Assembly (NCBI GenBank): GCA_951406725.2 | Contig: OX597838.1 | Span: 10,044,001-10,108,000, forward strand | Source: Octopus vulgaris | Lineage: Eukaryota | Direction: 5' to 3' | DNA: 64,000 nt | Shown here: in pieces, positions 1 through 64,000 of the stretch | Numbering within the stretch: position 1 is the stretch's first letter | Layout: each line of letters starts with the position of its first letter | Position numbers and translations under genes: made by a program | The notes under the pieces: generated by a model | Told to the model about the DNA's origin: nothing | The model's database searches: none | What the model saw: only the letters and a program-made list of their open reading frames with translations

Positions 1-736
1 GTTTTTTTTTTTTTAAATAGCAGTGTAATTTAAAGGAGATTTGACTGTCTTTTCAGCTGAGCCAACAACTGTGTAAAGACTCACTTGCTGCCTGTTAGTG
101 GTTTAGTTCATAGTAGATTACACAGGGCTGAACTTAACCAACCAATAAAACAGTGACCAACACTGGTGCTTTCTAGTTTGTAACCCTGAGTCTTTTGCTT
201 GCATGGTGGAACAATGTTCTGTTGGGGATGGTGAAGCATTATTTTATAGTTATCAAAAAAGCCCTATTTTACTGATGTCAACAAAATATGTTCTGAATTC
301 TAATAATGTCATTATTTTATTTATTAATGGCAGAGGCATGACTGTTTGGTTGAGATGTTTGCTTCCTGATTATATGGTTTTGAATTCAGTTCTACTGCAT
401 GGCACCTTCCCAAGGAAATGAATACAAGTGGATGACACTGACACACATTTACAACTACCACACAATGTTACGACAAGGACCCACACACATGATTGGCTTC
501 TTTCAGTTTGTGTCTACCAAATCCACTCACAAAGCTCTGGTTGACCCCCAAGCTTCAAGATTTGGATGATGTGGTTGTTTATATTTAGAATGACATTGCA
601 GGGGCATGTATGAAAGACCAGACCTGCTTTATGTTAAAACTGACCAGATCCAACCTCTCATACCTATCCGACAATGTCATTCTGAACATAGAAACACATC
701 ATTGAAATCTTGAAGCCACAATTAATTCAAAGCTAT

Positions 737-1040
737 CATCATCATCATCATCATCATCATCATTTAGCGTCCGCTTTCCCTGCTAGCATGGGTTGAACAG
801 TTCAACTTGGGTCTGTGAAGCCAGAAGGCTGCATCAGGCCCAGTCTGATCTGGCAGTGTTTCTACGGCTGGATGCCCTTCCTAACGCCAACCACTCCGTG
901 AGTGTAGTGGGTGCTTTTTACGTGCCACCTGCACAGGTGCCAGACGGAGCTGGCAAACGGCCACGGACGGATGGTGCTTTTTACGTGCCACCAGCACGGG
1001 GCCAGGCGAGGCTGGCAAACGGCCACGAACGGATGGTGGT
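737..1040 (-). mobile_element. Non-LTR retroelement 3' end / SINE with (GAT)n tail and an internal ~62-bp tandem duplication
   Basis: (CAT)n followed by ...GGCTGGATGCCCTTCCTAACGCCAACCAC. Related decayed copies lie near 16140, 19800, 27265, 39850, 40870, 42615 and 62580, with opposite-orientation copies near 15950, 27500 and 44600. Confidence 0.7.
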
Positions 1041-2151
1041 ATGTGAATAAATAAACAATATATTTGACAAAAGAATCTGAACACTAAAGAGTAATTGGCA
1101 ATTAGCTTTGTCTTTGGGATGATATTACAGGCAGAGGCATGGCTGTGTGTTTAAGAAGTTCACAACCATAGTGGGCTGACCAATGCTTTGTGTGTGAATT
1201 TGGTAGATGGAAAGTGTGTGGACACCTGTTGTGTGTGTGTGTGTGTGTTTGTTTACCTTTGTACTTTTCTGAAAATCCCTCACCTACAAGTTGTGTCAGT
1301 GTTTTCATTGCCTCAGTCAATAAATTATCTGCTGGCTCTGCACTTTCATGGGACTCTTTACTTGAAAAATAGCTAATGGTTAGCAGCATGAAAGACATCT
1401 GGCTATAAAACAATTCCTCAACGATACATTCAGCTAACCCATGCTAGCACAGAAAATGGACATAAAAACAAATGGATGGACTTGCATTCCTTGCAGCTTA
1501 GAACAGTATTTCCCAAAATGTTTCAAGAATTTTTGCAAACTACCATATGTTTTTAATCGTTCCAAAAAAATTATATTTTGACTTTTAAGATGGCAATCTG
1601 CTGTTGGAAAGGCTGCACAAATTGAAAATATTTAGGAGATGTAAAATATTCTGATAAACTGTTTTGTAGGAATTATTGATTTCTTCCTGAGGCCCAAAAA
1701 AAAAAAAAAAAAAAAATCAATTTTTAGAGGGTGTGTATGATTCAGTTTGCTTCAAATATTTCTTGTGGTACTTTGAGGTGGTGGTGGTGGTGGTGGGAAT
1801 GTTGTGTTCTATCATACTGTTTAGCAAAATATTGTTGTGTTCACATGTATTTCTTTATATTTAGAAGTCTCAATTAATCGACAAGTTAAACTGCCTATAG
1901 AACAGCCCCTTAAGTATACCCAGCTATGTACATTCACACACACAGGCAGCATGACTATTTAAATTGTTGTGAATATTGTATATTGTAAATATGCCCATTG
2001 TTATGCTATCGGTGTTAGCAATGACATATTTTCAATATACAACATTCGTGATAACAATTTTGCATCTTGCTATAACGCTAACATGTTTACATGTCTTACA
2101 TGAGGATTTTATAACCCCCCTCCACACACACTCACACACTTTCTGTATATC

Positions 2152-2381
2152 TATTTCTTTACTACCCACAAGGGGCTAAACACAGAGGGGACAAACAAGG
2201 ACAGACACACGGATTAAGTCGATTATATCGACCCCAGTGCGTAACTGGTACTTATTTAATCGACCCCGAAAGGATGAAAGGCAAAGTCGACCTCGGCGGA
2301 ATTTGAACACAGAACGTAACGGCAGACGAAATGCAGCTACGCATTTCGCCCGACGTGCTAAGGTTTCTGCCAGCTCGCCGC
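2152..2381 (-). mobile_element. tRNA-derived SINE, family B (head AAGGYGGCGAGCTGGCAGAA), with 13-bp TSD
   Basis: Near-identical reverse complement of 45966-46188; flanked by CTTTCTGTATATC at 2139-2151 and 2382-2394. Confidence 0.9.
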
Positions 2382-2479
2382 CTTTCTGTATATCAAGTAC
2401 TTCTCCTAAAGATCTCTTCATTATGGGTTTGAGTATGTTCTTTTTGTTTTTCCACCTCACCATTGCTAGTCTGTCTCAC

Positions 2480-3560
2480 ACCAAGAGAGGTAACTACCAT
2501 TAAAAGTGATCTTCATCATCAATTTTGCCAACATTGTCCTTTGCTTTGGCGGGGCTTAAGACAATTATTCCCAATCTCAGCAAACCACTAGAGGTATTCA
2601 TAGTGATTTCTTTAAACTCGTTATATATCTTAATCTGGTGATAAGCACATTGGAGATTAAATTTTGCAAAATATTTCATCATCCTAGCTAACGAGTGAAA
2701 GGCAGATTCAGGGTTAGGGTTGAATAAGAATTCAAGCAAATCTGGTGATTACTTTATAATCATTGCAGATACGTAAATCTCCTCTGATTTTTTTACAACT
2801 ATATCAGAGAAGACCGACTTAACTACCACCAGGTAGAGCATGCTTTTATATGCTCTGTTAAATCATTCCTTGTAATTTAATACTAGTGGAAAAACTATGA
2901 ACTTTTCTAAGATTCTTTCATTTCAGCAAGTCAGTCTTCCACCTCAGATGACAATGAAGCTGATTAATATTGTACTATTAATATGTAATACAATATTGAT
3001 ATGTAATACATGCCACCTTAAATATATTTAGTCACGTACAAGCACAAAAGCATGTACTAATATTGATGTTTCAATGACATGCCACAGTCCACAACCACTG
3101 GTGTAATTTCATATTGAATTCCTGTTTCTAGAGTGCTGTCAGCGAATACCCAGCCTTTTAAAAATTGATCAATTAAACTGGCCAAGTAGCTGATTGCTTT
3201 TGTAAAGTTGGCCAATGAGGACACCACATGAAATTAAAGGTAATCTCGCTAGTGGTATCTCCTTGCATATCTAAACAGATGTTATACTAAGTTTATCTTG
3301 GAAAGAACTAGTTGTCTTTCCTCTTTGCTCTGTGTCAAAGCTTTGCAATATTCCATATTTTTCAAGTAGAAGCAGGAGAATGACTCTTTTTGTTGCATAA
3401 TTTACATTCAGAAAATTTCTTCCTTTTGGTCAGGCAACTCTTGACCCAGCTTCCTAAGAAATATCGACTCTGTTAAAGTTCAGTATCATTCCATGTCCAT
3501 GTGTGAAATTTTTGACATACTTCCCAACTGCAGCTGTTCCAACTGCCTTGATCTGTGGGA
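2480..3560 (-). mobile_element. Old Gypsy-like pol/gag remnant
   Basis: ORF 2500-2739 reads KYFAKFNLQCAYHQIKI...TMNTSSGLLR, resembling the Gypsy RT FSKxDLxxAYHQI motif. A CKLCNKKSH knuckle-like remnant lies near 3385-3410. Boundaries approximate. Confidence 0.6.
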
Positions 3561-3608
3561 TGTATAATAAATGCTCTCAATGAGTTCATTTGTATCAGTT
3601 CCTCTTAA

Positions 3609-3819
3609 CCCTTTTGTTACCAACCCGGCTGAAACCGGCTCTAGCAGTGAGTATAAATGTTTTGTTTTCATAAGTTTTGAATTGAAATCTTCCACCAAAC
3701 CTTAGTCACAATTTATCACTAGCTTAATGATAACAGTTAATTTACAAAATTCTTTTGTTATATTTAAAGTAATTGAAAGAAACACAGAGCATCTCAAAAT
3801 AAATACAGTAACGAAAGGG
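3609..3819. mobile_element. TTAA-flanked MITE family 1 (piggyBac-like; TIR CCCTTTCGTTAC)
   Basis: TTAA|CCCTTTTGTTAC...GTAACGAAAGGG|TTAA, ~215 bp; seven full copies in the window. Confidence 0.9.
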
Positions 3820-4724
3820 TTAATCATAAAATTTAGACCCACTGTCATGACAACAATGCTGAAATTTTATAAGGGACTCAGATGATTCATGATGCAACGA
3901 CATAAATTTAGTTTTTGTTTTGCAAGGCCCAGCTTTTTTTTTTTTTAGATCTCACATTTCTCATGTTTTTTAAATTTTTTTAAAATTTTTTAATAGTGAA
4001 GCATGTGTCCTCCATTTGTTTCAGACAAACTATTGGTGAAACATTCAGTAAAAATCATATTGCTTTTGCACCGCAATGTTCTTCAATATCTTAATGCTTT
4101 TGTTTTAGTGGAGGTTGCAAAACCGCTTAAGCATGTTTCAACATGGTCAAGATTGGCCAACAGGATTTGGATTCTAGTTACAATGCAATTCTAGTTGTGT
4201 TGTGACATACAGAGCTTAAACTGTTATGGTTACATGAAGTCCTTTCCATTCTGTTGTTTCCATCAACAGATGTGTCAGACACTGCCTGTGTAGCTAAGAG
4301 TCACTTTGATACATCTGGTCAATGGCAAACACACAAGCAAATAGCAGGCACCTTTATTAACTTATGAATAAGATATTTACAATATGCAATACTCACAAAT
4401 AATTAAGCACAACACAGCATGTATTGGTTATTCTGAAATTTTTGAGATGCACCTATAATTTTTAAATTATATACTGTACTGCAAAATGAATACTAATTTT
4501 AACACATTTTTATATTCCTGTGCTGACAGAAAAATATTGCAATTATTTTGGCTAGTTTCATTTCTAATTGGGAATTCATCAGAGATCAAATGTCCTAATT
4601 TTCTGTTCACAAAGAAATTGACTGCCTGTAACAATTTATATCCAACACAAACCAGGATCCAGCTGAAATGGCCAGTCTGATGTACATAACTATGCATCTG
4701 TTGATAGTATGGTAATTTTGTGCA

Positions 4725-5055
4725 CAGGCATAGTTGTGTGAGTTAAAAAGCTCACTTTTCACCATGTGATTTCAGGTTCACTTCCACTGCACAGAACCTT
4801 GGGCAAGTGTCTTCAACTATGACCCCCAGACTGGTCAATGCCTTGTGAGTGAATTTGGTAAATGGGAACTGTGCAAAAGCTCATCGTATGTCACTTGAGG
4901 CCTAATTTGGCTTATGTACCCATGACATAGCAGTTCAGCTTAAGAGACTGATAGAATATGTACCAGACTTAAAATGAAGTACTGGGGTTGATTTGCTTGA
5001 CTAAACTTGTGTAGGTGGTGTCCCACAATGACTGAAACAAACAAAAGATAACAGA
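4725..5055 (+). mobile_element. Decayed SINE family A
   Basis: Recognisable head, CCTTGGGCAAGTGTCTT core and ATGACTGAAACAA tail. Confidence 0.75.
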
Positions 5056-5596
5056 AAAGAGGGGCAACACAGCTTAAGTTTGATAATCTGTAATTTTTAA
5101 GGATGGCATATCTACAATTTTTAAATCATAAGCCTTGCTATGAAGTTTGTTTGTAAAGGTTATCAATCTCTCTACCACATTATGCGATACATTTTATTTT
5201 GTCTTCTTTTTACGCATTCTTTATACATAGTTACCAATATCTTAGATTAGCTAAATAATAAAGAAACGTGTGTGTGTGTGTGTGTGTGTATGAGGAACTG
5301 GGGAGAGGTAAGTAGAGTTTTTTTGCTAGAGGAGATATTTAGGGTTGAAATTATGAATTTTTATATGCTTGATGGGTGTGAGTTCATCATATTGTTTAGA
5401 ATTGTATCTGTTGTTTATAATAAGATAAAAGGGTTAAGGACTCTGTCATGAAGTAAAGTTATGTAAATTACTCAATTAATGAACAATACCTTTATAATGG
5501 TAATTGGATCTATGTCTGTATACTGTTACACTTTCAGTAATTAGGCATTAAATGTACTTTGATAGTATGTAGCTCCTTTAACAGCTCACCATTCAG

Positions 5597-5890
5597 AAGC
5601 GCAGATGTAGCTGTGTGGTAAGAAGTTTACTTCCAACCACATGGTTCCAGGTTCAGTCCCACTGTGTGACACTTTGGGCAAGTGTCTTCTACTATAGCCT
5701 CGGGCTGACCAAAGCCTTGTGAGTGGATTTGGTAGACGGAAACTGAAAAAAAAAACCCCTGTTTTATGTGTGTATGTATGCCCTTGAGTTTGTCCCTCCA
5801 GCACTGGCTTATAACTAGTGTTGGTTTGTTTATGTTCCTGTAACTTAGAGATTTGGCAAAATAAACCAATAGAATAGGTACCAGGTTTAT
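5597..5890 (+). mobile_element. SINE family A, 3'-truncated
   Basis: CTGTGTGGTAAGAAGTTTACTTCCAACCACATGGTTCC...GTGAGTGGATTTGGTAGACGGAAACTG. Confidence 0.8.
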
Positions 5891-6257
5891 TTTCAAAAAT
5901 TAGCGTTATCTTCAATGGAAGACCTAACCTGAATACTTACAACAGAGTGAACTTTGTGAAAGGTACCCAGGTACCAAGTGATGATGTTAAACTAGGGTGA
6001 TGGATTAAATCTTGGTCTGTTTGTGCTGAACTGTAAGGTTCTGAACATATGAAATACGTAAATGTTATTTTTTTTTGTTTTGTTTTGTTTATTTTTTTTA
6101 TAGTTACTGCTAGAAAATATGTGTCTAAATATGTAGATGTAGTTGAGATTATAAAAAAAAATTTTCATTGTTAAATGTTTTTTTATCCTGAGTTTAAAAA
6201 AAGGAAAAGAAAACAAGATTGATTTCAGATCAGCTCATAATTTCTACCATTGGTGAT

Positions 6258-6293
<36 letters not shown>

Positions 6294-6707
6294 ACTTTAC
6301 ATGTATGTGCTTTTGCATAGTAATGAGTATTAGTTTGTGACTGTGTGTGCGTGTGTGTGTGTGTGTGTGTGTAGCAGTGAAATGTTGCAAATGGATGCTT
6401 TGTTCAGCCACCATTACAAAACTACACAGAACAAAGAATTACTTTGTATCAACAATTTACTCTTCCAATTAGTCCATGATGTACTCCACTTGGGGACCAC
6501 TTTTTTATTTTATTTTATTTTTTTTATATGTGTAACTGTTTTTGTGTTTGCATATCTGTTTTGTGTGTGTGTGTGTTTATCTAGCTTACATGTTAAGTGC
6601 TTACATGCAGTTGTGTGGTATTTGTACACATTTTGGTGTTTGTTGTGCACGAAGTGTGATGGATGGTTGAATGCATGTGTCCAGCAATAGCTTCATGGTA
6701 TATGCAC

Positions 6708-8950
6708 TGTTGTGTGAGAGTACAACGCCCCCCCCCCCCTCCCCGGCGAGAATGGACTGGACCACTACATATGAATAGTAGCAGTCTGAGTAAGTGAGGT
6801 AGTTCGTGCTAGTTCCACAGTTCATGTGTTACTAGTTCAAAGTTGGAGTTCAGCGTTCACAGTTTGAGTTAGTGTGTTGGATTGTTGGTTCTTAAAAGAT
6901 TGTTGTTACATTAACTGTGGTTACTGCCACTTATTTCGATTCTATTGTTATTACACTGTTGCAGTATCTTCATTTATCCATAAGGATATAACATCTGGCG
7001 ATGAGGATTGTTCGAAACTCACAGTGGTTATGTGACAATTTCTACGTCATGGAAAACCTATTAGTCGCAGTAGTACAGCTTCAAGAGAAGCAACCAGAAC
7101 AAGTACAGGATTTGCAAAACAAATACTACAACAACAATTGGGTTACAGTCGGGAAATCCAAAAATCCAGTAAGCTTGTTTACGCCTGACAGCGTGGCTAA
7201 CACAATTTCTGAATTTACATATAATTTGGAGGAGGGTATTATATTTCTCACATATTATAGAAGATAGGGGGAAATTTGTAACAAGTGCAAGTCATATTCG
7301 GAGCAGCAGAAAGTAAGGCTTTTACTCTGCAAGGTATCTCCTGCCGAACCTTTACATTACTGTAACTTTATTCTGCTCAAAACATTGAGTGAGATTGGTT
7401 TCCAAGAAACCGTGGAACTGCTTTCAAAAAATTTTTTGTGATAGAAGTTCATTATTCAACACCAGAATGGAGTGTTGGAACTGCTAACAAAAAATGAGGA
7501 AGATGATTTTGTTACCTACGCCAGAGTAGTCAAACTGTATGTGTGAAAATTTCAAATTCCAGGATGTCACTCAGGATATGTTCAAATCACTTATGTTCGT
7601 GCTAGGATTTGTAGCACCTTAAGACTAAGGAATTCAGGCATGGATTCTCTTGAAAATAGAGCAGGTGAACCAAGATTTATCTCTACAGACCACCATGGTA
7701 AATCTTAAACATAATGTGAAAAAAATACAAGATAAAGACTTTGCAAAAATTCAAATGTGTCGTCCTGGGGAAGCACAATCAAAAAGTGTCAGGCCCCAAT
7801 CCATGTTGTAGTTGTGGTGGCCTACACTACAAAAACGATTGTCTGTTTAAAAACAAAAAGTGCTATAGTTGTCAGAAGCTGAGACACAGGAGTTCTCATT
7901 GTAGAATAAGGCTGAGTCTCAAACAAAAAAAAATTCTAAGGTGTTTTCAACGGAGAGATTGCAATGGAAAAACAAGAAAATTTGTTCTTGTAAAAATAAA
8001 TGATGTGAATACCAAATTGCAGTTAGACACAGATAGTGACATCTCAATTATAAATGCGGATACTTGGGGGAAAAAAAATTGGTAAATCGTGATTATGTAG
8101 AACAGTAAAAATAGTGCCTGGTGTAACGGGTGATAAATTACATTTCAAAGTACCGTTCATGGAAATTGAAACCGTAAATGAAGAGTTGGACAGACTTGAA
8201 AAGAGTAGAGTCATCAAAAAGGTGGATTACTCGAAGTGGACAGCACCCATAAATGTATTTAAAAACAAAAGAGATTAGGCTGTGTCCTGGTTTCTCTACA
8301 GGTTTGAATGGCTGCTTAAAAACATACCATCATCCACTCTTTACTGCAGAGGACAATTTTTTCAAAGTTAAATTGTGGGAAAAATTGTTTCCAAATTAGA
8401 TCTGTCTAAAGCCTATTTACAGATAAAAGTAACTGAAAAATGCTCAGAGTATTTGACAATAAATACACACAGAGGATTGTACAAATACACACGATTACTT
8501 TCTGGATTAAAAGTGGCACCAGCAATATTCCAGCAAATCATGGATACTGAAATCATGGATACTGAAATCATGTTATCTGATTGTGAATTTGCAATCCCAA
8601 ACTTGGATGATATTTTTTGATCAAGAGTAATTCTCGGGAACAACGTAAAGCTGTTTAAGAAAATTAAAGTTTTCGGGTTCACTTTCAGTGAAGTAAAAAA
8701 AAACAAAGCGAATTCTCAAAAGGGGAGATGTGCAAGAGTACGATGTCCCCTAGCAAGAATGGACTGGGCCACTACATATAAATAGTAGCAGTTTGAGTGA
8801 GGTAGTTGGTTTTAGTTTCACAGTTCGTGTATCGATAGTTCAGATTTGGAGTTCACAGTTCGAGTTAGCAAAAGATCTTAAAAGATTGTTGTTATGTTAT
8901 GTGTGGTTACTGCTTCAATTAAATTGTTATTACACTGTTGCCTAAGGATT
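6708..8950 (+). mobile_element. Decayed, internally deleted Ty3/Gypsy LTR retrotransposon (Mag/K02A2.6-like)
   Basis: 5' LTR 6708-6993 (TGTT...AACA) and PBS-like TGGCGATGAGG at 6996. Internal remnants: gag, a double zinc knuckle (CCSCGGLHYKNDC / CYSCQKLRHRSSHC), protease LDTDSDISII, and RT SKLDLSKAYLQI...APAIFQQIMD...LDDI. Polypurine tract AAAAGGGGAGA at 8718-8728, then a similar 3' LTR 8729-~8950. Confidence 0.92.
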
Positions 8951-9643
8951 ATGAGAAGTATACACACACATACACACGTGTGTGTGTATGTTTGTGAGTA
9001 ATAAATATATGTCTAGTTTCAGTTATTAGACTGCAGCTATATTGGGGGCCCCACGTTGATGTTTTAGTTGAATAAATTGACCCCAATATATTCATACACA
9101 CACACACGTGTGGATGTGTATGTCTGTTTACACTCACTTACAAGCAGGAATACCCTGGTCTGTACTCTAAATGTCTTCCCAGATTTGTAATGTTAATTAA
9201 CCATTTAATGGTTGGGAGCATTATAACAGCATAGAGATACAAGCTTGGTAGGCTATTTTAACAGAAGTACAAACACAAAGGTCACAGACCTCAGCAAATG
9301 ACTGGAAGATCAAGAGACTCACTGGTGCACACTCCAGCATTTAATAACTTTTTGATGACCTCACGCAATATGTTGCCTACTGTAACCTAAAGTTATGATA
9401 AAGTTTGATAACATTTAATTAAGATTGAATGTTCTTATAAAATTATGAACCAAGTTAAATTAATCATCATAATGAGTATGCACGTCATTAATTCATTTGA
9501 AAGACATCAGTGACAAATAGGACAGAAGCAGCTTCATCTAGAATGAATGTCCAGGCTGTGGTTCTTGTAAATTGATTACTTTTTTACCCCCCAAAGAATG
9601 CATCTATTGCCATCAGCATTTTTGGAGTTTTCTTTCACAAATA

Positions 9644-10048
9644 GGCGCAGGAGTGGCTGTGTGGTAAGTAGCTAGCTTACCAACCACATGTTTCCGGGTT
9701 CAGTTCCACTGCGTGGCACCTTGAGCAAGTGTCTTCTACTATAGCCTCGGGCCAACCAAAGCCTTGTGAGTGGATTTGGTAGACGGAAACTGAAAGAAGC
9801 CCGTCATATATATGTATATATATATATGCGTGTGTGTGTTTGTGTGACTGTGTTTGTCTCCCTAGGATTGCTTGACAATGCTGGTGTGTTTATGTCCCCG
9901 TTACTTAGCGGTTCGGCAAAAGAGACCGATAGAATAAGTACTGGGCTTACAAAAGAATAAGTCCCGGGGTCGAGTTGCTGGATTAAAGGCGGTGCTCCAG
10001 CATGGCCACAGTCAAATGACTGAAACAAGTAAAAGAGTAAAGAGTAAA
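9644..10048 (+). mobile_element. tRNA-derived CORE-like SINE, family A (resembles octopus OR2-type SINE), full length
   Basis: Head GGCGCAGGAGTGGCTGTGTGGTAAG with B-box GGTTCAGTTCC, CORE-like GGCACCTTGAGCAAGTG, internal (TA/TG)n and an (AAAGAGT)n tail. The family name is from memory. Confidence 0.9.
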
Positions 10049-10049
10049 C

Positions 10050-11270
10050 CAATTCATGTTTAGAGAATAGCATTCCAAGCCACCTACCTTTATGCTGTTC
10101 TGTGCTTCTTTAGGGTCATAATCAACGAACTGCTTCATTGTTTCTATGATCTTTTTGAAGCTGTTACTAAGGAATTTAGTAGTAAGATTTCTTATGGCTG
10201 GTTTTTGGTTCTACAGCAAGGTCTTTAGGCTTCATTTTTAATGTGCTGCTGCTCTAACTCCTACAATTCTTCAACAGATAAGCTGTTATCATACAACAAT
10301 TAACTCCTCCAAATCTTCAGCATTGACATTTTACATTATATACATATTGGCAAATTTATGGATGGCTGCTGGTAGAACTTTTTTTTTAAATTCCAGGAAG
10401 TCACTGCATGCTTCTGGCCATGGTTTCTTTGAGACTCTATTCTTGCAGTTCTCAGTTACTTTGTCTCGGGCTGCTCTGATATTATCCATGGCCTTCAAAC
10501 ATTCCTGGTAGTTTTGTGTGTGTGTGTCTTTAATAAGTTGTTTAACCCTTTAGTGTTCACATTATTCTGCCAAAATTAATGCTTCTTTATCCACATTGTT
10601 TTGAACTAATCTTGCATTATCCTGTAGCTTTGAGATTTTGATGAGGTAGCTGTTAATTTTTAAGATGATATTGTAGGGTTGGTGTGAGAGACCAGATCTG
10701 GCCAGTTTGAACATAAAACAGGTAGAATACTTTTGGCCGGATATGGCTGGTTTAAATGCTAAAGGGTTAAAAGTGCATTGAAAGTAGAAATTAGCCTGCT
10801 GTTTGTATGGAGTAAGGAATGGGTGTCTTGAGTAAGTGAACCTTTTTAATAGTAATGCAAGTGTTGAGAATCTGGAGGAAGATTTTTGGTTTATGTTCTT
10901 CATAATAGCTTTCAATACTGGACAAAGTTATGAAACAAAGAGTGTGTAAAAACTCTGTTACCCAGACATTCTTGGATTGATTTTGAAATCAGTCAGAGGA
11001 ATTAAATGAGCCTTAATTTCAGTTTGTTTCCTGAAGCATTGTTGCCAACTGGTAGAGTTAAATGGTCATTTTCAGCTTTGATCCAAGAAATGTTCATTTT
11101 CTCTTGGAAGATGAAAGGGTAGAATTGTGTTCTTTTCCAGAAAAGGTCTGTTTCATCTACATTGAATAAAAGTTGTTGGGGGGATAGTTATTACACTCTT
11201 TATTCTTAAGAACCTGGGGAAATACCTTGACTGCTTCAGTGGTTGTACTTGCAGGCTTCAGTAGACGTAT
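10050..11270 (-). mobile_element. Decayed pogo/Tigger (TIGD1-like) transposase remnant
   Basis: Manual reverse-strand translation gives FNVDETDLFWKR (Tigger FNVDETGLFWK), KAENDHLTLPVGNNASG (cf. KDRLTLLLGANAAG) and KAMDNIRAARDKV...KKPWPEACSDF. Confidence 0.8.
10546..10766. mobile_element. TTAA-flanked MITE family 2 (TIR CCCTTTAG...CTAAAGGG), inserted in the Tigger remnant
   Basis: TTAA TSDs. Related copies at 12464-12685, ~21834-22010 plus 22470-22510, ~44975-45189, ~60178-60582 (two in tandem) and 61128-61335. Confidence 0.88.
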
Positions 11271-11271
11271 C

Positions 11272-11606
11272 TTTTTCCTCTCATTTGTTTCCGTCATTTG
11301 ACTGCAGCCATGCTGTGACACCACCTTGAGGAACTTTAGTTGAACTAATTGACCCTAGCACGATTTTCTTTTCTTTTTTTTTTTTAAAGCTTAGTACTTA
11401 TTCTATTGGTCTCTTATGCTGAACCAATAAGTTATGGGGATGTAAACACACCAGCACTGGTTGTCAAGACAGACATATACACAAAGGGCCTACAAGGCTT
11501 TAGTTGGCTCTAGGCTATAGTAGAAGACACTTGCCCAAGGTGAGAATGAACCCAGAACCATGTGGTTGGGAAGTAAACTTCTTAACACACAGTCACCCCT
11601 GAGCCT
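11272..11606 (-). mobile_element. Decayed SINE family A between the Tigger and Helitron remnants
   Basis: GTCATTTGACTGCAGCCATGCTG tail and GAAGACACTTGCCCAAGG core on the reverse strand. Confidence 0.8.
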
Positions 11607-12336
11607 AGATACAGTGTAAGTTATGTTGTCATTTGAATATATCCAACCAACTTCTACTTGTTGAGTATGCTTCTGATTTGCTCAGTTCACTTCTGTTTTC
11701 TCTGGGAGTGGTAGTTGAAAGTCTCCTGCTGAGATGACTTACTCTACTGGGAGGAGAATTTCTTCCCACAGCATTAAGAATCTGATTCAAAGCCTCAAAA
11801 TTAACTTCATGGGACATAGTGTACTCATTAAGCATTATCGTCAAATTCTGTTTTAGCACTAAATGCACTTTCTGTTTCTTACGGGTTGCTGTGTCGTGGA
11901 TGGTGTAATTCAATGCCGAATTGAGTGCACTATGAGCTGTTTTGCCATCAGACAGTGTAGTGGCAAAGATACCTGAAAATGCAGCTGTCATAGTAACAAC
12001 CCTGTACTTCTATACTTCAGTCAGCAGCAGCTTCAAGAGAAAGGCATTTCTTGTTCCACTAAGTTCATCGAAAAAGACCATTTTTTTGTTCTGAATATGA
12101 CCCTCAAGTAGCTTAGACTCACTTTCAGCCATAAAATGAGTAGAGAGAGTGATGACAGATGGATGACAAGGCTGAGTGAATGTGTGAAGGGAACAAAAGT
12201 ATAATAGAAAAAAAAAAAACAGGGTGATTGGAGGGAAAGTAGTGATGGATGGTGACAGAGGTAGACAGTAGTGTGTTAGATGTGGATATGGTAGTGTATT
12301 GGATGGAAACATTTCTGCTGTGTTCTTTTGTATAGA

Positions 12337-12810
12337 GAAGACTCCATTCTTGCAGTTCTCAATTACCTTGTCTCGGGCTGCTCTGATATTATCCATGGCC
12401 TTCAAATATTCCTGATAGTTTTGTGTGTTTGTGTGTGTAATGTCTCTTTAATAAGTTGTTTAACCCTTTAGTGTTCGCATTATTCTGCCAAAGTTAATGC
12501 CTTTTAATCCACATTGTTTTGAACTAATCATTCATTAATCTTGTAGCTATGAGATTTTGATGAGGTAGCTGTTAATTTTTAAAACGATATTGTAGGGTTG
12601 GTGTGAGAGACCAGATCTGGCCAGTTTGAACATAAAACAGGCAGAATACTTTTGGCCGGATATGGCCGGTTTAAATGCAAAAGGGTTAAAAGTGCATTGA
12701 AAGTAGAAATTAAGCCTGCTGTTAGTATGGAGTAAGGAATGGGTGTTTTGAGTAAGTGAACCTTTTTAATAGTAATGCAGGTGTTGAGAATCTGGAGGAA
12801 GAATTTTGGT
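12337..12810 (+). repeat. Direct duplicate (~470 bp) of 10431-10890
   Basis: Both copies run from AGACTCYATTCTTGCAGTTCTC through the MITE to GAGAATCTGGAGGAAGAWTTTTGGT. Confidence 0.92.
12464..12685. mobile_element. MITE family 2 inside the duplicated segment
   Basis: Same element and same flanks as 10546-10766. Confidence 0.88.
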
Positions 12811-14020
12811 ATTGTCCAAATTAGCAATAATCTTTCCAGTGGCACCAGATTTGATGCTTTTCAATGATTATTGTTTCTTCAACTTTACCCTTGCAATATC
12901 TGAGTGCCCTACAGCAAATTTGTTCTCTGTTTCTGGCTGTTTTGGATTAAGAGTATTGGTTGTGAATAATGTAGGGCCACTGAGCCATTGCAATAAGGTA
13001 GTGTCTGGGACTACATATAAATGAATTTGGCAGTGTATACCTAGAGTCTGTATAATGAGCATTGCCAGCAAGAATAGGTTCTGCCAAAGCTTTAAATAAA
13101 TCTGCTCTCAGTGTTGTCTGATTGTCACAAATGTTTTTGAGATGGTATGATTGTAGTTTACTAAATTGATCGAGGCAATTCTGTTGGAATATGTTGACCT
13201 AGATGTAATAAATTAGTTGATGCAACTCTTTTCATTAGGTGTTAGGAATAAAACTGCAGCTGAGATTTTCTGACTGTCCATTTTATTTAATATTCCAAGA
13301 TGCCATCCAGCTAAAGCCTTATGGGGAAAATACAGGAGTATGTCATTGGGTCATGAAATCTATGAAAGTCACTAAATGGTAGATTCTGTTGGCTCTTTGC
13401 TGCTCTAAATGTTTGTTACTATCATTCTTTCAGAATTATGTACTTAGTCTTCATTAGCATCTGATATTAGTATGGCAAGTCCATTGCAAGTTAGTAAGTT
13501 CTTTCTCCTAGAACGTACATCAGGCTTCTTATTGGCATGCAAACCTATTTCTACGTCCACTGGAATCTTTCCAGCATCAGTTTGTTACTAATAAATATAC
13601 TATGACTGCTGCCATCAGACGTAACTCAATGAGTTTTTCAAAACTTATTTACATCAGGAATCTGGCTATTATTGTTTCCAAGTGCTCTTTCCGTGAGTTG
13701 TCCATAAAGATACATTTGTAACCAGGACAGTAATACCCTATTTGGTTCCTTGCAGTTCCAGTAAATCAGAAGACAATTCCATGTATTCCGTAATTAGCTA
13801 TTCTTATTATTATTATTATTATTACTGTTACAGTGTCTACTTTCATGGAGGGTGTGATCATTGTTGCTGTTAAACTTTGTTACTTGTAAAACTCTTTGCT
13901 TCAGGTGTATAATTTGAGAAAAAGTAATTTAGTTTGTCAGGTATTACAGAAACATTTGTAGCATAAACCAAAAGAGGGATTTTTCAATATGCCCTCTGAT
14001 TGTCCACAAAGAAACATTAA

Positions 14021-14242
14021 CCCTTTCGTTACCAACCCGGCTGAAACCGGCTCTGGTTCTATAGTACAAATGTCGTGTTTTCATAAGTTTTGAATTAAAA
14101 TCTTCCACCAAACCATAGTCGCAATTAATGTCCCTAACACTAGCTGAATGATATCTAAGTTATTTCACTAAATTCTTTGTTATATTTAAAATTAATTGAA
14201 AGAAACACGGAGCATCTCAACAGAAATATGGTAACAAAAGGG
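14021..14242. mobile_element. MITE family 1
   Basis: TTAA TSDs, TIRs and interior as at 3609. Confidence 0.9.
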
Positions 14243-15095
14243 TTAATGATATTTTATTTCCATGAGACAACAACTATAAATGAAGTTCTCAACATTAATT
14301 CATAGAAACCCATCAGTATCATGGCATCTAGCCATAATTATGTGTAAATCTTGCATCATTTCAAAAGTACCTTCTGCATTGAATAGAATCTTAAGGTAAA
14401 ATTTGCTCACATTATGGGAAGTTGTTATCCGGAAATTCCGTGCTGGAGCATTTCCATGTTCCTCAACATGAAATTTCTTGTCTTTGTTTCCATGAGTATC
14501 TCTGAAGTTATCATGCAGCATCTATTTCCTGAAGAGATTGCCTTTGTATCTGATTAATTCTCAATCTGTATGATAATTTATAAGTTCAAAACATATCTAG
14601 ATTATAGGCTTCTGGAATTTGGAAGCAATTTTTTTTTAAAATAGTGGAAACTAATTTGGCAATATTTGAGTTAAGATATTACTACTTATAGGGTAATCTG
14701 ACAACCTGCTGAATTTTTTTTTCTAGCTATGCCAGTGGCTATAATCATAGGTTTGAAATATTCCGTAGTAGTTGTTCATTTTTGTTGTTGCAGATATACA
14801 CCTACAAACACACACATGTGGTGTGTAGGTGCAGGCATTGGTTATGGTAAAGAAGTTTGCTTTAGGTTAGGTCCCACTGTGTGTCATCTTGGGTAAGTGT
14901 CTTCTATGATAACCTGATCAACCGATGCTATGTGACAGTTTGATTGGAGGCAACTAAGAAATTCGTTGTGTGTGCACATGAATGTCATGTATATTGAATT
15001 GTGACCATTCGCTCTGCATTTTTAAAGATCTGTGACATAAAAGGTATGCCCTATTTGAAAAAACAGGTATGGGTTGGTACCAGGAAGGACATTAA

Positions 15096-15316
15096 ACCTT
15101 TCGTTACCGTATTTATTTTGAGATGTTCTGTGTTTCTTTCAATTGATTTTAAATATAACAAAGAATTTAGTAAAATAACTTAGTTATCATTCAGCTAGTG
15201 TTAGGAACATAAATTGTGACTAAAGTTTGGTGGAAGATTTTAATTCAAAACCTATGAAAACAAGACATTTGTACTCAGGGCCAGAAGCAGTTTCAGCCAG
15301 GTTGGTAACGAAAGGG
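15096..15316. mobile_element. MITE family 1 (opposite orientation)
   Basis: TTAA TSDs and TIRs; reverse complement of 14021-14242. Confidence 0.9.
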
Positions 15317-16399
15317 TTAAATAAATCTCTGTCCATTGTCATTGTAGCATGGAAGAAAGATGTTGACTAAACAAATGATACATGCTCTCTTTGTTATACC
15401 CCTTTAAATGAAGTGTGCATTGGATATACATACAGTCACATATACATACCTACATGCATACATGCATGTGTTTATTGCATTTACTGTGCATATTACTGAA
15501 GTCTCTTGATGTTTTGGAGTGTTTAGTTCTGCTTGTATATGTTGCTCCCTATATTCCTGCTATAGCTGTGCTTGGCTTTTGAACTAAGGTATCGACTATT
15601 GTGGGGATCTTACTGTTGCATGCAACATGTGTTAGCTACTCTAATTATGGTTCTTGATTTTTCTTTATGCTGGTTATAATTTTAATCAACACATGTAATC
15701 AACAGTGGTGGTTATAAGTGAATAGATTTAATAAGCAATAGTTTATATCCTTTTATTACATGATTTGGGATTTCCTCAGCATCACAATTTGGACACATGT
15801 CCTCTACAATAAACTCTGTCCAACTAAAGCCTCATGAGTGGATTTGGTCAAAAGAAAACTGAAAGAAACCCAATGTGTTTGTTTGTATCTCTTTGCCTTG
15901 GTGATGGTTGTAAACAAGCATCACCATGTCCGGTGTTTCCAATTTTCTGTGGAGACATTTTGGCTGTGGGAAACTATTACCTTGCCTCCAGACAGGTAAG
16001 GGTTCATGACAGGAAGGAAATCGAGTCATAAAAAATAAAAAAAATCTGCCTGAATAGATTCTGTCTGACTCCAGCATAGAAAAATGGATGTTAAATTGAA
16101 GATAGTAATTTTATATGTTATATCATTTATGTATTGTCATCATCGTTTTAACATTTAATTTTTCATGTTTGCATGAGTCAGGTAAAATTCATTGGAAGAT
16201 TTTCTAGTTGGATGCCCTTCCTGCCACCAACCCTAGCCTGTTTTCAAATTAGGTAATATTTCCCCTAGTCTTTTGAACATAAATAGCATGTGATTTCATA
16301 GAAGATTGTCAATAAATGGTACTGCTTGTGTGCCAGTAACATTCATTCATGAGCAGTGCATAATATGAAAACAAAGTGACACACACACACACACTCTCA

Positions 16400-16446
<47 letters not shown>

Positions 16447-17089
16447 TGCTGGAGCTTTTTTTGTCTTTCCACCTACTAAATTCACTCACAAGGTTTTGAG
16501 TGTCCAAAAGATCGTTCTTCTAATGTTCTATTGATTTACTATAAACTACATGACATCATCATAGGCCTCAGACTTTTCTTGTCGGAATGAGCATGCAACG
16601 ACAAGCGGTGGCAGATGACACACAAGATAAGTGCAAGGGAAGCAACATGAGCTTTTACACCCTTTTCGTTGTAATATCTTAGCATTTTTTCCAACAAAAA
16701 TGCCACAAAGACAATTTTTTCCAATTAAGAGCCGATAACAAAATAGCTTTTGATGCTAATAAATACTTATAGGCTTAGATTAAATTTCTGTCAATTCGCA
16801 ATACCTAAGATATTTATAATCTTACATTATGTTATACTTACATAGGATGAGGGAAGCAAGATGACATCCTGCTTCCATAAGAAAAACACTGAAAAGATAA
16901 CATGTGCCTAGGTTTCTGTGTTTATACATTTTCAAATTACAGAACACTCTTAATATAAAGTGTGTTTTTTTTTTTTTCAACTTAAAATTAGCTGCATAAT
17001 GTGAACGTCTCAATTTCATTCAAATATCTATGTGACAGAAAATTTTGGTCATTGCTTCTCCAGCCAGAAATATCACCACACACTGCTGA

Positions 17090-17233
17090 TGTGTGTGTGT
17101 ATATGTTTGTATGTATATATATATATGTATGTGTATATATATATGTATGTGTATATACATATGTATGTACATATGTATGTGTATATGTATGTATGTGTAT
17201 ATACATATGTATATATATATGTACATATATATG

Positions 17234-17272
<39 letters not shown>

Positions 17273-17308
17273 ATATATAAATACGTGTGTATATATATAT
17301 ATAAATAC

Positions 17309-17340
<32 letters not shown>

Positions 17341-17424
17341 GTTTATGTGTGTGTATATATGTGTGTGTGTGTGTGTGTATGTACATATATGTATGCATAT
17401 GTGCGTGTGTGTGTGTATATATAT
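17090..17424. repeat. Compound (TA)/(TG)/(TATG) microsatellite
   Basis: Alternating purine-pyrimidine tract; source of the spurious Y/I/C/V/H ORFs. Confidence 0.97.
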
Positions 17425-18049
17425 AAGATTCCACCGTAGAGGAAGATCCTCATGAGAGATGACGGATGGCAATGGCCTTCTTGCATTGTGCGAAAAAAAC
17501 AGCCTCAGTATGCCAGATACCTGCAATAATTGCAAATGTAGAAGCTGACATTGCTGTCCTGAATTTACCAAAAGGAATTAGTAAATGCTTCAAAGTAGGT
17601 GAATTATCTACCATCCTGTTATTTCATATTTATTCTTGTTTTTTGAAATGGACTTTGGATTTCTAAGTTTTCAACATGAGACTGTCCATGTTAAACGTCA
17701 TTACATCTTGTCATCTATATATTTGTTCTGGTTTTGTTTAACTCTTGTCAAAAGAAAGCTATGCAGATAATGCCAGATTCATTTAAGACAGTGTGAATAA
17801 ATCCACATTACATTTGACAGACTAATCTGAATGTTAAAAGTGTTACCTGATAATGTTTTTTAAACATCTCAGATATTTTTCTTTTTTACCTTAAGGGTCT
17901 TCTTTTTTTTCTCAAAGTCTTCACATTTTTTAGTTTAAACACTGGAGATAACATGTTATATGTCATTGTAATATATTATGTACATCTTGTAAAATATATA
18001 CATATGTTTTAGTCTTGTTCAACACTTGTTATAAGTGCAGTCATATATT

Positions 18050-19110
18050 TCTAAATTTTTCATCTCCTTTTTGACCAGACTTATCAGATGTCCTTACAAG
18101 TTGCTGGTCGCAATGCATTTCCACTCTTCCTTTCCTTTTCCATTTTGGACTGAATTGTTTGATTCCTCTTCCCATCTTCTAAGTAGTTTCTTCCTAACAG
18201 CATGGGTCTACCTGTTGTCTGTGAGCCTTGAGATATGTCCAACCCAGTAAAACTTGTGTTTTCAGTATTCTGCAATCACACCTCTCATTCCTTTCTGTTC
18301 TAAAATTACTTTGCTTTTTGGATAGACTCCCACAGTGATATTCATATGCATCAATCCTTCCATGGCCCTCTGTATCGTAGCCAGTCACTGGTTGTTAACT
18401 GACATTTCGTCAGTCACAATAACAGGTGTTCCAGTTGATCCAATCAACAGAACAGCCTGCTCACAAAATTAACATGCAAGTGGCTGAATGCTCTAGACAC
18501 GCATACCCTTAATGTAGTTCTTAGGGAGATTCAGTGACTCAGAATGTGACAAGGCTGGCCCTTTGAATGCCAGGTAAGTGGACTGGAGCAACAGAAAATA
18601 AAGTGTCTTGCTCAAGGACACAACACACCATCAGGATTCATATTCATGAGCTGAATAAGTGACACACCTTCACTTCCTTCTTTAGGACAGAGCTACTGAA
18701 CAGATTGGTACACACAGTCTTGTCCAGCTGTACTTTGGACACATCTCTAACTGAAGGAAACACCTTCCACTCTTATTCTGCCTGAGGTTTTGGTGTTTGT
18801 GTCTTAGTATGTTTCCTTTCTGTCCTCAGCACATGTACTCTTTTGCCTCCTCACTGTCATCACTTCCCACCTCCTCTATTCAGCCTTTTACTATGTTCTC
18901 AGGTTGCATCTGTTTTGCTTTCATTTTTGAGACCTATTTGCTTGAATTCTCAGCATGCAGCTCTATCAGCATGGCCTGCAGTTGATCCGAGTTTTCTGTG
19001 ATGACATCATCTGTGAAACAAAGATGTTTTAGTAACACACCACTGCTGACCATTTTAAGCATGCAGTGAAGAGTCTTGGGGAAATTGTAACCCCTTGACT
19101 AGAACTCACA
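18050..19110 (-). mobile_element. Decayed RTE-like LINE RT/C-terminal fragment
   Basis: The reverse strand reads QGVTISPRLFTAC and LKHLCFTDDVI...QLQAMLIEL (decayed FADD motif). Confidence 0.7.
18410..18675 (-). mobile_element. Third SINE family (CORE-like GTGTCCTTGAGCAAGACAC) nested in an RTE remnant
   Basis: AAGTGTCTTGCTCAAGGACACAACAC on the + strand; it interrupts RT-like sequence on both sides. Confidence 0.6.
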
Positions 19111-20322
19111 TGGTTGAAAATTCTCTTCTGGAAGTTTTAAATAAAAGAAAAAAAATCATATTTTGTTTACTTCCAGTAACATCTGAGTTTAGAATATTGC
19201 TTCTTGTTGTAATAGTGCATCTCTTGTTGTAAATCAGTACATCTTTTTTTCTTCTTTTTCTTCTCAAAAATCAATTTAATTTTGATAACATTGAGAATTT
19301 TTAAAAACCCTTCTCTAAGTTTAAGATGGTCTTTTGTTGTTGTATTTTTTAAGACAACTTGTTTTATGCTTTGAACATCAAGATATAGGATCTGACATTT
19401 TTAAGATAAATTTTTTAAATTATGCAATATTTAAAAATCCTTTAATAATAAAGCAACATTTTAAATAATGTGTGTGCTTGTGTAAAGATTTTTAAGTATA
19501 CAATATATTGATTGGGTGGTCACAGATGGAACATCTTTGTGTTATTACCTATTATCACAGGTTATTCAATGTTAAATAAAATTTTAGGAAGTTCATATTC
19601 TTGAAGCAACCTGTCTTATATAGCTTGCGAAAGATATGTCAATGAGTGCAAATTACAATTACAATTTTAATCTTTTATTTTTAACAAGATTTAGCTGTTA
19701 AGAGGGTACGTACATTCTTTTTGTACCCTACTTCTATCGCTTTGATTTCTTTTTTTTTTTTTTTTAATTGTATGTTCTGACCTATCCCTGATATATATCA
19801 TTGTCATCATCATCATTCTGAAGTTCATTTTTGCTTGCTAAATTCAATAAGCAAATTTTCTATGGCCAGATGCTCTTCCTGTCACTAATTTTCACTGTTT
19901 CCAGTCTAGGTAATATTTTCCCCTAGTATGGAATTGTTTACATGGAAACTTGCAAACAAACAACACTACACATATAACAGTGACATTTGTTTACAATTAG
20001 TGCATGATGACATAAGGAGGGACACACACACACACATGTGCATGATGAACTTCTTTGAGTTTTTAATCAACCAAATTCACTTGCAAAACATATATTTCCC
20101 TGACCATTTTGTGTGTAAAATTTATGGGTGTTAACTACTTGCGGATATGTGGGAATTTCAAAATGTTTCTTCTCCTCCAGAATTGTTATCCCCTTTCTGT
20201 AAAAATACAATGAAGAAAATCAATTTTGAAAGTAGTTCAAAAATGAAAAACTTACAAGTAGAGTTTTAGGGTGAAATTAATTAAAATGTGTGAAAAAATT
20301 TGTTGCTGATTCAGAGCATCCT

Positions 20323-20777
20323 GGACTTAACCAAAATTTTTTGTAAACAAACAGTAGACTGTCTGATATATTCTGATTTTTTAATATACAAGAAAAATAG
20401 GTGTCATGTAGACGCACAAATATAGTTAGACATGACCACAGCTTTCCGAGTAAGACCTAAATCTTTTACCTAAAACCTAACTCCACTACCTAATTCGTAA
20501 CCCGAAATGCAACCCTAACTCTAAAGTTTAAACCCTAATCTTAATCCTTATGTGCTAATCCTAATCTCTCCTTTAACTCATCCTAATCTCTGACTCTAAC
20601 CCTTGGATTTTACCTCTAAACCCTAATCCCTAACTCTTAGCCCTAAACCCAACCCTAATCCTATGCTCCAACCCTAACCCTAACTGAACCCCAAACTAAT
20701 GCACTAAATTTTATTAAATATTGCTGCAACATTAGTCAGACTGTCTACTTTTTGTTTGCAAATTTTTGCTTCAGGCC
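20323..20777. mobile_element. TIR-bounded non-autonomous element containing degenerate (CCCTAA)n
   Basis: The left end GGACTTAACCAAAATTTTTTGTAAACAAACAGTAGACTGTCTGA is the imperfect reverse complement of the right end TCAGACTGTCTACTTTTTGTTTGCAAATTTTTGCTTCAGGCC. The interior 20455-20700 is rich in CCTAA/CCCTAA. Confidence 0.7.
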
Positions 20778-21124
20778 ATAAAGTTCAGGATTCCCAATCT
20801 TTGCTATTTAAGACAAAAATAAAAAATGTTCAAATGAAAAATAAGAATCTAAAAAGTTAGAGTTGTGGTTCTCATTCCAAAACTCTGTTGTTATTGAATG
20901 ATTTTTTTTTTTTGCTTAACCTTTGGCATGCTTAGGCGCATCATGTCACTGTATGAGTTACCCTCCTGTAGCTTCCAGTACATTGTGTCATATTGAGAGA
21001 GGAGGAAACTCCTAGGGTGTCAGTATGCCTACAGCATGCTAAAGGTCAATGATTTGCACTTCCCTTATATGAAATTCCTTTAATTTACTGTAAATGATGG
21101 TGAGGGAACAAAATTGCTGAAATT

Positions 21125-21305
21125 GTCCGGCAGGTGGATGTCTCCGGGATCGTTCGGCAGGATGCCCGAGACGTCAGCCTAAGACGCCGTCAGCCCGGCG
21201 GGTGGCCGCCGCCTTCATGCCACCCTTCATTCTCCGTTTAAAATGGCGGTGCCCCAGCATGGCCACAGCTCATGAGCTGAAACTGGAAAAATCAAATTCA
21301 AAATC
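21125..21305 (+). mobile_element. CpG-rich, 5'-truncated retroelement 3' end sharing the SINE-A tail
   Basis: GGCGGTGCCCCAGCATGGCCACAG...CTGAAAC matches the SINE-A tail, but the upstream 120 bp are unrelated to the SINE; short AAAATC repeats at the end. Confidence 0.6.
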
Positions 21306-23229
21306 ATTTGTGTAAACTTCTTGTATCATAGACCCTTTCATGGAATTGTGGATAACTTGTTGACCTCCATGTACATTTCTAAAATACAATTCAAAAGTAT
21401 TTGATAAAAAAAAAATTCTCAATTTAAAAGCAATAATTTGTTCATTCTGTGTTGTTACTCCTTTTTAATAAGAAATATTTAAAGAAATTTAATATAAACA
21501 CATAACAAAATTGATAAAAAAAAAACAATTCAGTCATATTATATAGATATAGTGGAAATATTTAGTGTGAGATATTTGTTTGGTGAATACTAGTTATTGC
21601 ATTGATATTTCATTGAAAATTAGTGTAAATTACATTAAATTGAAAATTGCTAGGCAACTGAAATCATTACTGTATATGAGTAACGAATGCCTACTGAGAT
21701 TGACTATTTCTATTACAATATCTTTATGAAAATTGTGTGTCCTTGTCCTTAACTGGCTCACCAATCAGAGCCAGTTGGTGTTACAGGTTTACTAGGTGTA
21801 TGCTGATGATGTGATATCTGCTAAGGTATTTAACTCCTTAGCATTTAAACTGGCTGCATCTGGACAAAATTATTTTCCACCTGTTTTATTTTCAAACCAA
21901 TCAGATTCTATCACTCGCACCTAACTTGCAAAGTCATTTTAAAGATAAATGATTGCATCATCAAAATCTTGAAGCTACAAAGCTAATGCAGGGTTTAGCT
22001 CAAAACAATCTTATGATAATTTTGCTTGTTACTCCGTTGCTTAACCCATCTGTAATGCTTCCACGTGATTGGTTGGGGATGGGGGGGGTCAAGTGTGTAA
22101 TTCTTTTTTTTTTTTAACTAAGATTTTTTTCTTTCACTACTTAGCCTGTCTGTGATGCCTTCATGTGATTAGTTAAAGGGAAAATCAAAGAGCAAAAGAA
22201 AAAGGAGAGAGAAAAAGAGGGTGAGGCAAAGAGGGAGAGTGCTGTGTATTAAGTCTATAAAATTGTGTATAAAATATATAAAAGTGCATTACATAATCAT
22301 TGTATTCCAATTTTCTTCACTTTTCAAAGATTAGCAGGTGAGCGACTATCTTTTGATACAGACACAACACAGGCTACACTTGCAGGATTTTTGGATAACG
22401 TTTTCAGAAATAACCCAATAAGTTTACCATTAATTTCATGAAATATTCACAAGTCCCGTTAATGGGAATAAATAAGCATTACATTTGACAGAATAATCAA
22501 TGTTAAATAGCTAAATTGAATCATATACTTACTTAAAAAAATAGTTCACTAATAATTCATCACTCTTAATACCCAAAATTATTTCAAAGGGTGTTTATCA
22601 ATCCCTTGTATAGCTGCATAGACATTCCCTTCCCAGTAGTGACCCTTCACTGAACCCCTAGCCACATAGGAACACCCACTCCCTCAAGGGTCAATATCGA
22701 CTCACTTTGCCGACTCTTGGTTTAAAATAAGCATTGCCAAAGCATTATTTTAATTATTGTAGGTATCATTGATTAATTGGATAATTTTTATTATTTTACC
22801 TGGCAATGGAGGTGTTCGCTGCTAGTAATTGCAGCCAAATATCCTATATAACTACACACTCCTATCTTAATAGTGATGGACAGTAGCAAAATGATCTGCT
22901 ACAATCCATCCACCCATATTAATCAACAACAGCACTCTAATCTTGAACAACCCCGTGATAATTCAACACAACAAAACACGCACACACACACACAAGGGAC
23001 AGAAAATTAGTGCTTATAACAACCAACCTACAATGAAAAGAAAACAAAAGTTGGAGACAGGAAGTAGACATACTCATCATTAGGAGTGGTAGTTTCAAAA
23101 GTATTTTGCAGGGCTTCATATCTGTTTCTTAATGTCATTGCAAATTGATCGCATTATCAGGATTTTCTAGAGATGACCAGTCATAGCATTTATGTTTGGT
23201 TTCAGGCTTTTTATTTGAATTTTAACTGA

Positions 23230-23900
23230 TACTGTTCAGAGGAATCATTATTAAGCGTATCAGATGCCATGCAGTTCATGGCACTGTTTGCCCATTTTTT
23301 GTTAATGAATATGGAGTCTAACTGTACTTTTGTACCACTCGGGTATGTGATTGTCTACTGCTTTCCAGGCTTGCTTTTGATATCTTGTATTAAGTCAGAT
23401 GGGTCCATTTTTGGATGTGAATTCATGCAGATATCCTCCATTTCAATTTCTTTTTTCATGAAAGCTGTATTTGTATTCATCCTTTGCAAGGGGAGCATAT
23501 CTCCTATAAGCATGACATTATAACAAGGTATTTGTCTCACAAGATAAAAGAGTTCAAGGTAGAACTTGACAACCTCTGCTTCATCAGAAACATTTGTCGA
23601 GTAGTAGCAAGATATAACAGTGGTGTGTGGGTGGATCTTTTCAATAGTGTTCAGTGAGTCAAAAGCATGGGGACTAAGTAACATTCCTACACCTCCCAGT
23701 GTACAGTTGTTAGGGCCATTTCATGCTGAAGCAGAGATAAAGGCCCACCCATTTCCAGTATGATGCTATTTTAGTTTGAGATTGCTGTGAAGAAAACGAT
23801 GTTCTCGTATACAAATTATACTTATATATTTTGGTTTGACAGCAGATGCAGTGAGTTCTGGCAACTGATTTATGGGGTTTAATGTTTAGACATTGAAGGT
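23230..23900 (-). mobile_element. LINE AP-endonuclease fragment (RTE-like)
   Basis: GVGMLLSP...TTVISCYYST...KFYLEL...VMLIGDM matches the APE motifs GVG, xYAPT, FYxxL and GDFN. Confidence 0.75.
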
Positions 23901-25663
23901 GCAAATGTTGCAATACTTTTTACGTTTCAAAGTTTGGTTTTGAGTTTGGATTTTTTACTGACCTTTTTATTGCTGTAACAACAGTAAATATACTTTTAGT
24001 ATTTTTCTTTTCAACATAAGTAATACTAAGATCACATTGCTATTAAATATTTACCTATCAACTTGCTTTGCTTCACTTTAATTTGGTATGTGACAGTATT
24101 TGATTATGTAACTATATTATATATAAACAAACAATATACTTCTTTTTGCTTGGTTTGCATCAAAAGGCTAACAATAATGTGAATGAGATGGGCTTAATTT
24201 TTCACTACACATAAATATAGATTGGCTAACAATATTTACAATGACATTGTGTTTAGTAACAAATACTAATTGTATCAAAAAGGTGTTGAAGTGTGTGTGT
24301 ACACAAAAAATTATTGGCAGTATTTAGGCAATAATTTTTATTCTTTTCTAAATGCAAGTTCTTTTAACATAATTCATCAGACAGCACTATTTTCCAATGT
24401 ACTTCTCGCATGCATGCCATAACATATACCTATGCATATACCCTATAGAAATATATGGATACAATGATATTAAATTAAAGTAAAATTAGCTCTTGAGCAT
24501 ACTGTGTTTGCACAAGTGTGTGTGGCTGGCTAGATACATGATGTGTCTTTGTCTTGGTATATTCATCTGTTCTGGGTATTTTCATAACTATTCCCATGTA
24601 ACTGATAGCCTTATGCTGCTGGTCACAGAGGGACTCTATTTTTAACACTGCCTGATGAGAGATTCAGTTCCTGAAACAGAAAGTTCTATAATGGAAGACT
24701 TGCTACAAGGTAAAATCATGTACCTTCTATATATTGAATATCAGAAGTTGAATCTTTCCCCTATATTCTTTCTCTACATGCAAGCTTAATGTTCATAATT
24801 TATAGGAACATTAGTTATGCATTTTGAGTGGAAAATATCTCATTAAAGACTTAATATGTATCATGTGTCTTGTCATTGAGTATGTATTATATAGAGTAGT
24901 CTAGCACCTAGCAAAAATGATGGGCTTTATTTTGGGTAAAGAATACATTGTGCAAAGAAATTTTCCATAATACTCATTGTTGAATATACAGTGCCCTACA
25001 TTGCTGGCATTGGGCTTCAGCAATAAATGACAAAAAGTAGAAGAATATGGAGAATGTCTCATCATGGATAAGAGAAAAGCATTTGGAAGAATAGATTTAG
25101 CTGAGATTGAAGACCAAATCACCATTAGTCAGATATTATATCTTTATTTTATGTCCTGCTGTGTTGTGAATGGGGTTAGTGGTTTTGGACAGACCTGTGA
25201 ATAGTGTTATGTATATATATATATATACATATATACTATTAATATTTAGTAGAAGCAAAGAGTTTTGTGCAGTGGCACTTATCAAACCTGTGTGTGTGAC
25301 ATTTCCTTCCTTTTTTACCATTATCATATTTTTTGTAACATTTGCTCGCCCTCTCTGTCTGTCTCTCTCTCTCTCACTATATTGATTAAACCTCGCCAAG
25401 TTAAATATTTAAACCACCTGAAGAATGACTGTAACTCGAAAATTTTAAGAATTGGACAGCCATGAAACGATCGTAGTGTTATATTAATTATCTTTTTTAA
25501 TAATTTTGATATATATTTAAATAATATAAATTAATTAATCTTATGTATTGGCTTAAGTTTTTCATTGTATGATTTGCCTAACAGTGGTTTTATTTCTAAT
25601 TTAATATAATATAATATATATATATATTAGTGCCTGTGTGTATAGTGTATGTATACACACTCA

Positions 25664-26270
25664 CGAGCAGAATACCCAGTGTCCGTCCACCCAGCATTTC
25701 CTCAGCTGAAATGTAGCTGTAAATGGCTCAGAATCTGTTTTTCTTCTTCTTTAATGAAGGCACAAATCAATACCATTGAATCTGGGATTTCTTTTGGAAA
25801 GCTAGTGTTTAACACAGGATTAAATAAATGTAAAAACCTTTTATTCTTGAGATTAAATTTTTTTTTTTTTTTTTATAATTTAAAACCTGCTTGGAAATTG
25901 GAGTGTTTGGAGGTAACCACTTTAGGAAACATCATTCTGATAACCTTTGCAACTGCCAAACATTCCATACTAAAGAAGTGTTGTGATGCACTCTGTTTGT
26001 CAGTAGATCTATATCCATCATAAACTTGGAAATTTAGAACATTATCATGTCATTAATTCACGATAACATTTTCTGCTTTACTGACAATCGCTTCCCACTG
26101 ACTCTTGAGCTTCTTACATAGAATTGGTCATTAGCAAAGCAGTACTCCTTAAGATGTTGCCTAGCAGCTGCCAATGTTTGCCCTTGAGATTTAATGATTG
26201 ACAAGGACAAAGCTTAGGTGTTCTGGAAACAGAAGTTTCCTAAATTGAAAACACACATCTCTTTAGTAGA
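25664..26270 (-). mobile_element. Second Helitron remnant: helicase C-terminus and probable 3' end
   Basis: The reverse strand reads FQFRKLLFP...SIIKSQGQTL...CFANDQFYVRSSRV (cf. PIF1 TINKSQGQTL...FSHGQLYVALSRV). A GC-rich segment ending GGGTATTCTGCTCG|T near 25664 resembles a decayed CTRR|T terminus. Confidence 0.65.
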
Positions 26271-26289
26271 AGTGGAATTCTCAGTCATT

Positions 26290-27066
26290 AGCCAGAGGGG
26301 AAGTGGATAAGAAAAAGAATTTGCCAATGTTCTGCACTGTGAGGTATTTCGTGTTGCAAGACAGTTTGTGAGAGAGGATCATGATGTCGTAGGAGAGAGA
26401 TATGTGTCTGCATGGATGATGGTTCACTTGCACTAAACGAGGCTGCAAAGAGATAGGTTTGGAGATGCCACTATGAAAGGTTGCTCAATAAAGAGAATGA
26501 ATGGGAGAAAGATAGTCTGCTGAATGTTGACCCAACAGAGGGACCAGCTATACGAATTGACAATACCTGGTAGATAAAGCAATTAAGAGTATGAAGACAG
26601 GGAAAGCCCCCAGCCCTTCAGGAATCACAGCAGAGATGCTCAAAATATCTGGCAGTGTTGACTATAGCCTAGTCACCTGTATAGTTAACCAGGTGATACA
26701 TGAAGGAGTCATACCCAATGACTGGTGTAGTAGCACTATAGTCAACTGCTACAAAGGTAAAGGTGAGGCTTTAGATACAAATAATTACAGAGGTATCAAG
26801 TTGTTGGATCAGGTAATGAAGGTCACAGAGAGGATCATAGCCCAACTAATTAGGGAGAGATGCAGTTTGGGTTCGAACCAGGGTAAAGCATCACTGATGC
26901 TATATTTCTGGTTAGACAGCTGCAGGAGAAATACCTAGCCAAAGATAAACCTCTGTACCTGGCTTTCGTTGATATGGAGAAAGCCTATGACAGGGTCCCC
27001 CGATCCCTTATCTGGTGGTCAATGAGGAAACTAGGAATAGATGATTGGTTAGTGAGAGCTGTGCAA
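26290..27066 (+). mobile_element. RTE-clade LINE reverse-transcriptase fragment
   Basis: MKTGKAPSPSGITAEMLK...NYRGIKLL, then in shifted frames QFGF, TDAIFLVRQLQEKY and LYLAFVDMEKAYDRVPR. Confidence 0.92.
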
Positions 27067-27575
27067 GGTTAGTTCCATTGGTGACAGAGTAATGTTGGTT
27101 GGAATCAACCCTGAGCTTCATTTTCACTTGTTTTTGTTTTAATTCCTCCATTTGAAAATTGACTTTGGTTGGACATTCAACTCCAGAAAGGATATATCTT
27201 CATCTTTTAAGTGGTTCATTCATTAGATGTGCACACGCGCACACACACACACAGTTGTTGTCATCATCGTTTAACGTTTGTCTTCCATGCTGGCATGGAT
27301 TGGCCTGTCTGACTGTAGCTGGCCAGCTGTTTTGGCATAGTATTTATGGTTGGATGCCCTTCATAACACCCACATAAAAAAAAACACCCAGCCCATTCTG
27401 TAATGTGATTAACATTAGGATGGACATTAAGCTCGAAAAACCATGCCAAAAAAGGCAGTGGAGCTTCATGCAATCCTCTCGCTTGCTAGCTCCTGTCAAA
27501 CTGACCAACCCATGCCAGCATGGAAGAAGGATGTTAAATGATCATATGCATGTATATACATACATGCATGCACGT

Positions 27576-27612
<37 letters not shown>

Positions 27613-27910
27613 ATTACTGGTAGTTAAAGAAGCTCACCTTGAAATCCTGTGGTTTTGTGTTTTGCACCACAGAATGATGATACCTTAGGCATATGTCTTG
27701 AGCTCCAACGTGACTAATGCTTTCTGAGTGAGTTTGGTAGATAGAATTTTGTGCTGAAGGCTGTCCTGTGCGTTTCTGTGCACATGCACATCTTTGTGTA
27801 CCCAGCACTGACAGTTTGATGTTCATTCCTGTAACTTTGTGGATTGCAAAAACAAAAGTGACTGATACAATAAACGACAGAGTAAAAGAATGTAAGCATG
27901 TCTAATTTAA

Positions 27911-28310
27911 TACTCTTTTACTCTTTTACTTGTTTCAGTCATTTGTCTGCGGCCATGCTGGAGCACTGCCTTTAGTCGAGCAAATCGACTCCAGGACTTA
28001 TTCTTTGTAAGCCCACTACTTATTCTATTGGTCTCTTTTGCCGAACCGCTAAGTGACGGGGACGTAAACACACCAGCATCGGTTTTCAAGCAATGCTAGG
28101 GGGACAAACACACACATACACACACACATATATATATATATACATATATACGACAGGCTTCTTTCAGTTTCCGTCTACCAAATCCACTCACAAGGCATTG
28201 GTCAGCCCGGGGCTATAGCAGAAGACACTTGCCCAAGATGCCACACAGTGGGACTGAACCCACAACCATGTGGTTGGTTAGCAAGCTACTTACCACACAG
28301 CCACTCCTGC
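27911..28310 (-). mobile_element. SINE family A, full length
   Basis: Reverse complement of 9644-10048 over its whole length. Confidence 0.9.
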
Positions 28311-29573
28311 AAATGTGCAAAATTTTTTTTTTAATAATTACATATGTAAGAATATCTGTAAATATTTTTTTTTTTAAAAAAGCATACACGCACTATATTA
28401 CATATATATATATAACATATACAGGTGTATATTATTTACGTATATATACACACACATGCATACACAAATACAGATGTCTAGCCTAAAACAGTTATCAAAC
28501 ACAAAACTAGTCACTGCTATCCAATCTATATTGATGCTACGTATGAACCAGTAGTCACTAGTTGTGGGCTTTCTTCCTCAAACTTTCTTCCCTTCATCAC
28601 AGTTCTACGTTTCAAGCTACATGGTGAGAGCCAGACACATTCATCACACATTTTTGCCTTGCATGTTTAACGGAAAGATAGATTAGTAGTCTGGAGCAGG
28701 TACCTGCCTCTAAGTTGTCTAACCATCTGACAAGATCAATAGTGCTGTCCATATAGTAATTGTGTGAGGTTTCACAGACAGCAAGCACATTTTGCATTGC
28801 TTACTCAATTAAGGACTTGAGGCTATATATTTTCCAAGCATTCACTGAATACTGCACTGCTTTCCTACGTAACAATGTCGTTCTAGCTTTCTAGCTTTCT
28901 TCTTCTGCTTCTCCCGTGCAAGCAGATGCAGGCTAGTTCATTGTACAGACACAGATGCATATAAACATATGCACACACACACACTTGTTCAAGTAAACGT
29001 GTACGTGTACAGATTCACACGCACACATGCAGATGTCCATCCATCCTTCTGCACACCATAGAAACCAACTCATGCACCTACACACACACTAGTCACCTCA
29101 TTCTATATCATATATACACACTGCTATGTTTGCAGCTTTATGCTGTGTATACAACACTATTAGCATACCTCATCTACACATCGCTGCTTTCATTATACAC
29201 CGTGTGTGCACACTACTGTTATTATATACACTCCACTGTATTATAATTACATCGTGTACACATCAGTGCTTTTATTGCAGTACATCATACTCTACACCAT
29301 ATTTAGCTGGCATGACTAAAGATACAATTTCCTTGGTACACCGTTGATGTTTACTGCTGCTATACCACACACTTCAAATTGAGTTGTTCATACAGATGCA
29401 TACCCATACCTCCATCTTTGCAATCACGTCTGCGTGTACTCCTCACCGTTTCATACACATCCAGAAATGTTATCAGTTCCTCCATCACCCCTTCTGTCTG
29501 TCTCTTTTCACCCTCTCTACATCTCGCCTATCTGATCTGATCTTTTTTCTTCTTCTACCACTTGCAACTTGTG

Positions 29574-29617
<44 letters not shown>

Positions 29618-30092
29618 ATATATATCAAGCAGCCCATTTAATATCTAGATTAAAGGATCACCTCAGACTGACACTTTACCTCTACATGGTTGCTTGACCT
29701 GCTAGAAATAGCAGCTAAATCCCCTCAATAAAATCTTACTGTCTTTATATAAAAATTGAAAAGAAAAAAAAAAAAATGCACAGTGTGTAATGTAGTTCTA
29801 AATTCCTGAGAGAGGAGGGATGTTCACATTTGGAAAGCCTCAAGTCTGCTCAAATCAGAACTGATCTGAGGCTTAAATAGCAAGAACAACTTCAATTACC
29901 TCTTCCATTCCCAGTTTAAGTTCATCCTTGGGTTTGCAGAATCTCTCTGCATTAACATACCAAAGTGTATGTCTGTCTGTACATATGCTAATCCTTGAAA
30001 TCAAAGAAAGTTTCTTCTTCTTCTCCTCCACCTCCTCCTTCTTCCCTATTGGAATATTCTAAAGTTTAATAAATAATGAAAATAATAATAAT

Positions 30093-30328
30093 TCTTTCTA
30101 CAATTAGGCACAAGGCCTGAAATTTGTGGGGAGAGTTAAGCCGATCACATCGACCCAGTACATGACTGGTACTTAATCTATTGACCCTGAAAGGGTGGAT
30201 GAAAGGCAAAGTCAACCTTGGTGGAACTTGAGCTCAGACAGACAAAATGCTACTTAGCATTCTGCCTGGTGTGCTAATGGCTCCACCAACTTGCCACCTT
30301 AATAATGATAATGATAATAATAATGATG

Positions 30329-30362
<34 letters not shown>

Positions 30363-31345
30363 TGATGATGATAATAATAATGATGATGATGATGATGATG
30401 ATGATGATAATAATGATAATGATGATAATAATGATGATGATAATAATAATAATGATGATAATAATGATAATAATAATAATAATGATGATAATAATGATGA
30501 TAATAATAATGATGATGATAATAATAATGATGATGATAATGATGATGATGATAATAATAATAATAATAATGATGATGATGATGATAATAATAATGATGAT
30601 AATAATGATAATAATAATGATGATAATAATAATAATGATGATAATAATGATGATAATAATAATGATGATAATAATAATAATGATGATAATAATGATGATA
30701 ATAATAATAATGATGATAATAATGATGATAATAATAATGATGATGATAATAATGATGATAATAATAATAATGATGATAATAATGATGATAATAATAATAA
30801 TGATGATAATAATGATGATAATAATGATGATAATAATAATAATGATAATGATAATAATGATGATAATGATTATTGCTGCTATTATTATTATTCTTTCTAC
30901 TGTAGACACAAGGCCTGAAATTTGGGGTTAGGGTCTAGTTGATTACATTGACCCCCCAGTACTTGACTGTTCCTTGATTTATCAACCATAAAAGGATAAC
31001 AGGCAAAGCTGACCGTAGTATTTGAACTCCAATCGTGGAGACTTAGAAGAAATGCTGCTAATCCTTTTGTCCACCACTCTAACAACTCTCCAGTCTGCTA
31101 TAACAACAACAATTTTTTTTTTTTAATAATTTTCAGATTTTGGCACAAGGCCAGCAATTTTAAAGGGAAGAGGCAAGTAGGTTACATTGATCCCAGTACT
31201 TGACTGGTATTTATATTTTATTGGCACCAAAAGGACGAAATATAAAATTGTCCTCGTCAGTATTTGACCTCAGAACATAAAAGAGCCAGAAGAAATGACA
31301 GTAAGCACGTTGGCCAACATGCTAACAATTCTGCCAGCTCACTGC

Positions 31346-31379
<34 letters not shown>

Positions 31380-31941
31380 TAGTAATGATAATAATGATAA
31401 TAATCGTAATAATAATGATAATAGTAGTAATGATAATAATAATAATGATAATAGTAGTAATAATAATAATAGTAATAATAACAACAACAATAATAACTCT
31501 TTCTAAATTTGGTTCGAGTCTAGTAATTTTGAGGGAAAAGGTCCATCTTGACTGGTACTTATTTTATTGATCCCTGAAAAATGAAAGACAAAATCAACTG
31601 TGACAAGATTTGAACTCAGCCGGAAGAAATGCCACCAAGCATTTTTTCTCCGTGTCAACTCCCCATCCACTTGCAGCAGCAGCAGTAGTGGTGGTGGTGG
31701 TGGTGGTAGTAGTATAATGGTTTCAAATTTTGGCTCAGGTTCAGCTGTTTTTTGAAGGGAGCCGGAAGTCGATTACATACGTAACCCAGTACATGACTGG
31801 TACTTTCATTTTATCAACCCCACCGAAAGGATGAAACACGGAATCCGACCTTGACAGAATTTGAACCCCGAACACAGACAGATAAAATGCTGCTGAGCAT
31901 TTTGTCCAGCGTGCTAATGGTTCTGCCAGCTCCACTACCTT
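30093..31941 (-). mobile_element. Head-to-tail array of 5 decayed family-B SINEs separated by trinucleotide repeats
   Basis: Copies at about 30093-30300, 30891-31100, 31130-31347, 31500-31672 and 31720-31941, all on the minus strand, with AAT/GAT/AAC/GTG/AGT spacers. Confidence 0.85.
30301..30870. repeat. 570-bp (AAT/GAT)n trinucleotide array
   Basis: Only AAT and GAT triplets, in phase throughout. Confidence 0.97.
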
Positions 31942-32185
31942 CAGTAGTAGTAGTAGTAGTAGTAGTAACTTGATATGGATAAAATGCCATATGTCTAAAG
32001 AAGATCGTTATGTGTGATTGTTTTTTGTTATTCAGTTTGGTCTGTATATTCTTATTTTGACCCCACACAGTATCTCTGACTGGTCATTCTCATAATAGTA
32101 GTAATCTGGCACAAAATCAAGTATTTTGGGAAAATATTGTTCTCATACAACTGAAATGGGGCAAACTGTGTGTGTGTGTGTGTGT

Positions 32186-32303
32186 GTTATGACTGTATAG
32201 ATGTGTGTGTGTGTGTTATGACTGTATAGATGCGTGTATACATGTTATGACTGTATAGATGTGTGTATACATGTTATGACTATATAGATGTGTGTATACA
32301 TGT
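32186..32303. repeat. Four ~29-bp tandem units GTTATGACTGTATAGATGTGTGTATACAT
   Basis: Seen directly. Confidence 0.9.
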
Positions 32304-33045
32304 CACACACACACAGTGTTTATATTAGTAGTAAATAATGATGTTTTTTATTATTATTATTATGACAAGTGCGGTTGAAGTGAGATAAACTGGTTTCTTT
32401 TTAGCCAACTTGCTTGTCTTTCACTGTTTATTCAATAACAGAGCTGTTCACTGCTCTGGATATATGGAGTTGGCTCTGTTAGAAATACACACACACACAC
32501 GCATACACCTCTAGCAACTCAGGCCTGCTAAGACACAATAATAATAATAATAATAATGATGATAATATAGAATGGTTCTAGTTGAGTAACAGAACTGTGT
32601 TGTTGTTTCTAGCCGAATGCTAGAGTAAGACCAGCGTTCTAGTAGTAGTTATTAGTTAATACATCAAGTGGAATTTTGCTGATATTGCTTGTAGCCAACC
32701 GAAATAGTACCAGAGTAGGTTTATGACAACATATAGTTTTAGTTTTAGACTGGCAGCAGTCTTCTTTCTAATAGCTGGGAAGGAGTATTGCCCTGCTATT
32801 TTCTCTGCCAACTTCCACTTTTGTAATTTATGTACTAGCTACACTCCAGAGGCTGGCTGGATGGATAGCTGGCTGGCTGGCTGGCTGGCTTGGCTTGCTT
32901 GTTTTACTAATTAGTTACTCTATACTTCTTTCTCACTGTCAAGATTGACTCATTAATATACCACACTGTTTAGTATACTGATATATTAAGCTTAGATGGA
33001 TGGATTATCTTAAACACACACACACACGAAAGGGATATTTCTTCA

Positions 33046-33435
33046 ATATATATGTATATATATGTATGTATATATATATATATATATGTATATGTATGTA
33101 TATATATGTATATGTATGTATATGTATATGTATGTATATGTATATATATGTATATATATATATATGTATATATGTATATGTATGTATGTATATGTATGTA
33201 TGTATATGTATGTATATGTATATGTATGTATATGTATATATATGTATATATATATATGTATGTATATGTATATATGTATGTATATGTATATATGTATGTA
33301 TATGTATATATATATGTATGTATATATATATATGTATGTATATATATATATGTATGTATATATATATATGTATGTATATATATATATGTATGTATGTATA
33401 TATGTATATGTATGTATATATGTATATATATATAT
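33046..33435. repeat. Compound (TA)/(TATG)/(TATATG) microsatellite
   Basis: Seen directly. Confidence 0.97.
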
Positions 33436-33784
33436 AATCTAGGAACCAAATATTTCAATTTTGTTTTTCTTGCAGCTACCCTTATTGAAATTGATAAAAA
33501 TAAGTATTAAAAAAAAATTACTTGTAGGGTGCCAACTGAAATATATTTTGCAGTTTATTTTTATTCTTCGATCTGAACTCAAAACACTGTAACAATTAGC
33601 TTTACTATTTTTTCTTCCTCCCCAATCATTAAAATATAAATATATACTAGTTATATTCTAGAACAAGTTTAATCAACCGTATCCACACCTCCTACTCTTT
33701 ATCAATCATATAATTTGTGCCCAGGGAAAGTGAATCGTTTGTGTTGGGGCAGTTAAATACTTTACAAATTTTAATTCTCTCCCC

Positions 33785-35490
33785 TAAAATGCTTTAGAAA
33801 TTTTAGCTCTGTTCCCTATATTTGGCCTTTTTGTTCTTTTCAGGGTTGATAAAATTAACTCATAAAGGCAATTCATTCGATTGATCCTTTGTACCTTGTG
33901 ACCAAGGTAGAAATTCCTACTGTTATTATTATTATTATTATTATTATTAAGGCAGTGACCTGGCAGAATCGTTATCACACTGGACAGAATGCTTAGTGAT
34001 ATTTCACCCATCCGCTGTGTTCTGAGTTAAAGTTCTGCCAAGGTTGATTTTTGCCTTTCATCCTATTGGGGTCAATAAAATAAGCACTGAGGTCAATGAC
34101 CACCCCACCCACAAAGCTGCTGGGCTTGTGCCAAAATTTGAATCCATTATTATTTATTATTATTATTATTATTATTGCGGCAAGCTAGCAGAATCGTTAA
34201 CAAGCCAGGCAAAATGTTTTGTGGCATTTTGTCTATCTTTACAATCTGAGTTCAAATTTTGCCAAGTTCGACTCTGCCTTTCATCCTTTTGGGGTCAGTA
34301 AAATTAGTTCCAGTTGAGCACTGGGCTCATTGTTATTATTTAAGGTGGCAAGCTGGCAGAATCTTTAGCGTGCTGGACGAAATGCTTAGCAGTATTTCAC
34401 CCATCACTACATTCTGAGTTCAAATTCCGCCAAGGTCGATTTGGTTTTTGCTCTTTTGAGGTCAGTGAAATAAGTACCCATTGAGCACCCGTGGTCAAAT
34501 TAATCCCCCACCTCCACCCCCAAGAAATTTCAGGCTTTGTACCTATAGTAAAAAGAATTATAATGAGTCATAGATTGACAGAAATGCTTTGCAATAATTT
34601 GTCCTGGCTCTTTACAATTTGAGCTCAAGCCCCTCCTCCCTCCAAAACAATTTCTGATCTTGTGCCTATAATAGTTTAATATTATTATTATTATTATTCT
34701 TTTTTAAAAATCATTTCATTGTATGCCCCAAAACTTTGTATTGTTCCCCTCAGCCTTCACCTTGGTGGCAAATAAAATCATTGTTATTAATGTGGTGAGA
34801 TGGCTGAACCATTAGCCTGTTGGGTAAAATGCTAAACAGCATTTCTTCTTGTTCTGAGTTCAAATCCCTCAGAGGTCAGTTTTGCTGTATACATCTTTTT
34901 AAGGTGAATAAAAGAAGTACCAGTTGCAGGGTGGGGTTGATGTAATCGGCTATCCCCCTCATCCCCTAAAGTTGTTTTCCTTGTCCCAAAATTAGAAAAA
35001 AATCATTTACTATTAAAAGGCAGTGAGCTGGCAAAATTGTTAGTCCATCAGACAATGCTTAGTTCTTTTACATCTTTTTACATCAGTTTCGCCTTTTAAT
35101 TCTTTCAGGGTCATTGAAATAAAATACCAGTCAAGTACTGGGGTTGATCTAAGTAACTATCCCTTTCTCTTCAAAATTGCTGACCTTGTGTCAAAATTTG
35201 AAACAGTCATCATCGTCACCATTTATTTATTATTTTTTTATTATTATTATTGTTATTCATTTTTATCATTATTATTATTATTATTATAATTATTATTATA
35301 AGGCAGTGACCTGGCAGAATCGTTAGCACGCTGGACAAAATGCTTAGTGGTATTTTACCTGTCACTACATTCTGAGTTCAAATTCTGCCAAGGCTTACTT
35401 TGCCTTTCATCCTTTCGGGGTCGATATATTAAGCACCAGTGAAACACTGGAGTTGATGTAATTCTGGCCTTGTGCCTATAGTAGAAAGGA

Positions 35491-35523
<33 letters not shown>

Positions 35524-35762
35524 GTCTCTAAGGTGGCGAGCTGGCAGAATCGTTAGCACACTGGGTGAAATGCTTAGCGGTATTTCCTCTGCTGCTACAT
35601 TCTGAGTTCAAATTCTGCCGAAGTCGATTTTGCCTTTCATCCTTTTGGGGTCAATAAAATAAGTACCAGCTGAACACTGGGGTTGATGTAATCGACTTAC
35701 CCCCACCTCTCCCCAAGCTGCCTTTGTGGAAAAGTTTTGAAATAATAATTATTATTATTATT
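33785..35762 (+). mobile_element. Head-to-tail array of about 9 family-B SINE copies/fragments separated by (ATT)n
   Basis: Heads near 33949, 34177, 34342, 34790, 35017, 35300 and 35530, plus fragments near 33785 and 34570; all on the plus strand. Confidence 0.88.
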
Positions 35763-38700
35763 ATTGCTTTTATTACATCTACTAATAGTGTGTGGTGAAT
35801 GACAAAATCATTAGAATATAAAATAAAATGTCTAAGTCCTAGCTAGTATTGGCAATTTAAATTTGCTTTTGTAACAAATAAGATATATTTGAAGGTAACT
35901 TTTTAATTTCCTGGACCATGTCCTAATTTCCCCCGACTCAATCTAGTTTTCTTCTTCCTAGGCTGGTAAACAAAAACAACCAAGTCTCTGCTTACACGCA
36001 AGCTCACTTCTTCTATCTCTCAATACAGTTTCTGCTACTATGTGCATACTCAATAATATAGTAGCATAGAATCGAGCTTTCAGCAGGAAAATATGTTGAA
36101 ATAAAAGGGATATATTTGAGTCTGATCAACCCTTAAATTTCAGCTCCTGAAATGCAAACCATTTTAACAAATATGAATTAAAATTGTTTTTGTTATATCT
36201 TATTCAAATGCATGCACGCACACACACACACACACAATCTGTGCGCGTGTGTGTGTGGCAAAAAAGTCATGCATTTATTTATATTGAATAAATATTGATT
36301 TGAATTCCTCGCGAAAACATTATTCCTCTTATGTAATAGAAATCTTGAAAACGTGTTCAATAATGTTGTTCTTGTTTGGCTAGAATTGGGAATGACAAAA
36401 CTGTTGTTTCACGGGTAATGCTGAACTGTGATTTAAAAAGACTGTTGTGAAGATGCTATGTGGCAAGTGCCTTTTTTTTTTCTTTTTCTTTTTTTTAATA
36501 CATTTCCCCCCCCCCCTGGCTATATAGAGTTCAACTGAAGTTAAATTAAATTCACCAGATGTTTACTTAAATCTCTCTTAAAAATTGCCTGCCCCCTAAA
36601 TAGAATTTAAATTATGGCTAAATGGGGGTTTTTCCTTCCGACACCCCTAACTTCAGTTAGTGAATTAAAACAGTGAAATATTTAATAACAATGCAATAAT
36701 AACAACAACAACAACTGTTAGAAAGAACCTTTGGTTGACAATGTGTGTGTGTGTGCGTGTGTGCACGTTAGCTCTGTTTAGAAGCAGCCAAACTGATTGG
36801 CCTCAATGTATTGATTTTGTTCTGTTCATTCACGTCTCCTCTTCTTTGATTCTGTCTTACAATCCTCAGGTGTGCTCACAAACTTTTCACTAAGTAGTAG
36901 TAGTAGTAATAGTAATAATATTGCAGTTGCTTAGTAGCAGAAAGTAAACTAATTAAAAACATTGTTCTAGTTTGCTCCAGAACTAGTAGTAGCAAGCAGT
37001 CTGTGGTTTTGTTTTTCATTTTTGTGGATTTCTTTTTTGTATTATATTTTTGCATTTACTTTTTCTTTTAAATATATTTTTGCCGTCTTGATGTAATTTT
37101 AATGTTTTTAATTTATTTTATTTAATTTCAAAGTATATAAAACATAAAGATGTAATAATGATGGCTATTATAATATGTCCATAGATATAACTTTTGTGGT
37201 CATTTCTGAATGACTGTGCTTAGTTCTTGAATGTAGATTTAAAAGGAAAAAAGCTGTCTGTTATTAAAGCAGATTAGTAGGTGGATTAATAGCATTTGTG
37301 TGTGTGCATGTGTGTGTGTGCATGCGTGCGTGCATGCTTGTTTTCTAGCTACATCATATCAGAACTGTTCTCTCTCACTCCACACGCAATCTCTTTTGTG
37401 TGGTGGATGGATTCAGTCACCAGTGTAGCTACATAGTGAGTGAAGTATTAATTTACACTCACATACCTACTGCAGTGATTAGTCTCACTCGATAAAACCC
37501 TAGATACTACACTTAAATAAATTAAGGTGATTATAATACTGTTAATTATATGAAAATAATAATAATAATAGTCTGTAAAGGGCTAGGTTTTTTTTGTTTT
37601 TTTTCCCACCCCTTCACCCGTCTGTCCATCTGCCAGTCTATCTCCTTTCCACATTTTTGTAAAAGCTGTGAAGGTAGAAGAAAGCAATTCTTTATCCAAG
37701 TGACCTGACTGGTCTCAGCTTGTTGATCCAACCTTTGTTTGAACTATGGAAGTGCAGAAGGGCTGAGTTCAAAAATAGAGAGAAAACTGGCTTCACATTG
37801 AAATGTGGACTCTGGAATGGAGGTGGCTGATTTATTTGGAAGTAGGATATACCACGCATGCACACACACCACTAATATATTCCAAATGTTAACAGATGCT
37901 TCATGCTTAACTATTCCTCTAGCAACATGTTTATGAATTCAAAATATTTACAGTAATAAAAATAAAATTTATTTATTGTAAACATTCCGGTTTTAAACAC
38001 TAAAGATAGGTTATGTGAAGAAATTGTTGGTTATGCTCATGTATAGTTAGTAGTAAAGATTCTCTCTCTCTCTCTCTCAATAATTTTTCCTGGGTGTCTT
38101 TTTATCTAAATACAAATATAGTATAGGCCCCTTTCTCCACCCACCTTGAGCTATATATCTAAATGGATGGTAGCCCTTCATGATTTTTTAAAACTAATCT
38201 TTCTAAATACAATTAATATTCAAACTTCCAAATATTACTTTCTTCTACAGAGAAATTGTTTTGTAAAAACCCATTAATAATTAAAGCTGTTTCTCCTGTG
38301 TGTGTGTGTTGTTTAGAGAACAGCAGTCTTTCACACTGCACACACCTAACCTTAACAACCACTGGTTGTCCTGTGAGTTGTACTTGTTAAAATTTTACTC
38401 CACCACTCCAATATAATTATCAACAACAATACAGGCTGTCACAGAATTTCGTGGTTGGAAACCCTGTCTTAGATTTATAAGATTCTTTTTATAGATTACT
38501 GATATTATTATAAAATTGTGAAATATACCCTGTATAGAAAAAGAAGGGGACAAAAAAAAATGTATAGACTTGATCTTCAGTTTATATGTTGATAAATAAT
38601 GTAGGTATCTAATGTCTCCTTTCAAAACTGAAGAAGTTGCAAGACGTGGAAATAGCACCAGGTTTTCAATAGAGAATGTAGTTTCTTAGATAAAGCATTA

Positions 38701-39282
38701 ACCATAGAAATAGTGTGCAGTCTTGCTTGGTTTGATTGGTTGAGAGCATTGCGTCAGGGATTTTAATGGAATCACTGATCTAATATTGATCTATTCTGTG
38801 AAAGATAAGGAATGAATGTTTTCCACTGAAATGAGAACTGTTGTGATATCTGAGCTGAGATTAAGGGCAATGGTTTCACAGATTGTTATTGTCAGGAAGG
38901 CTGCTGTAGGTAAGTGCAATTTGGAAATAGGAAGAGCGTAATATTGGTCTGCCATCGTGTGAATTATAATTTTCAATACAAGAGCTGCTGATGTAATCAA
39001 AAGATTCTGATCTTCATGCATCCTTGGTGGAAGTTAAAGTAATATAGATTAGAAATTAGAAATTGTATTGAAATGGTTGTCTATGTTGTAAGCCTGCCAA
39101 CGAAAGTAAATTGTCTTTTATGTGCATACATATATGTATTAATGTACAAATATGGGCGGGGGGGTCTTAACAAAAACCATTTTAGTAGTTTTATATGAAT
39201 TTAAAATAATCTTGTTCCAGCATTTGTTCTGATATAAAAAAAAAATTGAACACTTTTTCTAAGAAATATTGAAGTTTCTTAA

Positions 39283-39503
39283 CCCTTTCGTTACCAGCCC
39301 GACCAAAACCGGCTCTGGCTCTGTAGTACAAATGTCTTGTTTTCATTAGTTTTGCATTACAATATACCACCAGAGCTTAGTCGCAATTTACATACCTAAC
39401 ACTAGCTGAATGATAACTGAGTTATTTTACTAAATTCTTTGTTATATTTAAAATAATAGAAAGAAACACAGAGCATCTCAAAATAAATACGGTAACGAAA
39501 GGG
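39283..39503. mobile_element. MITE family 1
   Basis: TTAA|CCCTTTCGTTACC...GGTAACGAAAGGG|TTAA. Confidence 0.9.
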
Positions 39504-42296
39504 TTAAACTCTGAGAAAAAGTCACAGATTCTTCATAAAGAACTTGTGATAATGGTTATTAAGTTATTGTGAATATCCAGAACTTTACTGTTCTTACTTG
39601 AATATGCCTTTTATTAATTAGTGAGTTAGTGTTTGTAGTTCAAATTAAAAGGAAAAAATGGATGATTTGTTAACAACTTATCTTGAACATAAATTTGGAT
39701 AGAATTGTATAAGTTGTATTTGGTGGTTGTTGATATTTTGTGGCAGTGCACTTGAATTGCTGTCATGTATATTTGGATTTTTCTAGTTATTTTTAAGTTC
39801 TGTTGATGTTCGGTTGAATCCATTAAAATTATAATTTTGCATCTACTTTCTATGCTGGTATGGGATGGATGGCCCAGAAGGTTCCAATAGACTATTTCTT
39901 AAATTAGTATCTCAATTTTGGCTTGTGTATCTACAGCTGGATGCTTTTCCTAACACCAACCTTCTACGGAGGGTACTAGGTTTTTTTGGGGTTTTGGTTT
40001 TTTTTACATGGTGCCAACACTATAGAAGTTATCCTGACTTCAGCAAAACCAAAGAGTAGTCCTCTCAGTGAATAAGTTACTGTTAATTTATTCCCAGTGT
40101 GTCTTGGAGGGTCATTATGCCAATAATAAACACATGCGGATTCTGTTTCACTTCTTTATTATTTATTTGTCTATTGCTTAACTATTCAACCAATTAACTA
40201 ATTAACTGTTTGATTAATCGTTTGGTCAATCAATTAATCAGGTTTATGAAAGTGCTTTTGACGGCGTTCATGACCTCATCAATGACATACTCTCTCTACT
40301 TCGGATCTGTTTACACGGTAATGAAGGACTTTGACAAACAAATAAATAAAACAGAACCTGTACATGTGGTTCTTATTTGGATACTGATCCTCCTGGGATA
40401 CAACAGAATGTTTCACCACATGAGTTCACATCAAGAATCTTGCAAACCAAATACAAGGACAAAATATTATAAATCTATATTTGGTCTAGTCTCTTTCTTT
40501 ATATAGGTGTCCCCTCACTTGGGTTCTGGCTCCATTTTACTTCATGCATTCTCTTCCATAGAAGCTGAAATATTTACAGTTTGGTCTAGGGAAGAAGAAC
40601 GTTGTTCAGGATCTTTTGCAGGATCGTGGGGTTGGGTGGGGAAGACTTAAGGCTGGAGACCTGTTCTGAATGTTACCAACAGATTGGACTCTCTTAAAAG
40701 CAACAAAGGTCCACGTGATGATGTTATACAGGATGACCAACTACATTTACCTCTCAGTCTTCCACTGCACAATTTCTAACTAATGCCATGGTAGAATATA
40801 GTTGACCAGACTGTCCACCAAAAGTACTGAGTCTGGGCCTAACTTCTTAATGATATGTCCAAGCAGAGTATTCAATCATTATTGTCTTAGTTCATCATTT
40901 CGTCCACTTTGCCTTGCTTGCATGAGTTTGATGGAGTTTATTGAGGCAGATTCTCTACATCTGGATGTCCTTCTTGTTTCTAAATTATGTAATATTTTCC
41001 CATTGCTAGACCTTTTTTTTTCTACAGAAGACTCCGAAACAATAATGCTCATTTACAACCATCAGGTGACATCTAGGCAAGGGTACACACATACTCACAT
41101 TCATACATATATACATGCAAGCACACACATACACAAACACACAACAGCAGGCTTCTTTTGGTGTCTGTATACCACATCTACTCATAGCTTTGCTCATCCA
41201 ATAGCTATAATAGAAGACACTTGCCCAAGGTGCCACACAGTGGGACTGAACTTAAGACCACATCATTGGGAAGCCGGCTTCTTAACCACATGCATGTCCT
41301 TGTTATATTTATTATTGAAAACCCATTGCTCAGGCCTACATATTACATATTTTTGCTTCTGGGTGAGACGAGGTTCCTCAAGTTTTGTTCTTTAGAAATT
41401 ATTGATGTTACTACTACTACTACTACTGCTACTACTGCTACTACATTTCATCATCATTGTGAACAAATGTCAATCTTATTTTAATGTAGTTTTGCCCACT
41501 CTGTAACCTCCCCTCTTCTATCTAGCAGTTGTTTACATAGCAGGATCTGTTATTGGTCTTGTCAATTTGTGTCTTGTTTTAAAAAAATGTCTTTAACTCA
41601 GGAACTATAGCCTTAAACTTAACTTAATCCAGATTTGGGAACATTTAGTTCTGCTGAAACCTAATGAACAGCTGGAGGGTTAAGGCAAATGAGTCATACC
41701 TTGATTAGTATTCTTCTCTTGAAAGAAACTGACTTACACTACAAATAAAATATATAAATAAACAAGTTTACTTCTTTGAAATATAATTTCTAATAACGAC
41801 ACACTCATTCACCTCAAGAGGTATTTTACTAATTTTGTATGTTATAAATGTTTAACAAAACCAAACAATATAAAGAAAGACCATTTAGTATTGTTACAGG
41901 CTTGCTGTATAATCATCATTGTATATCTATCTTCCTCGTGCTCCTGTTATTGTTAATCACCATATATTTAAATATTTACTTGAAGAACCAAATTTTTTCT
42001 ATTCACTATTCTGTGAAGGTCGTGCTTCAATCTAGATGATGATGATGGTGATGATTGTTAACCTTGATGGCTGTGAACTGTGATAAAAAGGAAATGTGTG
42101 AATGCATCTGATAACCTGAGGGGATTGTTAGAAGAGTTAGTGTTTAGCTTAAGTTTTTGCTGTTCTATTGATGGTGTATGATACTCATCTTATTGGTGAT
42201 CTGATGCTGGTTATCTCAGGCAACTTAAGACAATCTGGTGCCAATATCCTAACATTTCAGTGGATTGTTGTATGTTGCAATGAATATGAGAATTAA

Positions 42297-42513
42297 CCCT
42301 TTCGTTACCAACCCGGCCAAAACCGGCTCTGGCTCTGTAGTACAAATGTCTTGTTTTCATAAGTTTTGCATCAAAATATACCACCAAACCTTAGTCGCAA
42401 TTTATATTCCTAACACTAGCTGAATGATAACTAAGTTATTTTACTAAATTCTTTGTTATATTTAAAGTAATTGAAAGAAAGGCAGAGCATCTCAAAATAG
42501 AGTAACGAAAGGG
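42297..42513. mobile_element. MITE family 1
   Basis: TTAA TSDs and TIRs. Confidence 0.9.
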
Positions 42514-43112
42514 TTAAAGAGCAATGAGCTTTCAGTTTGAGGTGTTGGGCTCCATTGGTGGCACAAGTTGGAACCCTGCTATAATCGTTGTATCGTACCT
42601 CTAGACCAGCTGCATCATCATCATCATCATTGTTTAACATCTGTTTTCTATGCTGGTATGGGTTGGATGGATTGATAGCAGCTGGCAAACTGGAGGACTG
42701 CACATAGCTCCTATGTTTGCTTTGGTATTCAGATTTCTATGGCTGGATCCCCTTCCTAATGCCAACCACTTCACAGATTGTACTGGGTGTTTTATACACA
42801 GAATCAACTCAAGTGAGGTCACAAAGTAGGGTGTAGTATTGAGTGGGGTGGCTTTTTGTCAAATGAGGAGAGGTTAAAGTATGACAGAGGGGCAGGAACA
42901 AGTGTCTTGCAGTAGAGGAAATACATAGGTACCCCAGTTGGAAATATCTGTTTAAATGGTTTTGACTAACAAATGGGTAAATGGTAGAATATTCAGCTGT
43001 AAAAACAAAACTGTTGGTCTGCAGTGCAAAGACTAACCAAAAGCACAACCCAATAACAAATTAGTGGCTGCACTTAGTCCATATCGAGTTCATATGATCC
43101 TCATTGCTTGCA

Positions 43113-43503
43113 TACTCTCTCTCTTTTACTCTTTCACTTGTTTCAGTCATTTGACTACGGCCATGCTGGAGCACCGCCTTTAGTCGAGAAAATCGACCCT
43201 GGGACTTATTCTTTGTAAGCCCAGTACTTATTCTATCAGTCTCTTTTGCCGAACCGCTAAGTGACGGGGACGTAAACACACCAGCATCGGTTGTCAAGCA
43301 ATGCTAGGGGGACAAACACAGACACACACATACATATATATGACAGGCTTCTTTCAGTTTCCGTCTACCAAATCCACTCACAAGGCATTGGTCGGCCCGG
43401 GGCTATAGCAAAAGACACTTGCCCAAGATGCCACGCAGTGGGACTGAACCTGGAACCATGTGGTTGGTTAGCAAGCTACTTACCACACAGCCACTCCTGC
43501 GCC
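43113..43503 (-). mobile_element. SINE family A, full length
   Basis: Reverse complement of 59767-60171 over its whole length. Confidence 0.9.
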
Positions 43504-43962
43504 TTTTTAATTTTCAAAATGTTGATAATACACCTGGACTCAATATTCCACCAGTTCAGTTTGATAATGTATGCTCTTTATTTTGGTTACTGGAGCTTTT
43601 CAGAATGTACAATATTAACATGTATCGTTAATCATTTCAGTGTCTGAATTTCACTTAGAGTATGAAGCTACATTGATTAGGAAGCACACAGACTCTTACT
43701 TCTAGTACTGAATTAATACAAAGATTGTGTGTGTGATGTTAGGAAGAAGAAAAAAAGCACTTCTTTGAAATTGCAATAGTTTAGATATTGCAAATGTCTG
43801 AACCACACAAGCATGCTTATGAATCCAAATGATTAGTTGTGATTAACTCTAGTTCCTGCAATGTCTTTTAGATTGGAAGACTATAGAATTGCAGAAACAT
43901 CTATTGCAACCACTCTTATTTATGAAAACTGTGACAATCCTGTTTAACTCGATCATATAAAG

Positions 43963-44164
43963 CAGTGCTTTTCAACCTTTTTGCAGGAGCGGAACCCCAA
44001 GGAAACATTCCACTGGCTCAAGGAACCCCTGTGCAATAATTTAATAGTCTTATGCACAAATATCTGCACAGGAGATTTAAAAAGTACTGCCGATTTTAGC
44101 AGTTTTGTAACTTCTTGCGGGAACCTCTGGACTGTACTGGCGGAACCCTAGTTGAAAACCATTG
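43963..44164. mobile_element. hAT/Charlie-like MITE
   Basis: TIRs CAGTGCTTTTCAAC / GTTGAAAACCATTG and repeated subterminal GGAACC motifs. Confidence 0.8.
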
Positions 44165-45193
44165 ATCTATAATTTTGGTGATATTTTCAACCTGTGGGTT
44201 TCCTTAACTACTTGCCTGTGGGAGGTTGAAGGAGTTATTTTGCAGCTAAGTAGCTGTCCAGTGAAGTTCAGAAATGCACCTTATTTCAGTACAAGGTATT
44301 TCAGTCGGTCATTCAACACTTGGACTTTGAACTTCTGCACACAAATGTTTCACATTACACACAAAATGACTATGTGGTAAGAGGTTTGCTTCCCAACCAC
44401 GTAGTTTCAAGTTCGGTCCCACTACGTGGCACTTCGGACATGTCTTCTTCTATAGCACCAGGCTGACCAAAGCCTTGTGAGTGGATTTGGTAGACAGAAA
44501 CTGAAAGAAGCCCTTCATATAATACATGTCTTTGCATAATAGTTGTAAGCATGTGTCACCATTCCAATCTTTTGTGGAAACCTGTCTGGTCAGTTGGAAA
44601 TATTTCACTTGGAAGCAGGTAAGGGTTGACAACAGAAGAGGCAACCAGTTACATAAAAATCCACCTCGCCAAATTCTGTCAGACACATTTGAGCACAGAA
44701 AAGTGGACATTAAAACGATAATTATTATATGGTAAGGATAAAGTGTTTGCTCAAAAATGTTTCTGGTGACTCCACCATAGCAACATAAAGTAACCTTGTT
44801 ATGTGTGCAAGATAAGCATAGATAGGTAAAGAAAAAAGCCTTTCTGACTTATTAAATGACCACGGGGCACACATTGTTGCTACTATTTAGATAAGTAGCA
44901 GAATGAATAAATATATCTTTGATAGTTGGGGAACTTAGCAAACTATAACTAAAAATTGAAGCAAATAATTTTAAACATCTAGCATTGAGATTTCTTTGTC
45001 AAATATAATGCTTATTATTCACATTGTTTTGAATTATGCATTACCTTGTAGCTTCAAGATATTGCTGATGTGTTTGTATATTTTTAGAATGACATTGTAG
45101 GGGAGGTGTGAGAGGTTGGATCTGGTCAGTTTTAGCATAAAATACATAGAATATTAGGGTCAGTTTTGGCTGGTTTAAATGCTAAAGGGTTAA

Positions 45194-45410
45194 CCCTTTC
45201 GTTACCGTATTTCTGTTGAGATGCTCTGTGTTTCTTTGAATTATTTTAAGTATAACAAAGAATTTAGTAAAATAACTTACTAAATAACTACAGCTAGTGT
45301 TAGGAACATAAATTGTGACTAAGGTTTGGTGGAAGATTTTAATTCAAAATTTATGAAAGCAAGACATTTGTACTCCAGAGCCGGTTTCAGCCGGGTTGGT
45401 AACGAAAGGG
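45194..45410. mobile_element. MITE family 1 (opposite orientation), abutting a family-2 MITE through a shared TTAA
   Basis: ...GCTAAAGGG|TTAA|CCCTTTCGTTACC... with the TTAA at 45190-45193. Confidence 0.9.
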
Positions 45411-45965
45411 TTAAAGAACCCAATGTGATGAGCCACCCCTACTGTATTCAAAAGTATTGGTGCTCTCCACACAGCTATCTATGTCTGTGGATTACCTCCA
45501 GGCATGAAATTTCTTAATAATGAAATATGAAGCAGCCTGAGATGATATATACAAAAAGTTTACTCTGCCCCAGATATTGAGTTCTTTTTGGTTTGTCAGT
45601 AAGAGTAGTTTGTAAGTAGAAATACTTGCAAATACAATCCTTTGTTCTGATTGGGAAAATAGGCAAACAGTCAATACTGTCTAATTCAGTGGTTCTCAAC
45701 CAGGATCCATGTAGCCCCTTAGGGGCCATATAAGATTTTTAGGGGTCCATGCAACAAAAGTTGGAGTTTAATGCATAAAAAGGTTTTTACATAAAATTAT
45801 GATGGGCAGTTTAAATGTGAGCAGTTTTGTATCAGAACCAAACACGTTGCTATCAGAAGGACTAATGTTATATTTAGTCCATAAATACTATTATCAAGAT
45901 CCCAGTACTTATCTCTACTACTGTGGTACTAAGCAGATGGTATTATGCTGATGCGAGTATTATAC

Positions 45966-46188
45966 AAGGTGGCGAGCTGGCAGAATTGTTAGCACGCCGG
46001 GCGAAATGCTTAGCAGTATTTCGTCTGCCGTTACGTTCTGAGTTCAAATTCCGCCGAGGTCGACTTTGCCTTTCATCCTTTTAGGATCGATTAAGTAAGT
46101 ACCAGTTACGCACTGGGGTCGATATAATCGACTTAATCCGTTTGTTTGTCCTCTCTGTGTTTAGCCCCTTGTGGGTAGTAAAGAAATG
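45966..46188 (+). mobile_element. tRNA-derived SINE, family B, young copy with TSD
   Basis: A-box-like TGGCAGAATTG and B-box GAGTTCAAATTCC; CpGs retained; GGTATTATGCTG repeated at 45939-45950 and 46189-46200. Confidence 0.9.
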
Positions 46189-46344
46189 GGTATTATGCTG
46201 CTGCATCTGTACAGAAGTCTATCATAAACAATTCACAGATGGTGTCACTGTCCTCAACAGATAGATGAGCTAAGACATACAGAAGTGCTGTATGGACATA
46301 GACCTATGACCTGTTGTTGAAAACCACTAAAACATTGCTTCTAC

Positions 46345-46630
46345 CATAATGCAGGGGGAGTTGTTTGAGGTAGACTTCTGGTGAGACAGCTGCAAGAAAA
46401 TTGCTTGATAAAGAACAAAATTCTAGTTTATATTCATGGACTCGATGAGGCTCTTGTCAGAGTTGTTCAACCCAAAATTTATTGATAAGTAAGCTAAAAT
46501 TTATGATGTTTAGTATATGAAAGCCCTTGAGGACCATCTGTATACCAATGACTTGAGACTCATTGCAGAATCTCTCAAAAGTTTATAGACCCGAATGAAT
46601 AAACTCTCTTCAAAAGGCCAGAAAGTGAAC
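46345..46630 (+). mobile_element. Highly decayed RTE RT fragment
   Basis: CTGGTGAGACAGCTGCAAGAAAA resembles 26909-26931; LYTNDLRLIAES resembles LYADDLVLIAES. Confidence 0.55.
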
Positions 46631-47050
46631 AAAACAAATATTGGTTTGGAATCTTTTGGCACAAGGCCAGCAATATCAGAGTAGGAGGATATTCAGTTAT
46701 ATCAAATTCAGTGCACAACTGGTATTTATTTTATCAAACGTAAAAGGATGAAAAGTCAAGTGAATAAAACAAATATTAAGGTACATAGATATGAGTGGAG
46801 TTCAAAAGGCTGTTTGTAGAAAGACCTTACTGAATGTCTTGTAGAAACATGGGTAAGAATTATTTTAATTAACTTGCAATACTGATATTCTTGGCTGGGT
46901 CCCAAATGCGACAACTAATACTCTCCTGCTCCCCAAAACCCTTAACCTTCATATTTAAAACTGTTAAGACAACAGGGAAACTGCTCTGTTGCATAAGTGG
47001 TAATGAATATATTTTGAGAAGAGTTAATGAATTGGATTATGATTACTTTT

Positions 47051-47140
47051 TACTAACGAGTATTTGATTTGTTCTACCTTGAAAATTATTTTGTCTTTTG
47101 CTGCGACTCTTATATCTCTTCCTTTTATTCTCATTGCAGG
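47051..47140 (+). promoter_or_regulatory. Candidate branch point, polypyrimidine tract and 3' splice acceptor upstream of the giant ORF
   Basis: TACTAAC at 47051-47057, no AG from 47061 to 47137, then TCTCTTCCTTTTATTCTCATTGCAG|G (AG at 47138-47139). Confidence 0.65.
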
Positions 47141-47912
47141 TCACAAACTTCAAGATAAACAGATGAATACAGTGTGTGCAGCTCTGGCCATAACATCATG
47201 TCTGCATTGAAACTTGTTTCCCCCACCCCATTAATATGAGCTCCTTATATGCCCAGCCAATAACAAGAACCATAGCCTGGCCATTATAGTTCTTGTCCTC
47301 AGCTGTTATACAATTGGTGTGAATTGAATGATCCAGTGTCAGATGATGTTTTAACACTTACTGTAGATATCAAACACAGGCGGAGAATTCTGCCAAAGCA
47401 AAGCCAAGCTCTGTGAATGTAACTTACTTGGTGTCTATATTACAATCAGATGAAGAATGTTTCTCACCACATTTTCTTTCATCCCTTTAACATGATTACA
47501 TAAAAATCCTTCCTGTGAAATATTTAAAAAAAAAAAAAAAAAAACAGTATTGTGTGTGTGTATATATATAAAAACAGTCCTCGTTTGCACAAAGGATTAA
47601 TCTTTGTCACTGTAACTACAAACATTCTCTCTGTAAATGCTATTTGTGTTAACCATGGCTCATGTACAGTAATGTTACCAAATCTATCTCATGGATGTAT
47701 ATAGATATCTGTGTCTACATGGAGAAAATACCGAGTAGATTTGTCCATGCAATCCATTTTTGTTGCTGCAAAAATATTTTAAGCCTTTAGGTTCACTGCT
47801 GATACAGTACAAAGCTGCAATGAGAACCCTAAAAGCCATGTCTTTTGTCTACCCATCTAAAGAAAGGGCCTTAAAATCATAAAAATACAAGGAAAAAAAA
47901 ACAACTCAACAA

Positions 47913-47913
47913 C

Positions 47914-47944
<31 letters not shown>

Positions 47945-47948
47945 ATAT

Positions 47949-47979
<31 letters not shown>

Positions 47980-47991
47980 AATATATATATA
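47913..47991. repeat. (TA)n(CA)n(TA)n microsatellite 30 bp upstream of the ATG
   Basis: Seen directly. Confidence 0.95.
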
Positions 47992-48020
47992 AAATTATCA
48001 AACCATAAAGTTTGTCAGAA

Positions 48021-51000
48021 ATGTCTGCAAACAAAAAGCGTGGTGTCAGTAGCCGTGTCTCAAAGGCTGAGCAAGCACTAAAGAGCAGCAGCGGTAATGG
48101 CAGACCAGGAAGGTTGGTGGTAGAGTCTGGAGAAGATACTCCCAAGTCAGTGGAGAAATCTTCCTCAAAGTCTAGTGAAAGCGTTGGAAATCAAACCCCA
48201 AAGACCTCTGTGAATGCTGGAAAAGCTGTTCGTAAAGCTGGACGCCCTCGAAAGCCTCGCGACGGTGATGGCAGTACACCAGCAACTTCCACAGCCCTAC
48301 AGAACCCTGCCACTCTTTCTACCTCTGGTCCGCTGTCATCTGTTGGTGCCAAAAAAAGAGGCCGAAAAGCCAAGAATCCCGAATCTGCAGTTTCCACTGG
48401 GAGGAAAAAGAGTATTAATAAACGTGCCCTTGAAATTGTGGATACTTCGAAAGCAGCAATGGAGAAGTTACAAAAGAAAAAACCCAAAGGAACAAAGTTG
48501 TTGGCCACAACAAAAAGTAAAAAAATAGGGAAAGTTTACACAGAAAAGGGAATTCTTAGCAAAGTAAAGAAGGTTTGTCCAACAGAAAGCAAAGGCGCTA
48601 ACAAGAAAGCTGCCAAAGAACTACAGTCTGTAAATAATAGTAAACTAAAATCTTCAACTTTGCATAAAGTTCTCAAAGGTTCTAAAACAAAGAAATTGTT
48701 TTCAAACTCTGAAACTGATACCAGTGAAAGCAGCAAAATGCCAAAATCCAAAAAACTAGGGCACAACAAAGACAGTAGCGGGACTGGGCTTAAAAAGGTT
48801 AAGCTAAAAACTTTGATTAAGATGAAAAAATCTGGTAGTCAGCCAGGTAGGAAACGCAAAATACCTCAAGCTGAGTGTGAAGATTCTAAAAAGAAAACCA
48901 AAGCCAAAAAAATTGTCCAAAGTACTCCGGCCATTATCTCAAAACGGAAGTGCAAAAGTAAAAAAAATGACAATCCAGAAAGTGAGAGCAAAGGCCAGTT
49001 GGTGATAAAGAAAAAACCAGGTCCTGTGAAAGGAAGTAAAAAGGCTGTCCCAAAGACTTCTGCACTTGATACTAGCAGTAAAGTACAGAAACTGAAGAAA
49101 TCGTTATCGGATAAATTAAAAATTAAGAAATATAAGAAAGTGAAAGATAACCCGTCTCCGCACAGACTTAGTGGCGCTGAAAACGTGGTTCAGCAATCCA
49201 ACAAGTTTGAATCAGCCGATAATAGTAGAATATGTGAAACAAAAGATATTCGCTTCTCAAAGACATCTCCACTTGAGTCAGGTACACCTACGAATGGAGC
49301 AGAAAGTTCTAAAAGACTGGTGAAAACTACACTGGACAGTCATAAATTGAATGTTCAGGGTGTCCATGAAAGTGAAATATCCGATTGTTTCAAACAAGGA
49401 GTTAATGAGGATTCTATCAACAATGTCGTAGAACTGGCTGACATGTCTAACAGTGAAGGACTCAATACTGTCTTGGTGCCAAACAAGACCAAATTCCTCA
49501 ACTCTTCGGTGACTGATGTTACGGACAGCGAAGATGTAAATACACAAAGCACAATAGACAGTGAGGATGTCACTACGCGAAGTACTCTCGATAGCGAGGA
49601 TGTGAATACTCAGAGTACCGTGGAAAGTGATCGAGTGACTACTCCTTGTACAGTTGATAGTGAGGCAGTCAATACTCCAGGTACTGTTGATAGTGATCAG
49701 GTTAACACACCATATACCATAGATAGTGAAGATATAAATACTCAGAGTACTGCAGACAGTGAGAGGATCAATACTCCTTGTACAGAAGAAAGTGAAAACG
49801 CCATCCCTCCGCTTTCTGTTGACAGTGAGGAGGTGAACACCCCTTGCAGTGTCTTCAGTGAACAGGTGAACACCCCTTGCAGTGTCCTCAGTGAACAGGT
49901 GAACACTTCCTGCAGTGTAGATAGTACAGAGGCTGCAATGCCAAGCTCAATAGAAAGTGAACGGATTAATACACCTTGTTCGATTGATGCTGACGATCCG
50001 AGCAGTTGTGAACTGGTAGCTTCAGATTTGAAGGCTACTCCTGTTGTCAGTTCCCAGAGTCTAGAATACAACACTGTGGAATCTTCGAAAACCCCAGTTA
50101 ATCTGAAGGTGGAAGACAATGTGTGTTCCAATCAGACGTTAAGTAGTCTTGAACCGAAGTCACCAGCAGCAGCAGCAGCGGCGGCAAGTGTGGAACCATC
50201 AATTTTACTTGATAACCAATCCAAAGAAGTGATTAATACGGGTAGACAGAGTTCACTTCCAAACTCAGAAAGTTCTGAACCAAACCAAGCTGACTGCCAG
50301 TCGTTTCCCAACCAGTCCAGAGTTGAAGTGGAGGATGACATTTATGCCAAACCAGCAAGCTCTGTGGAAATGAGTCCTTTACTTTTGGAACTTTCCCCTG
50401 CTGAAAGTGACATAAACGTAGTTGATGATGTCGAGGTTGTTGACCCCACTAACACATCACCAACTGAACCAGATCTGTCTACAGACAATCAGGCAGATCT
50501 TGGCTCAGAGTTGATTCGCAGTCCTGTTTCACACAGTAAGAAAGCTTCCGAGCAGTTGCTGGAAATGCAACATTCTACAGAAGAAAATCATGGAGATTGT
50601 TCTACGTTTTCAGCACTGAAGGAGAAAAATTGCGATGACTCTTCGGTGTTTACTGTTCAGGCAAAACTTGTGTCTTCAAATCCGTCAGTTGAATTAGTTT
50701 CAGATGCCACCAGTTCTATGCCGGTGTTTTCATCAACTGTTAGCAAAGATCTTCAAGCAACAAATGTTGCAGCCGTATTTATTCCCTCTGCAAAGGCTGA
50801 GGACGAAGCTTACAGATCTAAATGCTGCACCAATGATGTTGGAAGTCTTGCAGAACCAGTGCAAAAAGAACTTGCTATTGCTGCAGAAGATAGTAAAGAA
50901 TCTGTGACTGATGAAGTGTTGGAAAAGTCAGCATGTGTCAATATGCCTGGCTTGGTGTCTGTCATCTCAAGACCTTCCATTATTTCTTCAAGTAAAACAG

Positions 51001-54000
51001 ACATTATTAAACACCAGCAGCAAACTAACCCAGCTGATATACATAATTTACACGAAGACAACAAGAAACCATTTCAACCCCAGTTCCCTGTCAAAGAGAA
51101 AAACATTTTTGCCTCGTTTGCTGAACTTGATCCCAAGCTTCACGAAAAGCCTCTGTCTGTAATCCGAGCAACAGCAAATCCAGAAGCTAGTGTTTCAGCT
51201 TCACTGGTGATGGAGATGTTATCACCACCCCCATCTTCCACCTTCAAACTCTCTAACTGCACTTCTGTATTGAGCAAGATCTCGAAATGTAGCACCGATG
51301 TAGACACGTGTAGTCCTGATGTAAATAAATCAGCCACTAAAATCCTGCAGGATCTTTCTTCGTCTGAAACTGTTCCGACCAGAATTCAATCACCACCACC
51401 GGAAACAATTTCTCATGGCTCTTCATTCTTTGAAAGTAAAATGAATTACATAAAGGCTACGGAGACAGAGACTTCAGCCTCACCACCCAGAGCTGGTGAG
51501 GAATGTCATAAAATCACATCGTCACACACTTATTCGAAATTTGCTGAAGATTTGCCTGATCAGAGAAACCTGCTGAAAGTTATCTCCCTTGAGCAACCTT
51601 CCTCTGGTGGTGAGCCACAACCTGCTTCACAAGCAACACCATTGTTACTTGGAACTAAACTGTCAGCAAACCAAAAGGATGATCAACCTCCAGCAACTGA
51701 ATTAGATTCCACATCTGATGAACAGAAAGTTGTTGAGAGCAGTTTGAATACGAAAATACAATGGCAGCCAAATGCTGTAGCCGCCATGTCTTCTGATGCC
51801 AAAGAGTTGGACCCTAACATAGCGTCTGTGATCAAATGTAGTGATGGTGCCAACAAGTCTGATCCAATTAAACTGTTCAAAGAGCAAATCATTAAGAATG
51901 AAATTCCCAATGAATCGCTTCAAATTAAGACTTTACCCAGTAAAGATAATTTGTATTCTCCTTCCAGTATTGTTGCCACGGCTGCGTCTAAAATTGACTT
52001 AAATTTGAACACTGCAGCATGTTCTGCTAGCTTTAAAGATGAACGTGGTTTACCCTTGGATACAGCTTCTGTCAAACTTGATCCAGACAAGCCTACGGAT
52101 AATGACATTTTCAAAGTTAATTCTGATTTACAAAAAGATACAGTTAATCTTAAAGATGATGCTGATACACAGTCAGATTCAGCTAGTCCTAAAACAGATC
52201 CTTATATGCAATCAGATGAGGATAGCCCTCAAGTGAACTCTGATGTGCTATCAAATGAAGATAGCCCCAAAGATGAGCCTGATACAATACTGAATGTAGA
52301 TAGCCCCAAAGATGAGCCTGATACAATACTGAATGTAGATAGCCCCAAAGATGAGCCTGATACAATATTGAATGTAGATAGCCCCAAAGACGAGCCTGTT
52401 ACACTATCAAATTTAGATATCCCCCAAAATGAGTCCAACACATTATCAAATGTTGATAGCCCCAAAGATGAACCTAATGCATTATCAAATATAGAAAGTA
52501 CCAGATATGAGCCTGGTGTATTATTAAATGTAGGTCGCCCCAAAGTTGAACTCAATACATTATCAGATCTAAGTATTCCTAAAGATGAACCTGGTACATT
52601 GTCAAATGTAGATAGCCCTAAACATGTACCCAATGCATTATCAAATGAAGATAGCCCCAAAGAAGAGCCTGATACATTAATAAGTATAGGTAGCCCCAAA
52701 GATGAGCCCAATATATTAATAAATATTGATAGCCACAATGTTGAACCTAGTATATTAATGAATGTAGGTAGCCCCCAAAATGAGCCAGATACATTGCCCA
52801 GTGTAGGTAGTCCCAAAGTTGAACATGACACGTTGATAAATGTCAGTAGCCCCAATGATGAACCCACTACATTATCGAATGTAGATAGCCCCAAAGTTGA
52901 ACCTGACACAGTAATAACTGTCAGTAGCTCCCAAAATGAACCCAATACATTATCAAATATAGGTAGCCCCAATGATGAGCTCAATACATCGATAAATGTA
53001 GGTAGCCCCAATGATGAGCCCAATACAATAATAAATGCAGGTAGCCCCAAAGGTGAGCCCAATACATTATCAGTTGTTGGAAGCCCTAGAGATGAACCCA
53101 GTGCATTGATAAATGTTGGAAGCCCTAGAGATGAGCCCAGTGCATTATCAATTGTTGATAGCCCTAGAGATGAACCTAATGCATTAATAAATGTTGGTAG
53201 CCCTAGAGATGAGCCCAATACATTATCAATTGTTGGTAGCCCTAGAGATGAACCCAATACATTATCAATTGTTGGTAGCCCTAGAGATGAGCCCAATACA
53301 TTAATAAATGTTGGTAGCCCTAGAGATGAACCCAATACATTAATAAATGTTGGTAGCCCTAGAGATGAGCCCAATACATTAATAAATGTTGGTAGCCCTA
53401 GAGATGAGCCCAATACATTAATAAATGTAAGTAGCCCCAAAAGTGAGCCTGATACATTATCAGTTGCTGTTAGCCCTAGAGTTAAGTCCAATACATTAGT
53501 AAATGTAAGTAGTCCCAAAGATGAGCCCAATACATTGTCAGTTGTTAGTAGCCCCAAAGATGAGCCCAATACATTAATAAGTGTAGGTAGCCCCAAAGAT
53601 GAGCCCAATACATTAATAAGTGTAGGTAGCCCCAAAGATGAGCCCAATACATTGTCAATTGTTGGTAGCCCCAAAGATGGACATGATACATTAATCAATG
53701 CAGATAGTCCCAAAGATAATAAGTCTGATGTATTATCAAATATAAATAGCCCCAAAGATGAGCCCAATGCAATATCAAATACAGACAGTCCCAAAGATAA
53801 GTCCAATACTTCAATAAATGAAGGTAGTCCTAAAGATGTCCCTGATATACAATCAGGCGCAACATGCCCCGAAATTGACCTCAGTATGCAGTTTGATGTA
53901 ACTAACTCCCAAGTTGATGCTAATATGCAATCAGATTCTGAATGTTCTATGGATGTGCAGTTGGATGCAACTAATTCCGAAGTTGATGCCAATTTGCAGT

Positions 54001-57000
54001 CAGGCTCAGCTTGCTCTCGAGTTGAACTTGACATGCAGTTGGAAGTAACTAACCCTGCAGCTAACCCCATTATGCCTCTGTCTACAGCAGATGATTTGCA
54101 AATGAATTCAGCAGCTTCCAAAGCTGATGGTGGCTCTCAGTCGACTGTGACTGTTGTTAAAGTCAATTCTGCTGCTTATCAAGACAAATGCAGTCCTGAC
54201 GTGAAGTCAGATGTTGCTGACAACACAAACGCTCCCCCTTCTGCATCTTGCGAGCCATCTTCCCCTGTGGTTGCTTCAGAGAATAAATCTCTTCAGCAGA
54301 ATCAGTCTCCAGTCGCTGGAGATAAAGCAGAGCAGTTCATCAAAAAAACATCAAAGCCTTCGGATCAATGCCAACCATGTGAAGTGAACGATAGTTCTCA
54401 GTCCTCTTCGTTATTTCCACCTCATCAAACTTCATCATCGTCATCATCAGTATCATCTGTAATACTTCCATCATCATCATTGTCATCCTCATCCTCCTCA
54501 TCATCATCCTCATCGGCATTGTCATTATCATTGCCATCAACATCATCATCATCATCATCAGAGCTACTGACTCATGAACAATCACCTAGCTTAGCTCTAT
54601 CAGATATGCCTTCTCAAGAACAGAAACTACCATTGGTTATAAGGTTTAATGATTCATCTAATACATGTGATGTGAAAAGTGACGAGGAGAAGGAAGGAAA
54701 ATCCAGTGTCAAAGCAGAGGCAACCAGTGTTGTGGTGGCAGAGAAGACGGATGTGGAAACGAAGATCAGTGAAGAAAATGCAGTTAGTTCTGTAGAGTCA
54801 TTGAATGACTCAAACGTAAATGGCATTCCTGAAAGTATAGGCAATGGCAATGAACCTCCTCCTGATATCAAGGCTTCTAGCCTTGATCCTTCATCAAATC
54901 TCAGCTGTAGTAGTGATAGTAGTAATAGTAACAGCAAGACGTCGTCTACTATGGTGACTGTTACTTCATCATCTATGGCTAGTCCATCATTGTCGAAATC
55001 TGATGAGGCTTCTGTGATACATAGTGAAGCCTCCTCCGATAGTGCAGTACCTTCCTATAAAAAGAACCCTGGTGCCTTGATACAAAATCCAACAAACACA
55101 ACAGAATCTTTGGCTGCATTTTCTTTGAATTCTGCCCCCGTTAAAAAGGAGACTCTTACTGTCCCCCCAATCAAGATAAAGGTCGAGTCTGAAGCAACTC
55201 CATCGGACTCTTTGTCCCATTTGTCAACCTCCATGGTGATAGCTCCAGCCGCTGCTCAAAGAATTCTCTCGTTAGCAACTCTGGCCAACAAAGTCACTCT
55301 GAAATCTAGCCATGCCACACCAGCCATTAAGAAATCAAAATCAGAAGATTCTGAAAGTGGCAATTTGTTATTGAAAGGAGAGACAGGTGGTCACCTGGTG
55401 GAAAGCGAAGATAACAGTGAAAGCGTGGATGAAAGAGTTTCTGGTTCAAAGAGCAGTGCTCCAGCTCCCCATAGGGTTGTGAGTGGAGATTTAACCGACC
55501 ATTCGAAGGCGGCCACAGTTGCCGCTCCTTCAGATAAAGTTCCTGAAAGAGATGTTTCTGGCTCATCAGCATCTACAGAATCTCCAAACATTGAGAAGCC
55601 TCCTCTTGGCAATGATGAGGATAACCTCTCCAGTGTTGAATTAGGGAAAACCCCTACGGCTACCGACTTGGACAAGGGCTCTGCAGAGAACACTAACAAC
55701 AGTTGCCTGAAATCTCCAAACTCCACTTCTAACCCGCAGCTTGTTTGTGACCCTTCTCCGAAAGAGAAGGACAGTGAAGAGCAAAGAAAAGGTTCTAGTT
55801 GTCAGGTTACTGTTGACCTGTCCGTCTCGGTCAGCATCGAGCCCCCTCCCACCCCCTATCCTCCCCTCTCCATATCTCCAAAGGCATCTCACAAGAACAT
55901 AGAGATGAGCAACGAGAGAACTGAAATGAGGTCATCCCCCCCTGATGATAAACCCAGCTCCTTAGCTGCAGTTAAAAAGCCAGATGTGGAAATAGTCAAA
56001 CCACAGCTGAAGCCATCATTTGCTATCTTTGACAGCTGCCTTGTGTGCATAATTTGCCGGAAGATGTGCAAAAGTAAGAAATCCTTCCAGGCTCATGTGT
56101 GGTGGCATTTTCATGCTTGTAGTCGGATGTGCACCCATTGTCTGCCTCCTCCAGAACCCATCAGTATTAATAACCAACACAAACTTCAGCTGAATAAGTG
56201 CCCTTATGTGATGGATGTTATGGTTAAGATATGTCGCACTCTTAAAAAGATACGTCAGGCGAAGCTGCAGTCTGGCAAAGACCAGGTTGAACGTGAAAAA
56301 ACATTTGCAGAGGAGGAAACTGACACCGAGAGCGTGGATCTAGACTACGACTTGAACAACGGTGGTAGTGGTGGCGGTGGGGAAAACAGTAGCAGCAGCA
56401 AGATGGCGGATCTGTCACTGACCGCAGCACAAGTTGACAGCAGCCAGTCAAACAACCAGAAATCCAATGCAACCGATGACAACAGTATATTTGCCCCGGC
56501 AAACGTTGAGTATCTCAGGTCCCTCTACTCCAGTGGTAGTAACAGCAAAAAACGGACTAAAAAGTCTTCTTCCAGTGGCCCGAACCACCACCACCACCAC
56601 CACCATCACCACCACCACCACCATAGTTCGTCCTCGTCGTCTTCTTCGTCCACCTCCTCATCTGTGGTAAACTCTTCAGTGTCGTCTTCCCACAAGAAAG
56701 GGGGTTTCTATGTCTGCGGTTTTCAGTACTGTACTTACTCCTGTATGAATTGTCTTCAGTTCCGTCTGCATCTCCAGCAGTGTCATAACTTTGAAACTGT
56801 GTTTCCTTGCTACCATTGTGGCCAGCTGAATTATTCAAAAGATGACCTCATCAAACACATGTACAATCATTCAAATGCGCGAGATTTTCTGCTATTTCGA
56901 TGTTGGTTCCCTCGGTGTCGGTTTGGTACAAACATGCTTCAAGAGTTTCACGAACACAACAACATTTTCCATGTCGGTGAGTTAGTGTTTACCTGCTTCT

Positions 57001-59629
57001 ACTGCAACACGGAGTTCCCCGAACTATCTGAACTGCTCAACCATCTCCAGTCTAATTTGCTGAAATTTGTACAATGTCCTCACTGCACTGTGAAGGACCG
57101 AAACCGAAGGACTGTTTTGAACCACATATCTACCGAACACCCACTGAAACCAAAGCAAATTGTGGTTACCTGCCAAGTTGTATGCAAAAAGAAGCAAACT
57201 GTCTCCCCTGATGCTAGTGAGATACTGCACAATCAGCATCTTAAACTAAACCAGTCTCTGTCTGAAGAACGAATACTGGAATGTATTAAATGTGGCCTGA
57301 TCTGTCGTAACATAGCAACATTACGGAAACACTCCCGCGTCTGCCTCCGAGACGCTCTTTCCAAGAAAACATTCAGCTCACCGAGAGAGAACAATTTAAC
57401 TATGATCTACTCTTGTCAATGGTGTAGTTTCCCAGCAGCCTCTGATACGATGCTTTTCCAGCACACTGTTGACCAGCATCCGGGCAAGAATGCCAATTTT
57501 GAGCAGATTGAGCTGAAGGCACTTGACTCAGGATATGGTGAATATGAAAACCTTTCTAGAATGTCGTCTTGGCTTGAAGCAACCAAGAGTGAAGCCATCA
57601 TCTGCCCTTACTGCAAAGTTGGCTTTGATGATGAACTCCAGTGGAGTGAACACATGGAGCACGAACACAACCACGAAGAGCATATAGTCAAAGAAGAGGA
57701 TGATGATGATGACGACGACGAGGATGGCCATTTATCAAAGTACCGATGTGATTTTTGTGAATTTAACGGTATTTCTGAAAAGGATCTCTTAGATCACCAG
57801 CAAATGATGACTATATCCGAGGGTCCAGACGGACTGCACAGAAGGGTTGTTGACCTCGCAAATGTAACACCAAAAGTGACGATGTTAACGGACACCAAGT
57901 TAACTGTGAGTAACGTTCAGTCATTCAAGAAGTTCAAGAGGTCACCAAGTAAAAAGATGAACAATGCATTCTTTAAGTGTTCTGGCTGCCACTTCCGGAG
58001 CTTGAGCAAGTGGCAATCATTGCGACACGTGAAGCATTGTTCCCTTGCAAAGCGACGCCTCTCAGAATATATGAAGAAAAGAGGGTCATTCGTTAGCCGA
58101 GATGAAGTGAAGGCAGATATGGACATATACAATTTCCCAGAAAGCAACTCTGGATCATCGTCTTCGTCGTCTGAGCGATTGAGTTTCACTGCCGCCAGCA
58201 GTGATGAACTTCGTAATCAAAAGAGTTCTCGAATGATGTCATACATGCGGGACAAACAGATGAACCTGATGGCCAAGGAAGGTATTATTGACTGCACAGA
58301 CAGCGAGGGATACAAGTGTTCAATTTGTAAACATACTGGCAAAACAATGATAAACATTCGGCAGCATCTGTGGAAAACTCATCTGAAACTAAAACCCGTT
58401 CGTTGTCCTTGCTGTCCATTCACGTCCTGGAAGAACTACACCCTGGAAAAGCACAAGATCAGCAAGCATCATCATTCGCATCCTAACCTCTCTGATCAAG
58501 AGATGAAATCGCTGGCTCAGAATCTCCAAGGAACCACAGATGGTCTCGTTGAATGTCAGCTCTGTTTCTACAAGAGTCCCAGTCCATATAAAGTACGAAC
58601 ACACCTCTGGCGAACGCACATGCACCTTGAAATGAAACAGTGTAGGTCCTGCTCTTATAAGTGTTGGTATTGGTACTTAATGAACATGCATCGACTGTCG
58701 CGACACAAAATAAAGGTAGACCAGAATAGCACGAAATATCAGCAGCAGCAACAGCAGAAGAGTCAAAACGAAAACAAAAATATGCTTGAAGGCAATGGTG
58801 AATCCAAAACTGATGAAAAAAATTCGTATAAACCAAATAGTGGTGACAATGCCATGTCTGACGAAGACATGAGTCAACTAGCTAAAGAGCTGATGGCGCG
58901 AAAGACTGATAATAAATACGAATGCACTATATGTAAATATGAATGCACACGCATTATGATAATGAAAATTCATATCTGGAAGCGCCATTTGAATGTAAAA
59001 CAACGCAAATGCCCATATTGTCCGTACACTTGCTGGCTAGAAACGCGTTTGGCTCAACATGTCTGTCGGATTGTAGTAGCCAGCTCTTGTGATGTTAACT
59101 CCGATGGTGGCGGCGGTGGTGATGGTGGTGCCACAGGGCCAATACAGGACTCCAAATCTCGGTGGGTGATTTCAAAAGCAGATGAACATGGTTGCAAGTT
59201 ATATATTAATAAATCAAAGCGTCCACACAAAAGACTATCGTTTGAAGAGTTCGGAAGGCCGTGTCCAAAGAAATTCCGATCACTTTCCGAAGGCGGGGCT
59301 GCCAATGGGAGTGCTGATAACAGTGTTGATGGCTTAGATGACTCTGAGAATACCTCGAGTTTTACCGCCACCTCAACTGTGGCAACTTTTGTCAAGGGAA
59401 GTAAGAACTTTTCTTGGATCCGACAGAAGCACGAGAAGTCTGTTTCTCAATCTTTCTTCCGCGTTAATGACAAAAAACTTTTTGCACGCACCACAGACCG
59501 TTTGAACCAGTTGGAAATTTATACGTGTGTTTTCTGTAGCTATAAGTCCTGGAATATGGAGGCAATGTGTCACCATACTTACAAACATAAGCTACAGTGT
59601 GGTTACTGCTTGTTCAGAGCCTACAGCCG
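48021..59629 (+). CDS. Giant coding exon of a multi-C2H2 zinc-finger / AT-hook nuclear protein (3'-incomplete; continues after splice donor at 59630)
   Basis: Stop-free frame 48012-59633 with first ATG at 48021. About 18-19 CxxC/Cx4C...Hx3-4H(C) motifs between ~56040 and 59629, and a GRPRK AT-hook near the N-terminus. The apparent TAA stop lies inside CCG|GTAAGT, a consensus donor, in the middle of the finger CGYCLFRAYSR. Confidence 0.93.
49524..49985 (+). repeat. Coding tandem repeat, 14 x 33 bp (11 aa, consensus DSExVNTPCS/TV)
   Basis: Units read from the translation: DSEDVNTQSTI, DSEDVTTRSTL, DSEDVNTQSTV ... ESERINTPCSI. Confidence 0.9.
52221..53861 (+). repeat. Coding minisatellite, 42 x 39 bp (13 aa, consensus G/DSPK/RDEPNTLI/SNV)
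   Basis: 42 in-phase units counted by hand, one with an extra codon; more degenerate units continue on both sides. Confidence 0.95.
56586..56624 (+). repeat. Coding (CAY)13 poly-histidine tract followed by poly-Ser
   Basis: 13 consecutive CAC/CAT codons in frame, just before the main zinc-finger cluster. Confidence 0.95.
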
Positions 59630-59635
59630 GTAAGT
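59627..59635 (+). promoter_or_regulatory. 5' splice donor (phase 2) ending the giant exon
   Basis: CCG|GTAAGT with GT at 59630-59631, followed by an abrupt switch to T-rich, intron-like sequence. Confidence 0.85.
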
Positions 59636-59766
59636 TGTTTTAATTTAATCAATATATCTCTCACTTTCTCTAATTTTGCACAGGGAACCTAGTTATATGC
59701 CTTGGTTACTAAATCTTATCTACTTTTGTTGTTGCTATATGTTGTTTTCAAAAATTTATGCACATA

Positions 59767-60171
59767 GGCGCAGGAGTGGCTGTGTGGTAAGTAGCTTGCT
59801 AACCAACCACATGGTTCCGGGTTCAGTCCCACTGCGTGGCATCTTGGGCAAGTGTCTTCTGCTATAGCCCCAGGCCGACCAATGCCTTGTGAGTGGATTT
59901 GGTAGACGGAAACTGAAAGAAGCCTGTCATATATATGTATATATATATTTATGTTTGTGTATATGTTTATGTGTCTGTGTTTGTCCCCCTAGCATTGCCT
60001 GACAACCGATGCTGGTGTGTGTGTGTCCCCGTCACTTAGCGGTTCGGCAAAAGAGACCGATAGAATAAGTACTGGGCTTACAAAAAGAATAAGTCCCGGG
60101 GTCGATTTGCTCGACTAAAGGCGGTGCTCCAGCATGGCCGCAGTCAAATGACTGAAACAAGTAAAAGAGTA
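59767..60171 (+). mobile_element. SINE family A, full length, 137 bp downstream of the giant-exon donor
   Basis: Same head, core and tail as 9644-10048. Confidence 0.92.
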
Positions 60172-60177
60172 TATGTT

Positions 60178-60582
60178 TAAGCCATTAGCATTCTGATTAC
60201 TATGTCAAATATGTTGTTTCACATTGTTTTGAATTAATCATGCAATTATCTTGTAGCTTTGAGTGTTTGATGGTGTGGTTGTTTATTTTTAGAATGGCAT
60301 TGTAGCATTGATGCAAGAGGCAGGATCTGGCCAGTTTGAACAGGAAAAGCTGGTTTTAAATTCTCTAACTCTTTAGCATTTGTATTATTTTGTCAAAAGT
60401 AATGCTTATTTATTCACACAGTTTTGAATTAATTATGCATTATCTCACAGCCATGAGATTTTGATGAGGTAACTGTTTAGAATGGCATTGTAGGGATGGT
60501 GTGAGAAGCCAGATCTGGCCAGTTTGAACATAAAAGAGACAGAATATTTGGGCTGGATGTGGCCAGTTTAAATGCTAAAAGG
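60178..60582. mobile_element. Two tandem decayed family-2 MITEs
   Basis: CACATTGTTTTGAATTAAT-like and GATCTGGCCAGTTTGAACA blocks each occur twice. Confidence 0.75.
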
Positions 60583-60913
60583 TAGCTCAAAGAAATGACC
60601 ATTACTATATTCTCTTGACCATTTGTCATGTTCTCCTTAAATTAATGCAATAAATGAATCGATTGCTTGGCTTATGATAAATGGCCCCTATTGTGTTTAG
60701 TTGAAGGAGAAATGGGAATTGTGGGCAAACATGCCTATTCCAGAGGCATTAGCAATGTAAGTGAAATAATTTTCACTATGATGAGAAATAAGATTGCACT
60801 CATCTTTACCAGGAGATGATGTCCTATACAGCTCATAAGCAAGCTACTATTAACTTGTTTGGATGAAGAGAAGCTAAGCCATCGACCTTTACTGCTCAAT
60901 ATTTGCTTTAAAT

Positions 60914-61121
60914 CAGTGGTTCTCAACTGGGGTCCATATAAGATTTTGTTGTTAAAATTTATATGTAGTAAATTAATTGTACAATAAACAAAATATTTTC
61001 ACAATTCTTTTATACAATTCCTAATAATATTTAATCATAGTCACTGAATGGTTAGGAGGGATTCCACCCTGCTTCTTGAGTGAAATAGGAATCTAGGCCC
61101 CAAAACGGTTAAGAACCACTG
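60914..61121. mobile_element. hAT/Charlie-like MITE with 8-bp TSD CTTTAAAT
   Basis: TIRs CAGTGGTTCTCAAC / GTTAAGAACCACTG; the right TSD is restored when the nested MITE is removed. Confidence 0.85.
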
Positions 61122-61127
61122 CTTTAA

Positions 61128-61335
61128 CCCCTTAGCATTCAGATGATTCTCTCACATGTAATGCTTTTTTCATTCACGTTGTGTTTAATTAATCATGCTT
61201 TATCTCCCAGCTTTGAAATTTTGACGATGTGATTGTATATTTTTAGAGTAGCATTGAAAGGTAAGTGTGACCAGCTGCATCTGACTGGTTAGAACCAAAA
61301 ACAAGAAGCATATTTGGGCCTGGGATGTGTCTGGG
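61128..61335. mobile_element. Family-2 MITE inserted in the TSD of a hAT MITE
   Basis: TTAA at 61124-61127 and 61336-61339. Confidence 0.8.
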
Positions 61336-61390
61336 TTAAATAAACATGGGTGGGGCTGGGTATATAGAAGCTGATAGAAGTGGCAGCACA

Positions 61391-61789
61391 TCTCTCTTTT
61401 ACTCTTACTTGTTTCAGTCATTTGACTGCGGCCATGCTGGAGCACCGCCTTAAATCGAGCAACTCGACCCCGGGACTTATTCTTTTGTAAGCCCAGTACT
61501 TATTCTATCGGTCTCTTTTGCCGAACCGCTAAGAAACGGGGACATAAACACACCAGCATCGGTTGTCAAGCAATGCTAGGGAGACAATCACAGACACACA
61601 AACACACACACGCATATAATATATACATATATACGACAGGCTTCTTTCAGTTTCCGTCTACCAAATCCACTCACAAGGCTTTGGTTGGCCCGAGGCTATA
61701 GCAGAAGACACTTGCCCAAGATGCCGCACAGTGGGACTGAACCCGGAACCATGTGGTTGGTAAACAAGCTACTTACCACACAGCCACTC
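61391..61789 (-). mobile_element. SINE family A, near full length
   Basis: Reverse complement of 59767-60171. Confidence 0.92.
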
Positions 61790-62990
61790 TGGGTATTTGT
61801 TGAAACATGTGAGTGAAATGTTGCCAATTTGATGATATTGATCGATTCTGGTTTCTATCAGCCCATTTGAAACTGGCCCTAGTTCTGTGATAAAAACTTC
61901 CTGTTTTAACGTGATCTCAAACCTTTCATCAAAGTTTCATATTTATGTTCCAAACATCAGCTTAATAATGACAAAGTTTACTAAATTCTTTAGAATTTTC
62001 TAAATTAATTGTATTAGTGAAGGGAGTGCATGTCAATAGAAATATGATAACTAGCGTAAAAAAAAAAATATCTTTACCAACATTAGCAAAACCAGTGGGT
62101 TTTTTTTTCTATGCTATTCCTTGTGTAAACCCACTACAGTTTAGAAATCACTAACATTGACTGTATGGCTTTTTTAAACACCTTGTTGTCTCCCTTTATG
62201 TGCTGAGTTTATTTCAGTGATGTGTTTCCTTGGGCCACAGACACTGATGTATGGCTTCAGTACTGTTTAACTGATCTAAGATGAATCTGTTCCGGGATAG
62301 GATGCCAGCCTATATAGCAAGTAACATCCTCAGACAAACTTGTACCAATTCCTGACGGCTCTAAGGTCTATAGAATTCTTGTGTTATGTTCAGAAACACA
62401 AATAAGTATTTGTATCTATTACGATTGATGGTTTGTTAGCCAGTTGTCTTACACCTAGTCACTTGACCAATGTGTTTACACAACCCTTAAATAACGATTT
62501 CTTTAACCAAACATGAAATAGGGTTAGACTGACCACACAATAGAACTGTATTCAGCCATGTTCCTCTTTCACGTTCTTATCATTGTCGTTTAACATCCAC
62601 TCTTCCATGCACAGGTCAGAATTCCCTTTTTTTCTTCTTCTTCTTTGAGACAGCTTTTCTATGACCAGATGCTCTTCCTGTTGCCAACCTCACCTGTTCC
62701 CAAACCTGATAATATTTCCTCGTGGAAGACTGGAAACAAACCTCACCTGTTGTATGTTGGTGATACACTTTTACAATCATAAAATGATGTCACGGCATGG
62801 TCACACACACATAATGAGCTTCTTTCAGATTCCATCAACTAGATGCATTCACAAAGACATGGGACCCTGACAGGTGCTACTAATCTGCATCAGAGTAGAC
62901 CTGGGAAAAATAGTGGCTAAGAAACAGTCCCACATGCCACAAAACCTTGGAACTTCTGACACCAGTGCCCCGCTACCAGATGCAGTTTAA

Positions 62991-63208
62991 CCCTTTCGTT
63001 ACCATATTTTTGAGATGTTCTGTGTTTCTTTCAATTCATTTTAAATATAACAAAGAATTTAGTAAAATAACTTAGTTATCATTCAGCTAGTGTTAGGAAG
63101 ATACATTGTGACTAAGGTTTGGCAGAAGATTTTAATTCAGAACTTTTGCAAACAAGACATTTGTATTCAGAGCCAGAGGCAGTTTCAGCCAGGTTGGTAT
63201 CGAAAGGG
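62991..63208. mobile_element. MITE family 1 (opposite orientation)
   Basis: TTAA|CCCTTTCGTTACC...GGTATCGAAAGGG|TTAA. Confidence 0.9.
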
Positions 63209-63667
63209 TTAAAACCATACCCATTAGACTTAATTGTTAATGCTAAGTGAGTTATGGTTGTAGAAGTGAAATGGCACAAATGGAATAATGGGTGCTTGGA
63301 ATTCAGATTCTCTCAGTGGTTCTGTTCTTCTTTTTGTCTCTAGTTTGTAGTTTATAATATCTGAGAAAAGACTTCTCTCTACCCTGTCAACATCAAGTAC
63401 TGTATCCACTTCATTCTGAATATCCCAGTCTGTTTGGTTGTAAGTAGATACCAGAGTGTGAAATTCCTTCAACTCTGCAGCTTGTGTGAGTGACATAAAT
63501 AATAGTTTTGTTAGTTTTAGGTTCTGGGTATAGGTTCTCTTGTAGCCCTGATACATGAATAGATTGTGCTCCACAATGGAATCATATTTCAGTATGGACA
63601 TCATGGAATATGATACCATTTGTGGGTGTGTGTGTGTGTACACACCTGTGCTTATCCCTCTATTATA

Positions 63668-64000
63668 TTAGGTTGTCAAGAAAGTTCTTGCGGCTTTTAA
63701 CCTTCAAATTCAGATGCGCATATCTCAGCTCAAACAAAACTTTATTAATCGAAATAAACACCATCAGAATCAACACTTGCCAACGCAAAACGAGTTTATT
63801 TATGCCAGTAGCATACAAATCTGGTGACGAAGTCGTTGAAGTTGTGTTTGGCATCGTCTTGGTTTTTTAAGCATTTCTCACTCAGGAAGTTGTTGAGATG
63901 CTTGAAAAAGTGGTAGTTGGTAGGCGAGAGGTCTGGTGAGTATGGCAGGTGAGGCAGAGTTTCGTAGCCCAATTTGTTCAACTTCTGCAAGGTCAGTTGT
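63668..64000 (-). mobile_element. mariner transposase 3' part and TIR (runs off the window)
   Basis: LPHLPYSPDLSPTNYHFFKHL (mariner YSPDL motif) and YATGINKLVLRWQ; TA followed by the TIR-like TTAGGTTGTCAAGAAAGTTCTTGCGG. Confidence 0.9.

Follow-up and report, generated by a model that had tools for sequence, protein, structure and literature searches.

In the 64-kb window of Octopus vulgaris DNA analysed here, a single plus-strand frame runs open for 3,874 codons from stop to stop (48009-59633; ORF scan) and then breaks off in half a zinc finger, which raises the question of whether its TAA terminates a protein or belongs to a splice donor. All other plus-strand frames in the window have at most 228 codons, and a 635-codon minus-strand frame over a 39-nt tandem array was rejected as a shadow of the repeat. 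A preliminary description of the locus had counted ∼3,870 uninterrupted codons, in agreement with our scan, and had proposed a giant internal exon of a still larger chromatin or transcription protein.

The Open Frame Ends in a Used Splice Donor

The frame closes with CGYCLFRAYSR, and the TAA sits inside AGC CG/GTAAGT, giving a phase-2 donor with a GTAA start at 59629/59630 and a last exon base at 59629. Contigs X1, X5, and X7, from three studies, leave the genome at 59630 and continue for 1,843, 770, and 1,628 letters, respectively, whereas the DNA-like run X16 reads through the donor to 59786. The former are contigs, not reads, and are presumed to be RNA, with no recorded RNA sample. The Cys-bearing half of the divided finger, CGYC plus seven residues in the sequence and the spliced product (59598-59629, + strand), finds its His half, KKIADHIDEFH, 9,361 nt downstream in a last exon beyond the window (G000:C25:10112991-10113738 plus 3′ UTR, + strand), which also encodes three further fingers and a conserved C-terminal motif. 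The intervening phase-2 intron (GTAAGT...AACAG, + strand) starts at 59630, fills the window to 64000, and runs on to G000:C25:10112990. At the junction, CG + G gives Arg, the joined finger reads CGYCLFRAYSR/KKIADHIDEFH, and the spliced product has 4,118 aa, one stop, and 19-20 dispersed C2H2 fingers. A nearer AG, 54 nt past the donor, was rejected as the acceptor; it opens a frame without the His pair, and the orthologue maps 9.4 kb further.

Placed on the last exon, the X1 overhang would end 1.1 kb past the stop among simple repeats, that of X5 in a TCC repeat 23 nt past the stop, and that of X7 ∼25 nt past an ATTAAA. Because the overhang letters themselves are unseen, the evidence for joining to the last exon comes from these lengths and from orthologues; the joined finger is also present in the Argonauta protein P0001 and in P0007/P0163/P0166, whose contigs do not exceed 4,543 nt. 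The preliminary description had placed a donor at this TAA and the missing His pair in a later exon, with junctions at 59629 as the check. Both predictions are borne out by the departures at that point and by the downstream His half, and none of the listed X1, X5, and X7 contigs shows the read-through past 59630 that would have told against them. A gene consisting of a first coding exon, a 9.4-kb intron, and a last exon that completes the finger is, in our view, highly probable.

The stop inside the donor is an automatic outcome and no special device, because any phase-2 intron starting with GTAA yields one. It is very improbable that the TAA acts as a real stop, through intron retention or intronic polyadenylation, with a 3,870-aa half-finger protein as a regulated form: any retention would indeed end the protein there, the stop being in frame right at the donor, but such a stop is expected of this class of intron, and the listed contigs of the three runs never pass the point that X16 passes. 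Frame-based gene calls will end at half a finger, because the intron splits the finger with an in-frame stop.

Extent of the Large Exon

The coding part of the large exon (48021-59629, + strand) begins at the first ATG of the frame, at 48021, with the same start, MSANKKRG, as in Argonauta P0001. Its 3,869 codons, together with two bases that belong to the split Arg, make up 94% of the 4,118-aa zinc-finger protein. A donor is used and the protein is larger than the frame, as had been proposed, but the gain is only 248 aa, because the large exon opens the coding sequence and only the last exon follows it.

Upstream, a polypyrimidine tract and AG acceptor (47118-47139, + strand) are evident from the sequence and from contig starts; the alignments of X1, X5, and X7 begin at 47139, preceded by 245, 263, and 283 foreign letters, respectively. 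Within 1.8 kb of the ATG, no acceptor other than 47140 has at least 14 pyrimidines in 17. There is no prominent CpG-rich start in 1-47139, and the upstream UTR exon or exons were not located there. Between acceptor and ATG lies an 881-nt 5′ UTR part (47140-48020, + strand) with 21 ATGs, a poly-A run, and an AT/CA microsatellite, which is likely continuous with the coding part. It is covered over 47139-47513 (X1, X7) and 47139-47467 (X5) at depths of 10 in X1, 32 in X7, and 19 in X5, similar to those of the next coding contigs (11, 33, and 28); 47659-47901 is covered in X1 only, at a depth of 2.7, and none of the listed contigs bridges 47514-47658 or 47902-48000.

The coding part alone accounts for 11.6 kb, and the exon measures at least ∼11.65 kb, because presumed-RNA contigs extend into the AT microsatellite upstream of 48001 and the stretch from 47892 to 48008 contains no AG dinucleotide. 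If 47140-48000 is unbroken, its length is 12,490 nt (47140-59629), a value that is only likely, because the 5′ UTR part lacks a bridging contig; the range first suggested, 11.6-12.5 kb, is supported at its lower end and likely at its upper end. It is unlikely that a short UTR exon of its own starts at 47140 and that the large exon begins at ∼47790-47892, which would make it ∼11.8 kb long. The two unbridged stretches, the thin single-run cover between them, and AGs with some upstream pyrimidines near 47790 and 47861 would fit such an arrangement, but the X1 piece crosses both candidate acceptors unspliced, the contigs from 47139 reach the poly-A stretch without a joint, the contig breaks coincide with repeats skipped by the aligner, and no other acceptor in that range is as rich in pyrimidines.

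By the definition of PMC11446547, ultra-long exons exceed 1,000 nt, have a used 3′ donor, and are internal, with one used acceptor and no intron ahead of the donor. The large exon is longer than this threshold, and three RNA-like runs depart at 59630; as for its being internal, the acceptor at 47140 is entered in three of three RNA-like runs, with 47514-48000 and three tandem arrays unbridged.

Integrity and Repeat Content of the Exon

Single contigs without joints span 48001-52288, 53628-56575, and 56663-59630, and within the coding part the listed RNA-like contigs are interrupted only at tandem repeats. In a single X1 contig, an additional A follows 48905, within a run of A; X5, X7, and X16 lack it. 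Relative to 200 synonymous shuffles, neither cryptic splice sites nor poly(A) signals are depleted in the exon (GTRAGT occurs 5 times versus 5.9 expected from 200 codon shuffles). Removal of most of the interior as exitrons in the main transcript, with the 12-kb exon as a minor form, is very unlikely. A span of 12 kb is beyond the phasing of short-read contigs, which break off at tandem arrays, strong cryptic sites persist, and 944 further contig joints lie outside the listing, our statements on internal splicing covering the listed contigs; set against this are the three joint-free spans, a reading frame unbroken throughout, and a spacer of similar length in the Argonauta model.

A blastn search against a further 533 kb of the same genome (matches of at least 50 nt) found no dispersed repeats in 47140-59629, 43 segments in 1-47139 (26% of bases), and 6 in 59630-64000 (47% of bases). 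The preliminary description had contrasted an exon without recognisable transposable elements with flanks carrying one every few hundred bp; the former stands as zero dispersed matches, whereas the flank density, about one per 0.7-1.1 kb as a lower bound, does not reach the latter. The exon is not repeat-free. Besides microsatellites, repeat searches found 33-nt (11-aa) tandem repeats at 49524-49918 (+ strand), with related units in Argonauta, and a 39-nt (13-aa) tandem array of 40.9 copies at 52249-53847 (+ strand), in which a D/G/S-SP-K/R motif is kept in 29 units; a related 13-aa unit is also repeated in Argonauta (9 pattern matches).

Protein Regions and the Five-finger Core

The N-terminal region (aa 1-400; 48021-49220, + strand) is basic, with a net charge of +74 and 26% Lys + Arg, and includes a GRPRKPR motif that we take to be AT-hook-like; aa 1-250 share 71% identity with Argonauta. 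An acidic Ser/Thr/Pro-rich spacer follows (aa 401-2650; 49221-55970, + strand; net −180), which makes up 54% of the exon, is likely disordered, and has 18-48% identity with Argonauta per 250-aa bin. The finger region (55971-59629, + strand; pattern search) holds 15 whole C2H2/C2HC fingers and the Cys half of a 16th, standing singly or in pairs, and from aa 2751 on its identity with Argonauta is 76-93%. Listed variants are synonymous in 11 of 11 cases in this region versus 9 of 15 in the spacer.

Within it, alignments A1 and A2 and an AlphaFold2 model (pLDDT 93.4, pTM 0.77) delineate a family-defining five-finger core (56694-57197, + strand), which is predicted to pack as one module. A search of 48,161 chains gave no whole-core structural match at Z ≥ 5, which does not imply a new fold; the best was Snail1 (Z 4.4, 52 residues, rmsd 3.4). 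In the ESM Atlas the core retrieved generic C2H2 clusters only, and the C-terminal motif nothing above 0.76. The last-exon model has a pTM of 0.38 and a poorly defined tail. Pfam matches are all of C2H2 types, and no CtBP motif was found in the protein.

With no TGEKP or SGEKP linker in its 4,118 aa and no match to PF13465 or PF00096, the spliced protein has dispersed fingers and not a Kruppel-type tandem array with TGEKP-type linkers, as the preliminary description had noted. That the product is a sequence-specific DNA-binding factor of the activator or insulator type, its spacer activating or condensate-forming, seems doubtful to us. The 19-20 fingers under strong constraint, the acidic spacer and basic N-terminus, and PDB profile matches to PRDM9, CTCF, and other finger proteins that bind DNA would all suit such a factor. 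However, matches of this type are generic to C2H2 proteins, and the core model fails to superpose on the solved structures (query-normalised TM-score 0.15-0.23, rmsd 9-24 Å); in addition to the absent linkers, helix positions −1, 2, 3, and 6 are occupied by acidic or hydrophobic residues in several fingers.

A Lophotrochozoan Family with a Split Finger

Orthologues, which the preliminary description could not assign, were identified as Argonauta P0001 and the unnamed proteins P0007/P0166. We define the family by a complete core, up to and including its closing NLLK...HPxKP..IxV...C stretch; the octopus gene scores 281 bits, 79 of 173 stored proteins cover at least 150 core positions at 70 bits or more, and this octopus genome holds at least six copies. 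The five-finger core is common to this gene and Argonauta GAB1608034.1, Octopus LOC115224503, Argopecten XP_069136052.1, Mercenaria LOC123534235, Lineus LOC135501493, and Lingula LOC106171239. The lophotrochozoan relatives are labelled hypothetical or uncharacterised, one being mislabelled a serine-rich adhesin, and this gene differs from them in its much longer region ahead of the core. No vertebrate protein was identified among 13 named five-finger-core clusters. Many relatives also have the terminal fingers and C-terminal motif; the basic N-terminus occurs, outside the octopus gene, in Argonauta only, and the N-terminal 420 aa have no match in proteins under 2,127 aa (0 of 7,985 candidates). 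A single clade of 16 cephalopod or cephalopod-adjacent rows, a group chosen after the tree, is not rejected (p-AU 0.24), which makes a cephalopod-only expansion a possibility and no more. As marks of the family we would propose a five-finger module that is compact and does not resemble DNA-wrapping arrays, a finger-splitting intron of old origin, and a tail of PxVxL-like sequence.

At the DNA level, the phase-2 intron after CxxC plus seven residues is present in the octopus gene and in two paralogues (C25:19.41 Mb and C25:28.71 Mb) that have AG/GTAAG at the same Arg, the intron of the former agreeing with the annotated proteins P0002/P0005; in the copies at C25:10.17 Mb and on C6 the corresponding intron is not in view. 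The coding sequence before the shared intron amounts to about 5.9, 7.3, and 11.6 kb in the three paralogues. In other relatives the intron position was read from protein ends, bivalve and gastropod DNA lying outside the sample. Twelve of the 79 family proteins end exactly at CxxC plus seven residues, versus 1 of 94 other finger proteins; four relatives end at CxxC plus eight, unexplained by the same intron, and 63 end elsewhere. Such ends suggest that the split-finger position is likely common to clam and snail relatives, and we consider it quite probable that this is an old family architecture, in which both the intron and an exon of 6-8 kb were present from at least early molluscs.

Comparison with ZNF462 and Proposed Function

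Vertebrate ZNF462 (ZFP462) has 2,506 aa, 27 dispersed C2H2 fingers, and 13 exons, according to the accessible part of PMC11536911. The octopus protein is likewise very large with dispersed, unlinked fingers, and its best Pfam matches are ZNF462 finger models; it scores under the cut-off of 27 bits (PF23225, 21.0; PF23075, 20.3), and ZFP462 is described as vertebrate-specific. The orthologue P0007 reaches 28.5 bits on PF23223, with no single stretch over the cut-off, and no ZNF462 sequence was identified among 15 scanned matches outside the family. By analogy, the protein is likely a ZNF462-like chromatin scaffold, a putative designation that does not imply orthology to ZNF462.

In the available portion of bioRxiv 10.1101/2021.06.28.449463, the ZFP462 C-terminus is associated with G9a/GLP as well as with HP1, and ZFP462 sites show little direct HP1 recruitment. 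The C-terminal motif reads VRVVL in this gene, a departure from strict PxVxL, and VRV(V/I)L or VKVVL across the gene and its orthologues. We compared it with the HP1-ligand patterns PxVxL and HAC as given in the accessible text of PMC12526061. Strict PxVx[LMV] occurs in 8 of 15 motif rows, a set in which three rows are one gene and 8 rows are seeds. The full HAC pattern, the Drosophila HP1-ligand pattern with basic flanks, occurs in 6 of 6 orthologue rows and 0 of 9 others; this gene has one match, within the motif, versus 2.8 expected by chance for a protein of its size, and in a register that differs from the family's, in which the conserved Asp at +4 is incompatible with the pattern.

For the explanation as a whole, an intact spliced gene whose product likely acts as a chromatin-bound scaffold recruiting repressive partners, we estimate a probability of about 0.75. 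Judged from its sequence, the protein is probably a nuclear chromatin regulator; that it is a repressor specifically of the ZFP462 kind is a tentative analogy. On this account, both the intron and an exon of 6-8 kb would be old, dating from at least early molluscs, and the exon of the octopus copy would have been enlarged via the disordered spacer, partly by tandem repeats. The basic N-terminus and paired fingers would contact chromatin, and the compact core and PxVxL-like C-terminal motif would bind proteins; modelled on ZFP462, G9a/GLP and HP1 may be recruited through the C-terminus.

Relation to Known Long Exons and Significance

A very long exon of this kind is already known from other animals, those of human MUC16 and TTN being longer, at about 21 and 17 kb, respectively. 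As the accessible parts of the sources describe them, ultra-long exons above 1 kb occur in human nuclear and genome-stability genes and have dependence on cryptic-site repressors of the RBMX type listed among their traits (PMC11446547), m6A enrichment is a further trait (PMC9990141), and internal exons that are long tend to code for disordered parts of nuclear proteins, with repeat expansion as one named route of growth (PMC9825244). The octopus exon resembles human ultra-long exons in its used splice sites, its mostly likely disordered coding content, and its finger protein, but it is ∼12 times the threshold, includes the start codon as well as a long UTR, and has a 3′ end that cuts a folded domain. 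Coleoids have an expanded C2H2 gene complement, described in PMC9068888, whose accessible text makes no mention of this gene and whose supplementary gene lists may name it. As an octopus C2H2 gene with local duplicates it resembles that complement; unlike the expansion, the family lacks TGEKP linkers and PF00096/PF13465 matches and is small and old, with bivalve, gastropod, nemertean, and brachiopod members. A literature search, mostly of papers outside subscription, found no account of a mollusc zinc-finger gene with a giant exon or of this intron, and nothing on "large constitutive exons" with SRSF3. The newer part of the finding is the family, which is unnamed and lophotrochozoan.

The exon offers a test case for exon growth, exon definition, and mammalian m6A rules in a cephalopod; the paralogues share one intron position with 5.9, 7.3, and 11.6 kb ahead of it, and mammalian exon rules are therefore testable there. 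The family is strongly conserved and uncharacterised in each named source that we covered. It is a speculative and rather improbable proposal that this undescribed giant-exon family corresponds, among invertebrates, to the ZFP462-type factors that target heterochromatin, with at least six octopus copies, of which this one would combine near-frozen fingers with a spacer swollen to a 12.5-kb exon. The family could fill the place of a targeting factor that is missing for silent chromatin in the repeat-rich genomes of molluscs.

The Large Exon and Its 5' End

The plus strand is open from 48009 to 59633 (3,874 codons, first ATG at 48021), in agreement with the roughly 3,870 uninterrupted codons of the preliminary description, and the frame ends CGYCLFRAYSR with its stop inside AGC CG/GTAAGT, the donor already recognized there. 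When compared with 533 kb of sequence from elsewhere in this genome, the interval 47140-59629 contains no dispersed repeat, whereas the flanks contain 43 segments (1-47139, 26%) and 6 segments (59630-64000, 47%), both percentages being lower bounds. The proposed contrast between a repeat-poor frame and flanks rich in transposable elements is upheld for dispersed repeats. Tandem repeats do occur in the exon, which holds a 39-nt array of 40.9 copies (52249-53847), 33-nt units (49524-49918), and TCA and ACC runs. A PIF1-like helicase fragment in the window (11632-12009, minus strand; PF05970, 34.7 bits) is likely a transposon remnant.

Contigs of three sequencing runs from three studies (X1, X5, and X7, taken as RNA by guess) all enter at 47139/47140 carrying 245-283 letters of an upstream exon outside view, at depths near those of the following coding contigs. 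No listed contig bridges the repeats at 47514-47658 or 47902-48000, the interval between them (47659-47901) is covered a single time at a depth of 2.7, and one contig runs on for 21 letters within the microsatellite that precedes 48001. Because a contig reaches this microsatellite, AG is absent from 47892 to 48008, and the 47140 entry is used, the exon measures about 11.65 kb or more, and its likely length is 12,490 nt. Its untranslated part (47140-48020, 881 nt) contains 21 ATGs, and many short upstream frames there could damp translation.

Among the contigs listed, breaks inside the frame fall only at tandem arrays. The 26 single-base differences listed in the frame are synonymous in 11 of 11 cases in the finger region and in 9 of 15 in the spacer. 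A>G differences at 50481, 54026, and 55403 in the RNA-like contigs may equally be alleles. One X1 contig has an additional A in an A-run behind 48905, which would shift the frame and is not seen in X5, X7, or the DNA-like run X16; another X1 contig lacks 12 nt at 55418, an in-frame difference not seen in X5 or X7.

The Split Finger and the Last Exon

Splicing at 59629 to an exon supplying the missing His pair, as had been predicted, is supported by related proteins, and use of the donor by the RNA-like contigs. The best relative, the Argonauta orthologue P0001 (4,364 aa, 80% identity across the finger region), begins at the same Met and after AYSR reads KKIAEHIGEFH, the octopus match to which lies 5 kb past the window end. 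An acceptor, TTTTTATGAACAG/G at C25:10112991, rebuilds the Arg codon across a phase-2 intron of 9,361 nt. The joined finger is also carried by P0007, P0163, and P0166, whose source contigs are at most 4,543 nt. Contigs of X1, X5, and X7 align to 59630 (one letter past the exon end, the extra G being common to the intron and the following exon) and then continue with 1,843, 770, and 1,628 non-window letters; X16 continues through the donor as far as 59786. By length, the letters past the junction would end at plausible last-exon sites, one of them ∼25 nt beyond ATTAAA. The frame does, as suggested, belong to a larger protein, since the last exon extends the product to 4,118 aa. The in-frame TAA at the donor is ordinary, because every phase-2 intron starting GTAA yields one.

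The Five-finger-core Family

A profile of the five-finger core (56694-57197) matched 79 of 173 stored proteins at full length. Of 23 clusters looked up, 13 could be named (cephalopods, five bivalves, three gastropods, one nemertean, and one brachiopod), all labeled hypothetical or uncharacterized except one adhesin-like entry, and no description of the family was found in the literature searched, whose coverage omits most subscription papers. The preliminary description could assign no orthologue; in a tree of 75 rows, with nine near-duplicates omitted, this gene groups with Argonauta P0001 and P0007/P0166 (support 100/100; stem 0.39, tips <0.02), as sister to the group of the 19.41-Mb paralogue (95/86).

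With 150 of the 1,983 candidates scored, at least six family copies are present in the octopus genome at E 9e-21 or better; contig C25 carries five, three of them within 190 kb. The convergent paralogue 59 kb downstream (C25:10172956-10179048, minus strand) consists of a single frame of 2,030 codons that encodes 13 fingers, none split, and its orthologue bears the next locus tag in Argonauta. The 19.41-Mb copy, likewise on C25, is 99.6-100% identical to a protein labeled Octopus vulgaris. Another copy (C25:10277328-10286311, plus strand) lies in two frames of 1,297 and 1,670 codons, the break sitting in an extended tandem array whose units are 12-13 aa and 10 aa, and reflects either an assembly error or a broken gene. 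On contig C6, an in-frame TGA (39256185-39256183, minus strand; context TGA CTA G) separates a 280-codon frame from the 712-codon frame holding the core. The 280-codon frame has 41% identity over 152 aa (E 8e-38) to the N-terminal part of the uninterrupted P0056, and P0061, the orthologue of the C6 copy (83%), starts at a Met 30 codons later. UGA-CUAG is a readthrough motif according to PMC4132726; this TGA is a candidate for programmed readthrough, or the gene is broken. At C25:10298814-10303652 (plus strand), two unbroken frames stand in tandem, one of 612 and one of 608 codons, the first with a cyclic-nucleotide-binding domain (PF00027, 50.7 bits).

In the C25 paralogues at 19.41 and 28.71 Mb, AG/GTAAG falls on this same Arg in the corresponding finger, and the coding sequence before it measures ∼7.3 and ∼5.9 kb, respectively; the splice joint of the latter is predicted only. 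Among the 79 family proteins, 12 end exactly at CxxC+7, 4 at CxxC+8, and 63 elsewhere; the CxxC+7 end occurs in 1 of 94 other finger proteins. For five of the 12 the source was looked up and is ENA or Logan contigs. In the tree, eight of the 12 group with Mercenaria and Sinanodonta and one groups with Argopecten; of the rest, two belong to gastropod-containing groups and one to a cuttlefish-containing cluster. Of the 12, 11 measure 2,122-2,805 aa. We infer that the finger-splitting intron and a 6-8-kb exon would go back at least as far as the mollusc classes represented here.

Protein Layout and Proposed Working

Residues 1-400 are basic (net +74), and residues 401-2650 are acidic (net -180), rich in Ser/Thr/Pro, and at or below the charge-hydropathy disorder boundary, a rough measure. 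A strict pattern finds 19 fingers (15 within the large exon, three in the last exon, and the split one) and a looser one 20; none has a TGEKP linker, in line with the dispersed, linker-free arrangement described earlier. Identity to Argonauta is 71% over residues 1-250, 18-48% over 251-2750, and 76-93% beyond, with related 13-aa and 11-aa units repeated in both proteins. The 168-aa core is predicted with a pLDDT of 93.4 and a pTM of 0.77; the model fails to superpose on DNA-bound arrays (TM 0.15-0.23), and a structure search with it against 48,161 chains returned nothing at Z ≥5, which does not mark the fold as new. A 44-aa motif near the C terminus recurs in 15 sequences, 8 of them seeds, out of 85 searched. 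Many relatives carry a PxVxL-like core there; that of this gene does not follow the pattern strictly. Two chromoshadow-domain genes lie at C10:58583550-58583693, which is divergent and terminates just past the conserved Trp, and at C6:132034988-132035098.

We propose a transcript of UTR exon(s), large exon, and last exon, in which splicing would be required to complete finger 16 and would add three fingers and a tail. The protein is likely nuclear. Its basic N terminus, which we take to be AT-hook-like, and paired fingers may contact chromatin, the long acidic spacer could be phosphorylated at about 29 SP-K/R sites, and the compact core and C-terminal motif might bind partners. Pfam returned only ZNF462-type finger matches, all sub-threshold; by the Pfam cut-offs, orthology to ZNF462, the vertebrate dispersed-finger protein, is not supported, and any functional likeness would be by analogy.

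Human exons larger than this one exist. A 3,252-codon frame at C29:10634443-10644201 (minus strand), outside the family, has 18 finger matches with Kruppel-type linkers. Exons >1 kb have been described as a class, which accounts for 0.4% of the internal exons of HEK293 cells (PMC11446547). Long internal exons often code for disordered parts of nuclear proteins (PMC9825244) and are richer in m6A in mammals (PMC9990141). Given this class and the other very long exons and frames, the octopus exon is real and large, but of an already known type; the less ordinary result is an unnamed family with a probably old intron and a predicted compact core.
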